From the NCBI GenBank assembly GCA_012838705.1, contig DUOT01000109.1, forward strand, positions 8,578 to 72,577: 64,000 bases of DNA, given 5' to 3'. Below, in pieces: positions 1 through 64,000 of this stretch. How positions within the stretch are numbered: the first letter of the stretch is position 1; each line of letters opens with the position of its first letter. The notes beneath the pieces are model-generated. The model was not told where the DNA came from and did not search any database. It saw only the letters and a list, made by a program, of their open reading frames with translations. This DNA comes from Acholeplasmataceae bacterium. Its GTDB lineage: Bacteria > Bacillota_I > Bacilli_A > ML615J-28 > CAG-698. Made by a program: the position numbers and the translations under genes.

Positions 1-1
1 T

Positions 2-271
2 GGACTTGCTTATCGAGCAAACTTTATAATCTCAGGAGAGGAAAGTGTCATTAAAGCCTTGCAGCAAAACAGACTTAAGATAGTTTTTATTGCAAGTGAT
101 GCTTCCCCGAAAACAATTGATAAATTTGTTCGAAAATGTTATTATTATAAAGTGGTGTATATTCTTGATTTTTCAAGTGAAGAGTTGTCATCAGCTATTG
201 GCAGAACGCGAAAAATAATCGGTTTAACTGACTTAGGATTTGCGAATGCCATCGAAAGATTAATGAGGTGA
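2..271 (+). CDS. ylxQ: L7Ae-family ribosomal protein (YlxQ-like), 5' end truncated by the window edge
   Basis: The frame is open from the window start. Small basic protein lying immediately upstream of infB, as ylxQ does in the Bacillus nusA-ylxR-ylxQ-infB order. Confidence 0.6.
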
Positions 272-275
272 TTAT

Positions 276-2561
276 ATGAAAGTAAAAGAAATTCTCGAAA
301 TTTTAAATGTTCCCGAAGAAGAATTACTACAGAAACTTGAAAATGTCGGAATTGAAGCTGATTTGGAAACAGAAATTGAAAGTAGAATTATAAAAAACTT
401 AAGTAAATTATATAAAGTAGAGATAAAACCTGCTAGGAAAAAGAAAACTACTCAAACTACGAAACCAAAAGTAGAAGAGAAAAAAGAAGAAGAAAAAAAG
501 GTAGTACCAAAACAAGAAAAAGAAGAACAGCCTAAAACAAAACCAAAAGAAACAAAGCCGCAGGAAGAGAAAAAGGAAAAACCAAAAGAAGAGAAAAAAG
601 AAAAACCGAAAGAACAAAAACAAACTAAAGAAGAGAAAGAGAAGAAACACGTGATAAAAACAAAATTTGACACTGAAGAAATTGAATTAAAAAGAGTATA
701 TGACGAAAAATATGAAGAGTTTGAAGAACCCACAAAAATCTATACACGTTTAAAGAATGTAAAAAGAAAAAATACTAGAAGTACAAAAAACCGTCAATCA
801 AATTTCCCACAAAAACAAGGAAAAGAAGACAGAACTTTATATTATTCTGAAGGAATGACAGTTGCAAAAGTTGCAGATGAATTAGGTGTTGGCATTGGCG
901 ATGTTGTTAGAAGACTTGTAATGATGGGATATATGGTTAGTGCCAGTCAAGTGTTAGATCGTGATATTGTTGAAATAATTGCATTAGAATATGGGTTTGA
1001 ATTAAAAGATCGCGTTGAAACCGATATTACTAAGTTTGAGCAAATGGATATTGTTGATGATCCATCATCATTAGTTCCACGTCCACCAATTGTTACAATT
1101 ATGGGGCATGTTGACCATGGTAAAACAACACTTCTAGATACAATTCGTAATACTCGTGTTGCTTCCCATGAGGCTGGAGGAATTACTCAACATATTGGTG
1201 CTTATCAAATTAATAAAGATGGTCAATTAATTACTTTTATTGATACTCCAGGACATGCGGCATTTACTGAAATGCGTGCACGAGGAGCAGAAATAACTGA
1301 TATCGTTGTATTAGTTGTTGCTGCTGATGATGGAGTAATGCCACAAACTGTCGAAGCGATTGAGCATGCTAAGGCAGCAAAAGTATCAATTATCGTTGCA
1401 ATTAATAAAATGGATAAACCAACAGCTAATCCAGAACGTATCAAACAAGAACTTGCAAATTATGGCCTTGTAAGTGAAGAATGGGGCGGAGATACGATTT
1501 TTGTACCGATATCAGCATTAAAAAATAAAGGTGTTGATGAATTACTCGATACTATTCTTTTGATTGCAGAAATGCAAGAATTAAAGGCTAATCCAAATCG
1601 TTTAGGTATTGGAACAGTCATTGAAGCAAAATTAGATAAAGGTCGTGGCGTTGTTGCAACATTACTAGTTAAGAACGGTTCTATAAAAGTTGGGGATCCA
1701 TTAGTAGTTGGAAATACATATGGAAAAATTAGAGCAATGCAAGATGAAAGCAGAACTAATATTAAAACAGCATTGCCATCAAAAGCAGTTGAAGTAATGG
1801 GTATTGTAGATGTACCTAATGCTGGAGATCCATTCATGGTCTTCGAAGATGAAAAAACAGCACGATTAATTGCTGAACAACGTGCTCAACGTGCTCAAGA
1901 ACAAGAATTAATAGGTAGACCAATAAGTCTTGCTAATTTATTTGACGATGAAGGCGAAAAAGAATTAAAACTAATTATTAAAGGTGATGTTCAAGGGTCA
2001 ATTGAAGCACTTAAAAACTCGCTTGCAAAATTGGATGTTGAAGGGGTAACAGTAGATGTTGTTCGAAGTGCTGTAGGTACAGTTACAGAAACTGATATTT
2101 CACTAGCTATTGCTGCTAATGCAATTATTATCGGATTTAATATAAGACCTTCAGCAAAAATTCTTGAATACGCTAAGGAAAAAGGAATTGAAGTTAGATT
2201 ATATAATGTAATTTATAAACTTCTTGAAGATATTGAAGATGCTATGAAGGGTATGCTTGATCCAGTTTATGAAGAAGATGTAATTGGTGAAGCTGAAGTA
2301 AGGCAAACATTTAAAGTTTCAAGAATCGGAACAATTGCTGGTTGTTATGTAACTCATGGATATATAACTCGAAATTGTCAAGTACGATTAATTCGTGATA
2401 GTATCGTTATTTATACTGGTAATTTATCATCATTAAAACGATTTAAAGATGATGTTCGTGAAGTTAAAGCTGGATATGAATGCGGTCTAACGATTGAAAA
2501 TTATAATGACATTAAAGTTGATGATGTTATTGAAGCTTTTGTTATGAAGAAGGTGGAATAA
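276..2561 (+). CDS. infB: Translation initiation factor IF-2
   Basis: G-domain motifs [12 protein letters not shown] and DTPGH. The K/E-rich low-complexity N-terminus is typical of IF-2. 761 aa. Confidence 0.95.
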
Positions 2562-2902
2562 TGGCTTATAAAAAAGAACGCTTGGAAAAGTTAATCGAGC
2601 GTGAACTAGGTCGTATTATCATAAACGAAACAAAAGATGAACGATTAAAATATATTACAATTACAAAAGTATTCCTAACAGAAGATTTATCAATCGCAAG
2701 AGTTTTTTATACTATTTTAGGTACCGATAATCAAATTGAAAAAACAAAACAAAACTTACAAGAAGCTAAAGGATTTTTACGTACGGCTTTAAGTAAAAAA
2801 ATTAAGGCTCGAAAGACTCCAGAATTACGTTTTCAATACGATGAATCATTTGAATATGGAAATAAAATTGAAAATATATTAAAAACAATTGAAAAAAAAT
2901 GA
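2561..2902 (+). CDS. rbfA: Ribosome-binding factor A
   Basis: About 113 aa, coupled to the infB stop. N-terminus [16 protein letters not shown] fits RbfA. Confidence 0.85.
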   Translation: MAYKKERLEKLIERELGRIIINETKDERLKYITITKVFLTEDLSIARVFYTILGTDNQIEKTKQNLQEAKGFLRTALSKKIKARKTPELRFQYDESFEYGNKIENILKTIEKK

Positions 2903-2977
2903 GTGGGATTTTATCTCACTCATTTATTGTAATATAGTACATAATATGATAAAATAAACAAAAGTAGTGTGATATAT

Positions 2978-4702
2978 ATGAATATAAAAGATAAATTACA
3001 AACACTTCCTCATAAGCCTGGTTGTTATTTAATGAAAGATGAGGAAGGGCAAATTATTTATGTTGGTAAAGCTAAAGATTTATATAATCGTGTTCGTAGT
3101 TATTTTGTTGGAAGTCATGATGCGAAAACAACAAAACTAGTTTCATTAATACATGATTTTGAATATATTATAACATCAAGCGAAACGGAAGCTTTTATTT
3201 TGGAAATGAATTTAATTAAAAAACATGATCCAAAATATAATATTTTGTTAACTGATGATAAATCTTATCCATATATATGTGTTACGGATGAAATGTATCC
3301 ACGAGTATTATATTCACGAGACGTCAATCAAAAACTCGGAAAGTATTATGGACCATATCCAAATGCGAAAGCAGCAAAAGAAATTGTTGATATGCTTAAT
3401 AAAATGTATCCATTTAGAAAGTGTAGGGTGTTACCAAAACGTGAATGTTTATATTATCATATAGGACAATGTCTTGCTCCATGTATTAAAAAAATTGACC
3501 CAAAGCAATATCAAGAAATGAAGAAAAGTGTTAATAATATATTAAAAGGGAATGTTACTTCAGAAATTAAAAAATTTGAAATATTAATGAATGAAGCTGC
3601 AAATAAATTAAATTATGAAAAAGCTATTGAGTATCGAAATTTAATAAATGATTTAAATGTTATTGGTGAACGCCAAAAGATGTCTGGCTTTTCTCAAGAT
3701 ACGGATGTTTTTGCTTATTATGCAAATGAAGAATATGTTAGTATTCAAGTATTTCATTTACGTAATGGGAATATGATTGAACGAAGTGGATTTTTATTCG
3801 ATAATTATGGTAATGCTCAAGATATATTCCAAGAGTTTATTGTTAAGTTTTATCAAGAGCAAAATAATCCAATTCCAAAGTTAATAATAGTTAGTTCTGG
3901 TGATAAAGAAGCATTAGAGGCAACATTAAAACATAGTGTTGAAATTCCAATACGAGGAAAGAAAAAAGAATTAGTTAAGCTTGTAGAGGATAATGCGATA
4001 AATAGGATTGATGCATTAATTAAAAGAAAAGAACTTGAATTCCAAAGAACTAGTGGTGCTAATAATGCTTTAGGAGAACTTTTAGGTATTGATAATCTAA
4101 AAGTAATTGAAGCTTTTGATAACTCTAATATATCCGGAACAAATGCTGTCAGTGCTATGGTAGTATTTATAGATGGAAAACCAAAGAAAAATTTATATCG
4201 AAAATATAAAATTAAAAGTGGTGCAGCAGGCGATACGCAAATGATGTATGAAGTAATATCACGAAGGTATAAAGATCCAAAAAATAATCCTGATTTGATA
4301 ATTGTTGATGGAGGCTTAGCGCAAGTAAATAGTGCTAATAAAGCATTAAATGATTTAGGTAGGGATTTAGAAGTTATTGGACTTGTTAAGGATGAAAAAC
4401 ACCGAACAAAATCAATTCTTTATAATAATGAAATCATTGATATTGAGAAAAATAGTTTTGAGTTTCGATTATTAGAAAGAATTCAAGAAGAAGTTCACCG
4501 TTTTGCAATTACATATTTCCACAAAACTCATTCAAAAAATACATTTACATCAAAACTTGATAATATAAAAGGAATTGGGAAAGTCAAGAAACAACAAATT
4601 CTAAAAATTTTAGGTGAAGATAATTTTGAAGAAAAGTTAAAATCATTAAAACTATCTGAAACGCAAATTAAAGAAGTTTTAAAACTGTTAAGTAGCAATT
4701 AA
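2978..4702 (+). CDS. uvrC: Excinuclease ABC subunit C
   Basis: GIY-YIG N-terminus (PGCYLMKDEEGQIIYVGKAKDLYNRVRSYF), a UvrC-sized protein, and a C-terminal HhH region. Start set at ATG 2978 (MNIKDKLQTLP) rather than the upstream GTG. Confidence 0.9.
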   Translation: MNIKDKLQTLPHKPGCYLMKDEEGQIIYVGKAKDLYNRVRSYFVGSHDAKTTKLVSLIHDFEYIITSSETEAFILEMNLIKKHDPKYNILLTDDKSYPYICVTDEMYPRVLYSRDVNQKLGKYYGPYPNAKAAKEIVDMLNKMYPFRKCRVLPKRECLYYHIGQCLAPCIKKIDPKQYQEMKKSVNNILKGNVTSEIKKFEILMNEAANKLNYEKAIEYRNLINDLNVIGERQKMSGFSQDTDVFAYYANEEYVSIQVFHLRNGNMIERSGFLFDNYGNAQDIFQEFIVKFYQEQNNPIPKLIIVSSGDKEALEATLKHSVEIPIRGKKKELVKLVEDNAINRIDALIKRKELEFQRTSGANNALGELLGIDNLKVIEAFDNSNISGTNAVSAMVVFIDGKPKKNLYRKYKIKSGAAGDTQMMYEVISRRYKDPKNNPDLIIVDGGLAQVNSANKALNDLGRDLEVIGLVKDEKHRTKSILYNNEIIDIEKNSFEFRLLERIQEEVHRFAITYFHKTHSKNTFTSKLDNIKGIGKVKKQQILKILGEDNFEEKLKSLKLSETQIKEVLKLLSSN

Positions 4703-4740
4703 AATCTCCCTTGCATATTATAATTTAGGGAGGGATTAAA

Positions 4741-4947
4741 TTGCGATCACACTTTTTAACAGCACGAGAGAAAGAAATATTTGATCTATTAGTGCAAAAT
4801 TATGATACATTAGAAATTTCTGATAAACTCAAAATTAGCGAAAAAACAGTTCGAAATCATATATCTAACGTTATTCAAAAGTTAGGTGTTAAAGGACGTA
4901 GCCAAGCAATTTTAGAATTAATAAGGATTGGCGAGTTAAAGTTATAG
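4741..4947 (+). CDS. gerE: LuxR/GerE-family HTH regulator, very close to sporulation regulator GerE
   Basis: 68 aa with TTG start. FLTAREKEIFDLLVQ...ISEKTVRNHISNVIQKLGVKGRSQAILELIRIGEL is near-identical in pattern to B. subtilis GerE. RBS AGGGAGGGA lies upstream. Confidence 0.8.
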   Translation: MRSHFLTAREKEIFDLLVQNYDTLEISDKLKISEKTVRNHISNVIQKLGVKGRSQAILELIRIGELKL

Positions 4948-4959
4948 AAAGGAAATAAC

Positions 4960-5811
4960 ATGAAAATTTACGGCAAGGTTTACAGTGTTGATAAAAAGCA
5001 AAGAATAATTTCAATAATAATAAATAAACGCTTAGAATACTTTCATATGTCGAATAAGGTTATGAGAGATTTCAAAGCGTATTTATATAAAAAACCATAT
5101 GTGTTTTTAGATGTGGAAGATGAAAAAGTAAGAATTAATGGTATTAAATGTTATCCAATTAAATATTTTATTAAGATAATTGTTCCAAGAATAAAAAGGA
5201 CTAATGTTTATTATGATTTATCAATGATTAGACGAAGCATTAGATCCTTGATGAATCGAATTGGGATGAAAATGTTTCTAGACTTAGAGTTTAGTTTGCC
5301 AACTAGTAATAGGAGACACATCCCAGAAATAATTCAATATGGAATGATTATTGAAGATGAAAATGGAAATATTGTTTTTGAAGATTCATCACTAGTAAAA
5401 CCAACACGCCGTAGTTCTTTAAATAAAAGAACATTAAAATTTTTATCATTAGATTATAAAAACTTTAATAATGCATGTTCTTATATAGAATTCTATCAAT
5501 TATTAGAAAGACTAATTAAAGAATATGATGTTAAGATAATTGCATGGGGTAAAAATGATATTATTGCCCTTGAAAAATCATTTAAAATCAATCACCTAAT
5601 GCCTTTAGATGTACAAAATAGATATATGAATTTAATGCAAGTAATGAAAAATTATTACAATTATAAACAGGAAAAGGGACTTTTTAGTACATATCATGAC
5701 TTAACAAATACAAAAGATGTTATTCAAACTCATGATGCATTTCAAGATGCATTTATTACGAGAGAAGTATTTCATCTTTTCAAACAAAAGATTAATGAGG
5801 ACGAAAACTAA
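4960..5811 (+). CDS. DEDDh 3'-5' exonuclease, KapD-like, with an extra N-terminal domain of about 100 aa
   Basis: Exo motifs FLDLEFS...EIIQYGMI (Exo I), AWGKNDIIAL (Exo II) and THDAFQDAF (Exo III, H-x4-D). The block is collinear with B. subtilis KapD. Good RBS AAAGGAAA before ATG 4960. Confidence 0.6.
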   Translation: MKIYGKVYSVDKKQRIISIIINKRLEYFHMSNKVMRDFKAYLYKKPYVFLDVEDEKVRINGIKCYPIKYFIKIIVPRIKRTNVYYDLSMIRRSIRSLMNRIGMKMFLDLEFSLPTSNRRHIPEIIQYGMIIEDENGNIVFEDSSLVKPTRRSSLNKRTLKFLSLDYKNFNNACSYIEFYQLLERLIKEYDVKIIAWGKNDIIALEKSFKINHLMPLDVQNRYMNLMQVMKNYYNYKQEKGLFSTYHDLTNTKDVIQTHDAFQDAFITREVFHLFKQKINEDEN

Positions 5812-5911
5812 AAAGTCCCATTATAATAATCCCTTTTGTATTTCTCTCTCTTTATAAACATAAGCGTAATGCTTATGTTTTTATTTTATAAATAAAAAAA
5901 TAGAAACGGTA

Positions 5912-7609
5912 TTATGCCGTTTCTACTTCCATAATGATAGGAATGATTATTGGTTTTCTTTCAGTTAGTTCATAAATAAAATTACTTAATTCATTAGAGA
6001 TAAATCCCTTTACAGAAGTATAATTTGGAACTTTATGTGTTTTCAAATAACGATCTAGCGTTGCTTTTGCTTTGTTTTGAATATTACTTACTAATTGTTC
6101 TGAGTTTTTCATATATATAAAGCCTCGTGATACAATTGCTGGATCAGCTATTTGTTTATGTTTATGAACAGTAAATATTGCTGTTACCATCCCATCTTCA
6201 GCTAAAAGCTTACGTTCTTTGATTATAGTTCCATCAATAACATGACCATTAGAATCGATATAAATTGTTCCCGATTTTACCATGTTATTTACATATGCAC
6301 CTTTTTTATTAATAGTTAATACTTCACCTAAATCTAAAGCGAAGCATTTGCTTTTTTCAATTCCAGTTTGAATTGCAAGGTTAATATGTTTGATTTGCAT
6401 TGCATATTCGCCATGGATCGGTGCAAAATACTCAGGTTTTGTTAGGACAAGCATTAATTTTAACTCTGTTTCCGAAGCATGACCAGAAGTATGGGTATCC
6501 GTTAGTGGGCTGTTAACAATTACTTCTGCACCAGCACGATATAGTTTGTTGATTGTAGAATTGATACTTTCTTGGTTCCCTGGAATTGGTGATGATGAAA
6601 AAACAACAGTATCACCAGGTATTAATTTAATTTGACGATGGGTACCATTAGCTATTCTTGATAGGGCAGCTAATGGTTCACCTTGAGAACCAGTACAGAG
6701 GATTGTAATCTTGTCTGGTGGTAAATGCGGGAATTCATTTGCTTTAATGAATGTTCCTTCTGGTGCCTTTATATAACCTAAGGATTGACCAACAGCGATA
6801 GTTTTTTCCATACTTCTTCCGAAAATAATAACTTTTCGGCCAACATTAACACTTGCCTCGATTATTTGTTGGACACGATAAACATTTGATGCAAAAGTTG
6901 CAATAATGATTCGACCTTTTATTTGTGAGAAGATTGTTCTTATATTTTTGCTTATTTCTTTCTCGGATGGTGACATAGCTTTTATACTAGCGTTTGTACT
7001 ATCGGAAAGTAAAAGTTTCACACCTCTTTTTGCATATGCAGTTAACTTATGATAGTCTGCTTGCTGGCCTAGTGGTGTTAAGTCGAATTTAAAATCTCCA
7101 GTATGAAGGATATAACCATACTTAGTTAATAAAGCTATTCCAAATGAGTCAGGAATACTATGATTTGTTCGAAAAAAGGAAACTTCAAAATGCTTAAATT
7201 TATAGACAGATTCATCATTAAATTCCACAATCTCACATTTTAATTGTGGGTATTCTTTTTGTTTATTTTTTATTAAGCCAACAGCAAGACCATTAGCATA
7301 AATTTTCGGGATTTTAACTGATTGTAATAAGTATGGAATTCCACCAATATGATCTTCGTGACCATGAGTAATAAAAAGGCCAACGATTTTGTCTTCATTA
7401 TCTTTTAGATATGTAAAATCGGGAAGTAAATAATCTATACCATAAGTACTGTCGGGGAAGAGGATTCCCGAATCAACAATGATTATTTCATCGCTGCATT
7501 CGAAAACATACATGTTTTTTCCTACTTCGCCGAGTCCACCTAAAGCAAAAAACTTTACATTATTGTCATTGAATCGTTCTACAATCGGCTTAGTATTATT
7601 TGAATTCAA
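5912..7609 (-). CDS. rnj: Ribonuclease J
   Basis: Metallo-beta-lactamase motif HGHEDHIGG followed by beta-CASP and a C-terminal domain. 565 aa. Confidence 0.9.
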   Translation of the reverse strand: MNSNNTKPIVERFNDNNVKFFALGGLGEVGKNMYVFECSDEIIIVDSGILFPDSTYGIDYLLPDFTYLKDNEDKIVGLFITHGHEDHIGGIPYLLQSVKIPKIYANGLAVGLIKNKQKEYPQLKCEIVEFNDESVYKFKHFEVSFFRTNHSIPDSFGIALLTKYGYILHTGDFKFDLTPLGQQADYHKLTAYAKRGVKLLLSDSTNASIKAMSPSEKEISKNIRTIFSQIKGRIIIATFASNVYRVQQIIEASVNVGRKVIIFGRSMEKTIAVGQSLGYIKAPEGTFIKANEFPHLPPDKITILCTGSQGEPLAALSRIANGTHRQIKLIPGDTVVFSSSPIPGNQESINSTINKLYRAGAEVIVNSPLTDTHTSGHASETELKLMLVLTKPEYFAPIHGEYAMQIKHINLAIQTGIEKSKCFALDLGEVLTINKKGAYVNNMVKSGTIYIDSNGHVIDGTIIKERKLLAEDGMVTAIFTVHKHKQIADPAIVSRGFIYMKNSEQLVSNIQNKAKATLDRYLKTHKVPNYTSVKGFISNELSNFIYELTERKPIIIPIIMEVETA

Positions 7610-7724
7610 GAGTGTATCTCCTTTCTAGTAGATATATTTTTATTATACACTAGATAAATGTAAAAATAAAGCAAAACATTTCATTTTTAAGTTTTATAGT
7701 GTATAATGGTTTGTGGTGATTTAG

Positions 7725-8501
7725 ATGGAGAAAAAATTATTTTTATTTGATGTAGACGGGACTTTATTTGATAATGCCAATAAATGCATCCGTCCATTAA
7801 CAGTCAAAGCATTAAAAAAGCTATATGAGAAAGGGCATGAAATTGTTATTGCTACGGGGAGAGCTTACTTCATGTTAGAAGCTTTAGATGAGATTAAACC
7901 TTTAATAAGTCATTATATATTAATTAATGGTCAACATGTAATTGCAAATGGCAAAGTAATTTATGAAGATACAATATCTAAAGAAGCTTTAGATAATTTA
8001 GTTTCATCTTTAAGAGAACTTGACATTGTTTATGGGTTTGAAGGAGCACATTCTGAAGCTATTAGTGCTATAAATGAAGAAGTAAAAGATACTTTTGAAG
8101 AACTTGATTTAAATTTACCACCAAAAAATAAAGATTATCATGAGGAAGAAAAAGTACATCAGATGTGGTGTTTTTGTTCGCCAGAACAAGTAAAAATATT
8201 AGAAGCAAAAAATCCTGAATTTGCTTTTCTTAAATGGCTTTCCGCTGGCTATGATATTATAAAAAAAGGACAATCAAAAGGGAAAGGTCTTATGAAACTT
8301 TTAAAACATCTAAACAAAACTACAGATGATGTTGTTGCTTTTGGTGATGGTGATAATGATATTGAAATGCTTGAGACTGCTGGATTAGGAATTGCAATGG
8401 GTAATGCAACAGAAGACTTAAAAAGAGTAAGTGATTATATTACCAAAAGCGTAGGTGAAGATGGAATATATTATGCATTAAAGCATTTTAAATATATTTA
8501 G
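7725..8501 (+). CDS. Cof-type HAD-IIB phosphatase
   Basis: N-terminal LFLFDVDGTL (DxD motif) and C-terminal GDGDNDIEM motif. 258 aa. Confidence 0.8.
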   Translation: MEKKLFLFDVDGTLFDNANKCIRPLTVKALKKLYEKGHEIVIATGRAYFMLEALDEIKPLISHYILINGQHVIANGKVIYEDTISKEALDNLVSSLRELDIVYGFEGAHSEAISAINEEVKDTFEELDLNLPPKNKDYHEEEKVHQMWCFCSPEQVKILEAKNPEFAFLKWLSAGYDIIKKGQSKGKGLMKLLKHLNKTTDDVVAFGDGDNDIEMLETAGLGIAMGNATEDLKRVSDYITKSVGEDGIYYALKHFKYI

Positions 8502-8540
8502 ACATATTTTTTACCCCCACTAAGTTAAACTTTATTAAAG

Positions 8541-9197
8541 GTGGGGATTTTTATTTATATATTACTTTCGATATCAATTATTCTGTTATTAGTATACATT
8601 GGTTTGTATAATAAATTAAAAGAAAAATTTGTTCTAAAAACTATTACTAGTTTGTCATTTTTAGTATTAGGTTTCTATAATTATATAAATAACCATGAGG
8701 CAATATTTATATTCTTAGGTTTACTATTTGGTTTTTGTGGAGATATTGTACTTGGCCTAAAAGAAAGATTTTCAAAAAACTTATGTATTATGCTAGGGAT
8801 TATTTTCTTTTTTATAGGTCATTTGTTTTATTTGATTGTTGTAATAAAAGGGCTTAAAGAAAACTTCCTTTATTCATTATTATTTACATTTTTATTAAGT
8901 ATTATTTTTATTTATTTCTTCAATAAGAAAAAATATAACTTTTCAAAACTCAAACCATTTTGCTATTTATATTTATTGATATCACTTTTACTTTTTTCCT
9001 TTAGTTTAGGAAATGTAGTTAATAAAATTGATACTTTTAAAATTGTTATTGCTTTAGGTGTTACTTTTTTTGTATTATCTGATTTGTTATTATGTCATTT
9101 GTATTTTAAGAAGCAAAATAATACCATAAAACTTTTTAATATTTTTCTTTATTATTCTGCGCAAATATTAATTGCTTTATCAATCTTTTGGTATTAA
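8541..9197 (+). CDS. Polytopic membrane protein, possibly YhhN/lysoplasmalogenase family
   Basis: Very hydrophobic 218 aa with repeated GD..L/SD.LL motifs (FGFCGDIVLGL, FFVLSDLLL). The family assignment is tentative. Confidence 0.4.
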   Translation: MGIFIYILLSISIILLLVYIGLYNKLKEKFVLKTITSLSFLVLGFYNYINNHEAIFIFLGLLFGFCGDIVLGLKERFSKNLCIMLGIIFFFIGHLFYLIVVIKGLKENFLYSLLFTFLLSIIFIYFFNKKKYNFSKLKPFCYLYLLISLLLFSFSLGNVVNKIDTFKIVIALGVTFFVLSDLLLCHLYFKKQNNTIKLFNIFLYYSAQILIALSIFWY

Positions 9198-9216
9198 AAA
9201 AATTCCTTTACGGAAT

Positions 9217-9795
9217 TTATTTTTCAGAAAATGATACTGGTGTAGAATTTGAAGGCACGAAAAATGGGTTTTGTTTATTGATATGATCAAAAAACAATAT
9301 TCCATGTAAGTGATCATATTCGTGTTGGAAAACAATAGCCATATACCCTTTAAGTTTTAAAGTTGTTTTTTTCGTTTCAAAAGTTTCAAAATCAAAAAGT
9401 GTGCACTTTGCAGTTATTCTCATAGGTCTATGAACTAGCCCATATGTTTCGCGGTCAACTGAAAGGCATCCTTCACCAGATTCTAAAAATGTTAGTTGTT
9501 CGGAATGTGATATAATTTTTGGATTTATAACACCATAGTGATGAAGATTATTATTTTCATCATAACCGCAAATTACAAACATTTGTTTTAGGATCCCGAT
9601 TTGGACAGCTGATAATCCGACGCCTGGTCTAATATTTAACTGTTTTGCTTTTTCTTCATCATAACCATTAAGTAAATATTCATTCATTAAAAGAAGTGTC
9701 TCGATATCCTCTTTCGATAATGGTAAGTTTACAGGTTCTGATTTTAGTCTTAATCTTGGATCATCCTCTTTAATAATATCTTTATATGTTAACAT
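9217..9795 (-). CDS. def: Peptide deformylase
   Basis: The three PDF motifs are present: GVGLSAVQIG, EGCLS and HEYDHLHG. Confidence 0.9.
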   Translation of the reverse strand: MLTYKDIIKEDDPRLRLKSEPVNLPLSKEDIETLLLMNEYLLNGYDEEKAKQLNIRPGVGLSAVQIGILKQMFVICGYDENNNLHHYGVINPKIISHSEQLTFLESGEGCLSVDRETYGLVHRPMRITAKCTLFDFETFETKKTTLKLKGYMAIVFQHEYDHLHGILFFDHINKQNPFFVPSNSTPVSFSEK

Positions 9796-9851
9796 TTTAT
9801 CACCTAAATTATTTTATCACATTTTAATCTTTATATCAACAAATCAACTTT

Positions 9852-9876
9852 AAAAAGGAGTCACCTGACTCCTTTT
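9852..9876 (-). terminator. Intrinsic terminator after the yjcZ-like gene, bidirectional shape
   Basis: Perfect inverted repeat AAAAGGAGTCA/TGACTCCTTTT flanked by A and T runs. Confidence 0.5.
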
Positions 9877-9882
9877 ATATGA

Positions 9883-10035
9883 TTATCGATAATTCCAAGA
9901 TGAACCTATGATTACAAGTAGAATAAATAATACTAGAATCAATGCGTATCCGCCGTAGCCATAACCAATACCAGTTCCATAGCCATAGCCACCGAAGCCA
10001 CCGCCGAAGCCACCGCAACAACCATAACCGTACAT
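9883..10035 (-). CDS. Small Gly/Tyr-rich protein, YjcZ-family sporulation-protein-like; not in the ORF track
   Basis: Reverse-strand ORF translating to [60 protein letters not shown] sits 6 nt upstream and a terminator follows. Confidence 0.5.
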
Positions 10036-10182
10036 ACTAATACCTCCTCTCATATCACTTTAATATATGATTAAAACATCCTAGTAGTTATTGGTTTTAC
10101 CTATATATTATTTTGTAAATATTATAAATTGTGATATAATATAAAAGCATAAACCAAAATACATAAATAGATTGGAGACAAA

Positions 10183-10425
10183 ATGGAAAAAGAATATTTA
10201 ATAGATTATGATATGTTTACTACAGGAGAAATTATTAAAATTATTAACTTTATGAGATTAATAGAAAGGACTAAAAATGAAAATATTGATCCTTCTCTAT
10301 TAAAGGAAAAGTATAATGAATATCGAAATATATTGAGAAATAAAGCATTAGAGAAAAAATATGATAAAATGCTGTATAATAAGTCTCAAGTATCTATTTA
10401 TGAAGTAATGAAATCCTTAAAATGA
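10183..10425 (+). CDS. Small hypothetical protein of 80 aa, possibly UPF0223/YktA-like
   Basis: ORF with a plausible RBS. The family guess rests only on remembered sequence pattern. Confidence 0.3.
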   Translation: MEKEYLIDYDMFTTGEIIKIINFMRLIERTKNENIDPSLLKEKYNEYRNILRNKALEKKYDKMLYNKSQVSIYEVMKSLK

Positions 10426-10722
10426 ATAATTTTGCGGAGATTCTTCTTCAAAATATCCACCGTCTGGGGTTTCGTGAATTCGTAAATAGTTTTCAAGTCG
10501 TGACACTCTTCTAGCAAGATTATTGAGTCGTCTTCTATTTTCGAGGATTTCTTGGATTAAACGATCGGATTGTAGTTGTGGATACATTCCTGCTTGCTGT
10601 CCAAAAGGACCTTGAAATTGCTGTGGACCTACACTAGGAAAAGGTTGCGGACCTCCTCCAGGAAAAGCTTGTGGGCCAACCCCAGGAAAAGGTTGATTAA
10701 ATCTTCTTTCCTTTTTAAACAT
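10417..10722 (-). CDS. Pro/Gly/Gln-repeat protein with a C-terminal coiled-coil-like tail
   Basis: Start set at MFKKERRF, which is preceded by RBS AAAGGAAGG. Repeats PFPGVGPQ / FPGGGPQ / FPSVGPQ, then DRLIQEILENRRRLNNLARRVSRLENYLRI. Confidence 0.4.
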   Translation of the reverse strand: MFKKERRFNQPFPGVGPQAFPGGGPQPFPSVGPQQFQGPFGQQAGMYPQLQSDRLIQEILENRRRLNNLARRVSRLENYLRIHETPDGGYFEEESPQNYSF

Positions 10723-10780
10723 ACTATTCCTTCCTTTCATTTTATAATATGAAGAAAAAATAAATTGGTGATGGTGGTTT

Positions 10781-11497
10781 ATGAGATTAGACAATTATCT
10801 TTCTAAGGCAATAAATGTTACGAGAAAAAAAGCACGTGAGTTAATAAAATCCGGAAAAGTTTCAGTTGAAGGGCATATTGTTTTAAAGCCTGATTATCAT
10901 ATTGATGAAAATGATGATAAAGTCTATTTTGAAAATAAACTTCTATCATATCGGAAATTTAAATATATTATGATAAATAAACCACAAGGAGTAGTTAGTG
11001 CTGTTACAGATCGAAAATATAAAACAATTGTTGATTTAGTAGGTGATGATACTTTATTTCCTGTTGGCAGACTTGATATTGATACTGAAGGCTTAATAAT
11101 TCTTACGAATAACGGAAGGCTATCTCATTTTCTTACTAGTCCAAAAAGTAACATTTGGAAAGGTTATTATTTTGAAGTAGCTAGTCCATTAACAGAAGAG
11201 AATGCTAATGCGCTTAAAAAAGGTGTTGAAATTCTAGATGGGAAAAACAAACCATTTATAACTAAACCTGCTAAGTTAAAATTAATTAGTGAAAATAAAG
11301 GGATTGTGGAGATTGTTGAAGGGAAGTTTCATCAAGTCAAAAGAATGTTTGAGAAAATAGGAAATAAAGTGATTTATTTAAAAAGAATTCATTTTGGTGG
11401 TTTATTCTTAGATGATAGTTTAAACTTAGGAGATTTTCGAGAATTAACAGATGACGAAGTAGAATATTTAAAAAAAATATGTAATTTTAAGGAGTAG
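10781..11497 (+). CDS. 16S rRNA pseudouridine synthase, RsuA/RluB family
   Basis: S4 domain (MRLDNYLSK...ARELIKSGKVSVEG) and the catalytic VGRLDIDTEGLIILTN motif. Confidence 0.85.
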   Translation: MRLDNYLSKAINVTRKKARELIKSGKVSVEGHIVLKPDYHIDENDDKVYFENKLLSYRKFKYIMINKPQGVVSAVTDRKYKTIVDLVGDDTLFPVGRLDIDTEGLIILTNNGRLSHFLTSPKSNIWKGYYFEVASPLTEENANALKKGVEILDGKNKPFITKPAKLKLISENKGIVEIVEGKFHQVKRMFEKIGNKVIYLKRIHFGGLFLDDSLNLGDFRELTDDEVEYLKKICNFKE

Positions 11498-11499
11498 AA

Positions 11500-11955
11500 A
11501 TGGCGATAGTATATATGATGATTGGGATACCGGGGTCAGGAAAATCAACTTATGCTTTATCCTTGAGTAAAGAAAAAGATATTCCAATTATATCTTCTGA
11601 TAAAGTAAGGGATATGCATCCTGATTGGGATGAAATTAAGATCTTTCCTGAAGTATATAGATTATGCGGAAAGTATTTAAAAGAAGAAAAAGATATTATT
11701 TTCGATGCAACAAATATTACTCCTAATGTTAGAGCAAGATTTGTAGAGAATGTAAAGAAATATGTAAGTGATTTTAAGATGCATGCAATAGTAATGATTG
11801 CAGATGTAAATACATGTGTTAGGCGTGTAAAGAAAAGAAATGAGGATAAAAATGAAAGATTTTTACCTCCGCATGTTGTTTATGTTTATAATGAAAAATT
11901 AATAATGCCTGATGAAAGTGAAGGGTTTATTGATATCAAAATCATAAATAATTGA
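11500..11955 (+). CDS. P-loop kinase, AAA_33/PNK-like
   Basis: Walker A GIPGSGKST and DATN (FDATNITP). Its start is coupled to the rsuA-like stop. Confidence 0.6.
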   Translation: MAIVYMMIGIPGSGKSTYALSLSKEKDIPIISSDKVRDMHPDWDEIKIFPEVYRLCGKYLKEEKDIIFDATNITPNVRARFVENVKKYVSDFKMHAIVMIADVNTCVRRVKKRNEDKNERFLPPHVVYVYNEKLIMPDESEGFIDIKIINN

Positions 11956-12002
11956 TTCACATATTTGCCCATATAGTAATAAATTATAATAGGAGGGATA
12001 AT

Positions 12003-12371
12003 ATGGAATCAAGAATGGACCGTTTTAGAGAATTTGCAAATAGACACCCCCTATTAAAAGATGAAGTTCGTAGTGGAAAAAGGACTTGGCAAAATATTTA
12101 CGAAGAATGGGTTTTATATGGAGAAAATGATTCCCAATGGAAACAATATGAAGTAAGTACAAATACGCAACCATCAAACGATCAAACTATGGACAGTATA
12201 AGGAATATCATTGGTTATATTCAGAAAATTAATCCCGATTCAATTACAAAAACATTAAATACAGTTCAAAAGGTTGTGCAAATAGTGCAAACATTAGGTG
12301 GCTCTTCAAGACGACCTATGCTACCAACCAATCAAATGATGCCAAGCATGTATAATGATTGGTGGGATTAA
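12003..12371 (+). CDS. ylbD: YlbD-like putative spore coat protein
   Basis: HPLLKDEVRSGKRTWQNIYEEWVLYGENDSQWKQY is collinear with B. subtilis YlbD. Start at MESRMDRF after RBS AGGAGGG. Confidence 0.45.
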   Translation: MESRMDRFREFANRHPLLKDEVRSGKRTWQNIYEEWVLYGENDSQWKQYEVSTNTQPSNDQTMDSIRNIIGYIQKINPDSITKTLNTVQKVVQIVQTLGGSSRRPMLPTNQMMPSMYNDWWD

Positions 12372-12597
12372 TTTGCGTGATGATATTTTGATAAAAATTT
12401 ATCAAAATCCTGAATATTTAGAATATCTTCGCTATCACCCGAAATGGTATCAATATTTAGATCAAAATCCTGAGAACTTTTCAATCTTCGAGCAAGTAGT
12501 GAAGAAGGAATTAAAAAGAACTTCATATGATAAAATTGAAAGATTAAAAAAACATGTCAACTTTGCTAATGCATTAATAAAATATCTCTCAAAATGA
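12355..12597 (+). CDS. ylbE: YlbE-like small protein
   Basis: 80 aa following ylbD as in Bacillus. Contains the YHPKWYQYL...NPENFSIFE pattern. Confidence 0.4.
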   Translation: MIGGINLRDDILIKIYQNPEYLEYLRYHPKWYQYLDQNPENFSIFEQVVKKELKRTSYDKIERLKKHVNFANALIKYLSK

Positions 12598-12599
12598 TT

Positions 12600-12633
12600 C
12601 TGTCAAGCAAAAAACCTTGACAGACATTTTTTT
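12600..12633 (+). terminator. Terminator after ylbE; its 3' arm overlaps the rpsP -35
   Basis: CTGTCAAG-caaaaaac-CTTGACAG followed by aca and a T7 run. Confidence 0.45.
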
Positions 12634-12645
12634 ATGTGGTATAAT
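12617..12645 (+). promoter_or_regulatory. Sigma-A promoter for the rpsP operon
   Basis: TTGACA, 17 bp spacer, extended -10 TGgTATAAT. Confidence 0.55.
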
Positions 12646-12673
12646 GTGTAAGTAAAAAAAGGAGGTTTAGAAA

Positions 12674-12937
12674 ATGGTTAAACTTAGATTACAAAGATTC
12701 GGCTCACATAAACGTCCATTTTATCGTTTAGTTGCAACAGAATCTAGAAATCCTCGTGATGGTCGCTTCATTGAAATTGTTGGAACTTATCAGCCTCTAG
12801 CGAAAGAAGAGCAAATTAAAGTCGATGAAGAAAAAGCTTTAAAATGGTTACGAAATGGTGCTCAACCTACTGAGACTGTAAAATCTATTTTTAAAAAGCT
12901 TGGCATCAACGAAAAATTTGCTAAAAGCAAAAAGTAG
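12674..12937 (+). CDS. rpsP: 30S ribosomal protein S16
   Basis: [34 protein letters not shown]. Confidence 0.95.
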
Positions 12938-12945
12938 GTGATTAA

Positions 12946-13197
12946 GTGGTTGATATTGATTATGAAAAATTCTTAAGTGATTTAATCAAACCTTTGGTTG
13001 TATATCCTGAGGAAGTAAAGGTAAAAATATTCTCTGAAGAGGATGATAATATCGTTATCCAAGTTATGGTTAGTAAGCACGACTTAGGAAGAGTTATTGG
13101 TAGAAGAGGCCGCGTTGCTAATGCGATAAGAACACTTGCTTTTGCTTGTGCTGCTAAGAATGGAAAAAAATTAGAAATATCTATTGATTCATTTTAA
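12946..13197 (+). CDS. ylqC: KH-domain RNA-binding protein (YlqC/UPF0109)
   Basis: GTG start. GRVIGRRGRVANAIRTL KH motif. Sits after rpsP as in Bacillus. Confidence 0.8.
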   Translation: MVDIDYEKFLSDLIKPLVVYPEEVKVKIFSEEDDNIVIQVMVSKHDLGRVIGRRGRVANAIRTLAFACAAKNGKKLEISIDSF

Positions 13198-13293
13198 AAA
13201 TCGATTTATATCGGTTTTTTTCTATTTTTAGGTCGTTTGACATCTATCCATTTTTACGGTATAATTAAGAGAATAATATTGTGGGGTAGAGAC

Positions 13294-15657
13294 ATGAAGA
13301 AAGAGATTATACTCCAAAATGCGAGTAATGAAGAAGTAAAAAATATAGTAAATATAGTAAAAGAAAATCGTAAAAACTTACTTATTACAAATAATAATAA
13401 TGGGATAATTATAAAGTATTATGATAACGACAGTCATGATGATGATAATAAATATATTAAAGATATAATTAAGAAACATTATCCTCATATTTCAATTGAA
13501 AAAGAGATTCTATTACCAACTATTAGGAGAGTACTATATTTGGATGGACTTGACTGTCCTAACTGTGCAGCTAAGGTTGAAAGAATTTCTAAAAGAACTT
13601 TAGATCATGAAAATATTGTTGTCGATTTCGCAACCACTCGATTTATTATTGAAACGACAGATAAAGACTTAATTGATAATTTAGTAAGTACTGTTCAAAA
13701 AATTACATCTAAAGTTGATGCACAAATTAAAGTTAAAACAAAAGCTGAGTATTTTGCTGAGAAGGAAAAGGATACAATTCCTAAAAGTGAAAAACTATTT
13801 TTCATTTTTGGTGTTTCATTATTTATTATTGGAGTAATTGTTAGATATTCACTCCTTGAATTTGGAATTAAAATTCCTTCATGGGGAGTAATAATAATGT
13901 ATACAATTGCTTATGCCCTTTTAGGAAAAGATATAATATATAGTGCAATTAAAAATATTATTTCCGGACGAATTTTTGATGAAAAGTTTTTAATGACAAT
14001 TGCAACATTAGGTGCTTTAGGTATTGGGTATTATGAAGAAGCAGTTTCGGTAATGATATTTTATAAAATTGGAGAGATGTTTCAAGAACATGCTGTTAAT
14101 AAATCACGTCATTCAATTGCATCTCTTTTAGATATTAAACCTGAATTTGCAAATTTGATTGTTGAGGGAGAATTAAAAGAAGTTGATCCAATCGAAGTTG
14201 TTTCTGGTGATATTATTTTAATTAGACCTGGTGAACGTGTTCCCCTCGATGGTGTAATTATTGAAGGGGAGGCAGCTTTAGATGTTTCTGCTTTAACTGG
14301 TGAAGCAAAGTATTTGGATGTAGGAAGCGGCGATAACGTTATTTCAGGGTCAATCAATATTAACGGAACATTAAAAGTAAAAGTATTAAAACCATATCAA
14401 GAATCAATGGTTGCGAAGATTTTAGATATGGTGGAAAATGCAAGTAGTTTAAAATCGAAATCAGAAAACTATATTTCAAAATTTGCAAGATATTATACTC
14501 CTGCAATTTGTCTATTTGCAATTTTTGTTGCTTTACTTCCGTTTTTTACTAAAACAAATCCAGTATGGAATGATTTTCAAGAATCGATTTATGCAGCAAT
14601 GATATTTTTGGTTGCTTCTTGCCCTTGTGCTTTAGTTATTTCAATTCCACTAGGATTCTTCGGGGGGATTGGAGGAGCGAGCAGACACGGGATTTTAGTT
14701 AAAGGAAGTAACTACTTAGAAGCTTTATCAAATGTAGATACGGTTATATTTGATAAGACAGGAACACTTACAAAAGGGACTTTTAAAGTTGAAAAGATTA
14801 ATCCGATTTCATGTACTAAAGAAGAACTTTTAATGTATGCTGCATATGCTGAGGTTACATCAAACCATCCGATAGCAAAATCAATTGTAAATTTATATGG
14901 AAGTCAAAATATTGATATTTCAAGAGTGAAAAGTCACCCAGAGCAACCGAAATCAGGAAATAGGATATTTTTAGATTGTTGGGATATAATTGCTGCAAAT
15001 GATTATTATTTACAGAAACTGAAAATTAAGTATAAAAAATTCACAACTGAAGGTGTTGTTGTTCATATTGTAAAGGATATGGAATATCAAGGCTATATCG
15101 TCATGAAAGATGAAGTTCGCCCAGAAGCAAAAGAAGCAATTAGTGAATTAAAAGAAATGAAGATAAATACATTAATGTTTACTGGTGATAAAGAACTTGA
15201 AGCAAGAGGTATAGCTAAGGAAGTAGGCATTAATCATGTTTACTATAATATGAATCCAATAGATAAAGTTGAAAAACTTCAACAATTAAAATCAACAAAG
15301 AAACAAGAAGGTTTAAAACAAGCATTTATTGGTGATGGAATAAATGATGCACCAGTATTAAGTAGTGCTGATATAGGTATTGCAATGGGTGGTTTAGGAA
15401 GCGATGCTGCTATTAAAGTTGCAGATGTAATCTTAATGAATGATGACTTAACAAAGCTTCCAATGGCAATCAAAATATCTAAAAAGACAAAACGTATTGT
15501 CCTTCAAAATATTGTTTTTGCTTTAGTTGTTAAGCTTATAGTATTGAGTTTAGCACCACTTGGATTATCAAAAATGTGGGAAGCTATCTTTGCTGATGTA
15601 GGTGTTTCATTAATTGCAATACTTAATTCATTACGAGCTGCAAAAATAAAAAGGTGA
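13294..15657 (+). CDS. P1B-type heavy-metal (Cd/Zn/Co-type) translocating ATPase
   Basis: HMA motif GLDCPNCAAKVE, transmembrane CPC (ASCPCALVIS), DKTGTLT and GDGINDAP. The frame is open from 13237; ATG 13294 (MKKEIIL) is preferred. Confidence 0.85.
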   Translation: MKKEIILQNASNEEVKNIVNIVKENRKNLLITNNNNGIIIKYYDNDSHDDDNKYIKDIIKKHYPHISIEKEILLPTIRRVLYLDGLDCPNCAAKVERISKRTLDHENIVVDFATTRFIIETTDKDLIDNLVSTVQKITSKVDAQIKVKTKAEYFAEKEKDTIPKSEKLFFIFGVSLFIIGVIVRYSLLEFGIKIPSWGVIIMYTIAYALLGKDIIYSAIKNIISGRIFDEKFLMTIATLGALGIGYYEEAVSVMIFYKIGEMFQEHAVNKSRHSIASLLDIKPEFANLIVEGELKEVDPIEVVSGDIILIRPGERVPLDGVIIEGEAALDVSALTGEAKYLDVGSGDNVISGSININGTLKVKVLKPYQESMVAKILDMVENASSLKSKSENYISKFARYYTPAICLFAIFVALLPFFTKTNPVWNDFQESIYAAMIFLVASCPCALVISIPLGFFGGIGGASRHGILVKGSNYLEALSNVDTVIFDKTGTLTKGTFKVEKINPISCTKEELLMYAAYAEVTSNHPIAKSIVNLYGSQNIDISRVKSHPEQPKSGNRIFLDCWDIIAANDYYLQKLKIKYKKFTTEGVVVHIVKDMEYQGYIVMKDEVRPEAKEAISELKEMKINTLMFTGDKELEARGIAKEVGINHVYYNMNPIDKVEKLQQLKSTKKQEGLKQAFIGDGINDAPVLSSADIGIAMGGLGSDAAIKVADVILMNDDLTKLPMAIKISKKTKRIVLQNIVFALVVKLIVLSLAPLGLSKMWEAIFADVGVSLIAILNSLRAAKIKR

Positions 15658-15662
15658 AATAA

Positions 15663-16142
15663 ATGTATTTAGTTGGAAAGATTGTAAGTACTCATGGAAT
15701 TAAAGGTGAAGTTAAGGTAAGAGCTGATACTAGTTTTGATCGTTTTATACCTGGCAACACTTTATATATAAAAAAAGATGGTGATTATAAGGAAATTGTA
15801 ATAAATTCTCATCGTCATCATAAAAATTATGATTTAATAACTTTTAATAATATTAAAAATATTAATGACGTTTTAGAATATGTAGGCTCAGAAATATATG
15901 TAACCCATGATTATAAAGATCTTCAAGATAATGAATATTATTATGAAGATTTAATATCAAAAAAAGTTTATGATACTGATAATAATTATTTAGGTGTTGT
16001 AAAGGATATTAGGGAAGTACCTCAAGGAATTATTCTTGAAGTAAAAAATGAGAAAACTTTCCTTGTTCCATTTGTATCTGAATTTATTAAAGATATAGAA
16101 GATGATAAAATCATTATTAATGTTATTGAAGGGTTAATATGA
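15663..16142 (+). CDS. rimM: 16S rRNA processing protein RimM
   Basis: MYLVGKIVSTHGIKGEVKV with a PRC barrel. Position before trmD. Confidence 0.9.
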   Translation: MYLVGKIVSTHGIKGEVKVRADTSFDRFIPGNTLYIKKDGDYKEIVINSHRHHKNYDLITFNNIKNINDVLEYVGSEIYVTHDYKDLQDNEYYYEDLISKKVYDTDNNYLGVVKDIREVPQGIILEVKNEKTFLVPFVSEFIKDIEDDKIIINVIEGLI

Positions 16143-16858
16143 GAATTGATATTTTGACACTTTTTCCAGAAATGTTTGATGGAGTATTAAATCAATCGAT
16201 AATAAAAAGAGCTAGGGAAAAGGGACATGTAGAAATAAATGTAATTAATTTCCGCACCTTTGCAGATAACAAACATCAAAAAGTTGATGATACTCCTTAT
16301 GGTGGTGGTGCTGGAATGGTACTAACGATTCAGCCATTAGTATCTTGTCTTGAAAGTATTCCCAACTTTAAATCTGCAACAAAAATTCTAACAACACCAT
16401 CTGGTCATACTTATAATCAAAATAAAGCAAAGTCTTTAAGTGAGAAAAAACATCTTATTATTATATGTGGTCATTATGAAGGAATTGATGAAAGGATATT
16501 AAATTATATTGATGAAGAAATATCAATTGGGGATTATGTATTAACTGGTGGTGAAATTGCTGCTCTAGCAATAATCGATAGTGTAATACGTTTAATTCCT
16601 AATGTGATAAATAAAGAGTCAATAACCGAAGAAAGTTTTTCCGATAATCTTCTTGAATATCCTCAATATACAAAACCGTATGAATATAAAGGATTAAAAG
16701 TACCAGATGTGTTAATATCGGGTAATCATGAAGAAATAAGAAAGTTTAGACGTTTTGAAGCACTTAAAAAAACTTATTTTAGAAGACCAGATTTACTAGA
16801 AAAAGCAAAGTTAAATAATGAAGATATAAATTTTCTAAACAAAATAAAAAATGAATAA
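16139..16858 (+). CDS. trmD: tRNA (guanine37-N1)-methyltransferase
   Basis: MRIDILTLFPEMF...DDTPYGGGAGMVL...GHYEGIDER. Confidence 0.95.
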   Translation: MRIDILTLFPEMFDGVLNQSIIKRAREKGHVEINVINFRTFADNKHQKVDDTPYGGGAGMVLTIQPLVSCLESIPNFKSATKILTTPSGHTYNQNKAKSLSEKKHLIIICGHYEGIDERILNYIDEEISIGDYVLTGGEIAALAIIDSVIRLIPNVINKESITEESFSDNLLEYPQYTKPYEYKGLKVPDVLISGNHEEIRKFRRFEALKKTYFRRPDLLEKAKLNNEDINFLNKIKNE

Positions 16859-16865
16859 AAATTAT

Positions 16866-16975
16866 TGAAAATAATTAAATGTTGTGGTATAATAAGCAAG
16901 GTTAATACCAAATCACGATGTTCCGCTACTATTGTCATGATAGGTATGAACATTGGCAGAAGGAGCGTGAATTTA
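16866..16975 (+). promoter_or_regulatory. rplS promoter plus a 5' leader of about 80 nt (candidate L19 autoregulatory leader)
   Basis: TTGAAA, 16 bp spacer, TGgTATAAT. A structured leader follows, ending in RBS AGAAGGAG. The ORF-track protein [10 protein letters not shown].. across this region is non-coding. Confidence 0.4.
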
Positions 16976-17326
16976 ATGAGTCAAGAATTAATTAGAGCTG
17001 TGACTGAAGAATATCTACGTAAAGATATTCCTGAATTTCGTCCTGGAGATACTGTTCGTGTACATGTAAAGATTCGAGAAGGAAATCGCGAACGTATTCA
17101 AGTATTCGAAGGACTTGTTATTAAAAGACGTGGAGGCGGAATAAGCGAAACATTTACAGTTCGTAAAATTTCTTATGGCATTGGTGTTGAAAGAACTTTC
17201 CCAGTTCATACACCAAATATTGCTCAAATTGAAGTAGTTCGTCTTGGTAAAGTACGTCGTGCAAAACTTAATTATATTCGTCACTTATCAGCAAAAGCTG
17301 CACGAATTAAAGAAAGAAGAAAGTAA
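16976..17326 (+). CDS. rplS: 50S ribosomal protein L19
   Basis: [46 protein letters not shown]. Confidence 0.95.
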
Positions 17327-17330
17327 AAGA

Positions 17331-17352
17331 AAGCAGAATTTTCTGCTTTTTT
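17331..17352 (+). terminator. Intrinsic terminator after rplS
   Basis: AAGCAGAA/TTCTGCTT hairpin followed by T6. Confidence 0.6.
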
Positions 17353-17410
17353 CATTTACACCTGTTTCCTAATTATGCCCTCAGGCATATTATAAAGCGA
17401 GGTGTAAATT

Positions 17411-18685
17411 GTGGGCAAATATCATTTAATCGGAATTAAAGGCACGGGAATGTCAGCTCTAGCTGTTAGTTTAAAACAGTTAGGACATGAAGTTTCCGGT
17501 AGTGATGTCGAAGAACACTTTTTCACAACCCCCATTCTAAATGAAAATAATATATTAGTAACTTCTTTTGATGAAAAAAATATTACCGCAAATAAAACAT
17601 ATATAATTAGCACGGCTTTTGATAATAAAAATATTGAAGTTAAGAAAGTATTTTTAAAAAATTATAAATATTATTATTATCACGAATTTTTAGAAAAGTT
17701 TTATAAAGGTATTAAAATTGGTGTTAGTGGAGTTCATGGAAAAACCACAACAGCAATGTTAATAGCTTCTTTATTTGCTGATCAAAATATAAGTGCTGTT
17801 ATTGGTGATGGTACTGGAATTGGAAATAAAAATTATAAATATTTTATATTTGAAGCATGTGAATATAAAAATCATTTCCATATATTTAATTATGATTATT
17901 TAGTTATTAATAATATTGATTATGATCATCCTGATTTTTTTAATAGTTTAGAGGATGTAAAAAGGTCTTTTCAAATTGCGAGTGATAAAACTAAAGTATT
18001 AGTAATTAATGGCGATGATGAAAATGCAAAAGATATAAAAAATAATAATAAATATACATTCGGAATGAATGAAGCAAATTTTACTTCGTGTAAAATAAAG
18101 AAACAAGTTGAAACAGGATATTTTTTAGATATTATAATTGATAATAAACCTTATAAGTTTTATCTACCTTTCCTAGGAAAACATATGATTTATAATTTTC
18201 TTGCAAGTATTACTATTTATTATTTAACTGGTGGAAAGATGGATAATTTACAAGATAAAATATTGAAACTTAAATTACCAAAACGAAGAATGGAAGAACT
18301 CTTTTATTATGATAATATTATTATCGATGATTATGCACATCATCCAACAGAAATAAAAGCATGTATTAATGCTGTTAAGGAAAAGTATCCAAATAAAAAA
18401 ATTGTAGTATTATTTGAACCCCATACATACACTAGAACATTAGCACTAGAAGAAGATTTCAAAAATAGTTTTCAAGGTGCAGACGAAGTATATATTGCTA
18501 AGACATTTACATCGAAAAGAGAAAAGCATAATCCCTCATTAGAAAAGAAAGTTCGTGAGATTTTTGGGAATGCGAAAAGATTTCATTTAGGACTTTTATC
18601 AAGTTTAAAAAAATATCAAGGCAGCGTAATTATATTTATGGGGGCAGGAAATATTAGAAAATACATTTCAAAATTAATATCTTAA
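17411..18685 (+). CDS. murC: UDP-N-acetylmuramate--L-alanine ligase
   Basis: GTG start. KYHLIGIKGTGMSALA, and GVHGKTTT (GxxGKT P-loop). Confidence 0.9.
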   Translation: MGKYHLIGIKGTGMSALAVSLKQLGHEVSGSDVEEHFFTTPILNENNILVTSFDEKNITANKTYIISTAFDNKNIEVKKVFLKNYKYYYYHEFLEKFYKGIKIGVSGVHGKTTTAMLIASLFADQNISAVIGDGTGIGNKNYKYFIFEACEYKNHFHIFNYDYLVINNIDYDHPDFFNSLEDVKRSFQIASDKTKVLVINGDDENAKDIKNNNKYTFGMNEANFTSCKIKKQVETGYFLDIIIDNKPYKFYLPFLGKHMIYNFLASITIYYLTGGKMDNLQDKILKLKLPKRRMEELFYYDNIIIDDYAHHPTEIKACINAVKEKYPNKKIVVLFEPHTYTRTLALEEDFKNSFQGADEVYIAKTFTSKREKHNPSLEKKVREIFGNAKRFHLGLLSSLKKYQGSVIIFMGAGNIRKYISKLIS

Positions 18686-18780
18686 TAGAAACTAAAATTT
18701 ATATCAATAATTGTAGATAAAATATCTTGAAAACTCTTTCATTTTGTGATATAATATTATTACCAACGAGGTGGTAAAAG

Positions 18781-19764
18781 ATGAATCAACCAAAAATTTA
18801 TGATATTGCTGGTGCAGCAGGTGTTAGCCTTGCAACAGTATCAAGGGTTTTAAATCATCCGGAAAAAGTAAAGAAATCAACTCGTGAAAAAGTTTTACGA
18901 ATTATAAAAGAAAAAGGTTATAAACCTAATGCCAATGCTAGAGGATTAGCTAGTCGTAGATCAACTACAGTCGCGATTGTAGTTCCGACTGTTTTACGAG
19001 CATCGATTTCAGAAATGATTCAAGGAATTGTTGATAGTGCTAAAAATTTTGGCTATTCAATAAGACTTTTTGTTAATGATGAGGATGAGGATCAAGTTGA
19101 AACTTGGAGAGAAGTAATAGCTTCAAGCGTTGATGGAATTCTTTTCATGAGTGATGAAATGGATGATGAGACTTACGAGCTAATTGAAAATACTCCAGTG
19201 CCAGTTATTTTTGTTAATGCTATTTCAAAAAATTCTAATTATGGTAGTGTGAGTATTGACAATGAAGGCTGTGCATATAGAATTACTAAAGAAATGATTG
19301 ACCGCGGTAATAAAAATATATTATTCATTGGTACTGAACATAATTATGCTATTAATAACTTAAAAGAAATTGGTTATCGCAAAGCTATGGAAGAGGCAGG
19401 ACTTATTCCTAATACTATTAAATCTTCTGGTGATATAAGTAAAAATGAAGTTCAGTTTAATGAATACTTAGATAATAATCGACCTGAAGTTGTGCTTTCT
19501 GCTCGTGATTCAATTGCGATTTCATTTATGAATGTTGCAACCAAACGAGGAATTAAAGTACCAGACGAGATGCAAGTTATCGGTTTTCAAAACACAAGAT
19601 ATGCTGAACTATCAAATCCAAAACTAACTTGTGTTGAGACTCCTATTTATGAAATCGGTAATAAAGCAATGGCAAACCTGACACAGCTAATGAAAAATGA
19701 AGATGTAGAACCTGAAAATACATTTATTGATTATCAAGTTATATGGCGTGAATCAACTAAATAA
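18781..19764 (+). CDS. ccpA: LacI-family regulator, likely catabolite control protein A
   Basis: HTH IYDIAGAAGVSLATVSRVLN. Collinear with CcpA (RGLASRRSTTVAIVVP...). Lies next to tyrS, as ccpA does in B. subtilis. Confidence 0.5.
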   Translation: MNQPKIYDIAGAAGVSLATVSRVLNHPEKVKKSTREKVLRIIKEKGYKPNANARGLASRRSTTVAIVVPTVLRASISEMIQGIVDSAKNFGYSIRLFVNDEDEDQVETWREVIASSVDGILFMSDEMDDETYELIENTPVPVIFVNAISKNSNYGSVSIDNEGCAYRITKEMIDRGNKNILFIGTEHNYAINNLKEIGYRKAMEEAGLIPNTIKSSGDISKNEVQFNEYLDNNRPEVVLSARDSIAISFMNVATKRGIKVPDEMQVIGFQNTRYAELSNPKLTCVETPIYEIGNKAMANLTQLMKNEDVEPENTFIDYQVIWRESTK

Positions 19765-19789
19765 AAACGATGATTAAACCGAAGTATAA

Positions 19790-19955
19790 ATCTAATATGT
19801 AAAGTATAGAGAGATAGTGGTTGGTGAAAACTATCACATATGGATTTAGAATTACAGTTTAGGAGTTTTGTTATTATTAAAGTGCACATTTTATAAATGT
19901 GAACTAAGGTGGTACCGCTGGAAAAATTCTAGTCCTTAGATTTAAGGACTTTTTA
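19790..19955 (+). promoter_or_regulatory. T-box riboswitch leader of tyrS
   Basis: AGAGA / AGTGG stem-I elements; candidate Tyr specifier UACA near 19853; T-box AAGGTGGTACCGC (19906-19918); terminator AGTCCTTA..AAGGACT followed by TTTT. Confidence 0.8.
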
Positions 19956-19980
19956 TATTTAAAAGAAAGGACTGAAAAAT

Positions 19981-21237
19981 ATGAATGCTTTACTAGAAGA
20001 ATTAAAATGGCGTGGATTAATTTATGACATTGTTAATGAAGAAGAATTATCAAAACGCTTAGAAAAACCAATAACACTATATTGTGGTTTTGATCCAACT
20101 GCAGATAGTTTACATATTGGATCATTACTTCCTATTGTAACTTTAATGAGATTTAAAAAGGCAGGTCATCGTGTTATTGCTTTAACTGGTGGAGGTACTG
20201 GGTTAATTGGTGACCCGAGTGGAAAGAAAAATGAAAGAAGTTTAAATCCTTTAGATACAGTAAAGGAATGGAGTAAACTTTTTAAAAAGCAAATGTCTAA
20301 GTTTCTAAAATTTGATGATAAGACATCATTTTCAGTTGATAACTATAAATGGCTTGGAGAAATGAAAGCAATTGAATTATGGCGTGATTATGGTAGACAT
20401 TTTAATATTAACTATATGCTTGCGAAAGAATCAGTAAAATCAAGACTTGATACTGGCTTAACTTATTTAGAATTTTCATATATGATTCTTCAATCAATTG
20501 ACTTTTTAAAACTATACCAAGATCCAAAATATCGTTGTGAGATGCAAATTGGTGGTCAGGACCAATGGGGGAATATTACTGCAGGTATGGAACTAATAAG
20601 AAAAGTAGAAGGTCCAGAAGCAGAAGTATATGGTTTAACTGTTCCTCTTATTACAAAAAGTGATGGAACTAAATTTGGTAAGACTGAATCTGGAGCTGTT
20701 TGGCTTGATGAAGAAAAAACATCACCATATGAAATGTATCAATTCTTCATAAATACAGCAGATGATGATGTCATTAAACTATTAAAATATTTTACATTCC
20801 TATCTAAAGAAGAAATCGAAGACTTAGAAGAAAAAGTAAAAACCGAACCTCATCTTCGTGAAGCACAAAAAGTATTAGCTAGAGAAATAGTACTGTTAGT
20901 TCATGGTGAAAAAGGATTAGAAAATGCATTAAAACTTACTGATGCTTTATTTAGTGGAAATATTAAAGAGCTAGATGTTTCAGAAATCAAAATGTGTTTT
21001 AAAGATGTACCATCTATTGAAGAAGTAGATCCGATTAATATTATTGATGCTGTTGTAAAGGTTGGAGCTGCACAGTCAAAACGACAAGCTCGTGAATTTA
21101 TAACTAATGGTGCTATTAATATTAATGGAGATATCGTGAAGGATTTTGACTATACAATTACTAAAGAAAAAGCAATAGGTCAAACATTTACTGTTATCCG
21201 TAGAGGTAAGAAAAATTATTATTTAATTAAACATTAA
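19981..21237 (+). CDS. tyrS: Tyrosine--tRNA ligase
   Basis: HIGS (HIGH motif), KFGKTE (KMSKS) and a C-terminal S4 domain. Confidence 0.95.
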   Translation: MNALLEELKWRGLIYDIVNEEELSKRLEKPITLYCGFDPTADSLHIGSLLPIVTLMRFKKAGHRVIALTGGGTGLIGDPSGKKNERSLNPLDTVKEWSKLFKKQMSKFLKFDDKTSFSVDNYKWLGEMKAIELWRDYGRHFNINYMLAKESVKSRLDTGLTYLEFSYMILQSIDFLKLYQDPKYRCEMQIGGQDQWGNITAGMELIRKVEGPEAEVYGLTVPLITKSDGTKFGKTESGAVWLDEEKTSPYEMYQFFINTADDDVIKLLKYFTFLSKEEIEDLEEKVKTEPHLREAQKVLAREIVLLVHGEKGLENALKLTDALFSGNIKELDVSEIKMCFKDVPSIEEVDPINIIDAVVKVGAAQSKRQAREFITNGAININGDIVKDFDYTITKEKAIGQTFTVIRRGKKNYYLIKH

Positions 21238-21242
21238 AAAAA

Positions 21243-21285
21243 TTAATGCTTGCGCAAATTATTCAACGCAAGCATTTTTTCTTTA
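21243..21285. terminator. Bidirectional terminator between convergent tyrS and trpS
   Basis: GCTTGCG-caaattattcaa-CGCAAGC with an A-run before and a T-run after. Confidence 0.6.
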
Positions 21286-21351
21286 TTGAAAGTTATATTA
21301 ATAAAAAAACTCCTAAAATAGATATTATCTACTTTAAGAGTAATATAGGCT

Positions 21352-22347
21352 TTAATAACCAATGCCGATAAGTTTTTTGATTTTCTTCATTTTGCTACGA
21401 GCAAACATTGATGCTCTGCATTTACCTTCATAAAGAATTTGTTTAAGTTCTTTGGAATCATACCACTTTTCAAATTCTTTTTGAACTTTTGAAATTTCCT
21501 CAACAACAATCTCGGCTAGATCTTTTTTAAAGTCTCCATAACCTTTATCTTTATATTTGTTTTCAATTTCTTCATAAGATAAATCTGTGATTGATGAATA
21601 GATTGTCATTAAGTTAGATATTCCAGGTTTGTTTTCTTTATCATAATAAATTTTAGCTTCACTATCAGTAACTGCAGATTTTATTTTTTTTCGTATTACT
21701 GAAGGTGGATCTAATAAGAAGATACATCCTTTGTTTTCTTCTTCAGACTTAGCCATTTTTTTTGTAGGATCTTGTAGATCCATAATTCGTGAGCCTTTTT
21801 TACTTACGAGTGGCTCTGGAACAGTAAATGTTTCTCCGTAGCGGTTATTAAAACGATTTGCAAGATCACGTGTTAATTCTAAATGTTGCATTTGGTCATC
21901 ACCAACAGGTACATATTTTGCATCATATAATAGGATATCAGCAGCCATTAGTGATGGGTAAGTAAATAGGGCAGAAGATATTCCATGAGCCTGTTTTTGT
22001 TTTTTGTCTTTATATTGCGTCATACGTTCAAGTTCGCCCATATATGTTATTGACTGCATTATATACCCAAGTTCCACATGTTCCTTTACCTCTGACTGAA
22101 CAAAGAGTGTAAGGTTATCAGTATTTAATCCACAAGCTAAATATAATGCAGCAAGATTTTTAATATTTTGTTTTAATTCTTTAGGGTCTTGGTATACTGT
22201 AATTGCATGCATATCCGCAATAAAAAGTAAAAATTCATAATCTTGCATTTCATTTTGTAACTTAACAAAATTCTTCAAGGCTCCAAGATAATTACCTAGA
22301 GTCGGTATTCCAGTGGGTTTAATCCCAGATAATACAAATTTTATCAT
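21352..22347 (-). CDS. trpS: Tryptophan--tRNA ligase
   Basis: KPTGIPTLGNYLGAL (HIGH region) and KMAKSEEE (KMSKS). Confidence 0.95.
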   Translation of the reverse strand: MIKFVLSGIKPTGIPTLGNYLGALKNFVKLQNEMQDYEFLLFIADMHAITVYQDPKELKQNIKNLAALYLACGLNTDNLTLFVQSEVKEHVELGYIMQSITYMGELERMTQYKDKKQKQAHGISSALFTYPSLMAADILLYDAKYVPVGDDQMQHLELTRDLANRFNNRYGETFTVPEPLVSKKGSRIMDLQDPTKKMAKSEEENKGCIFLLDPPSVIRKKIKSAVTDSEAKIYYDKENKPGISNLMTIYSSITDLSYEEIENKYKDKGYGDFKKDLAEIVVEEISKVQKEFEKWYDSKELKQILYEGKCRASMFARSKMKKIKKLIGIGY

Positions 22348-22422
22348 GCTTAAAACTCCAATCTATAGATATTTTAATAATTCTTCTTATTATTATAACT
22401 CTTTTTTCCCAAATTGCAAGAA

Positions 22423-22450
22423 ATTATAACAAAATATATAGTATTTGCAA
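22423..22450 (-). promoter_or_regulatory. Probable trpS sigma-A promoter; no T-box present
   Basis: Minus strand: TTGCAA, 16 bp spacer, TATAAT. No GGTGGTACC-type T-box in the roughly 70-nt leader. Confidence 0.4.
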
Positions 22451-22518
22451 TGTAAGCGTTTGCTATGCTAAAAAAAGACGCTATTTTGGCAAAATAGTCG
22501 CTGATAAAAGCGTTTACA
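22451..22518. promoter_or_regulatory. Two cre-like (CcpA-box-like) sites between the divergent trpS and opp promoters
   Basis: TGTAAGCGTTTGCT (22451-64) and TAAAAGCGTTTACA (22505-18) against cre consensus TGWAANCGNTNWCA: 12/14 and 13/14 matches. Confidence 0.35.
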
Positions 22519-22540
22519 TTTACAAAATATAAAAAAATAG

Positions 22541-22568
22541 TTGACAATTAATGCAATTTTAGTATAAT
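22541..22568 (+). promoter_or_regulatory. Sigma-A promoter of the opp operon
   Basis: TTGACA, 16 bp spacer, TATAAT. Confidence 0.5.
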
Positions 22569-22622
22569 ATTTACATACACTATGATATAAGTGTTAATAT
22601 TAATGATATGGAGGAAGAGAGA

Positions 22623-24482
22623 ATGAAATTAGTTAAAAAACTATTTCTTTTAGCATTATTTGCTCTTTCTGCTGTCGCTTTAGTAGGGTGCGACAAGAAG
22701 GGTGCAAATACACTCATCGTTGGTACTCCAGAAATGAACCAAGATTTCATCAGTGGATGGGATAACAATGCATACGATATGTATGTACGTGACTTAATCC
22801 ATGGTTATGGAACTCTTGTGGAGACTGAACTTGGTGAGTATGTTTGGGACTTAGAAGCTGTGTTAGCTAAAGCTCCTGAAACACAAACGGATTCTGAAGG
22901 TAATAAAACATATAAATTTACCTTACAAGAAGATTTAAAATGGAATAATGGTGAGCCTATCAATGCTAAACATTATGTGGCTAATATGTTATTATATTCA
23001 TCTGCAGAATGGGAAGAAATTTCAACTGCAGGGGCAACAGCTGGTTATGATTTAGTAGGATATGCAGCTTATCATGATGGTGACGGAAGCGATGATTACA
23101 CTGTATTGAATGTTCCTTTTGAAGGTGTTAGATTACTAGGCGATTATCAATTCTCATTCACAATTGCTGAAGAAAGTCTACCTTACTTCTATGAGAAAGT
23201 TCTAGTAGCTGCTAGCCCTATTTATTATCCAAATTATTTACCTGGATATGATGTAAAAGATGATGGCGAAGGAGCATACTTTACTACTACTGATACTTCT
23301 AAAAAAATGGTTGACCTTTTAGAAGAAACAGTTCTTGATACAGAAACTGGTCAACGTTATATGCCTTTAGTAACTTGTGGACCTTACAAACTTGTAAGTT
23401 TTGCAAACCAAGTTGCAACATTAGAATTAAATAAACATTTTAAAACTAATTATGAAGGCAAAAAACCAACAATTAAAAATATTCAAATTAAAGCTATTAA
23501 CCAAGAAACTGACGTTGAGCAAGTAATTGCTGGTACAGTAGACATCGTTAACGGTGTTATTGAAGCTGAAAAAATCAATGCAGCAAGAGAAGATGAAAAT
23601 ACAGATATGGTTTCTTATCCACGTAATGGTTACGGATACCTAGGATTTGCGAATTATTGGGGACCTACTAAATATGCCGAAGTACGTCGTGGCTTAGGTT
23701 ACTTAGTAGACCGTCAAAAATTCCTAACTCAATACTTAGGTGGATTCGGATCATTAGTTAATGGACCTTATGGTGAAGCTCAATGGTTCTACCAAGAAAC
23801 TAAAGATGAGTTAGAAGAAAAATTAACAAACTACGTATATGATATTAATAAAGCTAACGAAGAATTAGATAAGAGTCCATACAAATTTGAATCTGATGGT
23901 GTAACACCATGGGATGCTTCAAAAGCAAAAGCTGATGGATCATACTTACGCTATAATGCTAATAAAGAACCACTATCAGTATATCACTGTGGTACTCCAG
24001 ATAACCCAGTAACTGACATACTTCAAATGGAATTTGAAGCTAATGCTTGGAAAGCAGGGGTTAAATATCGAATCGATATCGCAACTTTTGATGTATTATT
24101 ACAACACTATGGCAGTGGTTATTCAATGTCTGATACTGAAAGAAAATATCACATGTTTAACCTAGCTACTGGTTATACTTCTGCATATGATCCATACTAT
24201 TACTTCCATTCTGAATGGGCTGGAAAAACTAACCCACTAGGAGTGGTAGATAGTGAACTTGATGAATTAACTGTTAAGTTAAGAAGAGTGGATAGTAACG
24301 ATAAAGACAAATTTAAAGAAATATTTGTTCAAGTGGTAGATAGATGGAATGAAATTTTACCAACTCTTCCATTATATTCTAACGAATATTTCGATATTTA
24401 TAATAAGAGGGTTAAGGGATTAAAAACTAGTCCAGTTTGGACATGGGCTAATGATATTTGTGATTTAACTCTTGAAAAATAA
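22623..24482 (+). CDS. oppA: Oligopeptide ABC transporter substrate-binding lipoprotein (SBP family 5)
   Basis: Signal peptide with lipobox LVGC. SBP_bac_5-like length. RBS GGAGGAAGAG before ATG 22623. Confidence 0.85.
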   Translation: MKLVKKLFLLALFALSAVALVGCDKKGANTLIVGTPEMNQDFISGWDNNAYDMYVRDLIHGYGTLVETELGEYVWDLEAVLAKAPETQTDSEGNKTYKFTLQEDLKWNNGEPINAKHYVANMLLYSSAEWEEISTAGATAGYDLVGYAAYHDGDGSDDYTVLNVPFEGVRLLGDYQFSFTIAEESLPYFYEKVLVAASPIYYPNYLPGYDVKDDGEGAYFTTTDTSKKMVDLLEETVLDTETGQRYMPLVTCGPYKLVSFANQVATLELNKHFKTNYEGKKPTIKNIQIKAINQETDVEQVIAGTVDIVNGVIEAEKINAAREDENTDMVSYPRNGYGYLGFANYWGPTKYAEVRRGLGYLVDRQKFLTQYLGGFGSLVNGPYGEAQWFYQETKDELEEKLTNYVYDINKANEELDKSPYKFESDGVTPWDASKAKADGSYLRYNANKEPLSVYHCGTPDNPVTDILQMEFEANAWKAGVKYRIDIATFDVLLQHYGSGYSMSDTERKYHMFNLATGYTSAYDPYYYFHSEWAGKTNPLGVVDSELDELTVKLRRVDSNDKDKFKEIFVQVVDRWNEILPTLPLYSNEYFDIYNKRVKGLKTSPVWTWANDICDLTLEK

Positions 24483-24501
24483 TAACTTAAATAAACAAAA
24501 G

Positions 24502-24535
24502 GAGAGAGTTACCTCTCTCCCTTTGTTTAGTTTTA
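24502..24535 (+). terminator. Partial terminator/attenuator hairpin after oppA
   Basis: GGAGAGAG-ttac-CTCTCTCC followed by cTTTGTTTAGTTTT. Confidence 0.5.
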
Positions 24536-24538
24536 ATA

Positions 24539-24589
24539 TCTTATTATTACTATCAGCAAGGGGCTCGATATGATAGTAATAATAAGATC
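24539..24589. repeat. Perfect 18-bp inverted repeat with a 15-nt loop in the oppA-oppB intergenic region
   Basis: ATCTTATTATTACTATCA ...loop gcaaggggctcgata... TGATAGTAATAATAAGAT. Confidence 0.6.
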
Positions 24590-24610
24590 AAGATTTAGTT
24601 GGAGGTTTAT

Positions 24611-25606
24611 ATGGGAAAATATTTATTAAAAAGATTCTTATCTTTAATTCCTGTTGTATTTATAATTTCGATAATATTATTTGTTATTGTAAAGACAGTT
24701 CCTGGTGATCCAGTTGAAATTATGTATTATGAACAATTAAATAGTCCTGAAATGCAAAGATATCCAGAAAAACGTGAAGAATTCTATCAAAAAAAATGGG
24801 AAGAGATGGGATTAAATGATTCGCTTATTGTTCAATATCTTCGCTGGATGGAAAGAACATTAAAAGGGGATTTAGGATATTCGCATTGGAAAAAGGCTAA
24901 GGTAAAAGATGTTATTTCAGAACCTTTAAAAGTATCAATAATTATCAATATTATTTCGATTACACTTGCTTTTGTTCTTGCGATAATAATTGGAATAAAA
25001 TCTGCAGTGAAGCGGTACTCTTTTTATGACACCTGGTGGCAGGTATCATCCTTAGTATTTACTTCAATGCCATCATTTTTTATCGGAATGGGGTTAATTT
25101 TTATATTCCCTGTTACTTTAAGAATATTTCAGTTTGGTGGTTTACCAGCCTTAAGAGGTGGAGAATCATTTTTCTACGCAATATTTAAATGGGCTGAGCA
25201 TTTATTCTTACCGGTGCTAACTCTTACAATTGGAAGTTTAGCCGGGACAATACGTTATGTACGTAATGCAATGATTGAAATTTTGAAAAAAGATTATATA
25301 AAAACTGCACGTTCCAAAGGATTAAAAGAAAAAGTAGTTATATATTCACATGCATTCCGTAATGCTTTAATTCCTGTTGTTACAATTGTGTCTGGAAGTT
25401 TAGTAGCTATTTTTGGTGGATCAGCAATAACTGAATCTGTGTTTGCAATAAACGGTATTGGACGTTTATTAGTAGATGCCCTTAATGCCCGTGATTTCTC
25501 AATTGTATTAACTATGAACCTATTTTATGCTGTTTTGGGTTTATTAGCAAACGTAATTATGGATATAAGTTATGCAATGGTTGATCCACGCGTTAAACTA
25601 GAATAG
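24611..25606 (+). CDS. oppB: Oligopeptide ABC transporter permease
   Basis: MGKYLLKRF N-terminus and an ABC-TM1 (BPD_transp_1) domain. Start ±1 nt. Confidence 0.85.
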   Translation: MGKYLLKRFLSLIPVVFIISIILFVIVKTVPGDPVEIMYYEQLNSPEMQRYPEKREEFYQKKWEEMGLNDSLIVQYLRWMERTLKGDLGYSHWKKAKVKDVISEPLKVSIIINIISITLAFVLAIIIGIKSAVKRYSFYDTWWQVSSLVFTSMPSFFIGMGLIFIFPVTLRIFQFGGLPALRGGESFFYAIFKWAEHLFLPVLTLTIGSLAGTIRYVRNAMIEILKKDYIKTARSKGLKEKVVIYSHAFRNALIPVVTIVSGSLVAIFGGSAITESVFAINGIGRLLVDALNARDFSIVLTMNLFYAVLGLLANVIMDISYAMVDPRVKLE

Positions 25607-25618
25607 GGGGTAGAATAT

Positions 25619-27889
25619 ATGAATAACAATCAAAATTTTTGGAGCAAAATTTGGTCATCAATAAAGGATTTATTTGTTCGTCTTTTTGGAATTGGAAAAT
25701 CAAAAGATAGAGCAACTTCTGTTCTTGAAGAAGAAGAAATAGTAAGCCCCTCAAAACAAATATTTAGAAATTTTATTCGCAATAAAGTTGCAATAATAGG
25801 TCTTACAATCTTTGTTGCTATCGTATTATTTGTTGTTATTGGTAGAGCTGTTATTGACTTTGATCATCGATATACTGAGAGTTCACAAATCTATATCGAG
25901 CCCGGAACAGATCACTTAAAAATACCAAAAGGTTTAAAAAAATCTGGTATTAAGGTTGTAAAGGATTTTGAAGGCAATGACCAATATCTAATGGGTGTTG
26001 GAAATGCTTTTACTATTGCAATTTCTAATGATAATAAAATATATGTTTGGGGAGCTAATGAAGAAAAAATTAAAAAAGTTCCTAAAGAAATTCAAGAAAA
26101 TGCAGATAAAATAGTACAACTTGCAGTTGGTGCAGACCATGCAGTTGTTCTAACGAGTGATGGAAAGCTTCTTGCTTGGGGTTCTAATGGTCAACAACAA
26201 GCACAGATTCCAACATTTAATATGGATACAGACGATTTCTATGGTTTATATAAAAAATCTATTGAAGCATATTTTAAACCAGAAGTTCGTTATTTGTATC
26301 CAGATGATTTAATTACAACAATTGAAGAAGATCCAATAAAAAAAGTTGTAGCTGGATATCAATATACAAGTATTCTCACTGAGAGTGGAATCATTTATTC
26401 TTGGGGAAATACTAAAGAAGTACGTATTTCTGAAGAACGCTATTCTTATCGTTTTACGGAAATAGAAATAAAATATGATGGAGAAAAATTGACTTGGAAA
26501 TATATTGGTCCAAATATTACATTTAATATTGCTACTAACGAAGAAATAATAGATTATTATAATCTTCCAACTGAAGAAGACCGTGAAATTGAATTAACAT
26601 ATTCAAAAAATGCTTTATCTTGGCGTTATGATGATGAAGAAGAATGGACTACTCTAGCAACAAAAGAAGATATTCTTGAATATATTAAACCAAATATTAA
26701 AAAGGTTACTAATATTTATGCTTTAGAGTCCCATATGGTTTACGAGTTTGAAGATAATAGTATTTTCATTATGGGTCAAGCTGGATCTATTATGTCTCAA
26801 CTTACTGAAGACTTACGAGTAGAATTATTCAAAAGTGCTGAAGAACGTGGTTATCGTGTTGAAAAAGTTGTTGGAACTGAACGTAATGCGTTTGTATTAA
26901 CATCTGAAGGAAATATCTTTGGTTGGGGTGAATCAACAACTGAAGCATTGCCGTTAATTACTATTCCAGATGAAGTTAAAAATAGTAAAATTGTTGATCT
27001 TGTAAGTGGAAAATATCATTTAGTAGCTAGAGATGATAAGGGTAATGTATATACTTGGGGAAGTAAAAATTCATTAAATCAATTAGACATTCCAAAGAAG
27101 CTTGCAAAATCAGAAAAGATTATATCTAATTATTTTATAAATTATTCAATAGGTGAAGATGGCTCTATCCAAGCATGGGGTCATAAAGGATATATATTCG
27201 GTACCGATTTAGCTGGTGCTGACGTGTTTAAACGTATTATAGCTGGTGGTGCTATGTCATTATCATTAGCACTAGTTGCAGTTGTTGTATCATTAATCAT
27301 TGGATTAATTATTGGTTTAGTAGCTGGATTCTATGGTAAATGGGTAGACAATTTATTAATGAGATTTGGTGAAATTATCTCCGCATTCCCATTCTTACCG
27401 TTGGCGATGACTCTTGCTAAGATTGTACAAGAGGCAGAAATAGATGAAACATATCGTGTATATATGATAATGGTTGTCCTAGGATTACTTTCATGGCCAG
27501 GTCTTGCACGTTTAGTACGCGGTCAAATTCTAAAAGAACGCGAACAAGATTTCGTATTAGCAGCTAAAGCATTAGGTATAAAAGAAAAACATATTATTAC
27601 TCGTCATATTTTACCTAATGTCATTAATGTTGTTATTGTTAGTACAACATTAAGTTATGCTGGTGCATTATTAACTGAATCTGGATTATCATTCCTTGGA
27701 TTTGGCGTAAGATATCCAAAACCATCTTGGGGTAATATGTTAACAGGAACACAAAGCATGACCGTATTAAGATATTATTGGTGGGCATGGATTATTCCTG
27801 CAATCTTCATAATTTTAACTGCCCTAAGTGTTAACTTGGTAGGTGATGGTTTACGTGAGGCAATGGATCCAAAGGCGAATGAAAGATAG
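25619..27889 (+). CDS. oppC: Oligopeptide ABC permease OppC with an extracytoplasmic RCC1-like beta-propeller of about 470 aa inserted after TM1
   Basis: OppC N-terminus and TM1, then seven repeats ending in xWGxN/xWGS (VWGAN, AWGSNGQQQ, YSWGNTKE, FGWGESTTE, YTWGSKNSLNQ, QAWGHKGY), then a canonical OppC TM domain. Confidence 0.8.
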   Translation: MNNNQNFWSKIWSSIKDLFVRLFGIGKSKDRATSVLEEEEIVSPSKQIFRNFIRNKVAIIGLTIFVAIVLFVVIGRAVIDFDHRYTESSQIYIEPGTDHLKIPKGLKKSGIKVVKDFEGNDQYLMGVGNAFTIAISNDNKIYVWGANEEKIKKVPKEIQENADKIVQLAVGADHAVVLTSDGKLLAWGSNGQQQAQIPTFNMDTDDFYGLYKKSIEAYFKPEVRYLYPDDLITTIEEDPIKKVVAGYQYTSILTESGIIYSWGNTKEVRISEERYSYRFTEIEIKYDGEKLTWKYIGPNITFNIATNEEIIDYYNLPTEEDREIELTYSKNALSWRYDDEEEWTTLATKEDILEYIKPNIKKVTNIYALESHMVYEFEDNSIFIMGQAGSIMSQLTEDLRVELFKSAEERGYRVEKVVGTERNAFVLTSEGNIFGWGESTTEALPLITIPDEVKNSKIVDLVSGKYHLVARDDKGNVYTWGSKNSLNQLDIPKKLAKSEKIISNYFINYSIGEDGSIQAWGHKGYIFGTDLAGADVFKRIIAGGAMSLSLALVAVVVSLIIGLIIGLVAGFYGKWVDNLLMRFGEIISAFPFLPLAMTLAKIVQEAEIDETYRVYMIMVVLGLLSWPGLARLVRGQILKEREQDFVLAAKALGIKEKHIITRHILPNVINVVIVSTTLSYAGALLTESGLSFLGFGVRYPKPSWGNMLTGTQSMTVLRYYWWAWIIPAIFIILTALSVNLVGDGLREAMDPKANER

Positions 27890-27897
27890 GTGAGAAG

Positions 27898-28899
27898 ATG
27901 AAAACACTATTAGAAATAAATAACCTACATACATACTTTTCAACAAAACGAGGTCTTGTAAAGGCTGCCAATGGAGTAACGTTAAGAGTTAATGAAGGCC
28001 AAACTTTAGGTATTGTTGGGGAAAGTGGTTCTGGTAAAAGTGTTACTGCAATGTCAATATTACAACTTTTTGAAGAAAATCAAAAAATTCATGATGGTGA
28101 AATTATCTTTGATGGAAAAGTTCTTTCTGAATTACCAGAAGACGAACTTCGTCATATTAGAGGTAATGACATTTCAGTAATTTTCCAAGAACCGATGACA
28201 AGTTTAAACCCAGTATTTAAAGTAAGTAGACAAATAAGCGAAGTTTTGATGCTTCATCAAAACTTGACAAAAAAACAAGCATATAAAAAAGCAATTGAAT
28301 TATTAGCTGATGTTGGTATTTCCAACCCTGAAAAAGTAGTTGACCAATATTCGTTCCAACTATCAGGGGGAATGTGTCAAAGGGTTATGATTGCAATGGC
28401 TCTTGCATGTCGTCCTAAGCTGTTAATTGCAGATGAACCAACAACAGCACTTGACGTAACAATTCAAGCGCAAATATTAAAACTTATGAATGATTTGAAA
28501 AAGCAATATAATACAGCGATTATTTTCGTTACTCACGACTTAGGAGTAATTAATGAAATGGCTGATGATGTTGCGGTTATGTATTGCGGGCAAGTAGTTG
28601 AATCAGCTTCCGCAAAAACAATCTTTGGTGAAAATCCAACATATTCACATCCTTATACAGAAGGGTTAATGAATTCAATTCCAAGATTAGATACACCAAA
28701 GGGTAAAAAATTAGAAGTAATACCAGGTTCCGTACCTCATCCATTAAATCTACCTGTAGGATGTAAATTTGCACCACGATGCAAATATGCTACAGATAGA
28801 TGTCGTGAGAAAGAAATTGACTTCTTTGAAGTTGAACCAAATCATTTCGTAAGATGCTTATATCCAAAGCGAGGTGCAAGAGATGAAGCAATTGAATAA
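27898..28899 (+). CDS. oppD: Oligopeptide ABC transporter ATP-binding protein
   Basis: Walker A GESGSGKS, signature LSGGMCQRV, and a C-terminal oligopeptide-type extension. Confidence 0.9.
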   Translation: MKTLLEINNLHTYFSTKRGLVKAANGVTLRVNEGQTLGIVGESGSGKSVTAMSILQLFEENQKIHDGEIIFDGKVLSELPEDELRHIRGNDISVIFQEPMTSLNPVFKVSRQISEVLMLHQNLTKKQAYKKAIELLADVGISNPEKVVDQYSFQLSGGMCQRVMIAMALACRPKLLIADEPTTALDVTIQAQILKLMNDLKKQYNTAIIFVTHDLGVINEMADDVAVMYCGQVVESASAKTIFGENPTYSHPYTEGLMNSIPRLDTPKGKKLEVIPGSVPHPLNLPVGCKFAPRCKYATDRCREKEIDFFEVEPNHFVRCLYPKRGARDEAIE

Positions 28900-30793
28900 G
28901 GAACCTTTAATTGAAATTAGAAAGTTGAAAAAGTTTTTCCCATTAAAGAAAAAACATCCTTTCCAACTCAAAAGATATTATGTTCGTGCTAACGAAGATA
29001 TTTCACTAACAATATATAGAGGGGAAACTTTAGGGCTAGTTGGTGAAAGTGGTTGCGGAAAGTCAACATTAGGTCGTGTTATCCTTCAACTATATTCACC
29101 TACAAGTGGTAGTGCCCTATATTATGGAGTGCCTTTACGTGAAGCAAATCCAAAATATGTTATAAGGGAAATTAAAAAACTTCCAAAATATCAAAAAAGG
29201 GCAAGTAATGCATATAAAAAGTCTTTAAGAGTAGACGAAAGAATTAAAAAACTAAAAGAAAAAGCACAAAATATCGATAGAGAAGAATTTAAAGCACAAG
29301 TTGCAGCAAAATTACAACAATATGATATTAAGCTTGAAGAATTAAAACTACAAGAAGAAAACTATCGAGCACAAACTATTGAAGCAATAAAAAAAGCTAC
29401 TAATGAGTATAAGGCTTTTATTAAGGATAATACTAAAATAAAATCATTTGATCCTAATTGGGAAGATGATGTTAATAACGTTCTAAACATGCTTGCAAAT
29501 GATGATGGAAGAACTAGTATTATAGATTATATCGAATTATTGCAAATCCCTAACAAAGAAGCAATAAAAAATTATAAAAAAGTTATTGTTGCTCAAAGCA
29601 AACAAGATGCTATTGAAGGGAAAAAAGCACAAGTAAATGTTACATTTACTGACCGCTTAATTAAATACTTAGAATATAGATCTAAAGAATTGAAGAAAGA
29701 AGCTTCCCGTCAATTACGTGAGGGAAGTAGAACTGCCGGCGAATATATTCTTGAAGCCGACTTACCTATTATCTCTCAGTTAATGCTTGAAGAAGAGTTA
29801 ATACATCGTCGAAACTTTGCTAGAAGAAAGCATATTAAAAAACTGAAAGAACAAGATGCGGAAAAAAATAGAGAAGTAATAGAGAGATTGGAAAAAGAAA
29901 TTGTTGATGGAGAAAAACGTCAAAAAGAAGTATTAGAAGAACTTGAAAAATATCATTTTAAAGAAGTTCTTCCAATTACTGAACGTTGCTTAAATCCTGA
30001 ATATCAAAAGAAATTAGAAAGAAATCGCGAATATGCAATTAACTTACAAAAGTTAAATAAACACGAAATGCGAGTTCTTCGTCAAAAATTACAAATGATT
30101 TTCCAAGATCCATATTCTTCACTTAATCCTCGTATGACAGTAGGGCAAGCAATAAGCGAAGCTGTTGTTGAGCATGGATTATTCCCTAAAAACTCTCCAG
30201 AACTAGAACAATATGTTATTGATGTTATGGCGAAATGTGGTCTTGACCATTATATGGTTCACCGTTACCCACATCAATTCTCTGGAGGTCAAAGACAAAG
30301 AATTGTTATTGCTCGTGCTCTAGCATTACAACCAGAATTCGTAGTTTGTGACGAATCAGTAAGTGCTTTGGACGTTTCTATCCAATCACAAATCCTAAAC
30401 TTACTTGATGAATTAAAGAAGGATCGAAACTTAACGTATTTATTTATATCTCATGACTTAAGTGTTATTAAGCATATAAGCGATCGAATTGGTGTAATGT
30501 ACTTAGGTAATGTTGTTGAGTTGTGTGAAGCAGAAACATTATATGAAAATCCATTACATCCATATTCGAAAGCATTAATTTCTGCTATTCCAACAACTAG
30601 TCAAGAGAAGAGGGAAAGAATTATTCTTGAAGGAGATATTCCATCAAATATTTTCCCACCTTCTGGATGTAAGTTTAGAACTAGATGTCCATTAGCTCGT
30701 GGTATATGTGCGAAGGTTGAACCAAAATTAGAAGAGGTAGAACCAGGTCATAAGGTAGCGTGTCATTTCTATGAAGAAACGAAAAACTTATAA
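28883..30793 (+). CDS. oppF: Oligopeptide ABC ATP-binding protein OppF with a K/E-rich insertion of about 320 aa between Walker A and the Q-loop
   Basis: Walker A GESGCGKST, then a long charged coiled-coil-like segment, then FSGGQRQRIVIARAL, Walker B and a C-terminal Cys motif. Start at ATG 28883 after RBS GAGGTG. Confidence 0.85.
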   Translation: MKQLNKEPLIEIRKLKKFFPLKKKHPFQLKRYYVRANEDISLTIYRGETLGLVGESGCGKSTLGRVILQLYSPTSGSALYYGVPLREANPKYVIREIKKLPKYQKRASNAYKKSLRVDERIKKLKEKAQNIDREEFKAQVAAKLQQYDIKLEELKLQEENYRAQTIEAIKKATNEYKAFIKDNTKIKSFDPNWEDDVNNVLNMLANDDGRTSIIDYIELLQIPNKEAIKNYKKVIVAQSKQDAIEGKKAQVNVTFTDRLIKYLEYRSKELKKEASRQLREGSRTAGEYILEADLPIISQLMLEEELIHRRNFARRKHIKKLKEQDAEKNREVIERLEKEIVDGEKRQKEVLEELEKYHFKEVLPITERCLNPEYQKKLERNREYAINLQKLNKHEMRVLRQKLQMIFQDPYSSLNPRMTVGQAISEAVVEHGLFPKNSPELEQYVIDVMAKCGLDHYMVHRYPHQFSGGQRQRIVIARALALQPEFVVCDESVSALDVSIQSQILNLLDELKKDRNLTYLFISHDLSVIKHISDRIGVMYLGNVVELCEAETLYENPLHPYSKALISAIPTTSQEKRERIILEGDIPSNIFPPSGCKFRTRCPLARGICAKVEPKLEEVEPGHKVACHFYEETKNL

Positions 30794-30965
30794 AAAATTA
30801 ACCCCTGAAGAAGAAGCACAAATAAGAAAAAAACTTCAGGAAACTCCATTAGAAAAAAAAGATACTTTTGCGTTAATAATATCAATGTTAATTACATTGT
30901 TACCAAGGGTACTTTTGATTCTAGGAATCTTTGTGTTCTTTATATGGCTCTTCTTTCTTCGATAA
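30771..30965 (+). CDS. Possible small single-TM protein overlapping the oppF 3' end
   Basis: 64-aa ORF with a C-terminal hydrophobic helix. No clear RBS; could be spurious. Confidence 0.2.
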   Translation: MKKRKTYKKLTPEEEAQIRKKLQETPLEKKDTFALIISMLITLLPRVLLILGIFVFFIWLFFLR

Positions 30966-30973
30966 TATAAAAA

Positions 30974-31012
30974 AGGCAGTAATTTCTATTACTACCTTTT
31001 ATTTTTTTGTAA
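30974..31012 (+). terminator. Terminator of the opp operon
   Basis: GGCAGTAAT-ttct-ATTACTACC followed by TTTTATTTTTTT. Confidence 0.55.
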
Positions 31013-31075
31013 AAAAGTGTTTATTTTTTTGTAAAATCGTGATAAAATGTAATAAACCAAGAAAGGAGAAGAATT

Positions 31076-31531
31076 ATGATTACTTTATATACATCTCCTA
31101 GTTGTCTTTCATGTCGTAAAGTAAAAAAGTATTTTGATAAATATAATATCAAATATATTGAAAAGAATATTATGCATACACGTTTAACACGTGATGATAT
31201 TTTCAATATGCTTGTTAATAGCGAAAATGGATTTGAAGATATTATTTCTCCACGTTCAAAAGTCTTTAAAGAAGCAAATGTGGATTTTAATAGTATGACA
31301 ATACATGAACTTGTTGACTTTATCGTCGACAATCCAACGATATTGAAACGTCCAATCATCGTTACCGAAACAGATCTTCAAGTGGGTTATAATGATGATG
31401 ATATTACATTATTTTTACCACCTGAAATACGTAATCGTGAATGTAGTTTCTGTTTAGGACCTCATGAAAATTGTGATTATGTAAAAGCATTAAAAGTAGA
31501 TAATGAATCTAGTAAAGAGGCTGTTGAGTGA
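31076..31531 (+). CDS. spx: Spx-family (ArsC-fold) global regulator with a Cys-rich C-terminal extension
   Basis: MITLYTSPSCLSCRK (CxxC), RPIIV and LQVGYNDDDI. About 20 extra C-terminal residues: RNRECSFCLGPHENCDY. Confidence 0.8.
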   Translation: MITLYTSPSCLSCRKVKKYFDKYNIKYIEKNIMHTRLTRDDIFNMLVNSENGFEDIISPRSKVFKEANVDFNSMTIHELVDFIVDNPTILKRPIIVTETDLQVGYNDDDITLFLPPEIRNRECSFCLGPHENCDYVKALKVDNESSKEAVE

Positions 31532-31607
31532 TCAACAGTTTTTTTATTAAATAGTATTAGCATTTTAGAGCATTTTATATTATAATTTATAATAGGAGGT
31601 AGAGAGT

Positions 31608-33386
31608 ATGAAGTTTATAAAAAGATTATTACTTGTTGTACTCTTTATTTTCTCACTTAATATATTAGTGGGTTGCAACAATAATAAAATAGACACTCTA
31701 TTAGTTGGCGTACATGAAATCGAAGAAAATTTTTTAGTAAATGCTAATAATTATGTAAGTGATTTAGTACATGGTTATAGTACATTAGTAAAAACAGAAA
31801 ATGGTGAATATGTTTGGGATACAAATATCGTATTAACTAAAGCCCCAGAAGTAAAATTTGATGATGATGGCAACAAAACATACCATTTTACACTCCGTAA
31901 AAATCTAGAATGGAATAATGGAAGTAAAATTACAGCTAAAGATTATGTTGCAAGTATTCTCCTATTTTCTTCATCAGAATGGAATACTTTATCACCATCT
32001 AATGTTGGATCTAAGCTTTTAGGATATAATGAATATCGAAAAGGAATAAAATCAAAAAATAACTATACGTCGATACACGAAATTTTTAGAGGAGTAAGAT
32101 TAACAGATGACTATACATTTTCCTTAACAATAGATAAGAAATATATCCCTAATTTTTATGAATCAGCTTTTGTTGCAGCAAAGCCAATATATCTTGAATC
32201 TTTTCTTCCTGGATTTGATATTAAAGATGATGGTGAAGGGGCATATTTGAAATCAAGTGATTCATTAAATGTATTAGAGCTTCTACAAATCAATGTTTTT
32301 AGTGAAAATGGTGAAAAACTAAATCCAAAGGTTACTTGTGGACCATATAATTTTATTAGTTTTGATAAAAATAATATTTTTCTTGAAGTAAATCCTCATT
32401 ACCAAGGTAATTATGAAAAGAAAAAACCGAAGATAGAAATAATCGAAATTAAAGAAATAACACCATTAACTGATGTCGAACAAGTGATTGCTGGCTCTGT
32501 TGATTTAGTTATAGGAATAAATGATCCCAATAAAATAAAGATTGCGAAAGAAACAACTAATGTAGGATTATGCAATTACTTAGAAAATGGATTTAGATTT
32601 ATTGGAATTGCTAATGATAAAGAACCAACTTCATATCCAGAAGTAAGAAGAGCAATTGCTTATTTAATAGATCGTAATAAATTATTAACTTATGAAGCAT
32701 CAGGTTACGGTGCAATAATTAATGCACCATATTCTAAAGATGATTGGTATTATTTAGAATCTAAAAATGAGTTAGAAAGTAAACTTGCAACTTATTCTCA
32801 AAGTATTAACAGTGCAAATATAGAATTAAATATGAGCCCTTATAAATATGAAGAGGATGGTGAAACTTTATATAACCCTGAAAAGGCTGCTAATGATTAT
32901 TTTCGTCATGATGCCGATGGAAACATATTAGAAATCACACAATGCATTAAAACAAAAAACATGTTATCTCTCGATTTAAGTTTACATGCTTGGAAAGTTG
33001 GAATAAAGTTTCAATATGATGAAGTGGAAAGTGAAGAATTTATTGAAAGAATAAATGAAAAACATTATCATCTTTATGAGCTTTCAATAAGCTTTGATGA
33101 CTTTGATCCATATTTATATTGGCATAGTGATGTTGTGGATACTGATTTAATGGCAGTAAGTGATATGATTATTGATGAAATGGTTCTGAAAATGCATAGG
33201 GCGCAAAGTAAAGAAGATTTTGTAGAAGCATTTATTAATTTCTCAACAAGATGGAATCGAATATTACCATGTATTCCTTTATATTCTTCAGAATATTATG
33301 ATGTATATAATAAAAAGGTTAAAGGATTAAAGACAAATGCTCATTGGACTTGGGCAAATGATATTTGTGATATTTACATAGATTAA
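31608..33386 (+). CDS. Second oligopeptide-type substrate-binding lipoprotein, an orphan OppA paralog
   Basis: Lipobox LVGC. Collinear with the first SBP (VTCGPY, VEQVIAG, ...WTWANDICD C-terminus). Confidence 0.8.
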   Translation: MKFIKRLLLVVLFIFSLNILVGCNNNKIDTLLVGVHEIEENFLVNANNYVSDLVHGYSTLVKTENGEYVWDTNIVLTKAPEVKFDDDGNKTYHFTLRKNLEWNNGSKITAKDYVASILLFSSSEWNTLSPSNVGSKLLGYNEYRKGIKSKNNYTSIHEIFRGVRLTDDYTFSLTIDKKYIPNFYESAFVAAKPIYLESFLPGFDIKDDGEGAYLKSSDSLNVLELLQINVFSENGEKLNPKVTCGPYNFISFDKNNIFLEVNPHYQGNYEKKKPKIEIIEIKEITPLTDVEQVIAGSVDLVIGINDPNKIKIAKETTNVGLCNYLENGFRFIGIANDKEPTSYPEVRRAIAYLIDRNKLLTYEASGYGAIINAPYSKDDWYYLESKNELESKLATYSQSINSANIELNMSPYKYEEDGETLYNPEKAANDYFRHDADGNILEITQCIKTKNMLSLDLSLHAWKVGIKFQYDEVESEEFIERINEKHYHLYELSISFDDFDPYLYWHSDVVDTDLMAVSDMIIDEMVLKMHRAQSKEDFVEAFINFSTRWNRILPCIPLYSSEYYDVYNKKVKGLKTNAHWTWANDICDIYID

Positions 33387-33415
33387 AAAAAGATTGCACT
33401 AACGCAATCTTTTTA
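33385..33415. terminator. Bidirectional terminator
   Basis: AGATTGC-actaac-GCAATCT flanked by an A-run and a T-run. Confidence 0.55.
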
Positions 33416-33995
33416 ATATTGAATAAGCCCTTTTAATTTTTTTATCAGCTTTTGTGTATTTAATATTAAGTTCACTAATTATTTCTACAAACTCTTTTTT
33501 ACCTTGATAATATGATTGTGCGATATATTCAATTTCGTGATCAAAATATCCAGAATAAGTTTTGCCATCTATATAAAAAGTGTAGTCACTTTTATCGATA
33601 AAAAGAATACCATTTTTATAAGGCAAATACATTCGTTTGGTTGCTAAACTTAGAAAGCGAAATACTCTTTGCCCATTAATTAGAGGTGATAGTGCATTTT
33701 GAATTTCCGGAAATGGAATTGCACCTGTTTCAATCATGTCTTCAAATTGTTCTTGACTTAATGGAAATGTGTTAACGTTGATAGAATAGCCTTTTTTCCT
33801 TTTTAATGTTATTTCTAAGTTATCGCGTTCTCTTACTCTAAGAGATGTACTATATCCTTTTAGTGAAAAACGAGGTGTATCAAAGTAATGATTAGTTTGG
33901 AAATCGAATTTGCTCCCCTTAAATTGATTTATTAATCTGTCATACTCAGCTTCAGTAATTAAACTTTTAAAACCAACTTCGGTGCCTTTTTGCAT
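33399..33995 (-). CDS. CYTH-domain protein (YjbK-like triphosphate tunnel metalloenzyme)
   Basis: N-terminal TEVGFKSLITEAEY (ExExK pattern). Sits next to relQ-ppnK as yjbK does in B. subtilis. Confidence 0.65.
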   Translation of the reverse strand: MQKGTEVGFKSLITEAEYDRLINQFKGSKFDFQTNHYFDTPRFSLKGYSTSLRVRERDNLEITLKRKKGYSINVNTFPLSQEQFEDMIETGAIPFPEIQNALSPLINGQRVFRFLSLATKRMYLPYKNGILFIDKSDYTFYIDGKTYSGYFDHEIEYIAQSYYQGKKEFVEIISELNIKYTKADKKIKRAYSILKRLR

Positions 33996-34165
33996 TCTAT
34001 CTCTCCTTCTATTTGATTTATATTATATTATACAATATAAAAAGTAAATTGCAATACTATTTTCGTCAAATTTTTCATTTATATTATAAGAATCTTTGAA
34101 AAAGACTTAAAAAAATCTTAAAAATATGATAAAATAATAATGGTGTTGCATAGGAGGCAAGATAT

Positions 34166-34852
34166 ATGATTAGTGAAGAAATGTTAATTGATGATTTTAA
34201 TTGGGATGTTTTCCTTCAGCCTTATGAACTAGCAATTAATGAATTTATTATTAAACTTGAATCAATGAAAAAACAATATATACTAAAAAAAGCAAAAAAT
34301 CCAATTGAATCAATTACAGGAAGGATTAAAACTCCTTCTAGTATAATAGAAAAGGCAAAACGTTTAAATGTTAGTTTTTCAGATATTCCTGAAGCAATAC
34401 AAGATATTGGTGGTATTCGAATTACATGTAAATATGTAGAAGATGTATATGAAATATATAATTTATTGCAAGCTCGAAAAGATATTAAAATTGCATATGT
34501 CAAGGATTATATTAAAAATCCTAAACCTTCAGGATATCGTTCACTACATATTATTGCAAAGCATGATGTTGAAACAATAGATGGGTTAAAACAAATATAT
34601 ATCGAATTTCAAATTAGAACACTAGCGATGCATTTATGGGCTACAATTGAGCATTCGTTAAAATATAAATATTTTCAAAATATTCCAGAACAAATAAAAG
34701 CAAAATTACAAGATGCAGCTGCGATAACTATGGATCTTGATGAAAAGATTTCTAAAATCCATCATGAAGTTGAAACTTTAAATGATACTCATTCACGCCA
34801 TGAATATGAACTAGAATGGGAAGAACATATGATAAAGCGAGGAAGTATATGA
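34166..34852 (+). CDS. relQ: Small alarmone synthetase (GTP pyrophosphokinase, RelQ/SAS1-like)
   Basis: RelA/SpoT synthetase domain: GRIKTPSSIIEK, DIGGIRITC, SGYRSLHII. Linked to ppnK as yjbM is in Bacillus. Confidence 0.85.
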   Translation: MISEEMLIDDFNWDVFLQPYELAINEFIIKLESMKKQYILKKAKNPIESITGRIKTPSSIIEKAKRLNVSFSDIPEAIQDIGGIRITCKYVEDVYEIYNLLQARKDIKIAYVKDYIKNPKPSGYRSLHIIAKHDVETIDGLKQIYIEFQIRTLAMHLWATIEHSLKYKYFQNIPEQIKAKLQDAAAITMDLDEKISKIHHEVETLNDTHSRHEYELEWEEHMIKRGSI

Positions 34853-35613
34853 TTTATGGACTATTTGGTGAACATGAATTTACAAAGGAAGTTAATGAAA
34901 TATTAGAAAAGCGTGGACATATTCGTGATGATGAAAATCCTGAATTTGTTTTTTCCATTGGTGGCGACGGAACAATATTAAAAGCAATTAAGAAATATCA
35001 AAAACAAGTTGAAAATATTAAGTTTATTGGAATAAATCTTGGAAAACTCGGCTTTTATACAAGTTTTGAAAAGAAAGAATTAGAAGACGCAATTACTTTA
35101 GTTGAATCTGGTCAATATGAACTTGCTAAGTATAATCTTTTAGAATATTTATTAAAATCTAAGAATTTATATAAAAGTGGATTTGGGTTAAACGAAATTG
35201 CAATTATTAATCCAGTTCATACGCAAATTATTGATGTATATATTAATGATAAGCATTTTGAAACATTTAGGGGAACAGGTTTTCTAGCTTCAACTCCAAC
35301 TGGTTCAACTGCTTATAATAAATCTTTAGGTGGAAGTGTCATTGACCCAAATATTTGTGCTTTACAATTAACTGAAATAGCATCAATTAATAATCGTGTC
35401 TATAAAACTTTGGGTTCTCCTTTAGTTTTATCACAAAAGACATTGATTAAACTTAAGTCTGATTTTAGAAATACATATATTACTGTTGATGGTATGTATG
35501 AACATTTTAATAATATCGATGAAATAATTATTCGTTTATCAACAAGAACAGCTCAATTTATTGTTAAGCATGAAACGGATTTTTGGGATCGAGTTAAAAG
35601 AAGTTTTTTATAG
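34849..35613 (+). CDS. ppnK: NAD kinase
   Basis: GGDGTIL motif. ATGA start/stop overlap with relQ. Confidence 0.9.
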   Translation: MIYGLFGEHEFTKEVNEILEKRGHIRDDENPEFVFSIGGDGTILKAIKKYQKQVENIKFIGINLGKLGFYTSFEKKELEDAITLVESGQYELAKYNLLEYLLKSKNLYKSGFGLNEIAIINPVHTQIIDVYINDKHFETFRGTGFLASTPTGSTAYNKSLGGSVIDPNICALQLTEIASINNRVYKTLGSPLVLSQKTLIKLKSDFRNTYITVDGMYEHFNNIDEIIIRLSTRTAQFIVKHETDFWDRVKRSFL

Positions 35614-35627
35614 TGAGGAGTGAAATA

Positions 35628-36149
35628 ATGCCATATATTAAACCAGTATATGTTGCCTATGATGGCGCAAATGATTTAGAACATTACAAAGAAATGCAAG
35701 AATGGACCCAAAGTGATGGTTCAAAATTTAATTTTTATGATGGATTAGATTTATCTAAAAAAATTGATAAATTACCAGATGAAGAAGTAAAAAAATTAAT
35801 ATCAGAGCGAATTGATCAATCGGAAGTATTTGTATTATTGATAACAAAATTTACAAAAAGATATCGTAAATTTATCCGTTGGCAAGTTGAAGCTGCAATG
35901 AATTTACAAAAACCAATAATTGTTTTAAATATTAATAAAATTCGTTCAGTTGATTATGACCGTGTTCCGATGGTATTTAAACGAAAAAATTTATCTTTAC
36001 ATATAACATTCCAAGCACCAATTTTAGAATTTGCCCTTGAAAATTGGCCTAAGAGTCATTATGAACATTTAGAAAAGGAAGAAATTAAAACATATCGATA
36101 TACTGTAGATGTATATGAAAGCTTAAATTTATTTACAAGTGATAATTAA
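35628..36149 (+). CDS. TIR-like / nucleoside-2-deoxyribosyltransferase-like flavodoxin-fold domain protein (DUF1863/ThsB-like pattern)
   Basis: RBS GAGGAG 14 nt after the ppnK stop. N-terminal beta-strand plus acidic patch KPVYVAYDGANDL. RYRKFIRWQVEAAMNLQKPIIVL resembles ThsB RRWVRYEIMKS..KIIGI and NDT WEIGYAYALGKPVIGL, with the Glu conserved. Confidence 0.35.
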   Translation: MPYIKPVYVAYDGANDLEHYKEMQEWTQSDGSKFNFYDGLDLSKKIDKLPDEEVKKLISERIDQSEVFVLLITKFTKRYRKFIRWQVEAAMNLQKPIIVLNINKIRSVDYDRVPMVFKRKNLSLHITFQAPILEFALENWPKSHYEHLEKEEIKTYRYTVDVYESLNLFTSDN

Positions 36150-36177
36150 AAGGCTAGAAAATTTCTAGCCTTTATTA
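36148..36177. terminator. Bidirectional terminator between the relQ operon and clpP
   Basis: AGGCTAGAAA/TTTCTAGCCT with flanking A and T runs. Confidence 0.55.
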
Positions 36178-36759
36178 TTTTTGCTTAACCATTATTTCAT
36201 CCACAATGCCATATTCTTTAGCTTCTTCCGCAAACATATAATTGTCTCTTTCAGTATCAAGTGTTATAGTTTCAATTGATTTTCCAGTTTTTTCAGCTAA
36301 AATTTTATTGATACGTTCACGGATTCTAATAATATGTTTTGCTGCAATTTGAATTTCAGTAGCTTGACCTTGAGCTCCACCTAATGGTTGATGAATTAAT
36401 ACTTCACTATTAGGTAAGGCATATCGTCTTCCTTTTTCACCACTTGCGAGGATGAAAGCAGCCATTGAAGCAGCAAGTCCAAGACAAATAGTACATACTG
36501 GTGGTGAAATTAAATTCATTGTATCATAAATTGCCATTCCAGCAGTTACAGATCCACCAGGTGAGTTAATATATAAATATATTTCTTTCTCAGGGTCTTC
36601 TGCAGCAAGAAATAAAAGTTGTGCTACGACACTATTTGCTAGGGAATCATTAATTTCCCCGCAAAGCATTACGATTCGATCTTTTAATAATCGTGAATAA
36701 ATATCGTATGATCTTTCTCCACGAGAAGTTTGTTCAATAACAATCGGTGTATAATACAT
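36175..36759 (-). CDS. clpP: ATP-dependent Clp protease proteolytic subunit
   Basis: [29 protein letters not shown].., Ser-His-Asp triad context, 194 aa. Confidence 0.95.
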
Positions 36760-36781
36760 AAATCATTCTCCTTTTAAAATT

Positions 36782-36810
36782 ATTTTATAATAATATTACT
36801 TTGATGTCAA
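36782..36810 (-). promoter_or_regulatory. Probable clpP sigma-A promoter
   Basis: Minus strand: TTGACA, 17 bp spacer, TAAAAT. Confidence 0.4.
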
Positions 36811-36898
36811 CTAATAAAAATGTTAGATTTTGTATTATGACATTAACACATTCTTTTTTTTAATCATATCGTATAATGATAGTAAAGGAGGTGTGGCT

Positions 36899-37222
36899 AT
36901 GAACTTTTCCCCATTTACTCCACCATTCGTAACAAACTTACCAGCAACAGTAACAACTTTACCACCAATTATTACTCGTAGTATGAATGTTGTGCATCGC
37001 TATAATATCATTAATCAACCGCATATACATGAACATTTAACACAAGTATGTACTCATAATATTAAACGTCATTTCTGCTGTCAAAGACCATTGTGTCAAG
37101 AGCATTGTACATTCAAAGAAGAATTTTGTGGGTGCCCAGGTCCAATGGGGCCAGGATCATGTGGTCGTCCGCTTGCGGATGTAGATTTTGATAACTTTGA
37201 TGATGTACCTATGTTTCAATAA
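36899..37222 (+). CDS. His/Cys-rich protein, CotD-like spore coat protein candidate
   Basis: Start MNFSPF after RBS AAAGGAGGTG. HRYNIINQPHIHEHLTQVCTHNIKRHFCCQ...CGCPGP resembles the CotD family. CATATCGTA (36865-73) upstream fits the sigma-K -10 CATAnnnTA. Confidence 0.4.
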   Translation: MNFSPFTPPFVTNLPATVTTLPPIITRSMNVVHRYNIINQPHIHEHLTQVCTHNIKRHFCCQRPLCQEHCTFKEEFCGCPGPMGPGSCGRPLADVDFDNFDDVPMFQ

Positions 37223-37275
37223 TTGAATATTCCGAATGAAAGATTATTTTAGATAATCTTTTGTTCTATTTAATA

Positions 37276-37295
37276 AGTACCGAAAGGTACTTTTT
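37276..37295 (+). terminator. Terminator after the cotD-like gene
   Basis: GTACC-gaaa-GGTAC followed by T5. Confidence 0.5.
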
Positions 37296-37322
37296 ATTGT
37301 TTTAAAAATAATTTAAAATATC

Positions 37323-37567
37323 TTGAATATAAAATACCTTCGTGATATAATAATATTAAATCGATGAGAAAGAAGTAGTAGTATTGCTTACTTATTCAAG
37401 AGAGGAAAACATTGGTGGAAGTTTTCTATAAGGACAATATGAATTCATCTTTCGAGAGGTTCTAATCAAACCCGCTTAAGTAGCGTTAAAAACTTGCGAG
37501 GGCATCGAAAGATGAACTAAGGTGGTACCGCGAAATATTCGTCCTTAGATTTTCTAAGGATTTTTTT
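37323..37567 (+). promoter_or_regulatory. pheST promoter and T-box riboswitch leader
   Basis: TTGAAT, 17 bp spacer, TATAAT (37323-51). T-box AAGGTGGTACCGCG (37519-32). Terminator TCCTTAG..CTAAGGA followed by T7. UUC codons occur in the stem-I region. Confidence 0.8.
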
Positions 37568-37580
37568 ATTGGAGGTTGTT

Positions 37581-38597
37581 ATGGATTTAAAAAATTTAGA
37601 ATTAGAAGCGATTAAAGCTATTGAAGAAGTAAATTCGATTCATAAGCTTAATGAAGTTAAGTCTATATTTTTAGGTAAGAAAAGTAAACTTCAAGAAGTT
37701 ATGAAGAGAATGAAAGATTTATCAATTGAAGAAAAGAAAGCATTAGGAATTGAAATCAATCAGTATAAAAATAAAATTGAAACATTGATTAATGAAAAGA
37801 AAGAAAAGTTAGATCAAGAAGAAGTCTTAAAAAAATTAGAAAGCGAAGCAATTGATGTAACTTTACCAGGAAAAAAGTTTAGTCGCGGAAAACTTCATCC
37901 GTTAACACAAGTACAACAAGAAATTGAAGAAATATTTATTGGTATGGGATATAGGGTTGCTGAAGGACCAGAAGTTGAACTTGATTTATATAATTTCGAG
38001 ATGCTAAATATTCCAAAAGGTCATCCGGCACGAGAAATGCAAGATACATTCTATATTGATGAAAATACATTACTACGTACTCATACCTCTCCTGTACAAG
38101 TAAGGACATTACTGAAAGCTAAAGGTGCACCGATAAAGATTATTTGTCCAGGGAAGACATATCGTCGTGATGAAGATGATTCAACACATTCACATCAATT
38201 TAGCCAAATTGAAGGTTTAGTTGTTGATAAAAATATTACAATGTCAGATTTAAAAGGTACTTTAACTTTTCTATTACAAAAACTATTTGGAGAACATAGA
38301 AATATTCGCCTTCGTCCATCATTTTTCCCATTTGTGGAACCGGGAGTTGAAGTAGATGTTAGTTGCTTCAAATGTGATGGAAAAGGATGCTCGCTTTGTA
38401 AAGGCAGTGGATGGATTGAAATTCTTGGAGCGGGAATGGTTCATCCAAGGGTATTAGAAATGAGTGGATATGATCCGAAAATATATCAAGGATTTGCACT
38501 TGGTATGGGAATTGAAAGAATAACAATGCTGAAATATGGAATTGATGATATTCGTGACTTTTACCAAAACGATATTCGATTCTTAAATCAATTCTAG
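37581..38597 (+). CDS. pheS: Phenylalanine--tRNA ligase alpha subunit
   Basis: Class II aaRS motifs, [12 protein letters not shown], and position before pheT. RBS GGAGG. Confidence 0.95.
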
Positions 38598-38606
38598 GAG
38601 GTTATA

Positions 38607-40991
38607 ATGAACGTAAATTTAAAATGGTTAAATGAACTTGTTGATATACAAAATATTCCGATAAATGATATTGTTAATACCTTATCACTTCATGCAGTAG
38701 AAGTTGAAGGATTTGGAAAATTAATCGAAGCAAATAATATTGTTGTTGGACATGTTCTTACAAAAGAGCTTCATCCAAATAGTGATCATTTAAGTTTACT
38801 TACAGTTGATGTAGGTAATGAAATTTTAGAAATAGTATGTGGAGCACCGAATGTAGAAGCAGGTCAATATGTTATCGTTGCATTAGAAGGTGCTGTCCTT
38901 CCTGGTGGCTTTAAAATAAAAAGATCAAAAATTAGAGGAATTTATTCTAATGGAATGGTATGTTCTTTACAAGAATTAGGTATTGAAAAAAAATATGTTA
39001 GTGAAGAATATGTAGATGGAATTTTCTATTTTAAAGAGCCTCAAGAAATAGGTATCGATGCAACAAAAGCATTGTATTTAGATGATTTTATTATTAATAT
39101 TGATATTACTCCTAACCGTGGAGATTTGCTTTCAATGCTTGGTGTTGCAATTGAATTTAGTGCATTATTCAATCGTCCATTAAAACGATTGGCTTATGAC
39201 TTAGTAAAAACAAAAGCAACAAGTGGAGATAAAATTAAAGTTGAAATTAAGACAGATAAGTGTAATACGTATTATGCACAGCTTATAAAGGATGTTAAGA
39301 TAAAAGAATCACCACAATGGCTAATTTCGCGTCTAATCGCGTTTGGTATTAGACCGATTAATAACTGTGTCGATATTACAAACTACATTCTCGCGCTATT
39401 TGGACAGCCTTTACACGCTTTTGACTATGATGTTCTTGGTAATGAAATTGTTATAAGAAATGCAAATGAAAATGAGTCAATGACAACTTTAGACGGAATT
39501 AAGCGAGATTTACTACCAAGTGACATTGTTATTACAGATGGTAAAAGGCCTGTCGCACTTGCTGGTGTTATGGGTGGATTAGATACTGAAATAACAGAAA
39601 GAACAAAAAACATTGTTATTGAAGCAGCTGTTTTTGATCCACTAACAATTCGTAAAACATCATCACGATTAGGATTAAGAAGTGAATCATCATATCGGTT
39701 TGAACGTGGAGTTGATTTAAATCGGACAAAACTTGCTTTAGATTATGCATGTTATTTATTCCAAACATTAGCTGATGGAAAAGTAGTCGATGAAGTTAAT
39801 TTTGATGGAATTGTAAAGTTGCCTGATAAAGAAATAGTTGTTACTGAAAAGGATGTAGAAAATTTATTAGGAATAAAGATTCCTCAAGATACTATCAATA
39901 AATTACTTACCTCTTTAGGATTTACTGTTGCGGGAAATAAAGTATATGTTCCTAACCGTAGAAGTGATATTAATATTAAAGAAGATTTAATCGAAGAAAT
40001 TGGAAGATTATATGGTTATGATAAACTTCTATCAACACTTCCAAAAGATGATATGGTCGGAGAATTTACGATATCGCAAAAAAATATTCGAAATATTAAA
40101 ATGCTTCTTTCTAATATAGGTTTAAATGAAGTAGTAACATATTCTTTGGTAAGCAAAAACAAACTAAATGAGTTTAATTTATTAGTAGAAGAAAATGCCA
40201 GCTCAATTTCACTGTTAATGCCACTATCTGAAGAGCATGAATATTTTCGCTATAGTTTAGTTCCTTCATTAATTGATGTTTGCAAATATAACTTTTCAAG
40301 AAAAAATACGAACTTAGCATTATTTGAAATTGGTAATATATATTATAAAGATGAAGAAACTAAAGAAAACTTACATCTTGCTGGTGTAATGGCCAATGAG
40401 TTTTCTAATACATTATGGGATAAAAAACAAGAAGTAGTTGATTTTTATCTAGTTAAGGGTGTATTAGATTTAGTGTTTTCAAAACTTGGTATTGATGTAG
40501 AATATAGAGCATTAACTAAGGATGTAAAAGAACTTCATCCGAAACGAACAGCAGAAATAGTTTATAATGATAAAATTATAGGCTACTTAGGAGCTATACA
40601 TCCGCAATATGCAATTGAAAATGACTTGGAAGGAGTATATGTTTTTGAAATAAATCTTGAAAATATTATTAATCAAGAACCTAAGCATATAATGTATAAA
40701 AAAGTATCGAAACTTCCAAGTGTTGAAAGAGATATTGCAATTGTTTTAAAACGTGATATTCCAGCATCAAAAGTACTGTCAGTAATAAAAAATGCGGAAA
40801 GAAATATTTTAGAAGATGCTGTGATATTTGATGTTTATGAAGGTGAGCATGTAAAAGAGGATGAAAAATCAATTGCATGCAAATTGAAATTTACATCAAG
40901 TGTTGCTCTAACAGATGAAGAAATAAACTCAAAAGTTAATCGAATTGTTAAGAGTTTAGAATATCATTTAGGAGCTACATTAAGAGGATAA
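38607..40991 (+). CDS. pheT: Phenylalanine--tRNA ligase beta subunit
   Basis: 794 aa. tRNA-binding N-terminal domain, B3/4, B5 and FDX-ACB domains in order. Confidence 0.95.
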   Translation: MNVNLKWLNELVDIQNIPINDIVNTLSLHAVEVEGFGKLIEANNIVVGHVLTKELHPNSDHLSLLTVDVGNEILEIVCGAPNVEAGQYVIVALEGAVLPGGFKIKRSKIRGIYSNGMVCSLQELGIEKKYVSEEYVDGIFYFKEPQEIGIDATKALYLDDFIINIDITPNRGDLLSMLGVAIEFSALFNRPLKRLAYDLVKTKATSGDKIKVEIKTDKCNTYYAQLIKDVKIKESPQWLISRLIAFGIRPINNCVDITNYILALFGQPLHAFDYDVLGNEIVIRNANENESMTTLDGIKRDLLPSDIVITDGKRPVALAGVMGGLDTEITERTKNIVIEAAVFDPLTIRKTSSRLGLRSESSYRFERGVDLNRTKLALDYACYLFQTLADGKVVDEVNFDGIVKLPDKEIVVTEKDVENLLGIKIPQDTINKLLTSLGFTVAGNKVYVPNRRSDINIKEDLIEEIGRLYGYDKLLSTLPKDDMVGEFTISQKNIRNIKMLLSNIGLNEVVTYSLVSKNKLNEFNLLVEENASSISLLMPLSEEHEYFRYSLVPSLIDVCKYNFSRKNTNLALFEIGNIYYKDEETKENLHLAGVMANEFSNTLWDKKQEVVDFYLVKGVLDLVFSKLGIDVEYRALTKDVKELHPKRTAEIVYNDKIIGYLGAIHPQYAIENDLEGVYVFEINLENIINQEPKHIMYKKVSKLPSVERDIAIVLKRDIPASKVLSVIKNAERNILEDAVIFDVYEGEHVKEDEKSIACKLKFTSSVALTDEEINSKVNRIVKSLEYHLGATLRG

Positions 40992-41013
40992 GTGCTAGAA
41001 ATAGCACTTTTTT
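40991..41013 (+). terminator. pheT terminator
   Basis: AGTGCTA-gaaa-TAGCACT followed by T6. Confidence 0.55.
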
Positions 41014-41016
41014 AAA

Positions 41017-41045
41017 TAAAAAAGTACTTAAATAAATTTAAGTAC
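41017..41045 (-). terminator. ispH terminator; hairpin overlaps the stop codon
   Basis: GTACTTAAA-taaa-TTTAAGTAC with a T-run on the minus strand. Confidence 0.45.
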
Positions 41046-41922
41046 GATAGTTTAAATAATCATGATCAGTAAGTTTAGTATTAAAATCTTTAGTTTTAAT
41101 TGCATCAATAATTTCATTTACAATCGCAGGTGGTGTTGATGCACCAGCTGTAATCGCTACTTTATTAATGCCTTCAAAATTAATATTTTTTAAATCTAAT
41201 GTATTTTCAATCATTACTGTCTTGCGATTCATTTTCTCGCAAATTTCTCGTAATTTATTAGTATTATTGCTTGTAGGGTCGCCAACAATAATATATAGAT
41301 CAGCATCAACTGTTTCGATTAGTGCGTTTTGACGAAGTTTAGTAGCAGTACATACTTCTTCATAAGTTTCAATATGAGGATATTTTAACTTTAATTTTTC
41401 AATTATTTTTAATACGTCTGAATAACCCATAGTAGTTTGTGTAGCAAATGCAAGTTTTAAGTTATTAATATTTAAATTATCAATATCATTTATAGATTCA
41501 ATTAAGTTGATTTTATCACTAATTCCTAAAATACCTTTTGTTTCTGGGTGTTTACTCTTACCGTAAAGAATAATGTCATAACCTTCATCTAGTTTTTTCT
41601 GAATTAAATCATGTGTTTTTAAAACATCAAAACAGGTTGCATTAATAATATCAAGGCCACGGTCTTTAATTTCCTTAATTATTTTTTTACTAATTCCATG
41701 GGCAGTTATTATAATTGTACCATTATGTATATTATCGATAGAATCGATAATTATAATTCCTTTGTTTTTATATGCATTAATAATATGTTTATTATGAACT
41801 AATCCCCCAAGCATATATATTGGTCTTTTAATATTAGGGTTTTCTAACGCTTTATTTATAATTGCAATAGCGCGAATTACACCTTTACAAAAACCTTGGG
41901 GAGTTATTTTTACTATTTCCAC
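41038..41922 (-). CDS. ispH: 4-hydroxy-3-methylbut-2-enyl diphosphate reductase (IspH/LytB)
   Basis: VEIVKITPQGFCKGV N-terminus. GTG start preferred over the longer ORF-track start (41967). Confidence 0.85.
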   Translation of the reverse strand: MEIVKITPQGFCKGVIRAIAIINKALENPNIKRPIYMLGGLVHNKHIINAYKNKGIIIIDSIDNIHNGTIIITAHGISKKIIKEIKDRGLDIINATCFDVLKTHDLIQKKLDEGYDIILYGKSKHPETKGILGISDKINLIESINDIDNLNINNLKLAFATQTTMGYSDVLKIIEKLKLKYPHIETYEEVCTATKLRQNALIETVDADLYIIVGDPTSNNTNKLREICEKMNRKTVMIENTLDLKNINFEGINKVAITAGASTPPAIVNEIIDAIKTKDFNTKLTDHDYLNYRT

Positions 41923-42053
41923 ATAAATCACCGATAATATTATAACAAAGATATACAAAAAAACCAAGGATTATGATTATATAAAAAAGGTTTGAGTAAT
42001 TATCTAAAATATTGTATAATATAAAATGAAGGTAGCAAATAGAAAGGAACTAT

Positions 42054-42620
42054 ATGAAAAAGTTATGGGAATTATTCATTACTTTCTTTAAAATCGGCCT
42101 TTTTACCTTTGGTGGTGGGCTGGCAATGATTCCTCATGTCCAGCACGAGGTTGTACAAAAGAAGAAATGGATTACAGATGATGAAATGCTAGATATGATT
42201 GCAATTGCTGAATCAACTCCAGGAGTAATTGCTGTTAATACAGCAACGTATGTAGGCTATAGAGTCGGTAAATTCTGGGGTAGCTTAGTAGCAACAATCG
42301 GAGTAGTTATTCCTTCGGTTATTATAATTTGTATTATTTCAGTATTTTTTAATCGTTTTTCTGAAAACAAGGTAATAATGGCAATATTTAATGGAATAAG
42401 AGTTGGAGTACTTTATTTGATTTTTAATGCTGGATTAAAAATTTATAAAAAAACTCATAAAACATTAATTTCATACTTTATTATTTTACTAGCATTAGTC
42501 TTAAGCATTACAAAAATATTTGACTCAATTTTTATTATTTTAATTGGTGCTAGTATAGGAATAATATCACAAATAATAATGCCAAGAATAAAGAAAGTAG
42601 AAATGCAAGATGATAATTAA
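42054..42620 (+). CDS. chrA: Chromate transporter family protein, half 1 of a split ChrA pair
   Basis: FKIGLFTFGGGLAMIPHV..ESTPGVIAVNTATYVGY. Confidence 0.75.
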   Translation: MKKLWELFITFFKIGLFTFGGGLAMIPHVQHEVVQKKKWITDDEMLDMIAIAESTPGVIAVNTATYVGYRVGKFWGSLVATIGVVIPSVIIICIISVFFNRFSENKVIMAIFNGIRVGVLYLIFNAGLKIYKKTHKTLISYFIILLALVLSITKIFDSIFIILIGASIGIISQIIMPRIKKVEMQDDN

Positions 42621-43170
42621 ATTATTAGAACTATTTGGTAACTTCTTTTTAATAGGTTTATTTACTATTGGCGGCGGATATGCGATGATTCCAATGATTG
42701 AGGATGTAGTCGTCGGCAAAGGGTGGTTAACGTATGATGAGTTAATTAACTTCTTTGCGATTGCGGAATCAACGCCAGGACCATTCGCGGTAAATACTGC
42801 AACACTTGTTGGATTTAATCAAATACCGGAAGCGCCAATTTTAGGTGCAATTGTAACAACAACTGCAGTTATATTACCATCGTTTATAATTATTTTAATA
42901 ATAGCAATCTTTGTAAATAATTTCTTGCAGAAGAAAACTATTAGATGGGCTTTAGATGGAATCAAAGCAACAGTAGTTGGACTAATTTTTGCGGTTGTTT
43001 ATTCGCTTTTTGTAACTTTAAAGTCAGATGAATCACTAAATATTTATTATTCATTAATTATTTTAGGAACAATTATTGCTCTGAAATTGATCTTTAAAAA
43101 GAAAATTGGTCCGATTCCAATAATTATAATATCTGGCTTTTTAGGATTTATATTTTATTATTTAATATAA
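42610..43170 (+). CDS. chrA: Chromate transporter family protein, half 2
   Basis: Paralogous repeat: FLIGLFTIGGGYAMIPMI..ESTPGPFAVNTATLVGF. Confidence 0.75.
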   Translation: MIIKLLELFGNFFLIGLFTIGGGYAMIPMIEDVVVGKGWLTYDELINFFAIAESTPGPFAVNTATLVGFNQIPEAPILGAIVTTTAVILPSFIIILIIAIFVNNFLQKKTIRWALDGIKATVVGLIFAVVYSLFVTLKSDESLNIYYSLIILGTIIALKLIFKKKIGPIPIIIISGFLGFIFYYLI

Positions 43171-43183
43171 AAAAGGGGAAGTT

Positions 43184-44050
43184 ATGGATTACAAAATTAA
43201 AAATCAGTATTTAGAGTTAACTGTTAGTAGTCAAGGGGCGGAAAAAAGAGCATTAAAATCATCAAAGGTTAATTACCTACGCGATGTTGATCAATTTTGG
43301 GATCGAATAGCACCATTTCTATTTCCGAATGTCGGTTCTTTGCGTGATGGATATACAATTATTAATAATGAAAAGTATTACTTAAATCAACATGGATTTT
43401 TACGTGATCAAGAATTTGAAGTACTTAATCACAAGGAAGATGAAATAAGTCTAGTTAATGTCTATAATGAAAAGACTTTAGAAAAATATCCATTTAAATA
43501 TAAAGTAATTGTGACATATCAACTTATTGATAAAACATTAATTACTCAAATTGATATTCACAATGAAGATGACAAAGATATGATATTTAATATAGGTGGC
43601 CATCCAGGGTTTAGATGTCCTTTATATCCTGATGAGAAATTCGAAGATTATCGATTAGTATTCGAAAAACCTGAATCTTTTTCATCACCAAAAGTTGAAA
43701 AGAACGCAACACTCAATTTTTATGAACCTGCTGCGAAATTTTCAAAATTACAAGAATTAAGATTAAAATATGATCTTTTCCAAAATGATGCCATAGTAAT
43801 TCCAAGAATAAAATCAAAATTTGTAAAACTAGTTAATGATAAAAATTTAGGAATAAAGTTTGATTTTCAAGGTTTTGTATCTCTTGGTATTTGGACTAAA
43901 CCAAATGCACCATTTATTTGTTTAGAACCTTGGATAGGTTATGCTGATCGTTTTGATACTGATCATGAGTTTATAAATAAAGATAATATTATTACTTTAC
44001 CTTCTTTAGCAGTTCATACTGTTAAATATAAAATTACAATTATAGATTAA
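43184..44050 (+). CDS. Aldose 1-epimerase family protein (LacX/YihR-like)
   Basis: GGHPGF motif and a mutarotase-like length. Confidence 0.55.
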   Translation: MDYKIKNQYLELTVSSQGAEKRALKSSKVNYLRDVDQFWDRIAPFLFPNVGSLRDGYTIINNEKYYLNQHGFLRDQEFEVLNHKEDEISLVNVYNEKTLEKYPFKYKVIVTYQLIDKTLITQIDIHNEDDKDMIFNIGGHPGFRCPLYPDEKFEDYRLVFEKPESFSSPKVEKNATLNFYEPAAKFSKLQELRLKYDLFQNDAIVIPRIKSKFVKLVNDKNLGIKFDFQGFVSLGIWTKPNAPFICLEPWIGYADRFDTDHEFINKDNIITLPSLAVHTVKYKITIID

Positions 44051-44062
44051 AGGAGATTTTTT

Positions 44063-44620
44063 ATGATTTCAACAAGCGATTTTAAAACAGGAATGACAAT
44101 TGAATATGAAGGCAATATTTATCAAATTTTAGAGTTCCAACATGTAAAACCGGGGAAAGGTCAAGCATACGTTCGTACTAAGCTTCGTAACTTACGTACT
44201 GGTGCTAATATCGATTATACATTTAGTGCTGGTGAGAAAATGGAACAAGCAATGATAGAAAAACGTAAAATGCAATATTTATATTCAACTGGTGAAGCTT
44301 ATTCATTTATGGATATGGATACTTTCGAACAAATTGATATTCCTGCTGAACGTTTAGAATATGAAAAAGCATTTATGCTTGAAGGAATGGAAGTAACAAT
44401 TGTTGTTTTTCAAGGAGAAATTTTAGGTGTTAATTTACCGGAAAAAGTTGTTTTGGAAGTAACTGAATGTGCTCCTGGTGTTAAAGGTAATACTGCAGCA
44501 AATGCAACTAAGGATGCAATTTTGGAAACAGGACATCGCATATTAGTTCCGCTTTTTGTAGAGCAAGGCGATAAAATCATCGTTTCCACAATCGATGGAA
44601 AATATCATTCACGAGCATAA
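44063..44620 (+). CDS. efp: Elongation factor P
   Basis: MISTSDFKTGMTIEYEGNIYQILEFQHVKPGKGQAYVRTKLRN. Confidence 0.95.
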   Translation: MISTSDFKTGMTIEYEGNIYQILEFQHVKPGKGQAYVRTKLRNLRTGANIDYTFSAGEKMEQAMIEKRKMQYLYSTGEAYSFMDMDTFEQIDIPAERLEYEKAFMLEGMEVTIVVFQGEILGVNLPEKVVLEVTECAPGVKGNTAANATKDAILETGHRILVPLFVEQGDKIIVSTIDGKYHSRA

Positions 44621-44629
44621 GGTTAAATT

Positions 44630-45400
44630 ATGTTACTTTGCGTTGATGTAGGAAATACAAGTATAGTTTTCGGTGTCTATGATGATAAACTCATTGACAC
44701 TTTTCGCTTAGAAACAAAATTATTACGAACAGAAGATGAATATGGCCTTAAGATTATTGATAATCTTTCTTATATGAATATTAAAACAAGTGATATTGAT
44801 GGCCTTATTATTGCTTCTGTTGTTCCTGAGGTTGATGCAACTTTAGAACATGCATTTGTAAAGTATTTTAACTTGAAACCATTATTTGTAGAGACGGGAG
44901 TAAAAACAGGGATATCAGTAAGAATTGATAATCCAAGACAATTAGGTGCTGATTTATTAGTTGGTGCTGTCGCTAGTGTTAATAAATATGGAGCACCTTG
45001 TATTGTTGTTGATATGGGAACAGCAATCACTTTAAGTTATGTGAATGCGAAAAAGGAATTTTTAGGGGGAGTTATTTATCCTGGAATAGTTCCTGCATTT
45101 TCAAGCTTAATTAAAGCAACTTCATTATTAGAAGCTGCTAAACTAAAAGTTCCTGACAATATTATTGGTCGTGACACAAATCAATCAATCCAAAGTGGAA
45201 TGATTTATGGTACTGCTGGTGCAATTAATGGTATGGTAAAAAATATTTTTGAAGAATATGGAAAAGCAAAAGTAATTGTTACTGGTGGCTTAAGTAAATT
45301 TATTTTTCCATATTTAGAACATGATCCAATCTATGATGAGAACTTAGTCATGGATGGCTTAAAAATAATTTATGAAAAAAACTGTAAAAAAATGTTGTAA
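44630..45400 (+). CDS. coaX: Type III pantothenate kinase
   Basis: MLLCVDVGNTSIVFGVY with an ASKHA fold. Confidence 0.9.
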   Translation: MLLCVDVGNTSIVFGVYDDKLIDTFRLETKLLRTEDEYGLKIIDNLSYMNIKTSDIDGLIIASVVPEVDATLEHAFVKYFNLKPLFVETGVKTGISVRIDNPRQLGADLLVGAVASVNKYGAPCIVVDMGTAITLSYVNAKKEFLGGVIYPGIVPAFSSLIKATSLLEAAKLKVPDNIIGRDTNQSIQSGMIYGTAGAINGMVKNIFEEYGKAKVIVTGGLSKFIFPYLEHDPIYDENLVMDGLKIIYEKNCKKML

Positions 45401-45433
45401 TAAAAAAATCGCCCACTACATATGATGTAATGG
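45401..45433 (+). terminator. coaX terminator abutting the next RBS
   Basis: Imperfect hairpin ATCGCCCACTACAT/ATGTAATGGGTGAT followed by TTTT. Confidence 0.4.
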
Positions 45434-45763
45434 GTGATTTTAATGACAGATGATAATGGTCCATTATTGTTTATAAAATCTGTTAGCACCGAGGCAAAAG
45501 CACATAATCAAACTATTTTTGATAGTAGAAAACATATTATCAATAGTAAATTATCTGCTCGAGAGTATAATAAATTACTTAGAATAATAGAAATGTATAA
45601 GAAGAATCGACCGGTTTTGTGTAAGGTAGTTACTAAAAATCGTGTTGTGGAAGCAATCCCTTACCAATTAGATGACCGAATCTTATTATTGAAGACCCAA
45701 GATGGAAAGACAGAAAAACTTGATTCTTACTTAATTGAAAGTATTGAAATCATTAGTTTTTAG
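45434..45763 (+). CDS. Hypothetical protein, YolD-like pattern
   Basis: 109 aa. C-terminal pattern (REYNKLLRII..VVEAIPYQLDDRILLLKTQDG...IESIEII) resembles YolD-like proteins. Confidence 0.3.
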   Translation: MILMTDDNGPLLFIKSVSTEAKAHNQTIFDSRKHIINSKLSAREYNKLLRIIEMYKKNRPVLCKVVTKNRVVEAIPYQLDDRILLLKTQDGKTEKLDSYLIESIEIISF

Positions 45764-46185
45764 AATTCACAAACATCTTTTTCTTTAATACCTAATTTTA
45801 CAGGTTTGAAGCATTGAATACCACAAATGCAATCAACTTTAAGGATCGCTGTTAATTTTGTTGGTTTTAAGCATCCACCATCACGATCTAATAGTCTTAA
45901 TAATACGCAGCCATCTTTAATATCTTCAACGCGGAACACATTTGTTGTTTCGCTGAATACATCTAAGAATGCTGTGAATTTTGCATCGTTAGCAAGTGTT
46001 AGCATTACAGGACGTGTATCAAATGCTTTCATGATTAGCGGACCAGTACAGCCTACACAATCGTCATCAATAAAAGCTTCCTTTTGAATTTGGTCAATCT
46101 TCTTTAAAACTCGTAGAATACAATCAGTATCACGATGTTTATCATATCTGTTATCGTAATAATTATTTACTCTTTCACATGACAT
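45760..46185 (-). CDS. CotZ/CotY-family spore coat protein
   Basis: Cys-rich. VFRVEDIKDGCVLLRLLDRDGGC parallels CotZ FFRVERVHGSCATLSLL. The minus-strand upstream region has CATATATTA, a sigma-K -10-like element. Confidence 0.55.
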   Translation of the reverse strand: MSCERVNNYYDNRYDKHRDTDCILRVLKKIDQIQKEAFIDDDCVGCTGPLIMKAFDTRPVMLTLANDAKFTAFLDVFSETTNVFRVEDIKDGCVLLRLLDRDGGCLKPTKLTAILKVDCICGIQCFKPVKLGIKEKDVCEF

Positions 46186-46249
46186 TAAAAATCACCTCGC
46201 TTTCAATTTTAATATATGAAGATTGACAATATATGTATAGTCTATAACA

Positions 46250-46284
46250 CAAAAAGATGATGGGATTTCATCATCTTTCATTTT
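46250..46284. terminator. Bidirectional terminator after uppP
   Basis: AAGATGATG-ggattt-CATCATCTT with flanking A and T runs. Confidence 0.5.
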
Positions 46285-46290
46285 TTATTT

Positions 46291-47121
46291 TTATTTAATT
46301 AAAGCGAGATAAAATAATACAGCTAACGATACAGTAAGGCAATAATAGCCGAAGTATCGCAAGTTGTTTTTTTGTACTAGTTTAAAAAAGTATTTAATAG
46401 CATAGTAAGTACCAAAAATACTTACAACGAATGCTCCGAGGTATCCGGGAATATAAGTAGTACTAGCATCAAAGTCAAGTAAACCTAATAGTAGCGAGGC
46501 AAGGCTAATAGGTATATACATCATAAAAGAAAATCTTAAGGCTGCATTTAAATCGGTTTTATTTAATACCCCTATGCTTGTCGTTGATCCGGAGCGAGAT
46601 ATTCCTGGAAAAAGTCCTATGATTTGAGCAAGTCCCATAAGGATACTAGTTTTTAAAGTGATTTTTTTATAATGAGCATTTTTTGCTTGATTGTGGATAA
46701 ACAAAAGTAATAATCCAGTTATAAATAAGCATATTCCAACTGATAATAAAGAAGAGAAAGTATTATCAATCACATCTTTTAGAAGTAACCCGGCAATACC
46801 TGCTGGTATTGTTGCAACTATAACTAATAAGCAGTATAAAAAATCATCTTTCTTTTCTTTGTCTTTTTGAAAAATAAATCTAAATGCTCCACCTATTATA
46901 TCTTTTAAGAAAAGACGATAATAGAAGATGATTGCTAGTAGTGAACCAAAATTTACAAAAATATCAAAATTGATATCTCCTTCAAGATGAAGTCCAAATA
47001 TAGATTTGAATATTTGGAGGTGGCCACTTGATGATATTGGTAATGGTTCTGTAATTCCTTGGATGAGTCCTAGTAAAATATATTTTATAAAATTATTTAT
47101 TTCAAGAAACACTAATATCAC
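46291..47121 (-). CDS. uppP: Undecaprenyl-diphosphatase
   Basis: GITEPLPISSSGHL and an eight-TM BacA pattern. Confidence 0.9.
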   Translation of the reverse strand: MILVFLEINNFIKYILLGLIQGITEPLPISSSGHLQIFKSIFGLHLEGDINFDIFVNFGSLLAIIFYYRLFLKDIIGGAFRFIFQKDKEKKDDFLYCLLVIVATIPAGIAGLLLKDVIDNTFSSLLSVGICLFITGLLLLFIHNQAKNAHYKKITLKTSILMGLAQIIGLFPGISRSGSTTSIGVLNKTDLNAALRFSFMMYIPISLASLLLGLLDFDASTTYIPGYLGAFVVSIFGTYYAIKYFFKLVQKNNLRYFGYYCLTVSLAVLFYLALIK

Positions 47122-47226
47122 CTCTAATAGTATAAGTATATCATAAAAGTATAAATAAGAATACGTTTTTTTATTTAAATTTATTTTTTTTGTGTTATAA
47201 TAAAGAAAAAGTAATGAAAGGAGTTC

Positions 47227-47613
47227 TTGCTTGCAAGAAAAGAAATTATGATTTATTTAGCTATTGAAAATGCATTATTATATTTAATATTAGTTCCAAT
47301 AGCAATAATATTTATTTTAATTATTGTTGCTTTTGTATTGAGAATTAAAAAGTATAATCAGTTAAAAAAGGTTAGCGAAGAAGTTGTTGATTCCTTCCAG
47401 CAAAAAGAATTTCTTGATATTTATGGTGGACAGGACAATATTATTAATGTTAATCACGAAATGTCTAGAATAACAGTTGAAGTTAGAAGTGTTGAAAAAG
47501 TAAATTTAGAAAAATTACAAGAATTTGGTGCTAAAGGAGTATTAGTAACTGGAAATACAGTTAAAGCTTCATTTGGAGATCGTGCACAATATATTTATAA
47601 ATTATTAAAATAG
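47227..47613 (+). CDS. Membrane-anchored PTS EIIB(Glc)-like domain protein lacking the phospho-Cys
   Basis: N-terminal TM helix. C-terminal YGGQDNIINVNHEMSRITVEV...FGAKGVLVTGNTVKASFG parallels the EIIB LGGKENI..DHCATRLR..GAKGV fold, with Cys replaced by Glu/Met. Confidence 0.4.
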   Translation: MLARKEIMIYLAIENALLYLILVPIAIIFILIIVAFVLRIKKYNQLKKVSEEVVDSFQQKEFLDIYGGQDNIINVNHEMSRITVEVRSVEKVNLEKLQEFGAKGVLVTGNTVKASFGDRAQYIYKLLK

Positions 47614-47626
47614 AAAGGTAAGTATT

Positions 47627-49570
47627 ATGAGTAATATCGACAAATTATCAATTCAAACATTAAGACAACTTGCAATCGAAGCAATTGATAATGCTAATTC
47701 AGGGCATCCTGGGATTGCTCTTGGTGCTGCCCCAACCATCCATACTTTGTATACAAAATTTTTAAATATTTATCCTCATGAGGATAAATGGCTTAATCGT
47801 GACCGTTTTGTTTTATCTGCTGGTCATGGTTCATCATTACTTTATGCTGTATTACATTTAAGTGGATATCTATCGATTGAAGATTTAAAAAACTTTCGAA
47901 ATTTAAATAGTATAACTCCAGGTCATCCAGAATCTCATATCACCCCTGGTGTTGATGCAACTAGTGGGCCACTAGGACAAGGGATTGGGGAAGCAGTTGG
48001 GATTGCGATTGCGGAAGCACATTTACATGGAAAGTTTCCAAATATTATTGATCATTATACTTATTGCTTATGTGGTGATGGTGACCTGCAAGAAGGTGTT
48101 GCGCAGGAAGCACTTAGTTTAGCTGGTAATTTATCATTAAACAAATTAATTCTTTTATATGATTCGAATGATATTCAGTTAGATAGTAAAGTTCAAGATA
48201 CTAATACTGAAAATACTCGTGATAAGATTCTCGCAATGAATTGGAATTATATATTAGTAAGTGATGGCGAAAATATTGAAGAATTAGAGAAGGCTATAGT
48301 AAATGCGCAAAATTCAGATAAACCAACATTGATTGAAATAAAAACAATTATTGGAATTGGAGCAAGTAATGCTGGTACTCCAAGTGTTCATGGTGCACCC
48401 CTTAAGCATGATGAAGTTGTTGCTATGAGAAAGGCTTTAGGTGGAGAGCCATTTACAGTTAGTGACGAAGTTTATAAGTATTATGAAGAAAAGTTAATAA
48501 ATAAAGGTAAAGAAAAATATTTAGCTTGGAAACAAAACCTTAATGATGAGTTTTTAAGTCTTTTAGAGCCTATAAAAGTTGATTTAGATAAAATGCCTAC
48601 TTTTCCAGATGACTATAAAGCAGCAACAAGAGTATCTAGTGGAAAAGTATTAGATAGCCTAAGTAAAGAATTCCCACAATTAATTGGTGGATCAGCAGAC
48701 TTATCCTCATCTACAAAAGTAGCAGGAGCTGATGGTGACTTCACACAAACAAATCGTCTTGGAAGAAATATTAAATTTGGAGTTCGTGAACATGCGATGG
48801 CAGCAATCACAAATGGAATAGCTTTACATGGTGTCTTAAGGCCATTTTGTAGTGGGTTCTTTGTCTTTAGTGATTATATGAAACCTGCAATTCGTCTATC
48901 AGCCCTAATGGAACTACCTGTAATTTATATCTTTACTCATGATTCTATAGCTGTAGGTGAAGATGGTCCTACTCATCAGCCAATTGAGCAACTAACAATG
49001 CTTCGAAGTATTCCTAATCTTAATGTTATTCGTCCTGCTGATGCAAACGAAGTTAAAGTTGCTTATAAACTTGCTTTAGAAAGTAAAAAGACACCAACAG
49101 TTATTGTCCTAACAAGACAAGATGTAGGAAATGTTGTAAAAGGGGAAGTGGAACTTGAAAAAGGTGGATATATAGCTAAAGATGAAGAGAATTTTGAAGG
49201 AATTTTAATTGCTTCAGGATCAGAATTAGAACTAGCATTAAATGCACAAAAGCTATTAAAAGAAAAAGGCGTAAACGTGCGTGTTGTTAGTATGCCAAGC
49301 ACGAATCTCTTTGATAAACAAGATGAAAGCTATAAAGAAAAAGTGTTGCCACCTCATATTACAAAAAGACTTGCGATTGAGTTAAGTGAAGGAGCACATC
49401 TATATAAATATGTTGGCCTATTTGGAGATGTATATGGAATGTGTGAATTTGGTCGTAGTGGAAAAGGAAGTGTGGTTATAAATCACTTTGGATTTACACC
49501 AGAAAAAATAGTAGAAAGATATTTAAAACTGCCTAATATTGATATTATCCGTTATATAAATAATGATTAA
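47627..49570 (+). CDS. tkt: Transketolase
   Basis: TPP motif GDGDLQEGV, N-terminal SGHPG, 647 aa. Confidence 0.95.
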   Translation: MSNIDKLSIQTLRQLAIEAIDNANSGHPGIALGAAPTIHTLYTKFLNIYPHEDKWLNRDRFVLSAGHGSSLLYAVLHLSGYLSIEDLKNFRNLNSITPGHPESHITPGVDATSGPLGQGIGEAVGIAIAEAHLHGKFPNIIDHYTYCLCGDGDLQEGVAQEALSLAGNLSLNKLILLYDSNDIQLDSKVQDTNTENTRDKILAMNWNYILVSDGENIEELEKAIVNAQNSDKPTLIEIKTIIGIGASNAGTPSVHGAPLKHDEVVAMRKALGGEPFTVSDEVYKYYEEKLINKGKEKYLAWKQNLNDEFLSLLEPIKVDLDKMPTFPDDYKAATRVSSGKVLDSLSKEFPQLIGGSADLSSSTKVAGADGDFTQTNRLGRNIKFGVREHAMAAITNGIALHGVLRPFCSGFFVFSDYMKPAIRLSALMELPVIYIFTHDSIAVGEDGPTHQPIEQLTMLRSIPNLNVIRPADANEVKVAYKLALESKKTPTVIVLTRQDVGNVVKGEVELEKGGYIAKDEENFEGILIASGSELELALNAQKLLKEKGVNVRVVSMPSTNLFDKQDESYKEKVLPPHITKRLAIELSEGAHLYKYVGLFGDVYGMCEFGRSGKGSVVINHFGFTPEKIVERYLKLPNIDIIRYINND

Positions 49571-49572
49571 TT

Positions 49573-49598
49573 ATGCCACAAAAGTGTGGCATTTTTTA
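49573..49598 (+). terminator. tkt terminator
   Basis: ATGCCACA-aaag-TGTGGCAT followed by T6. Confidence 0.6.
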
Positions 49599-49683
49599 TA
49601 TATAATGTGATAAAATAACAGTAGAAGGTAAAATAAAAGTTTTACCTCTATATAAGTGAATATAAAGATAAAAAGGTGAGAAT

Positions 49684-50604
49684 ATGAAAAAAACATTTTT
49701 TATAGTTTTGATGTTTCTATGTATGTTTGTTTTATCTGGTTGTCCACCAAAAGTAAAAGAAGAAATTGGATTGATTGAAAATAATAAATTTGGAAATGTT
49801 TATATAAATTTTATAACTGTGTATCAAGAGAATGAAGATTATATAGTTTTAAATATTGAACATAAAAATTCACTTAAAAACTTTTATATTACTGGAAATA
49901 GTTTAGATATCCTTGGTGGTGTTGCTTTTGGGTATGAGCTTGAGAGAAAATCAATTGATGGCCGTGAGTTTTTTTATGTTGACTTAAATGAATTTGACGT
50001 GGGAAAAAATGATTCATTTTACCTAATTTTATCACTACCTAAAAATAGTGTATATGAAAATATATATTATGAAGAAATTGTTGATAGTGAAATAGTAGCA
50101 CATTCTTTTGATATATGTTTAAATTATGATAACAATAAAAATAACAAGATAGAAAACTATAAATTTTTTATTTATGCTAGAAGTGATAGTGAAGAAGGAA
50201 GATATGACCAAAACGGTAAAATAATCATTTATAATAATATAGATGACTTTTTAGATAACAATGGTTTTTATGAATATATATATTTACCTCATATTAATTG
50301 TGAAATGGCAAGTTTATCTAAAGAAATAATATATTATCCTAATTATGAACATACATTATTTTTATCTAGTGATAACTTTACGTTAAGAGTTTGGGAAAGT
50401 AATACGGGAATTGTATATGGTAACCAGCAAAAACAATATTATGAATATAATGGTATTAATTATACAATCATTCTTCAAGAAGCAGAAAGAGGCTTTAATA
50501 TTGATTTTGTAATTGATGAATGTATTCAATATCATTATAATGTTTTTAATAATAATATTGATTTTGACTTAACTTTTATTCACTCTCTTCAGAAATATTC
50601 ATAA
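49684..50604 (+). CDS. Hypothetical lipoprotein
   Basis: Signal peptide with lipobox LSGC. No recognisable family. Confidence 0.5.
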   Translation: MKKTFFIVLMFLCMFVLSGCPPKVKEEIGLIENNKFGNVYINFITVYQENEDYIVLNIEHKNSLKNFYITGNSLDILGGVAFGYELERKSIDGREFFYVDLNEFDVGKNDSFYLILSLPKNSVYENIYYEEIVDSEIVAHSFDICLNYDNNKNNKIENYKFFIYARSDSEEGRYDQNGKIIIYNNIDDFLDNNGFYEYIYLPHINCEMASLSKEIIYYPNYEHTLFLSSDNFTLRVWESNTGIVYGNQQKQYYEYNGINYTIILQEAERGFNIDFVIDECIQYHYNVFNNNIDFDLTFIHSLQKYS

Positions 50605-50640
50605 TAAAAAACTCCTAATTATTTAGGAGTTTAGCTTTTT
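50605..50640. terminator. Bidirectional terminator shared by the lipoprotein gene and sspI
   Basis: AACTCCTAA-ttatt-TTAGGAGTT with flanking A and T runs. Confidence 0.55.
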
Positions 50641-50840
50641 ACCGCCTCCACAATATGATTGATAATTGTGTTTTTCATATTGGGATCAGATCTTTGCCAG
50701 AGGACTTCAAACATTACTCCAAGTCCAGGTAATACTTTTTCTTCTTGGATGGAGATTGCATCTTCAATTGTGTTTCTCACAACATCAAAATTTGCATTAT
50801 TTAAATTTTGTAATACATACTTACGAATATTAATGTCCAT
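50631..50840 (-). CDS. sspI: Small acid-soluble spore protein I
   Basis: MDINIRKYVLQNL...EEKVLPGLGVMFEVLWQ is collinear with B. subtilis SspI (EEKMLPGLGVLFEVIWQ). Confidence 0.8.
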   Translation of the reverse strand: MDINIRKYVLQNLNNANFDVVRNTIEDAISIQEEKVLPGLGVMFEVLWQRSDPNMKNTIINHIVEAVKS

Positions 50841-50924
50841 AATTTTCTCCTTTTTTGTGTTTTCTTATATTAATTTTGCCCTAATAATGGTATAATATAC
50901 AAAAGAATTAAAAAGGAGTAGATT

Positions 50925-52283
50925 ATGGATTTTTTAAAACTAGTTAAGGAAAATAAAGAAAATTTATTAAAAGATTTAGTAACATTATTACAAATGGATA
51001 CTGTTGGTAAAGAGCAGTTGCATGTAAAAGAGGCACCATTTGGTGAAAATGTTCGTGATGCTCTTTTATATATGTTAAGACTTGGAGAAAAAGAAGGTTT
51101 TAAAACTGAAAATATTGATAATGTTGCTGGTCATATTGAATATGGTGAGGGAGAAGAAATTATTGGAGTTTTATGCCATCTTGATGTTGTTCCTGCTGGT
51201 GATGGATGGACTTATCCACCATTTGGCGGAACGATTGTTGATGGAAAAATATATGCTCGTGGAGCTTTAGACGATAAAGGTCCTGCAATGAGTAGCTTTT
51301 ATGCATTAAAAATATTAAAAGATGCTGGTGTAAAATTAAATAAACGCGTTAGGTTAATTTTAGGAACTGATGAAGAATCTGGAATGAGGTGCGTAAAAAG
51401 ATATTTAGAAGTTTGTAAGATGCCTGATTTAGGTTTTTCTCCTGATGCTAATTTTCCTTTAATCTATGGTGAAAAAGGAATAATGTCGATTGATTTATTA
51501 AGTGAAGAAAAAGAAAGTTTTTCACTTACTTCTGGTGAGCGATATAATGTCGTTCCTGACAGTGCAAGTGTTAAAATAAATCAAGACTTAAAAGAAGAAT
51601 TTACAAAATACTTAGAAACTCATAAGTTCCAAGGCGAAATTAAGGAAAGTGAATATAAACTTTTTGGAGTAAGTAGTCATGCAATGGAACCGGAAAAAGG
51701 AGTTAATGCTTTAATAAATCTTTCAATATTTTTAAGCAAATATACAAGTAATAATTTAGTAAGATTTATTGCGGAGAAGTTAAATGATACAAGGTTTAAA
51801 ACATTAAAACTAGATTTTTCTGATTCGGAGATGAAAGATTTAACTGTCAATGTTGCCTTTGCAAGAATTGATGAAAATGGTGGTAAAGTAGGATTAAACT
51901 TACGTTATCCAATAAATTGGGATAAAGATACATTTTTAGATAAATTTTCAAAAGAAGCAGAAAATTATGGGATAAAGGTTGTTGTGAAGGAAGATAGTAA
52001 TCCACATTTTGTTGATCGAAACAGCAAACTTGTAAGAACGCTTCATGATGCTTATATAAAATATACTGGTGATGACAAAACTAAACTTATGACGATTGGT
52101 GGTGGGACTTATGCGCGAACATTAGGTAATGCTGTTGCATTTGGAATGTTAATGCCTGGTCGTGAAGATGTTGTTCATAAACGTGATGAATATATTTATA
52201 TCGATGATTTAATTACATCAATAGCAATATATGCAGAAGCAATTTACAAATTGGGGACTAAAAATGAGACTAAGGAAAATTAA
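50925..52283 (+). CDS. pepV: M20-family dipeptidase (PepV/Sapep-like)
   Basis: HLDVVPAGDGW, DDKGP and a dipeptidase-like length. Confidence 0.8.
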   Translation: MDFLKLVKENKENLLKDLVTLLQMDTVGKEQLHVKEAPFGENVRDALLYMLRLGEKEGFKTENIDNVAGHIEYGEGEEIIGVLCHLDVVPAGDGWTYPPFGGTIVDGKIYARGALDDKGPAMSSFYALKILKDAGVKLNKRVRLILGTDEESGMRCVKRYLEVCKMPDLGFSPDANFPLIYGEKGIMSIDLLSEEKESFSLTSGERYNVVPDSASVKINQDLKEEFTKYLETHKFQGEIKESEYKLFGVSSHAMEPEKGVNALINLSIFLSKYTSNNLVRFIAEKLNDTRFKTLKLDFSDSEMKDLTVNVAFARIDENGGKVGLNLRYPINWDKDTFLDKFSKEAENYGIKVVVKEDSNPHFVDRNSKLVRTLHDAYIKYTGDDKTKLMTIGGGTYARTLGNAVAFGMLMPGREDVVHKRDEYIYIDDLITSIAIYAEAIYKLGTKNETKEN

Positions 52284-52908
52284 AAATGCTGATGAGATAC
52301 TCCAAAATTCTAGTATAGTTATTAAAAATGCGGAAATGAATTTTGGAAAATGGCACAGTTATTTTCAAAATCAAAATCCAATATATTTAGAAATAGGAAT
52401 GGGGAAAGGAAAATTCATCATTGAACACGCTAGAAGAAATCCTCATATTAATTTTATGGGTTTTGAAAAGGAACCAACAGTTATATGTAAAGCATTACGA
52501 AAAATAGATGATAGTATTAATAATCTAAAAATTATATGTGATGATGCAGAAAACTTAGATAAAATATTTTCCGAAGGCGAAATTGAGAGAATCTTTTTAA
52601 ACTTTAGTGATCCATGGCCTAAAAACCGTCATGAGAAAAGAAGATTAACATATGATACAAAACTTGACATTTATAAAAAAATATTAAATAATAATAATAA
52701 GATAGAACTTAAAACTGATAATCGTCATTTTTTTGAATATAGTTTAATGCAATTTAATAAAAACAAATTTACTTTTTCTAATTTAAGTTTAAATCTTCAT
52801 GAAGATTATGATGATATAATTACAACAGAATATGAAGATAAATTTAAAGAAATGGGAAAACAAATATATTATGTAGAGGTTAGTTATGGAAAGAATGAAA
52901 CTTTATGA
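52264..52908 (+). CDS. trmB: tRNA (guanine46-N7)-methyltransferase
   Basis: MRLRKIKNA..GKW..NPIYLEIGMGKGKFI is collinear with B. subtilis TrmB. The frame is open from 52231. Confidence 0.85.
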   Translation: MRLRKIKNADEILQNSSIVIKNAEMNFGKWHSYFQNQNPIYLEIGMGKGKFIIEHARRNPHINFMGFEKEPTVICKALRKIDDSINNLKIICDDAENLDKIFSEGEIERIFLNFSDPWPKNRHEKRRLTYDTKLDIYKKILNNNNKIELKTDNRHFFEYSLMQFNKNKFTFSNLSLNLHEDYDDIITTEYEDKFKEMGKQIYYVEVSYGKNETL

Positions 52909-53950
52909 AAAACTAGTAAATCTTAATGGGATTTCAGGATACGAAAGTAGTGTCAGAAAATTTGTTCGTGAAGAACTTGAAAAAGTTAGTGATGAAATCG
53001 TTCAAGATAAATTAGGTAGTGTTTTTGGTATTAGTCATGGTAATGGACCAAAAATAATGATTGCAGGACATATGGATGAAGTTGGAGCAATGGTTGTCAA
53101 GATAACTGATAAAGGATTTATTAAAATGATTCCAATCGGAGGTATTGATCCAAAAGTATTATTATCACAAAACGTTAATATTGTCGTTAGTGAGGACAAA
53201 TTAATCCGTGGTGTTATTGGGGCAGTTCCACCTCATATTAGTAGAGGGCTAGATGAACGAAAAGATATTACATTTGATGACCTACTTCTTGATATTGGTG
53301 CAGAATCAAAAGAACACGCAATGGAAATGGGAGTAAGAATTGGTCAACAAGTTGTTCCAGTTAATAATTATTATGTCATGGAAGATGGAAATAAAATTGT
53401 ATCAAAAGCATGGGATAATCGTTTTGGTGTTGGTATGGCAATTGAAATCATGCGTGAAATCCATGGTACTAATCATCCGAATACTGTTATTGCTGGAGCA
53501 ACAGTTCAAGAAGAAGTTGGCTTAAGAGGTGCAATTACAGCAACAAATCTAATCAAACCTGATTTATTTATTGCGATTGATGTATCTCCAGTAGGTGACT
53601 TTTTAGATAGTAATCATCCACGTGCTTTTGGTAAATTAGGTGAAGGCTTTTTAGTACGTTTCTATGATCCAAGATGTATAATGCATCAAGGCATAAAGAA
53701 ATTTATAGAAAACTTAGCGCAAGAGAAAAACATTAAATATCAACAGTTTTTATCTATGGGAGGAACAGATGCTGCTGCAGCTCAATATTCTGGTGCTGTC
53801 GTAGCAACAATTGGACTTCCTGGTCGATATATTCATACTACAGCAGCAATAATTGATGTAAGAGATGTAGAAGAAGTTAAGAAAATGGTTCTTGCGATTA
53901 TTGAAAATTTTGATCAAAAAGCATTAGATGAAGTAAATGCAAATGTATAA
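52886..53950 (+). CDS. M42-family aminopeptidase (glutamyl aminopeptidase/YsdC-like)
   Basis: MIAGHMDEVG and an M42 architecture. Confidence 0.8.
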   Translation: MERMKLYEKLVNLNGISGYESSVRKFVREELEKVSDEIVQDKLGSVFGISHGNGPKIMIAGHMDEVGAMVVKITDKGFIKMIPIGGIDPKVLLSQNVNIVVSEDKLIRGVIGAVPPHISRGLDERKDITFDDLLLDIGAESKEHAMEMGVRIGQQVVPVNNYYVMEDGNKIVSKAWDNRFGVGMAIEIMREIHGTNHPNTVIAGATVQEEVGLRGAITATNLIKPDLFIAIDVSPVGDFLDSNHPRAFGKLGEGFLVRFYDPRCIMHQGIKKFIENLAQEKNIKYQQFLSMGGTDAAAAQYSGAVVATIGLPGRYIHTTAAIIDVRDVEEVKKMVLAIIENFDQKALDEVNANV

Positions 53951-54449
53951 AGTGTATGTTGGGACAAAAAACCCTGTTAAGCTCGAAGCAGTAAGAAAAG
54001 TACTTTCAGACTTTGAAGTTATTGGCTTAGACGTTAATAGTGGGGTTGGAAGTCAACCATTATCAGATGAAGAAACGATAATAGGTGCTAGGAATCGTGC
54101 TGAAAGTCTACCGAAAGGGTATTTTCGGATTGGTTTAGAGGCTGGTGTACAGGAGTGTTTAGGTGTTTTGTATCTTGTTAACTGGGGAGTATTAATTGAT
54201 GAAAAAGATAATTATTACTATGCAGGAGGAACAAGAATACCACTTCCAAAATTCATTAAGGACAAACTGTTTACCGAAGGAAAAGAACTAGCTGAAGTTA
54301 TGGACGAATATTTTAATACTGTCAATATAAAACATCATGAAGGGGCGATTGGCATCTTTACAAACTCTCTTGTAAAAAGGGTTGATATTTTTGTTCATAT
54401 TGTGAAACTTTTATATGGACAATATTTATCAAAAAATATAAATTTTTAA
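53937..54449 (+). CDS. Non-canonical purine NTP phosphatase (YjjX/inosine-xanthosine triphosphatase family)
   Basis: N-terminal VYVGTKNPVKLEAV..SGV..QP pattern. 170 aa. Confidence 0.65.
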   Translation: MQMYKVYVGTKNPVKLEAVRKVLSDFEVIGLDVNSGVGSQPLSDEETIIGARNRAESLPKGYFRIGLEAGVQECLGVLYLVNWGVLIDEKDNYYYAGGTRIPLPKFIKDKLFTEGKELAEVMDEYFNTVNIKHHEGAIGIFTNSLVKRVDIFVHIVKLLYGQYLSKNINF

Positions 54450-54459
54450 GGAGGTTTTT

Positions 54460-55011
54460 ATGAAAGGTTTAATTGTTTTAGCAAATGGTTTCGAGGATAC
54501 TGAAGCGATTTGTACAATCGATATTTTAAAACGTAGTGGAATGACTATCGTATCCGCAACCCCTCATGAAAACTTAGAAGTAGTAAGTCGATACGGGCTC
54601 AATGTAAAGGCAGATATTCATTTAGCTGAAGCGACAGAAAAAGACTTTGATTTTCTAGTTATTCCAGGGGGGAGAGCAGTATTTGAAGTTTGGGATAAAA
54701 ATGAAGAAATATCTAAACTAATTAAAGACTTTATTGGTGCTAAGAAATTAGTAGCTGCAATATGTGCTGCACCTTTGTTAGTAGGTAAAATTGGTGGTTA
54801 TGAAAACGAAAAATATACATGTTTCCCAGGATGTGATGAAAAGGTTACTAGTGGCAAACTTAAAGGATGTTGTGGTACTATTACTTCAGGTAACTTTATC
54901 ACTGGTAAAGCAATGTATTATACAACCGATTTTGCCTTAGCGATTGTAGAAAAGCTATTAGGAAAAGAAAAGAAAAAAGAAATACTAAGAAAAATTAAAG
55001 GACGAGGTTAA
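54460..55011 (+). CDS. DJ-1/PfpI-family protein
   Basis: The nucleophile elbow AAICAAPLLV is conserved. Confidence 0.8.
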   Translation: MKGLIVLANGFEDTEAICTIDILKRSGMTIVSATPHENLEVVSRYGLNVKADIHLAEATEKDFDFLVIPGGRAVFEVWDKNEEISKLIKDFIGAKKLVAAICAAPLLVGKIGGYENEKYTCFPGCDEKVTSGKLKGCCGTITSGNFITGKAMYYTTDFALAIVEKLLGKEKKKEILRKIKGRG

Positions 55012-55030
55012 TTAATTATTAACCTCTTTT
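54995..55030 (+). terminator. Terminator after the DJ-1 family gene
   Basis: GAGGTTAAT-taat-TATTAACCTC followed by T6. Confidence 0.5.
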
Positions 55031-55064
55031 TTATTACAATTTAAGGCATTTATCATATAATATA

Positions 55065-55877
55065 TTGGTGATATATGTGAATGTAGTGTTTCAAGGAGGA
55101 GGGATTAAGGGTCTTGCATATGTCGGGGCTTTAAAATATTTAGAAGAAAGAGGCTTGCATATAAAAAAGTGTGCAGGAACAAGTATTGGTGCTATTATGG
55201 CCGCTTTGGTTTGTGCTGGATATAAATCATATGAATTAGTTGAAATTCTAAATAATTTAGATATTGATATGTTATGGCCAAAAAAGAAAAACATCATTGA
55301 TAAAACAATAAGTACTGTAAAGCAAAAAAGTTTATATACATTAGATGTCCTTGAAAGATTTCTCCATTCACTATTTTCTAAAAAAGGAGTAACTAAATTT
55401 TCGGATTTAAAAGTGGGGAATGACTATCAAGTGAAAATGATAACAACATTTTTAAAAGAAAAGAAACTCATTGTTATACCAAATGATTTAAAATATTTTG
55501 GAATAAATCCAGACACTTTCCCACTTGCAAAAGGTGCATGTATGTCATCTGCACTTCCGTTAGTATATTCACCATATAAATTAAACGAGTATAAATTTAT
55601 CGATGGAGGTGTTATAGATAATTTTCCTATTTGGTTATTTGATGAAGCATTAGGGTTTAAATTAAGTAAAGAAAGTGATATTATTAATTATGCTCAAAGA
55701 AAAATCTTTAAAGCACCAAAAAAAAAAGAAAAAAATATTATTTTAATTGATACATCAAAATATAAAGCAACAGATTTTCGAAAAGGATATGAAGAAAGAT
55801 ATTATTTATTTAATTCAGGATATTATCATACTAAGGTGTTTTTTGATAATTATTTCCGGAAAAGGCTCGAAATATAG
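55065..55877 (+). CDS. Patatin-like phospholipase
   Basis: GGGIKG oxyanion motif, GTSIG (GxSxG) and DGG. Confidence 0.8.
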   Translation: MVIYVNVVFQGGGIKGLAYVGALKYLEERGLHIKKCAGTSIGAIMAALVCAGYKSYELVEILNNLDIDMLWPKKKNIIDKTISTVKQKSLYTLDVLERFLHSLFSKKGVTKFSDLKVGNDYQVKMITTFLKEKKLIVIPNDLKYFGINPDTFPLAKGACMSSALPLVYSPYKLNEYKFIDGGVIDNFPIWLFDEALGFKLSKESDIINYAQRKIFKAPKKKEKNIILIDTSKYKATDFRKGYEERYYLFNSGYYHTKVFFDNYFRKRLEI

Positions 55878-55947
55878 TGAAAATAAGACTTGAAGAAAAT
55901 ATTAAATTATGGTAGAATAAAAATTGAAATATGTGGTGGTGAGAGAT

Positions 55948-58443
55948 ATGATCGAAGAAAAAAATATAAAAACTAATACGGAAATCGTTGCCGAAGAAGA
56001 AAAAACTGAAGTAGTAGAACAATATGTTTTTGAAAGAATTAATTCCGATTTTAAAACAGGATTAACTGAAGATGTTGTATTAAAAAGGCAAGAACATGGA
56101 TATAGTAATGTTGCCGATACAAATAAAGGTAAAACTGTTGGTAGAATTATTCGAGACAACCTACTCACCTTTTTTAATATTCTTTATTTTGTAATTACAG
56201 TTCTTCTTTGTGTTGCTCAAAGTTGGAATAATCTCACCTTTTTGCCCGTAATTCTTTTAAACTTAGCAATAGGAATTTATCAAGAAATTAAAGCAAAAAG
56301 AATGATAGATAAATTATCATTAGTATCAGCACCACTAGCAACTGTTATTCGTGATGGTGAAAAACGGGAAGTACCAACTAGTGAAGTTGTTATTGATGAT
56401 ATTGTTGTATTTACTGCTGGTAATCAAATTTATACTGATAGTATAGTTGTTGATGGTTTTGTAGATGTTAATGAAGCGATGATTACTGGTGAATCTGATG
56501 CGATTTCAAAAAAACCAGGAGATATGTTATTCTCTGGAAGTTATATCGTTAGTGGTTCTTGTCATGCTCGAGTTGAACATGTCGGAAAGAATAATTATAT
56601 TGAAAAACTAGCAAGTGAAGCTCGTAAGCATCAAAAACCAAAATCCGAGTTATTAAGAACACTTACAATTATTATTAAAATTGTTGCTGTTATTATTATT
56701 CCGCTAGGACTTTTAACTTTCTTCCAAAACTGGACAATCAATGGACAAAGTGATCTAACAATATTAGAAAGATATGCATTTTCAATCAATAAAACTTCTG
56801 CGGTTGTTATTGGGATGATACCTGCAGGATTATTTTTACTAACAAGTATTGCACTTTTTGTTGGTGTTAGAAAACTTGGAAGAAATAAAACATTAGTTCA
56901 AGAATTATATTGTATTGAAATGCTTGCTCGTGTTGATGTTTTATGTCTTGATAAAACAGGAACAATAACAGACGGAACAATGCGAGTAATTGATTGTGTT
57001 GAAGTGAAAAATTCAACTGACTATACAATCCGAGAAATAGTCGGTTCAATGATGAATAGTTTTGATGATATTAACCCAACGAGTGAAGCTTTAATTAAAT
57101 ATTTTGATAAAAATAAAGTTTTAACTGCAGTTGAGAAATTACCATTTTCATCAAAACGTAAATATAGTGCTGTTACATTTGTAGATAGTAATAGTGAAAA
57201 TAAAGTTGGTTCATTTTTCTTAGGTGCTCCTGAATTTGTATTGACTGATCAATATGATAAAGTTAAATCAAAAGTTGAAAGATTAGCATCTGAAGGATAT
57301 AGAGTATTAGTATTAGGACATAATAATGGTCCTATCAAAGAAAAAAAGCCAACTAAATCAGTTAAGCCAATTGCTTTAATTGTTCTTCAAGATCATATTC
57401 GAGAAGAAGCCCCTGATACAATAAATTATTTTAAAGAAAATGGGGTTGAAATTAAAGTTATTTCTGGTGATAATCCAATGACGGTTGCGGAAATAGCACG
57501 TCGTGCTGGAATTGATAATGCAAATAAATTTATTAGTTTAGAAGGATTATCTGATGAAGAAGTTAGTGCAATTGCATTTGATTACACTGTTTTTGGAAGA
57601 GTTTCACCAACTCAAAAACGTGTATTAGTTCAAACGTTTAAAGAAAACAAAAAAACAGTTGCGATGACTGGTGACGGTGTTAATGATATTCTTGCTTTAA
57701 AAGAAGCAGATTGCTCAATTGCGATGGCATCAGGTAGTGAAGCTGTACGTTATGTTTCTCATTTAGTATTAACAGATTCTAATTTCGCATCTATGCCGAA
57801 GGTTGTTGCGGAAGGAAGAAGAGTAATAAATAATATTCAACGTACATCATCACTATTTCTAGTGAAGACAATCTTTACAACACTCCTTACAATTATGTAT
57901 TTAATTTTAGGAAAAGTTACAAATAATAGTATTGTTTATCCATTTGAACCATCACAATTAATTTTAATCGAATTATTAATATTAGGACTTCCTGCAACTA
58001 TTCTTGCTTTGCAACCAAATAATGAAAAAGTTGAAGGTAAGTTTATTATTAATGTTTTAAGAAGGACCCTTCCGGGAGCTTTAACTGTTGTATTATGTCA
58101 TGGAATATTATATTACTTGCAACCAAGCTTTGGTTGGACCCAAGCTGAATATTCCACATTCACAATAATACTTACAACAGCTATTTGTTTCTATGTATTA
58201 TTCCAAGTTACAAAACCATTTAATTGGTGGAAAATATTAATGTATGTTTCCATGGTAGCATTATGTTTAATTGCAATTTTCTACTATGGTGATGGATTAA
58301 TCTTTGGGAAACCATTACTTAATCTTGTTCAGTTTAGTCATCGTGAATCAAGGATATTATTATTACTGTTCATGGTGTCATCTTATCCAGTTATGTTACT
58401 TATTGATAAGCTATTTGTAAGGGTCGGCCTATTTAAAAAATAA
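55948..58443 (+). CDS. P-type ATPase, type II (Ca2+/cation-transporting E1-E2)
   Basis: N-terminal TGLTEDVVLKRQEHGYSN, DKTGTIT and GDGVNDILALKEAD. The frame is open from 55924. Confidence 0.85.
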   Translation: MIEEKNIKTNTEIVAEEEKTEVVEQYVFERINSDFKTGLTEDVVLKRQEHGYSNVADTNKGKTVGRIIRDNLLTFFNILYFVITVLLCVAQSWNNLTFLPVILLNLAIGIYQEIKAKRMIDKLSLVSAPLATVIRDGEKREVPTSEVVIDDIVVFTAGNQIYTDSIVVDGFVDVNEAMITGESDAISKKPGDMLFSGSYIVSGSCHARVEHVGKNNYIEKLASEARKHQKPKSELLRTLTIIIKIVAVIIIPLGLLTFFQNWTINGQSDLTILERYAFSINKTSAVVIGMIPAGLFLLTSIALFVGVRKLGRNKTLVQELYCIEMLARVDVLCLDKTGTITDGTMRVIDCVEVKNSTDYTIREIVGSMMNSFDDINPTSEALIKYFDKNKVLTAVEKLPFSSKRKYSAVTFVDSNSENKVGSFFLGAPEFVLTDQYDKVKSKVERLASEGYRVLVLGHNNGPIKEKKPTKSVKPIALIVLQDHIREEAPDTINYFKENGVEIKVISGDNPMTVAEIARRAGIDNANKFISLEGLSDEEVSAIAFDYTVFGRVSPTQKRVLVQTFKENKKTVAMTGDGVNDILALKEADCSIAMASGSEAVRYVSHLVLTDSNFASMPKVVAEGRRVINNIQRTSSLFLVKTIFTTLLTIMYLILGKVTNNSIVYPFEPSQLILIELLILGLPATILALQPNNEKVEGKFIINVLRRTLPGALTVVLCHGILYYLQPSFGWTQAEYSTFTIILTTAICFYVLFQVTKPFNWWKILMYVSMVALCLIAIFYYGDGLIFGKPLLNLVQFSHRESRILLLLFMVSSYPVMLLIDKLFVRVGLFKK

Positions 58444-58544
58444 TCTTTACTTTTCTTAAGTATTATGGTAAAATATATAAATGTGAGTGATTGTCACTCC
58501 TTGCTTCAATATGAAGCCGTAAAGACCAAAAGGAGGTATAGAAA
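58444..58544 (+). promoter_or_regulatory. rpsF promoter and leader (candidate S6:S18 autoregulatory leader)
   Basis: Extended -10 TGgTAAAAT. Hairpin GAGTGA-ttg-TCACTC before RBS AAAGGAGG. Confidence 0.35.
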
Positions 58545-58832
58545 ATGAAACATTATAAGGGTATGTATATTATTCGCCCAGATCTAACAGAAGAACAAAC
58601 AAAAACTGTTGTTGAGGAAATTAATAAAATATTTGTTGATCACAACGGAACTGTTCTTAGTGTTGATGAATGGGGATTAAAGGATATGGCATACGAAATT
58701 CAAGACTTCAGAAAAGGTTATTATGTTGTGTTCACTGTAGAAGCGGATGCAGCAGCAGTTGAAGAATTTAACCGTATTGCTAATATTCGTGAAGATATTA
58801 TCCGTCATATAATCATTAAAGAGGATGATTAA
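58545..58832 (+). CDS. rpsF: 30S ribosomal protein S6
   Basis: MKHYKGMYIIRPDLTEEQ. Confidence 0.95.
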   Translation: MKHYKGMYIIRPDLTEEQTKTVVEEINKIFVDHNGTVLSVDEWGLKDMAYEIQDFRKGYYVVFTVEADAAAVEEFNRIANIREDIIRHIIIKEDD

Positions 58833-59299
58833 TGAATAGAGTTATTTTAGTTGGTAGAATTACCAAAGATCCTGAACTTCGCAGAACAAATTCTGATATC
58901 CCATATTGCTTTTTTACACTTGCTGTAAATAGGAGATATCAAAATAAAAACGGCGAAAAACAAACGGATTTTATCAATTGCGTAGCTTGGCGTCAAACAG
59001 CTGAATTACTTGCAAGATATATTACTAAAGGTAGTCAAATTGGTGTCGAAGGACAAATCCAAACACGTACTTACGATGAACCAACAGGGAATCGTAGATA
59101 TATTACTGAAGTAGTATGTGATTCAATTACATTTTTAGATACAAGAAGACAAGCTGATCGTGATTCGTTCCGTCAAGACTATGGACAATTTGATAATTAT
59201 TTTGATAATTATAATGATAATAATAAAGAGAATAAAAATCACGAAGATCCATTTTTAGATATCGATACTGATATCTCAAGTGATGATTTACCATTTTAA
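58832..59299 (+). CDS. ssb: Single-stranded DNA-binding protein
   Basis: OB fold [17 protein letters not shown] and an acidic tail ending DDLPF. Confidence 0.95.
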
Positions 59300-59310
59300 G
59301 GAGGTATATA

Positions 59311-59532
59311 ATGGCAGGCTATCGTCGACGTAAAAAAGTTTGTTATTTTACAGAGAATAAAATAGAAAAAATAGATTTTACAAACTATGAATTATTAAAG
59401 AGATTTATTTCTGATCGCGGTAAAATTTTACCACGTCGTGTTACTGGTACAAAAGCTAAATATCAACGTAAATTAGCTACCGCAATTAAACGTGCTCGTC
59501 ATATGGCTTTATTACCATTTGTAAAGGAATAA
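59311..59532 (+). CDS. rpsR: 30S ribosomal protein S18
   Basis: [24 protein letters not shown]. Confidence 0.95.
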
Positions 59533-59558
59533 CCATAACTTTCGTTATGGTTTTTTTA
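59531..59558 (+). terminator. Terminator of the rpsF-ssb-rpsR operon
   Basis: AACCATAAC-tttcg-TTATGGTT followed by T7. Confidence 0.6.
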
Positions 59559-59677
59559 ATGGCTTTAGTAAATAATATTTTATTTTTCCTTTAAATGTGT
59601 TATAATAAAATAGGAACTAATCAATAAAACCTAATGACACAGAAAGGAGAAAGTAGAAATATTCTACTAACAATAAA

Positions 59678-61663
59678 ATGAAAAATAATAAGATTAAGCA
59701 TTTCAGTATTCTATTTATATTAAGTATTGCAATTTTAATAATTTTTATAAATTTTTTAATATATGACCTTCCTGATGTTTTATTATATCTAGGTTTTGTT
59801 TTATTAGGTTTAGGTTTAAGTTTAGAGATTAGTTTTTTCTCTCTTTATCACCAGCGTAATCGTATGAAGTTTTTAGAAGATCGAATGAAACTATGGAATA
59901 GTATTTCTTTCCGTGTCAAAAAGGCTGGAGAAATAGCTTTTAATGAAATGCCGATTGGGATTGTTGTTTTTAATCCTAATTTACAAATTGAATGGGCAAA
60001 TAATTATGCAAAAGAAATATTTTTAAGTCCATTAGTAGATCGTAATTTTCGAAATATAGATATTAATTTAGCGGACAATATTATTAAAAATAAAAAAGAG
60101 TTTATTGTAACTTTATACGGTAAGACATATTCATGTAGATTATTAATATCTGAAAATATTATATATTTAACTGATATTACTGAAAAAATTGCTTTAATGG
60201 AAAAATATGATCGGAGAATACTAGCCTTAGGAATTGTTAATTTAGATAATTTTGAAACTGCTTTAGGAGTTTTAGATGCTAAGGATCGTTCAATTCAAGT
60301 AAGTAATTTAATTGGAATATTAACTGAATGGGCAGATAAATATAATGTGTCTATAAAAGGTTATAGTGATGAGAGATTTATATTAATTCTTGATAAACAA
60401 AATTTAAATAGTTTAATTCAATCTAAATTTGATGTTCTTGATAATATTAAAGAATATTGTAATCGTGAGAATTTACGGATTACTGCTAGTATGGGTATTG
60501 CTTGTCGTGATATTGATACTATTGACTTAATGGATGAAGCAAATGAACAGCTTGAGCTAGCACTTAATCGTGGTGGTAATCAAGTAGTTGTAAAGGTAGA
60601 TGATGAAACACTTTACTTCGGTGCTAAAACAGAATCTATTGAAGCGAGAACTCCAATTAGTATTCGTTTCAAAACTGAAGAGTTAGTAGAACTAATTAAA
60701 AATGCAAGTAATATATTCATTCTAAGTCATAAATATATGGATGCGGATGGATTTGGATCTGCAATCGCACTCCGTGCAATTTGTAAGTCATTAGATCGAG
60801 AAGCAAAAATAATTTTTGATGAAGATTTAGTTGATGAAACAGTTGCAAATATTTATCAATCGATTAAAAAAGAACATATTATTTTTTTAAATGCTTTAAT
60901 TGATCCAAAAAAAGCTTATAATGAAATGACTGATGATTCACTTTTAATAATTACTGATTGTCAGTATCAAAGTCTTTTAATGGATGAAAAAGTATTTAAA
61001 AGGGCAAAACAAATTGCAATCATTGACCATCATCGTCAAAATACGATGGCAATTAGTGAAGCAAATTATATATATATTAATCCATCTGCTTCATCATCAG
61101 TAGAATTAATTGTAGAGATGCTAGATTTTATTGATGGTTATTATCTTTCTGAAATTGAAGCAACATGGTTATTAATTGGTATTCGTGTTGATACTAATAA
61201 CTTTGCATATCGAACAACAAGTCGAACATTTAATGTAGTTGCGAAACTGCAATCACTTGGTGCTGATATGGGGAAGGTCAGAAGGTATCTACGTGAAGAA
61301 TTTACTGATTATGTAAAGAGGACATCAATTCTAAACAATATGGAAATATTTGATGGTGAATATGGTATTGCTCTTTGCGATGATGATATTTATGAGCGGG
61401 CATTCCTTGCTAAGGTTGCTGACAATATGATTGGTGTTAAAGGAATTAAAATTGCATTTTGTATTGGTAAAATAAGTGAAGATACAGTTGGGATAAGTGC
61501 TCGTAGTTTAGAAGATGTAAATGTTCAAGTGATTATGGAGCGTCTTGGTGGTGGTGGACATTTTAATAATGCTGCTACACAAATAAAAGATATTACGATT
61601 GAAGATGCGAAAAAATTACTTGAAAAAACATTAAAATTATATGAAGGAGAAGGTCGTAAAAAT
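59678..61663 (+). CDS. gdpP: Cyclic-di-AMP phosphodiesterase GdpP (2TM-PAS-degenerate GGDEF-DHH/DHHA1), no stop codon before rplI
   Basis: Two N-terminal TM helices, a PAS-like region, DHH (AIIDHHRQN) and DHHA1 (GGGGH). The frame continues directly into rplI. Confidence 0.8.
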
Positions 61664-62110
61664 ATGAAAATTATACTAACAAAAGACATTAAAGGTCGTG
61701 GAAAGAAAAATGATATAATTGAGGTTCCGACAGGATATGCAAACCATCTTCTCAGAAATAAACAAGCAATTGCTGCTACTCCAGATAATATTAAGCAATT
61801 AGAATATGAAAAAAATCTTGAAAAAGAACGTGAATTAAAACATCTTAAAGAGATGGAAGCATTGAAGGAAAAAGTAGATTCTTCACCTCTAAAAATTGAA
61901 GTCAAAGTAGGAGAAAGTGGAAAGTTATTTGGTTCTGTAAGTACTAAAAATATTGTTGATGAATTTAAAAAACAATATGGTATTGAATTAGATAAAAGAA
62001 AATTAATATTAGATAGTGAGATTAATGGCCTTGGTACTTATCAAATTCCAATTCAATTACATAAAAATATTGTAGCCACAATCACACTATTTGTAGTTGA
62101 GAAAGTATAA
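61664..62110 (+). CDS. rplI: 50S ribosomal protein L9
   Basis: MKIILTKDIKGRGKKNDIIEVPTGYANHLL is collinear with B. subtilis L9. An internal RBS GGAGAAGG lies 10-14 nt upstream of the ATG. Confidence 0.85.
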   Translation: MKIILTKDIKGRGKKNDIIEVPTGYANHLLRNKQAIAATPDNIKQLEYEKNLEKERELKHLKEMEALKEKVDSSPLKIEVKVGESGKLFGSVSTKNIVDEFKKQYGIELDKRKLILDSEINGLGTYQIPIQLHKNIVATITLFVVEKV

Positions 62111-62112
62111 CT

Positions 62113-63441
62113 ATGGAAAAAAGAGAGAGAAGAATTCCTTATAATTTAGAAGCAGAGAAATATATTCTTGGTTGTATGTTGCTTGAACCAACCATTATTG
62201 GTGAGGTTGTATCGCGAATTTCCGCTAATAATTTTTATGGTGCGGAAAATAAAAATATTATGAAGGCGATAACAAATCTTTATGAAAATAATGAAGTAAT
62301 CGACCAAGTGAAAGTTGCTGATGAATTACAAAGGATGAATTTGCTAGAAGCTAGTGGGGGGATTAATTATTTGTTCGATATTATCGAAAGTATTCCTTCA
62401 GTAGCTAATGTAGATGCATATCTTGAAGTTATTGAAGAAAAGTCGCTTTTAAGAGAACTTTTAAGAGTTACTGATCGTGTTCGCGATAAGGTTCTTGAAG
62501 GTGATTTATCGTTTTCCGATATTGGTGCCAAAGCTGAAGAAGAAATGTTACGCGTTATTAATATGCGGAGAACTGAAGATGTAAAGAAGATTCATCGATT
62601 TACTAACCGTGTTTTAGAAATTATCGAAACAAATAAAAATAGCGATGGTCGGGTAACCGGACTTGATACTGGTTTTGAAGATTTAAATAAACTTACCTTT
62701 GGTTTCCAGAAAGGTGAATTAATAGTATTAGCTGCTCGTCCGGGGATTGGTAAATCAGCATTCGCATTAAATGTTGCCGCACATGCTTGTCAACATCATA
62801 ATGCAAGTGTTGCTTTCTTCTCATTAGAAATGGGAATTGACCAATTAACGATGCGACTTTTTAGTAGTTTTTCAGGACTATCAATTTCAAAAATTCGAAG
62901 TGGTAAATTAACAAGCAAAGAAATGGCAGCATTACTAGTTGCTAAGGCAGCTGTCGATAAGTTGAACTTATATTTAGATGAAACAAGTAATACTAATTTA
63001 AATGATATTAAAGCAAAATGTTTGAAATTAAAACGTGAAGGCTTATTAGATTTAATAATTATTGACTACTTACAATTAATCCAAGTACCGAATTTTAAAG
63101 GTACTAGAAATGAAGAAGTAGGAAGAATATCGAGAGGATTAAAACTTATGGCTCGGGAATTAGAGGTTCCTGTCCTTGCACTATCACAACTTTCTCGTGG
63201 TGTGGAATTAAGTGAAGATAAAAGACCACGTCTTGCCCATCTTCGAGAATCAGGTAGTATTGAGCAAGATGCCGATATCGTTATGTTCCTTCATCGTGAT
63301 CAACCAAGTAAAGATGAAGCAGTTCAAGTTCGTAACCATCGAACTGAGTTAATAGTTGCTAAGAATAGGCAAGGAGCAACCGATAGTATTTTCCTACTAT
63401 TTAAAGGAGCCCAAAGTACGTTTTGTAAGTATGAAGGATAA
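62113..63441 (+). CDS. dnaB: Replicative DNA helicase (DnaB family; dnaC in B. subtilis nomenclature)
   Basis: Walker A GIGKSAFALN, an N-terminal DnaB domain, and position after rplI. Confidence 0.95.
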   Translation: MEKRERRIPYNLEAEKYILGCMLLEPTIIGEVVSRISANNFYGAENKNIMKAITNLYENNEVIDQVKVADELQRMNLLEASGGINYLFDIIESIPSVANVDAYLEVIEEKSLLRELLRVTDRVRDKVLEGDLSFSDIGAKAEEEMLRVINMRRTEDVKKIHRFTNRVLEIIETNKNSDGRVTGLDTGFEDLNKLTFGFQKGELIVLAARPGIGKSAFALNVAAHACQHHNASVAFFSLEMGIDQLTMRLFSSFSGLSISKIRSGKLTSKEMAALLVAKAAVDKLNLYLDETSNTNLNDIKAKCLKLKREGLLDLIIIDYLQLIQVPNFKGTRNEEVGRISRGLKLMARELEVPVLALSQLSRGVELSEDKRPRLAHLRESGSIEQDADIVMFLHRDQPSKDEAVQVRNHRTELIVAKNRQGATDSIFLLFKGAQSTFCKYEG

Positions 63442-63456
63442 ATAACAGGAGGTAAA

Positions 63457-64000
63457 ATGTTAGATAGATTAGACATCATAGAAAGTCGTTATCAGAAATT
63501 ACATGAAATGCTACAAGAACCTGAAAATATAAATGATATAAAAAAATATACAAATATAATGAAAGAACTTCGTGGTCTTGAAGAAGTTGTACTAACATAC
63601 AGGGAATATAAAAAAGTTTTAGAAACTATTAAAGATTTAAAGGAATTAATATCTGAAGAAAAAGATCAAGAACTAAAAGAACTAGCGGATGCAGAATTAA
63701 AAGAAAATCTTGAAAAAGAAGAAAAACTTGAAGAAAAATTAAAAATATTATTAATTCCTAAAGATGAAAATGATGAGAAAAATGTAATTGTACAAATACG
63801 AGGAGCTGCTGGAGGTGAAGAAGCAAACCTCTTCGCTGCTGATTTATATAGAATGTATACTAAGTATGCAGAAAGCAAAAATTGGCGTGTTGAAGTAACG
63901 AATGCTGATGAAACAGGTATTGGTGGCTTTTCCGCAATTGACTTTATTATCTCTGGAGATTCTGTATATTCTTATTTGAAATATGAATCTGGTGCTCATC
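63457..64000 (+). CDS. prfA: Peptide chain release factor 1, 3' end truncated by the window edge
   Basis: MLDRLDIIESRYQKLHEML...VIVQIRGAAGGEEANLFAADLYRMYTKYAE is collinear with RF1. RBS GGAGGT. The frame is open to the window end. Confidence 0.85.
   Translation, partial: MLDRLDIIESRYQKLHEMLQEPENINDIKKYTNIMKELRGLEEVVLTYREYKKVLETIKDLKELISEEKDQELKELADAELKENLEKEEKLEEKLKILLIPKDENDEKNVIVQIRGAAGGEEANLFAADLYRMYTKYAESKNWRVEVTNADETGIGGFSAIDFIISGDSVYSYLKYESGAH

What the first reader, a model, noticed from the sequence alone, without database searches (positions are those of the whole stretch)
59678..62110. gdpP and rplI lie in one continuous reading frame, giving an apparent GdpP-L9 fusion
The c-di-AMP phosphodiesterase ORF has no in-frame stop and runs ...KLYEGEGRKN-MKIILTKDIKGRGKK... 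directly into ribosomal protein L9. In Bacillus these are separate adjacent genes (yybT-rplI). There is a usable RBS (GGAGAAGG) for independent L9 initiation inside the gdpP 3' end. So either L9 is made both free and as a GdpP C-terminal fusion, or the gdpP stop codon has been lost by mutation or sequencing error. A c-di-AMP phosphodiesterase tethered to a ribosomal protein would be functionally provocative.
Basis: seen in the sequence. Interest (0 to 1): 0.5.

Follow-up and report, generated by a model that had tools for sequence, protein, structure and literature searches.

The report
Conserved GdpP–ribosomal protein L9 fusion gene
The enzyme that degrades the bacterial signal c-di-AMP and ribosomal protein L9 really are encoded as one gene here; this is an old fusion already recorded in Acholeplasma-like bacteria, and it keeps an internal start signal that very probably still makes free L9.

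Summary
ORF 59678..62110 (+) encodes 810 aa: a complete GdpP (residues 1-662) runs without a stop into a complete L9 (663-810). It is not an error. 67 species-level genomes and more than 200 protein clusters, down to about 40% identity, carry the same fusion. NCBIfam already has a model for it (NF011110, 'putative bifunctional signaling protein/50S ribosomal protein L9'). Grosjean et al. 2014 flag rplI as 'fusion' in Acholeplasma laidlawii and three phytoplasmas.

Two results go beyond the annotation. First, in all 68 fused genes the L9 entry codon is a start codon (66 ATG, 2 GTG). It is preceded by a Shine-Dalgarno sequence as strong as those of free rplI genes, and this sequence is kept in different codon registers. 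So free L9 is very probably made by internal initiation alongside the full-length fusion. Second, four related lineages lost that start codon and SD at the junction. All of them carry a separate rplI immediately downstream, yet they keep a degenerate fused L9-like domain. In the one close pair compared (L065/L066) that domain is under purifying selection. The fused module therefore probably has a GdpP-linked role of its own.

Verdict: a real, divergent new member of a known but unstudied fusion family. Interest is moderate.

The parts
59678..62110 (+). Single gdpP-rplI fusion ORF of 810 codons plus a TAA stop
   Evidence: ORF list and sequence; full-length match to NCBIfam NF011110, profile positions 55-835 of 838, 656.8 bits.
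59678..61663 (+). GdpP moiety, residues 1-662. It has two N-terminal hydrophobic helices, PAS (59915-60178), a degenerate GGDEF (60236-60607), DHH (60710-61183) and DHHA1 (61385-61636).
   Evidence: Pfam; the catalytic residues D355, D357, D427, D450-H451-H452 and G625-G626-G627-H628 are invariant in 79 fused homologues. PDB 9n0l_A (c-di-AMP phosphodiesterase) matches residues 88-653, E 4.9e-80; the AF2 model has helices 2-27 and 33-90.
61643..61653 (+). Internal Shine-Dalgarno-like sequence GAAGGAGAAGG. It is read as codons for E-G-E-G of the linker.
   Evidence: duplex with the 16S 3' tail is -7.8 kcal/mol; it is the best SD among the 19 in-frame ATG/GTG codons of this ORF. The equivalent site averages -9.7 kcal/mol in 68 fused genes, against -1.7 for 1678 other in-frame ATG/GTG codons.
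61664..61666 (+). Internal start codon (ATG), which is Met663 of the fusion and Met1 of L9
   Evidence: M663 is invariant in 79 fused proteins; the codon is ATG in 66 and GTG in 2 of 68 loci, and never a non-start codon.
61664..62107 (+). L9 (bL9) moiety of 148 aa: N-terminal rRNA-binding domain (61664-61801), a long connecting helix, and the C-terminal domain (61850-62098)
   Evidence: TIGR00158 scores 116-121 bits against a cut-off of 58.6. PDB 1div matches residues 663-809, E 1.1e-30; the AF2 model shows the canonical L9 secondary structure.
62108..62115 (+). TAA stop of the fusion, with the dnaB ATG (62113) 2 nt later. There is no second rplI.
   Evidence: there is only one L9-coding region in the whole 64-kb window, and dnaB follows it directly; the dnaB SD is weak (-3.4).
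59643..59668 (+). 5' leader of gdpP. AAAGGAG (59643-59649) lies 28 nt upstream of the start, and a 7-bp hairpin (59652-59668) sits in between. There is no SD at normal spacing.
   Evidence: +2.8 kcal/mol at the gdpP start. (hairpin -5.6 kcal/mol, z -3.6).
59531..59552 (+). Terminator-like hairpin after rpsR. It marks the upstream boundary of the gdpP-rplI-dnaB unit.
   Evidence: No terminator-like site was found between gdpP, L9 and dnaB.

Best explanation
This is an ancient, selectively maintained fusion of gdpP (a membrane-anchored c-di-AMP phosphodiesterase) with rplI (ribosomal protein bL9). It is characteristic of Acholeplasmatales-like low-GC Bacilli. The one ORF most likely gives two products.

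1. Ribosomes that start at the poorly signalled gdpP start codon have no stop to meet, so they make the 810-aa GdpP-L9 protein.
2. Ribosomes that load at the conserved internal Shine-Dalgarno sequence and ATG 61664 make free 148-aa L9 in the much larger amounts that ribosomes need.

What is shown:
- The fusion exists and is conserved.
- The internal SD and start codon are conserved.
- The start signal is lost exactly where a separate rplI exists.
- A fused L9-like domain is retained in those lineages, and it is under purifying selection in the one close pair compared.

What is inferred:
- Both products are actually made.
- The fused L9 module has a GdpP-specific role. This could be structural, RNA-binding or ribosome-docking. 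It might couple c-di-AMP turnover to the translation apparatus.
For: Fusion is real and conserved.
- one ORF, complete domains on both sides.
- at least 120 clusters share the architecture.
- 67 of 67 GTDB species representatives above ~40% identity are fused in one frame. Lactobacillales are separate.
- NCBIfam NF011110 gives a full-length match.
- Grosjean et al. 2014 flag RPLI as 'fusion' in A. laidlawii ACL_0196, PAM012, PA0149 and ATP_00177.

Internal initiation.
- the entry codon is ATG in 66 loci and GTG in 2, never anything else.
- an SD-like motif lies upstream in every locus. Its mean is -9.7 kcal/mol, against -1.7 for 1678 other in-frame ATG/GTG codons. It ranks first in 66 of 68 ORFs.
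- the motif is kept in different codon registers (AAG GAG GAA = KEE, GAT GGA GGT = DGG, AAA GGA GAA = KGE). This points to selection on the RNA rather than on the peptide.
- free rplI genes average -9.4, so the internal sites are equally strong. The window's own gdpP start has no SD at normal spacing.

Natural experiment.
- four lineages (L065/66, L068, L081, L082-85) have a non-start codon and background SD energy (-2.8 to +0.6) at the junction, and a degenerate G-Y-A-N-x-L motif. All of them, and only them, carry a canonical rplI with its own SD between the fusion and dnaB.

Sole L9 source.
- one L9 region per locus and in the whole window.
- in 1.84 billion representatives, full-length free ~147-aa L9s appear only at 48% identity or below. 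Every full-length hit above that is a fusion, and the remaining hits carry L9 at their C-terminal end or are partial sequences.

The fused module matters.
- 52% of the eight linker codons are one substitution from a stop (4.65 paths per linker), yet 0 of 68 have a stop.
- the fused L9-like domain has dN/dS 0.033 between L065 and L066. The GdpP core has 0.041.
- the two-L9 lineages nest inside the fused clade.
Against: - There are no protein, Ribo-seq or transcript data for any member, so both products are inferred.
- SD-like sequences inside genes can also act as pause sites.
- In the window itself the SD is of moderate strength (-7.8 kcal/mol) and sits rather far from the ATG (10-14 nt).
- Whole genomes could not be scanned, so a second rplI far from this locus is excluded only indirectly.
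- The AF2 model gives a linker of only ~4-5 residues and a low pTM of 0.38. Whether the fused L9 could reach its 23S rRNA site is unknown.
- The more divergent pair of two-L9 genomes shows fast evolution of the fused domain (aa identity 46%, dN/dS about 0.64 with saturated dS). Constraint on that domain is therefore weaker than on true L9.
- The NJ tree has no support values.
- A codon-bias test for higher translation of the L9 part had no discriminating power.
Confidence: 0.72

Rival explanations
1. Artefact or recent accident. The gdpP stop codon was lost through a sequencing or assembly error, or through a recent mutation in this one genome, and the two genes are normally separate.
For: Separate gdpP and rplI is the textbook arrangement, seen in L071-L080 and in the literature. 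In Enterococcus sp. (L078) the stop lies in frame only 6 nt upstream of the rplI ATG, so a single base change would mimic a fusion.
Against: The same fusion is found in 67 independent species-level genomes and in more than 200 protein clusters from JGI, ENA, NCBI and Logan assemblies, at 40-77% identity. It is curated as NF011110. It is flagged in four finished Acholeplasma and phytoplasma genomes.
Confidence: 0.01
2. Fusion only. L9 is made solely as the C-terminal part of GdpP, and it serves the ribosome while tethered to the membrane enzyme. The internal SD-like sequence is not used for initiation.
For: The open frame guarantees that a full-length product is made. The fused L9 keeps all conserved L9 features. 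L9 is dispensable in some Mollicutes (PMC4014445), so sub-stoichiometric L9 might be tolerated.
Against: A ribosomal protein is needed in far larger numbers than a polytopic signalling enzyme (inference from general knowledge). In the window the gdpP start has no SD at normal spacing, while the internal site does. The rule that the entry codon is only ATG or GTG, and the register-independent SD conservation, have no explanation under this model. Both signals decay as soon as a free rplI is present. The ~4-5-residue linker would bring a dimeric ~75-kDa enzyme right against the rRNA site (inference).
Confidence: 0.07
3. Neutral read-through. Free L9 from internal initiation is the only functional L9. 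The L9 tail on GdpP is a harmless passenger with no role, and it is kept merely because nothing selects for a stop codon.
For: A single substitution can create the fusion (L078). No function for the tail has been demonstrated. The fused L9-like domain evolves fast in L082 versus L084. The literature searches found no phenotype or biochemistry for the fusion.
Against: There are about 4.65 single-nucleotide routes to a stop per 8-codon linker, yet no stop in 68 lineages with saturated synonymous divergence. No reversion to separate genes appears anywhere inside the fused clade. Lineages that gained a free rplI still keep an open ~146-149-codon L9-like domain, with dN/dS 0.033 in the one close pair. 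Pfam L9_C is still detectable in it.
Confidence: 0.15
4. Polyprotein. The 810-aa precursor is cut by a protease at the linker to release L9.
For: The linker is a short exposed coil with a dip in pLDDT (block 651-660 = 66). Nothing in the sequence data excludes cleavage.
Against: The linker peptide is not conserved (EGEGRKN, DDGGLST, KEES and others), whereas the nucleotide SD motif and the start codon are. Cleavage would again tie L9 output to GdpP output. The model does not explain the ATG/GTG-only rule.
Confidence: 0.05

Closest known systems
NCBIfam NF011110 (PRK14538) 'putative bifunctional signaling protein/50S ribosomal protein L9'. The rplI 'fusion' genes of Acholeplasma laidlawii (ACL_0196) and phytoplasmas (PAM012, PA0149, ATP_00177) noted in Grosjean et al. 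2014 are presumed, from memory, to be the same thing.
   Same: Same end-to-end architecture (TM-PAS-GGDEF-DHH-DHHA1-L9_N-L9_C). The window protein matches profile positions 55-835 of 838. The table in PMC4014445 flags rplI as fused in all four Acholeplasma/phytoplasma genomes it covers, but it does not name the fusion partner. The gdpP-rplI-dnaB gene order is also the same: rplI lies next to dnaB in phytoplasmas.
   Different: The score of 656.8 bits is below the curated equivalog cut-off of 707, so this is a more distant branch than the seed set. It comes from an uncultured 30%-GC 'Bacilli bacterium' lineage whose nearest genome has 76% identity (L001). PGAP names such proteins simply '50S ribosomal protein L9'. 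The sequences of the cultured members were not available here, so their junctions were not inspected.
GdpP/YybT of Bacillus, Staphylococcus and Streptococcus, with rplI as a separate downstream gene in the same operon
   Same: Same enzyme domains and catalytic motifs (PDB 9n0l and 5xsi). Same conserved gdpP-rplI-dnaB/dnaC operon. In some of these genomes the rplI SD already lies inside or right after the gdpP 3' end (L078).
   Different: A stop codon separates the two genes, so there are two polypeptides only. No physical link between GdpP and L9 has been reported in the papers searched.
Genes that give two proteins from one frame by internal initiation: infB (IF2 alpha/beta), clpB, cheA long/short, ccmM. 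These examples are cited from general knowledge and were not tested here.
   Same: An in-frame start codon with its own SD lies inside a longer ORF. It yields a full-length protein plus a C-terminal 'nested' protein.
   Different: In those cases the short form is a truncated version of the same functional protein. Here the nested product is a complete, independent ribosomal protein of separate evolutionary origin. For this gene the two products are inferred and have not been observed.
Related two-L9 lineages found here (L065/L066, L068, L081, L082-L085)
   Same: The same GdpP-L9 fusion backbone and the same locus. They nest within the fused clade.
   Different: The junction start codon and SD are lost, and the G-Y-A-N-x-L motif of the fused copy is degenerate. 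A separate canonical rplI has been inserted before dnaB. The window has the single-L9 form.

Membership tests
GdpP (membrane c-di-AMP phosphodiesterase, DHH/DHHA1 type) | Domain order: PAS_GdpP, degenerate GGDEF_GdpP, DHH, DHHA1 | tested here: met
   all four Pfam domains score above their gathering cut-offs and are in the canonical order. PDB 9n0l_A matches residues 88-653, E 4.9e-80.
GdpP (membrane c-di-AMP phosphodiesterase, DHH/DHHA1 type) | Catalytic motifs DxD, DHH and GGGH | tested here: met
   D355, D357, D450-H451-H452 and G625-G626-G627-H628 are invariant in 79 homologues. The sequence reads DADGFG, IIDHHR and GGGGHF.
GdpP (membrane c-di-AMP phosphodiesterase, DHH/DHHA1 type) | Two N-terminal transmembrane helices | tested here: met
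   hydrophobic stretches at about residues 8-27 and 33-55; the AF2 model has helices 2-27 and 33-90. No dedicated TM predictor was run.
GdpP (membrane c-di-AMP phosphodiesterase, DHH/DHHA1 type) | Hydrolysis of c-di-AMP to pApA | not testable with these tools
   This needs an enzyme assay.
Ribosomal protein bL9 (rplI) | L9 N-terminal and C-terminal domains joined by a long helix, with a full-length match to the L9 equivalog model | tested here: met
   (L9_N 57.5 bits, L9_C 90.2 bits). (TIGR00158 116-121 bits against a cut-off of 58.6). (1div E 1.1e-30). (secondary structure beta-beta-alpha-beta, helix 702-735, C-terminal domain).
Ribosomal protein bL9 (rplI) | Syntenic position between gdpP and dnaB, downstream of rpsF-ssb-rpsR | tested here: met
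Ribosomal protein bL9 (rplI) | It is the organism's functional L9, i.e. the only copy, and it is incorporated in the 50S subunit | tested here: inconclusive
   Only one L9 region exists in the 64-kb window and in each fused locus. No free full-length L9 above 48% identity exists in 1.84 billion representatives. Whole genomes were not scanned, and ribosome incorporation is not testable here.
NCBIfam NF011110 bifunctional signaling protein/L9 | Whole-protein score at or above the curated equivalog cut-off (707 bits) | tested here: not met
   656.8 bits. The match does cover profile positions 55-835 of 838. The architecture is the same, but this is a more distant lineage than the one the model was built for.
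NCBIfam NF011110 bifunctional signaling protein/L9 | GdpP and L9 in one polypeptide with no stop | tested here: met
Two-product genes with in-frame internal initiation (infB, clpB, cheA type) | Conserved in-frame start codon with its own SD inside the ORF | tested here: met
   The signals are lost only where a free rplI exists.
Two-product genes with in-frame internal initiation (infB, clpB, cheA type) | Both polypeptides observed in cells | not testable with these tools
   This needs proteomics, a western blot or initiation profiling.

The most novel reading that the evidence does not exclude
The L9 module fused to GdpP is not just a way of encoding L9. It is a working part of the signalling enzyme: an RNA- or ribosome-docking arm that places the membrane c-di-AMP phosphodiesterase next to ribosomes, or lets it sense their state. 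GdpP is known to be inhibited by the ribosome-derived alarmone ppGpp (from general knowledge).

This would give the first physical explanation for the gdpP-rplI linkage that is conserved across Firmicutes. The lineages that regained a free rplI but kept a constrained, diverged L9-like domain on GdpP would then be a case of subfunctionalisation of a ribosomal protein into a signalling-protein domain.
Probability: 0.25. Interest if true: 0.7.

Novelty: new member of a known kind. Interest (0 to 1): 0.4.

Why it matters
gdpP and rplI sit together in one operon throughout the Firmicutes. Reviews still explain this only as 'co-ordination with growth'. A fusion maintained across a whole clade is classic Rosetta-stone evidence that the two proteins are functionally, and perhaps physically, linked.

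The comparative pattern found here turns that hint into testable predictions. The pattern has three parts: the internal start signal is kept when the fusion is the only L9 source, it is lost when a free rplI is present, and the fused L9-like domain is retained either way. The tests can be done in a cultivable organism, Acholeplasma laidlawii.

There is also a practical point for annotation. These 810-aa proteins are currently named just '50S ribosomal protein L9', which hides a c-di-AMP phosphodiesterase. The nested L9 product is not annotated at all.

Tried and rejected
- Sequencing error or recent stop loss: rejected, because the fusion is conserved.
- Alternative genetic code or recoding at the junction: rejected. 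The junction codons are ordinary sense codons and the frame is continuous.
- Promoter scan for an internal rplI promoter: uninformative. It found 26 sites against 31 +/- 5.7 expected in shuffles. No terminator lies between the parts.
- Codon-bias test for heavier translation of the L9 segment (C- versus T-ending Phe/Tyr/Ile/Asn codons pooled over 66 loci). L9 gave 0.253 and the GdpP part 0.216 (p about 0.001). But dnaB gave 0.258 and rpsR 0.217, so the measure does not separate highly from weakly expressed genes in these genomes. The test was discarded.
- AF2 model: good local confidence (mean pLDDT 86) but pTM 0.38. No conclusion was drawn about how L9 packs against DHHA1 or whether the fused L9 could dock on 23S rRNA. 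No fold search was run because the sequence matches to PDB were already unambiguous.
- Literature: searches on gdpP/rplI, YybT/L9, 'bifunctional signaling protein', c-di-AMP with 'fused', c-di-AMP with Acholeplasma, and DHH with phytoplasma found no paper discussing the fusion's biology. The only trace is the 'fusion' flag in a supplementary table.
- dN/dS on the distant two-L9 pair L082/L084: synonymous sites are saturated, so only the L065/L066 pair was used.
Only indirect evidence is available.
Full report
**1. Observation**

Positions 59678..62110 (+) form one 810-codon ORF.
- Residues 1-662 carry the full GdpP domain set: PAS_GdpP 80-167, GGDEF_GdpP 187-310, DHH 345-502 and DHHA1 570-653.
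- Residues 663-810 are a complete L9: Ribosomal_L9_N 663-708 and L9_C 725-807. All six Pfam domains score above their gathering cut-offs.
- The L9 part passes the TIGR00158 equivalog cut-off (116-121 bits against 58.6).
- The junction reads ...GAA GGA GAA GGT CGT AAA AAT ATG AAA.... These are ordinary sense codons, so no genetic code puts a stop there.
The L9 ATG is at 61664.
- Context: rpsF-ssb-rpsR, then a terminator-like hairpin (59531-59552), then gdpP-rplI. dnaB starts 2 nt after the L9 stop.
- The window has 30.1% G+C.

**2. It is not an error**

- An identical protein lies on an independent JGI contig. At least 120 clusters at 50-77% identity have the same length (~810 aa) and the same six Pfam domains. 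They come from JGI, ENA, NCBI and Logan assemblies.
- A scan of one genome per GTDB species returned 80 loci. I re-analysed these with tblastn and frame tracking.
- All 67 loci above ~40% identity (L001-L064, L067, L069, L070) have GdpP and L9 in one frame with no stop. They are labelled Bacilli, Acholeplasmatales, Acholeplasmataceae, Mollicutes, Tenericutes or 'Coprobacillus sp. CAG:698'.
- Unfused relatives at 31-36% identity also made the list. Any unfused relative of higher identity would therefore have ranked above them, so the result is not a selection artefact.
- The Lactobacillales loci (L071-L080) have the classical separate genes.

**3. It is already recorded**

- NCBIfam holds NF011110 (PRK14538), 'putative bifunctional signaling protein/50S ribosomal protein L9'. 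It matches the window protein end to end (profile positions 55-835 of 838) at 656.8 bits. That is just under its equivalog cut-off of 707.
- Table S3 of Grosjean et al. 2014 (PMC4014445) marks RPLI as 'fusion' in Acholeplasma laidlawii (ACL_0196), onion yellows phytoplasma (PAM012), Ca. P. australiense (PA0149) and Ca. P. mali (ATP_00177). The table does not say what rplI is fused to.
- NCBI names the metagenomic relatives simply '50S ribosomal protein L9'.
- Seven literature searches found no paper that discusses what the fusion does. c-di-AMP papers mention only that gdpP and rplI share an operon.

**4. The internal start signal is under selection**

- In an alignment of 79 fused proteins, Met663 is invariant.
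- At the DNA level, the entry codon in 68 loci (67 plus the window) is ATG 66 times and GTG twice (L032, L057). It is never a non-start codon.
- Every locus has an SD-like motif upstream of that codon.
- The predicted duplex with the 16S 3' tail, in the window -20..-4, averages -9.7 kcal/mol (range -5.6 to -14.7). For 1678 other in-frame ATG/GTG codons of the same ORFs the average is -1.7. The junction codon has the best SD in 66 of 68 ORFs.
- This equals the SD strength of free-standing rplI genes (mean -9.4).
- The linker peptide varies (EGEGRKN, DDGGLST, DKGEK, KEES and others). The GGAG/GAGG core persists in different codon registers (AAG GAG GAA, GAT GGA GGT, AAA GGA GAA). That is the signature of selection on the RNA motif rather than on the amino acids.
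- In the window the internal SD gives -7.8 kcal/mol. The gdpP start has no SD at normal spacing (+2.8): AAAGGAG lies 28 nt upstream with a 7-bp hairpin in between.
- That would fit low output of the membrane enzyme and high output of L9.

**5. A natural experiment**

- Three loci (L065, L066, L068) looked odd. GdpP continues for ~150 more codons, and then a separate L9 gene follows in another frame.
- The extension is a diverged L9. In L065, L9_C scores 46 bits and L9_N 24.5 bits. In L068, only a weak L9_C match remains.
- A protein search with the L065 fusion found more such groups. In the alignment they share two features. The junction Met is replaced by A, K, Q, I, G or L. The conserved G-[YFH]-[AG]-N-x-L motif of the L9 N-domain is degenerate.
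- I predicted that all of them would have a free rplI. Contigs for P0132, P0229 and P0224 confirmed it (L081-L085).
- Across all 85 loci plus the window the dichotomy is complete.
  - A start codon at the junction goes with a single L9 region followed directly by dnaB.
  - No start codon goes with two tandem L9 regions (a fused degenerate one and a free canonical one), then dnaB.
- At the old junction of the two-L9 lineages the SD energy is at background level (-2.8 to +0.6). Their free rplI has an SD of -8.2 to -10.2.
- So the internal signal is kept exactly when the fusion is the only source of L9. This is strong evidence that it is used to make L9.

**6. The fusion itself is maintained**

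- Half of the eight linker codons are one substitution from a stop (about 4.65 routes per linker), yet none of 68 lineages has a stop.
- No lineage inside the fused clade has reverted to the separate-gene state.
- In the two-L9 lineages, where L9 supply no longer depends on the fusion, the fused L9-like domain is still an open ~146-149-codon extension.
- Between L065 and L066 that domain has dN/dS 0.033. This is as low as the GdpP core (0.041) and lower than the free L9 (0.131).
- The more distant pair L082/L084 has saturated dS. It shows that the fused domain evolves faster than true L9 (46% against 72% identity).
- An NJ tree of GdpP cores rooted on Lactobacillales places the two-L9 lineages inside the fused clade (no support values). 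This suggests the order: fusion first, then duplication and subfunctionalisation.

**7. Is there another L9?**

- The window and every fused locus contain one L9 region.
- I searched the 148-aa L9 part against 1.84 billion representatives. Among the best 150 hits, 32 are 805-877-aa proteins with L9 at the extreme C-terminus. Others are shorter sequences that also carry L9 at their C-terminal end, probably 5'-truncated fusions, and some are partial sequences. Free full-length L9s of ~147 aa appear only at 48% identity or below, and they resemble L9s of other lineages.
- Whole genomes could not be scanned.

**8. Structure**

- The AF2 model has mean pLDDT 86 and pTM 0.38.
- The last DHHA1 helix covers residues 641-657, followed by a 4-5-residue coil and then L9 strand beta1 (662-667). 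The canonical L9 fold follows.
- The closest solved structures are GdpP 9n0l and 5xsi, and L9 1div.
- With so short a linker it is doubtful, but untested, that the fused copy can occupy the L9 site on 23S rRNA.

**9. Interpretation**

The most likely picture (confidence about 0.7) is a two-product gene.
- The full-length product is a membrane-anchored GdpP-L9.
- Free L9 comes from the internal SD and ATG, in the way infB, clpB and cheA give nested products.
- The stoichiometric argument supports this: ribosomes need far more L9 than a cell needs of a signalling enzyme. This is inference.

Rivals:
- Artefact (about 0.01): refuted.
- Fusion-only L9 (about 0.07).
- Neutral read-through tail (about 0.15).
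- Proteolytic release (about 0.05).

The most novel reading not excluded (about 0.25) is that the L9 module serves GdpP as an RNA- or ribosome-docking or regulatory arm. That would physically link c-di-AMP turnover to translation.

**10. Verdict**

The feature is a divergent new member of a fusion family already catalogued in NCBIfam and noted in Mollicutes genomics, so novelty is limited. Its biology is unstudied. The comparative pattern documented here gives concrete, testable predictions. Interest: 0.4.

Noticed in passing
L065:3986-6944, L066:3965-6927, L068:3884-6792, L081:4001-6936, L082:4001-6951, L084:4001-6942: These are related lineages in which GdpP carries a diverged L9-like C-terminal domain, with no junction start codon, no SD and a degenerate G-Y-A-N-x-L motif. 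A separate canonical rplI follows before dnaB. The fused domain is under purifying selection in the one close pair compared, L065 versus L066 (dN/dS 0.033).
   Followed up: yes
window 59643-59680: gdpP's own ATG (59678) has no Shine-Dalgarno at normal spacing. AAAGGAG lies 28 nt upstream, and a 7-bp hairpin (59652-59668; -5.6 kcal/mol, z -3.6) separates them. The hairpin might shorten the effective spacing or keep gdpP translation low. Conservation in relatives was not examined.
   Followed up: partly
window 62108-62115: The dnaB ATG (62113) is only 2 nt after the L9 stop and has a weak SD (-3.4 kcal/mol). This suggests translational coupling of dnaB to L9.
   Followed up: partly
L078:5930-5953 (Enterococcus sp. 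MMGLQ5-1): In this unfused relative the gdpP stop TAA lies in frame 6 nt upstream of the rplI ATG, between the rplI SD and the start codon. A single substitution would recreate a GdpP-L9 fusion with the SD already inside the linker. All ten unfused loci retrieved had the two genes in the same frame, but the tool's ranking may favour that arrangement.
   Followed up: partly
window 19761-19940, 37355-37549, 16915-16956: Rfam finds two T-box leaders and an L19 leader on the + strand. They are ordinary Firmicute cis-regulators and are unrelated to the finding.
   Followed up: no
window 61525-61905 (-): A 126-aa antisense ORF lies across the gdpP/L9 junction. It is lysine- and serine-poor and phenylalanine-rich, and it looks like a shadow ORF of the AT-rich coding strand. 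It was not tested.
   Followed up: no
one search hit list (P0242, P0282, P0288, P0306, P0310, P0355, P0363 and others): Many L9 homologues in the representative library are 200-277 aa long, with L9 at the N-terminus and an unexplained C-terminal extension. This is a different kind of L9 elongation from the one studied here.
   Followed up: no
and name columns: Public annotation calls these ~810-aa proteins just '50S ribosomal protein L9'. This hides the c-di-AMP phosphodiesterase. In the two-L9 lineages the name is applied to a protein whose L9 part is degenerate.
   Followed up: partly
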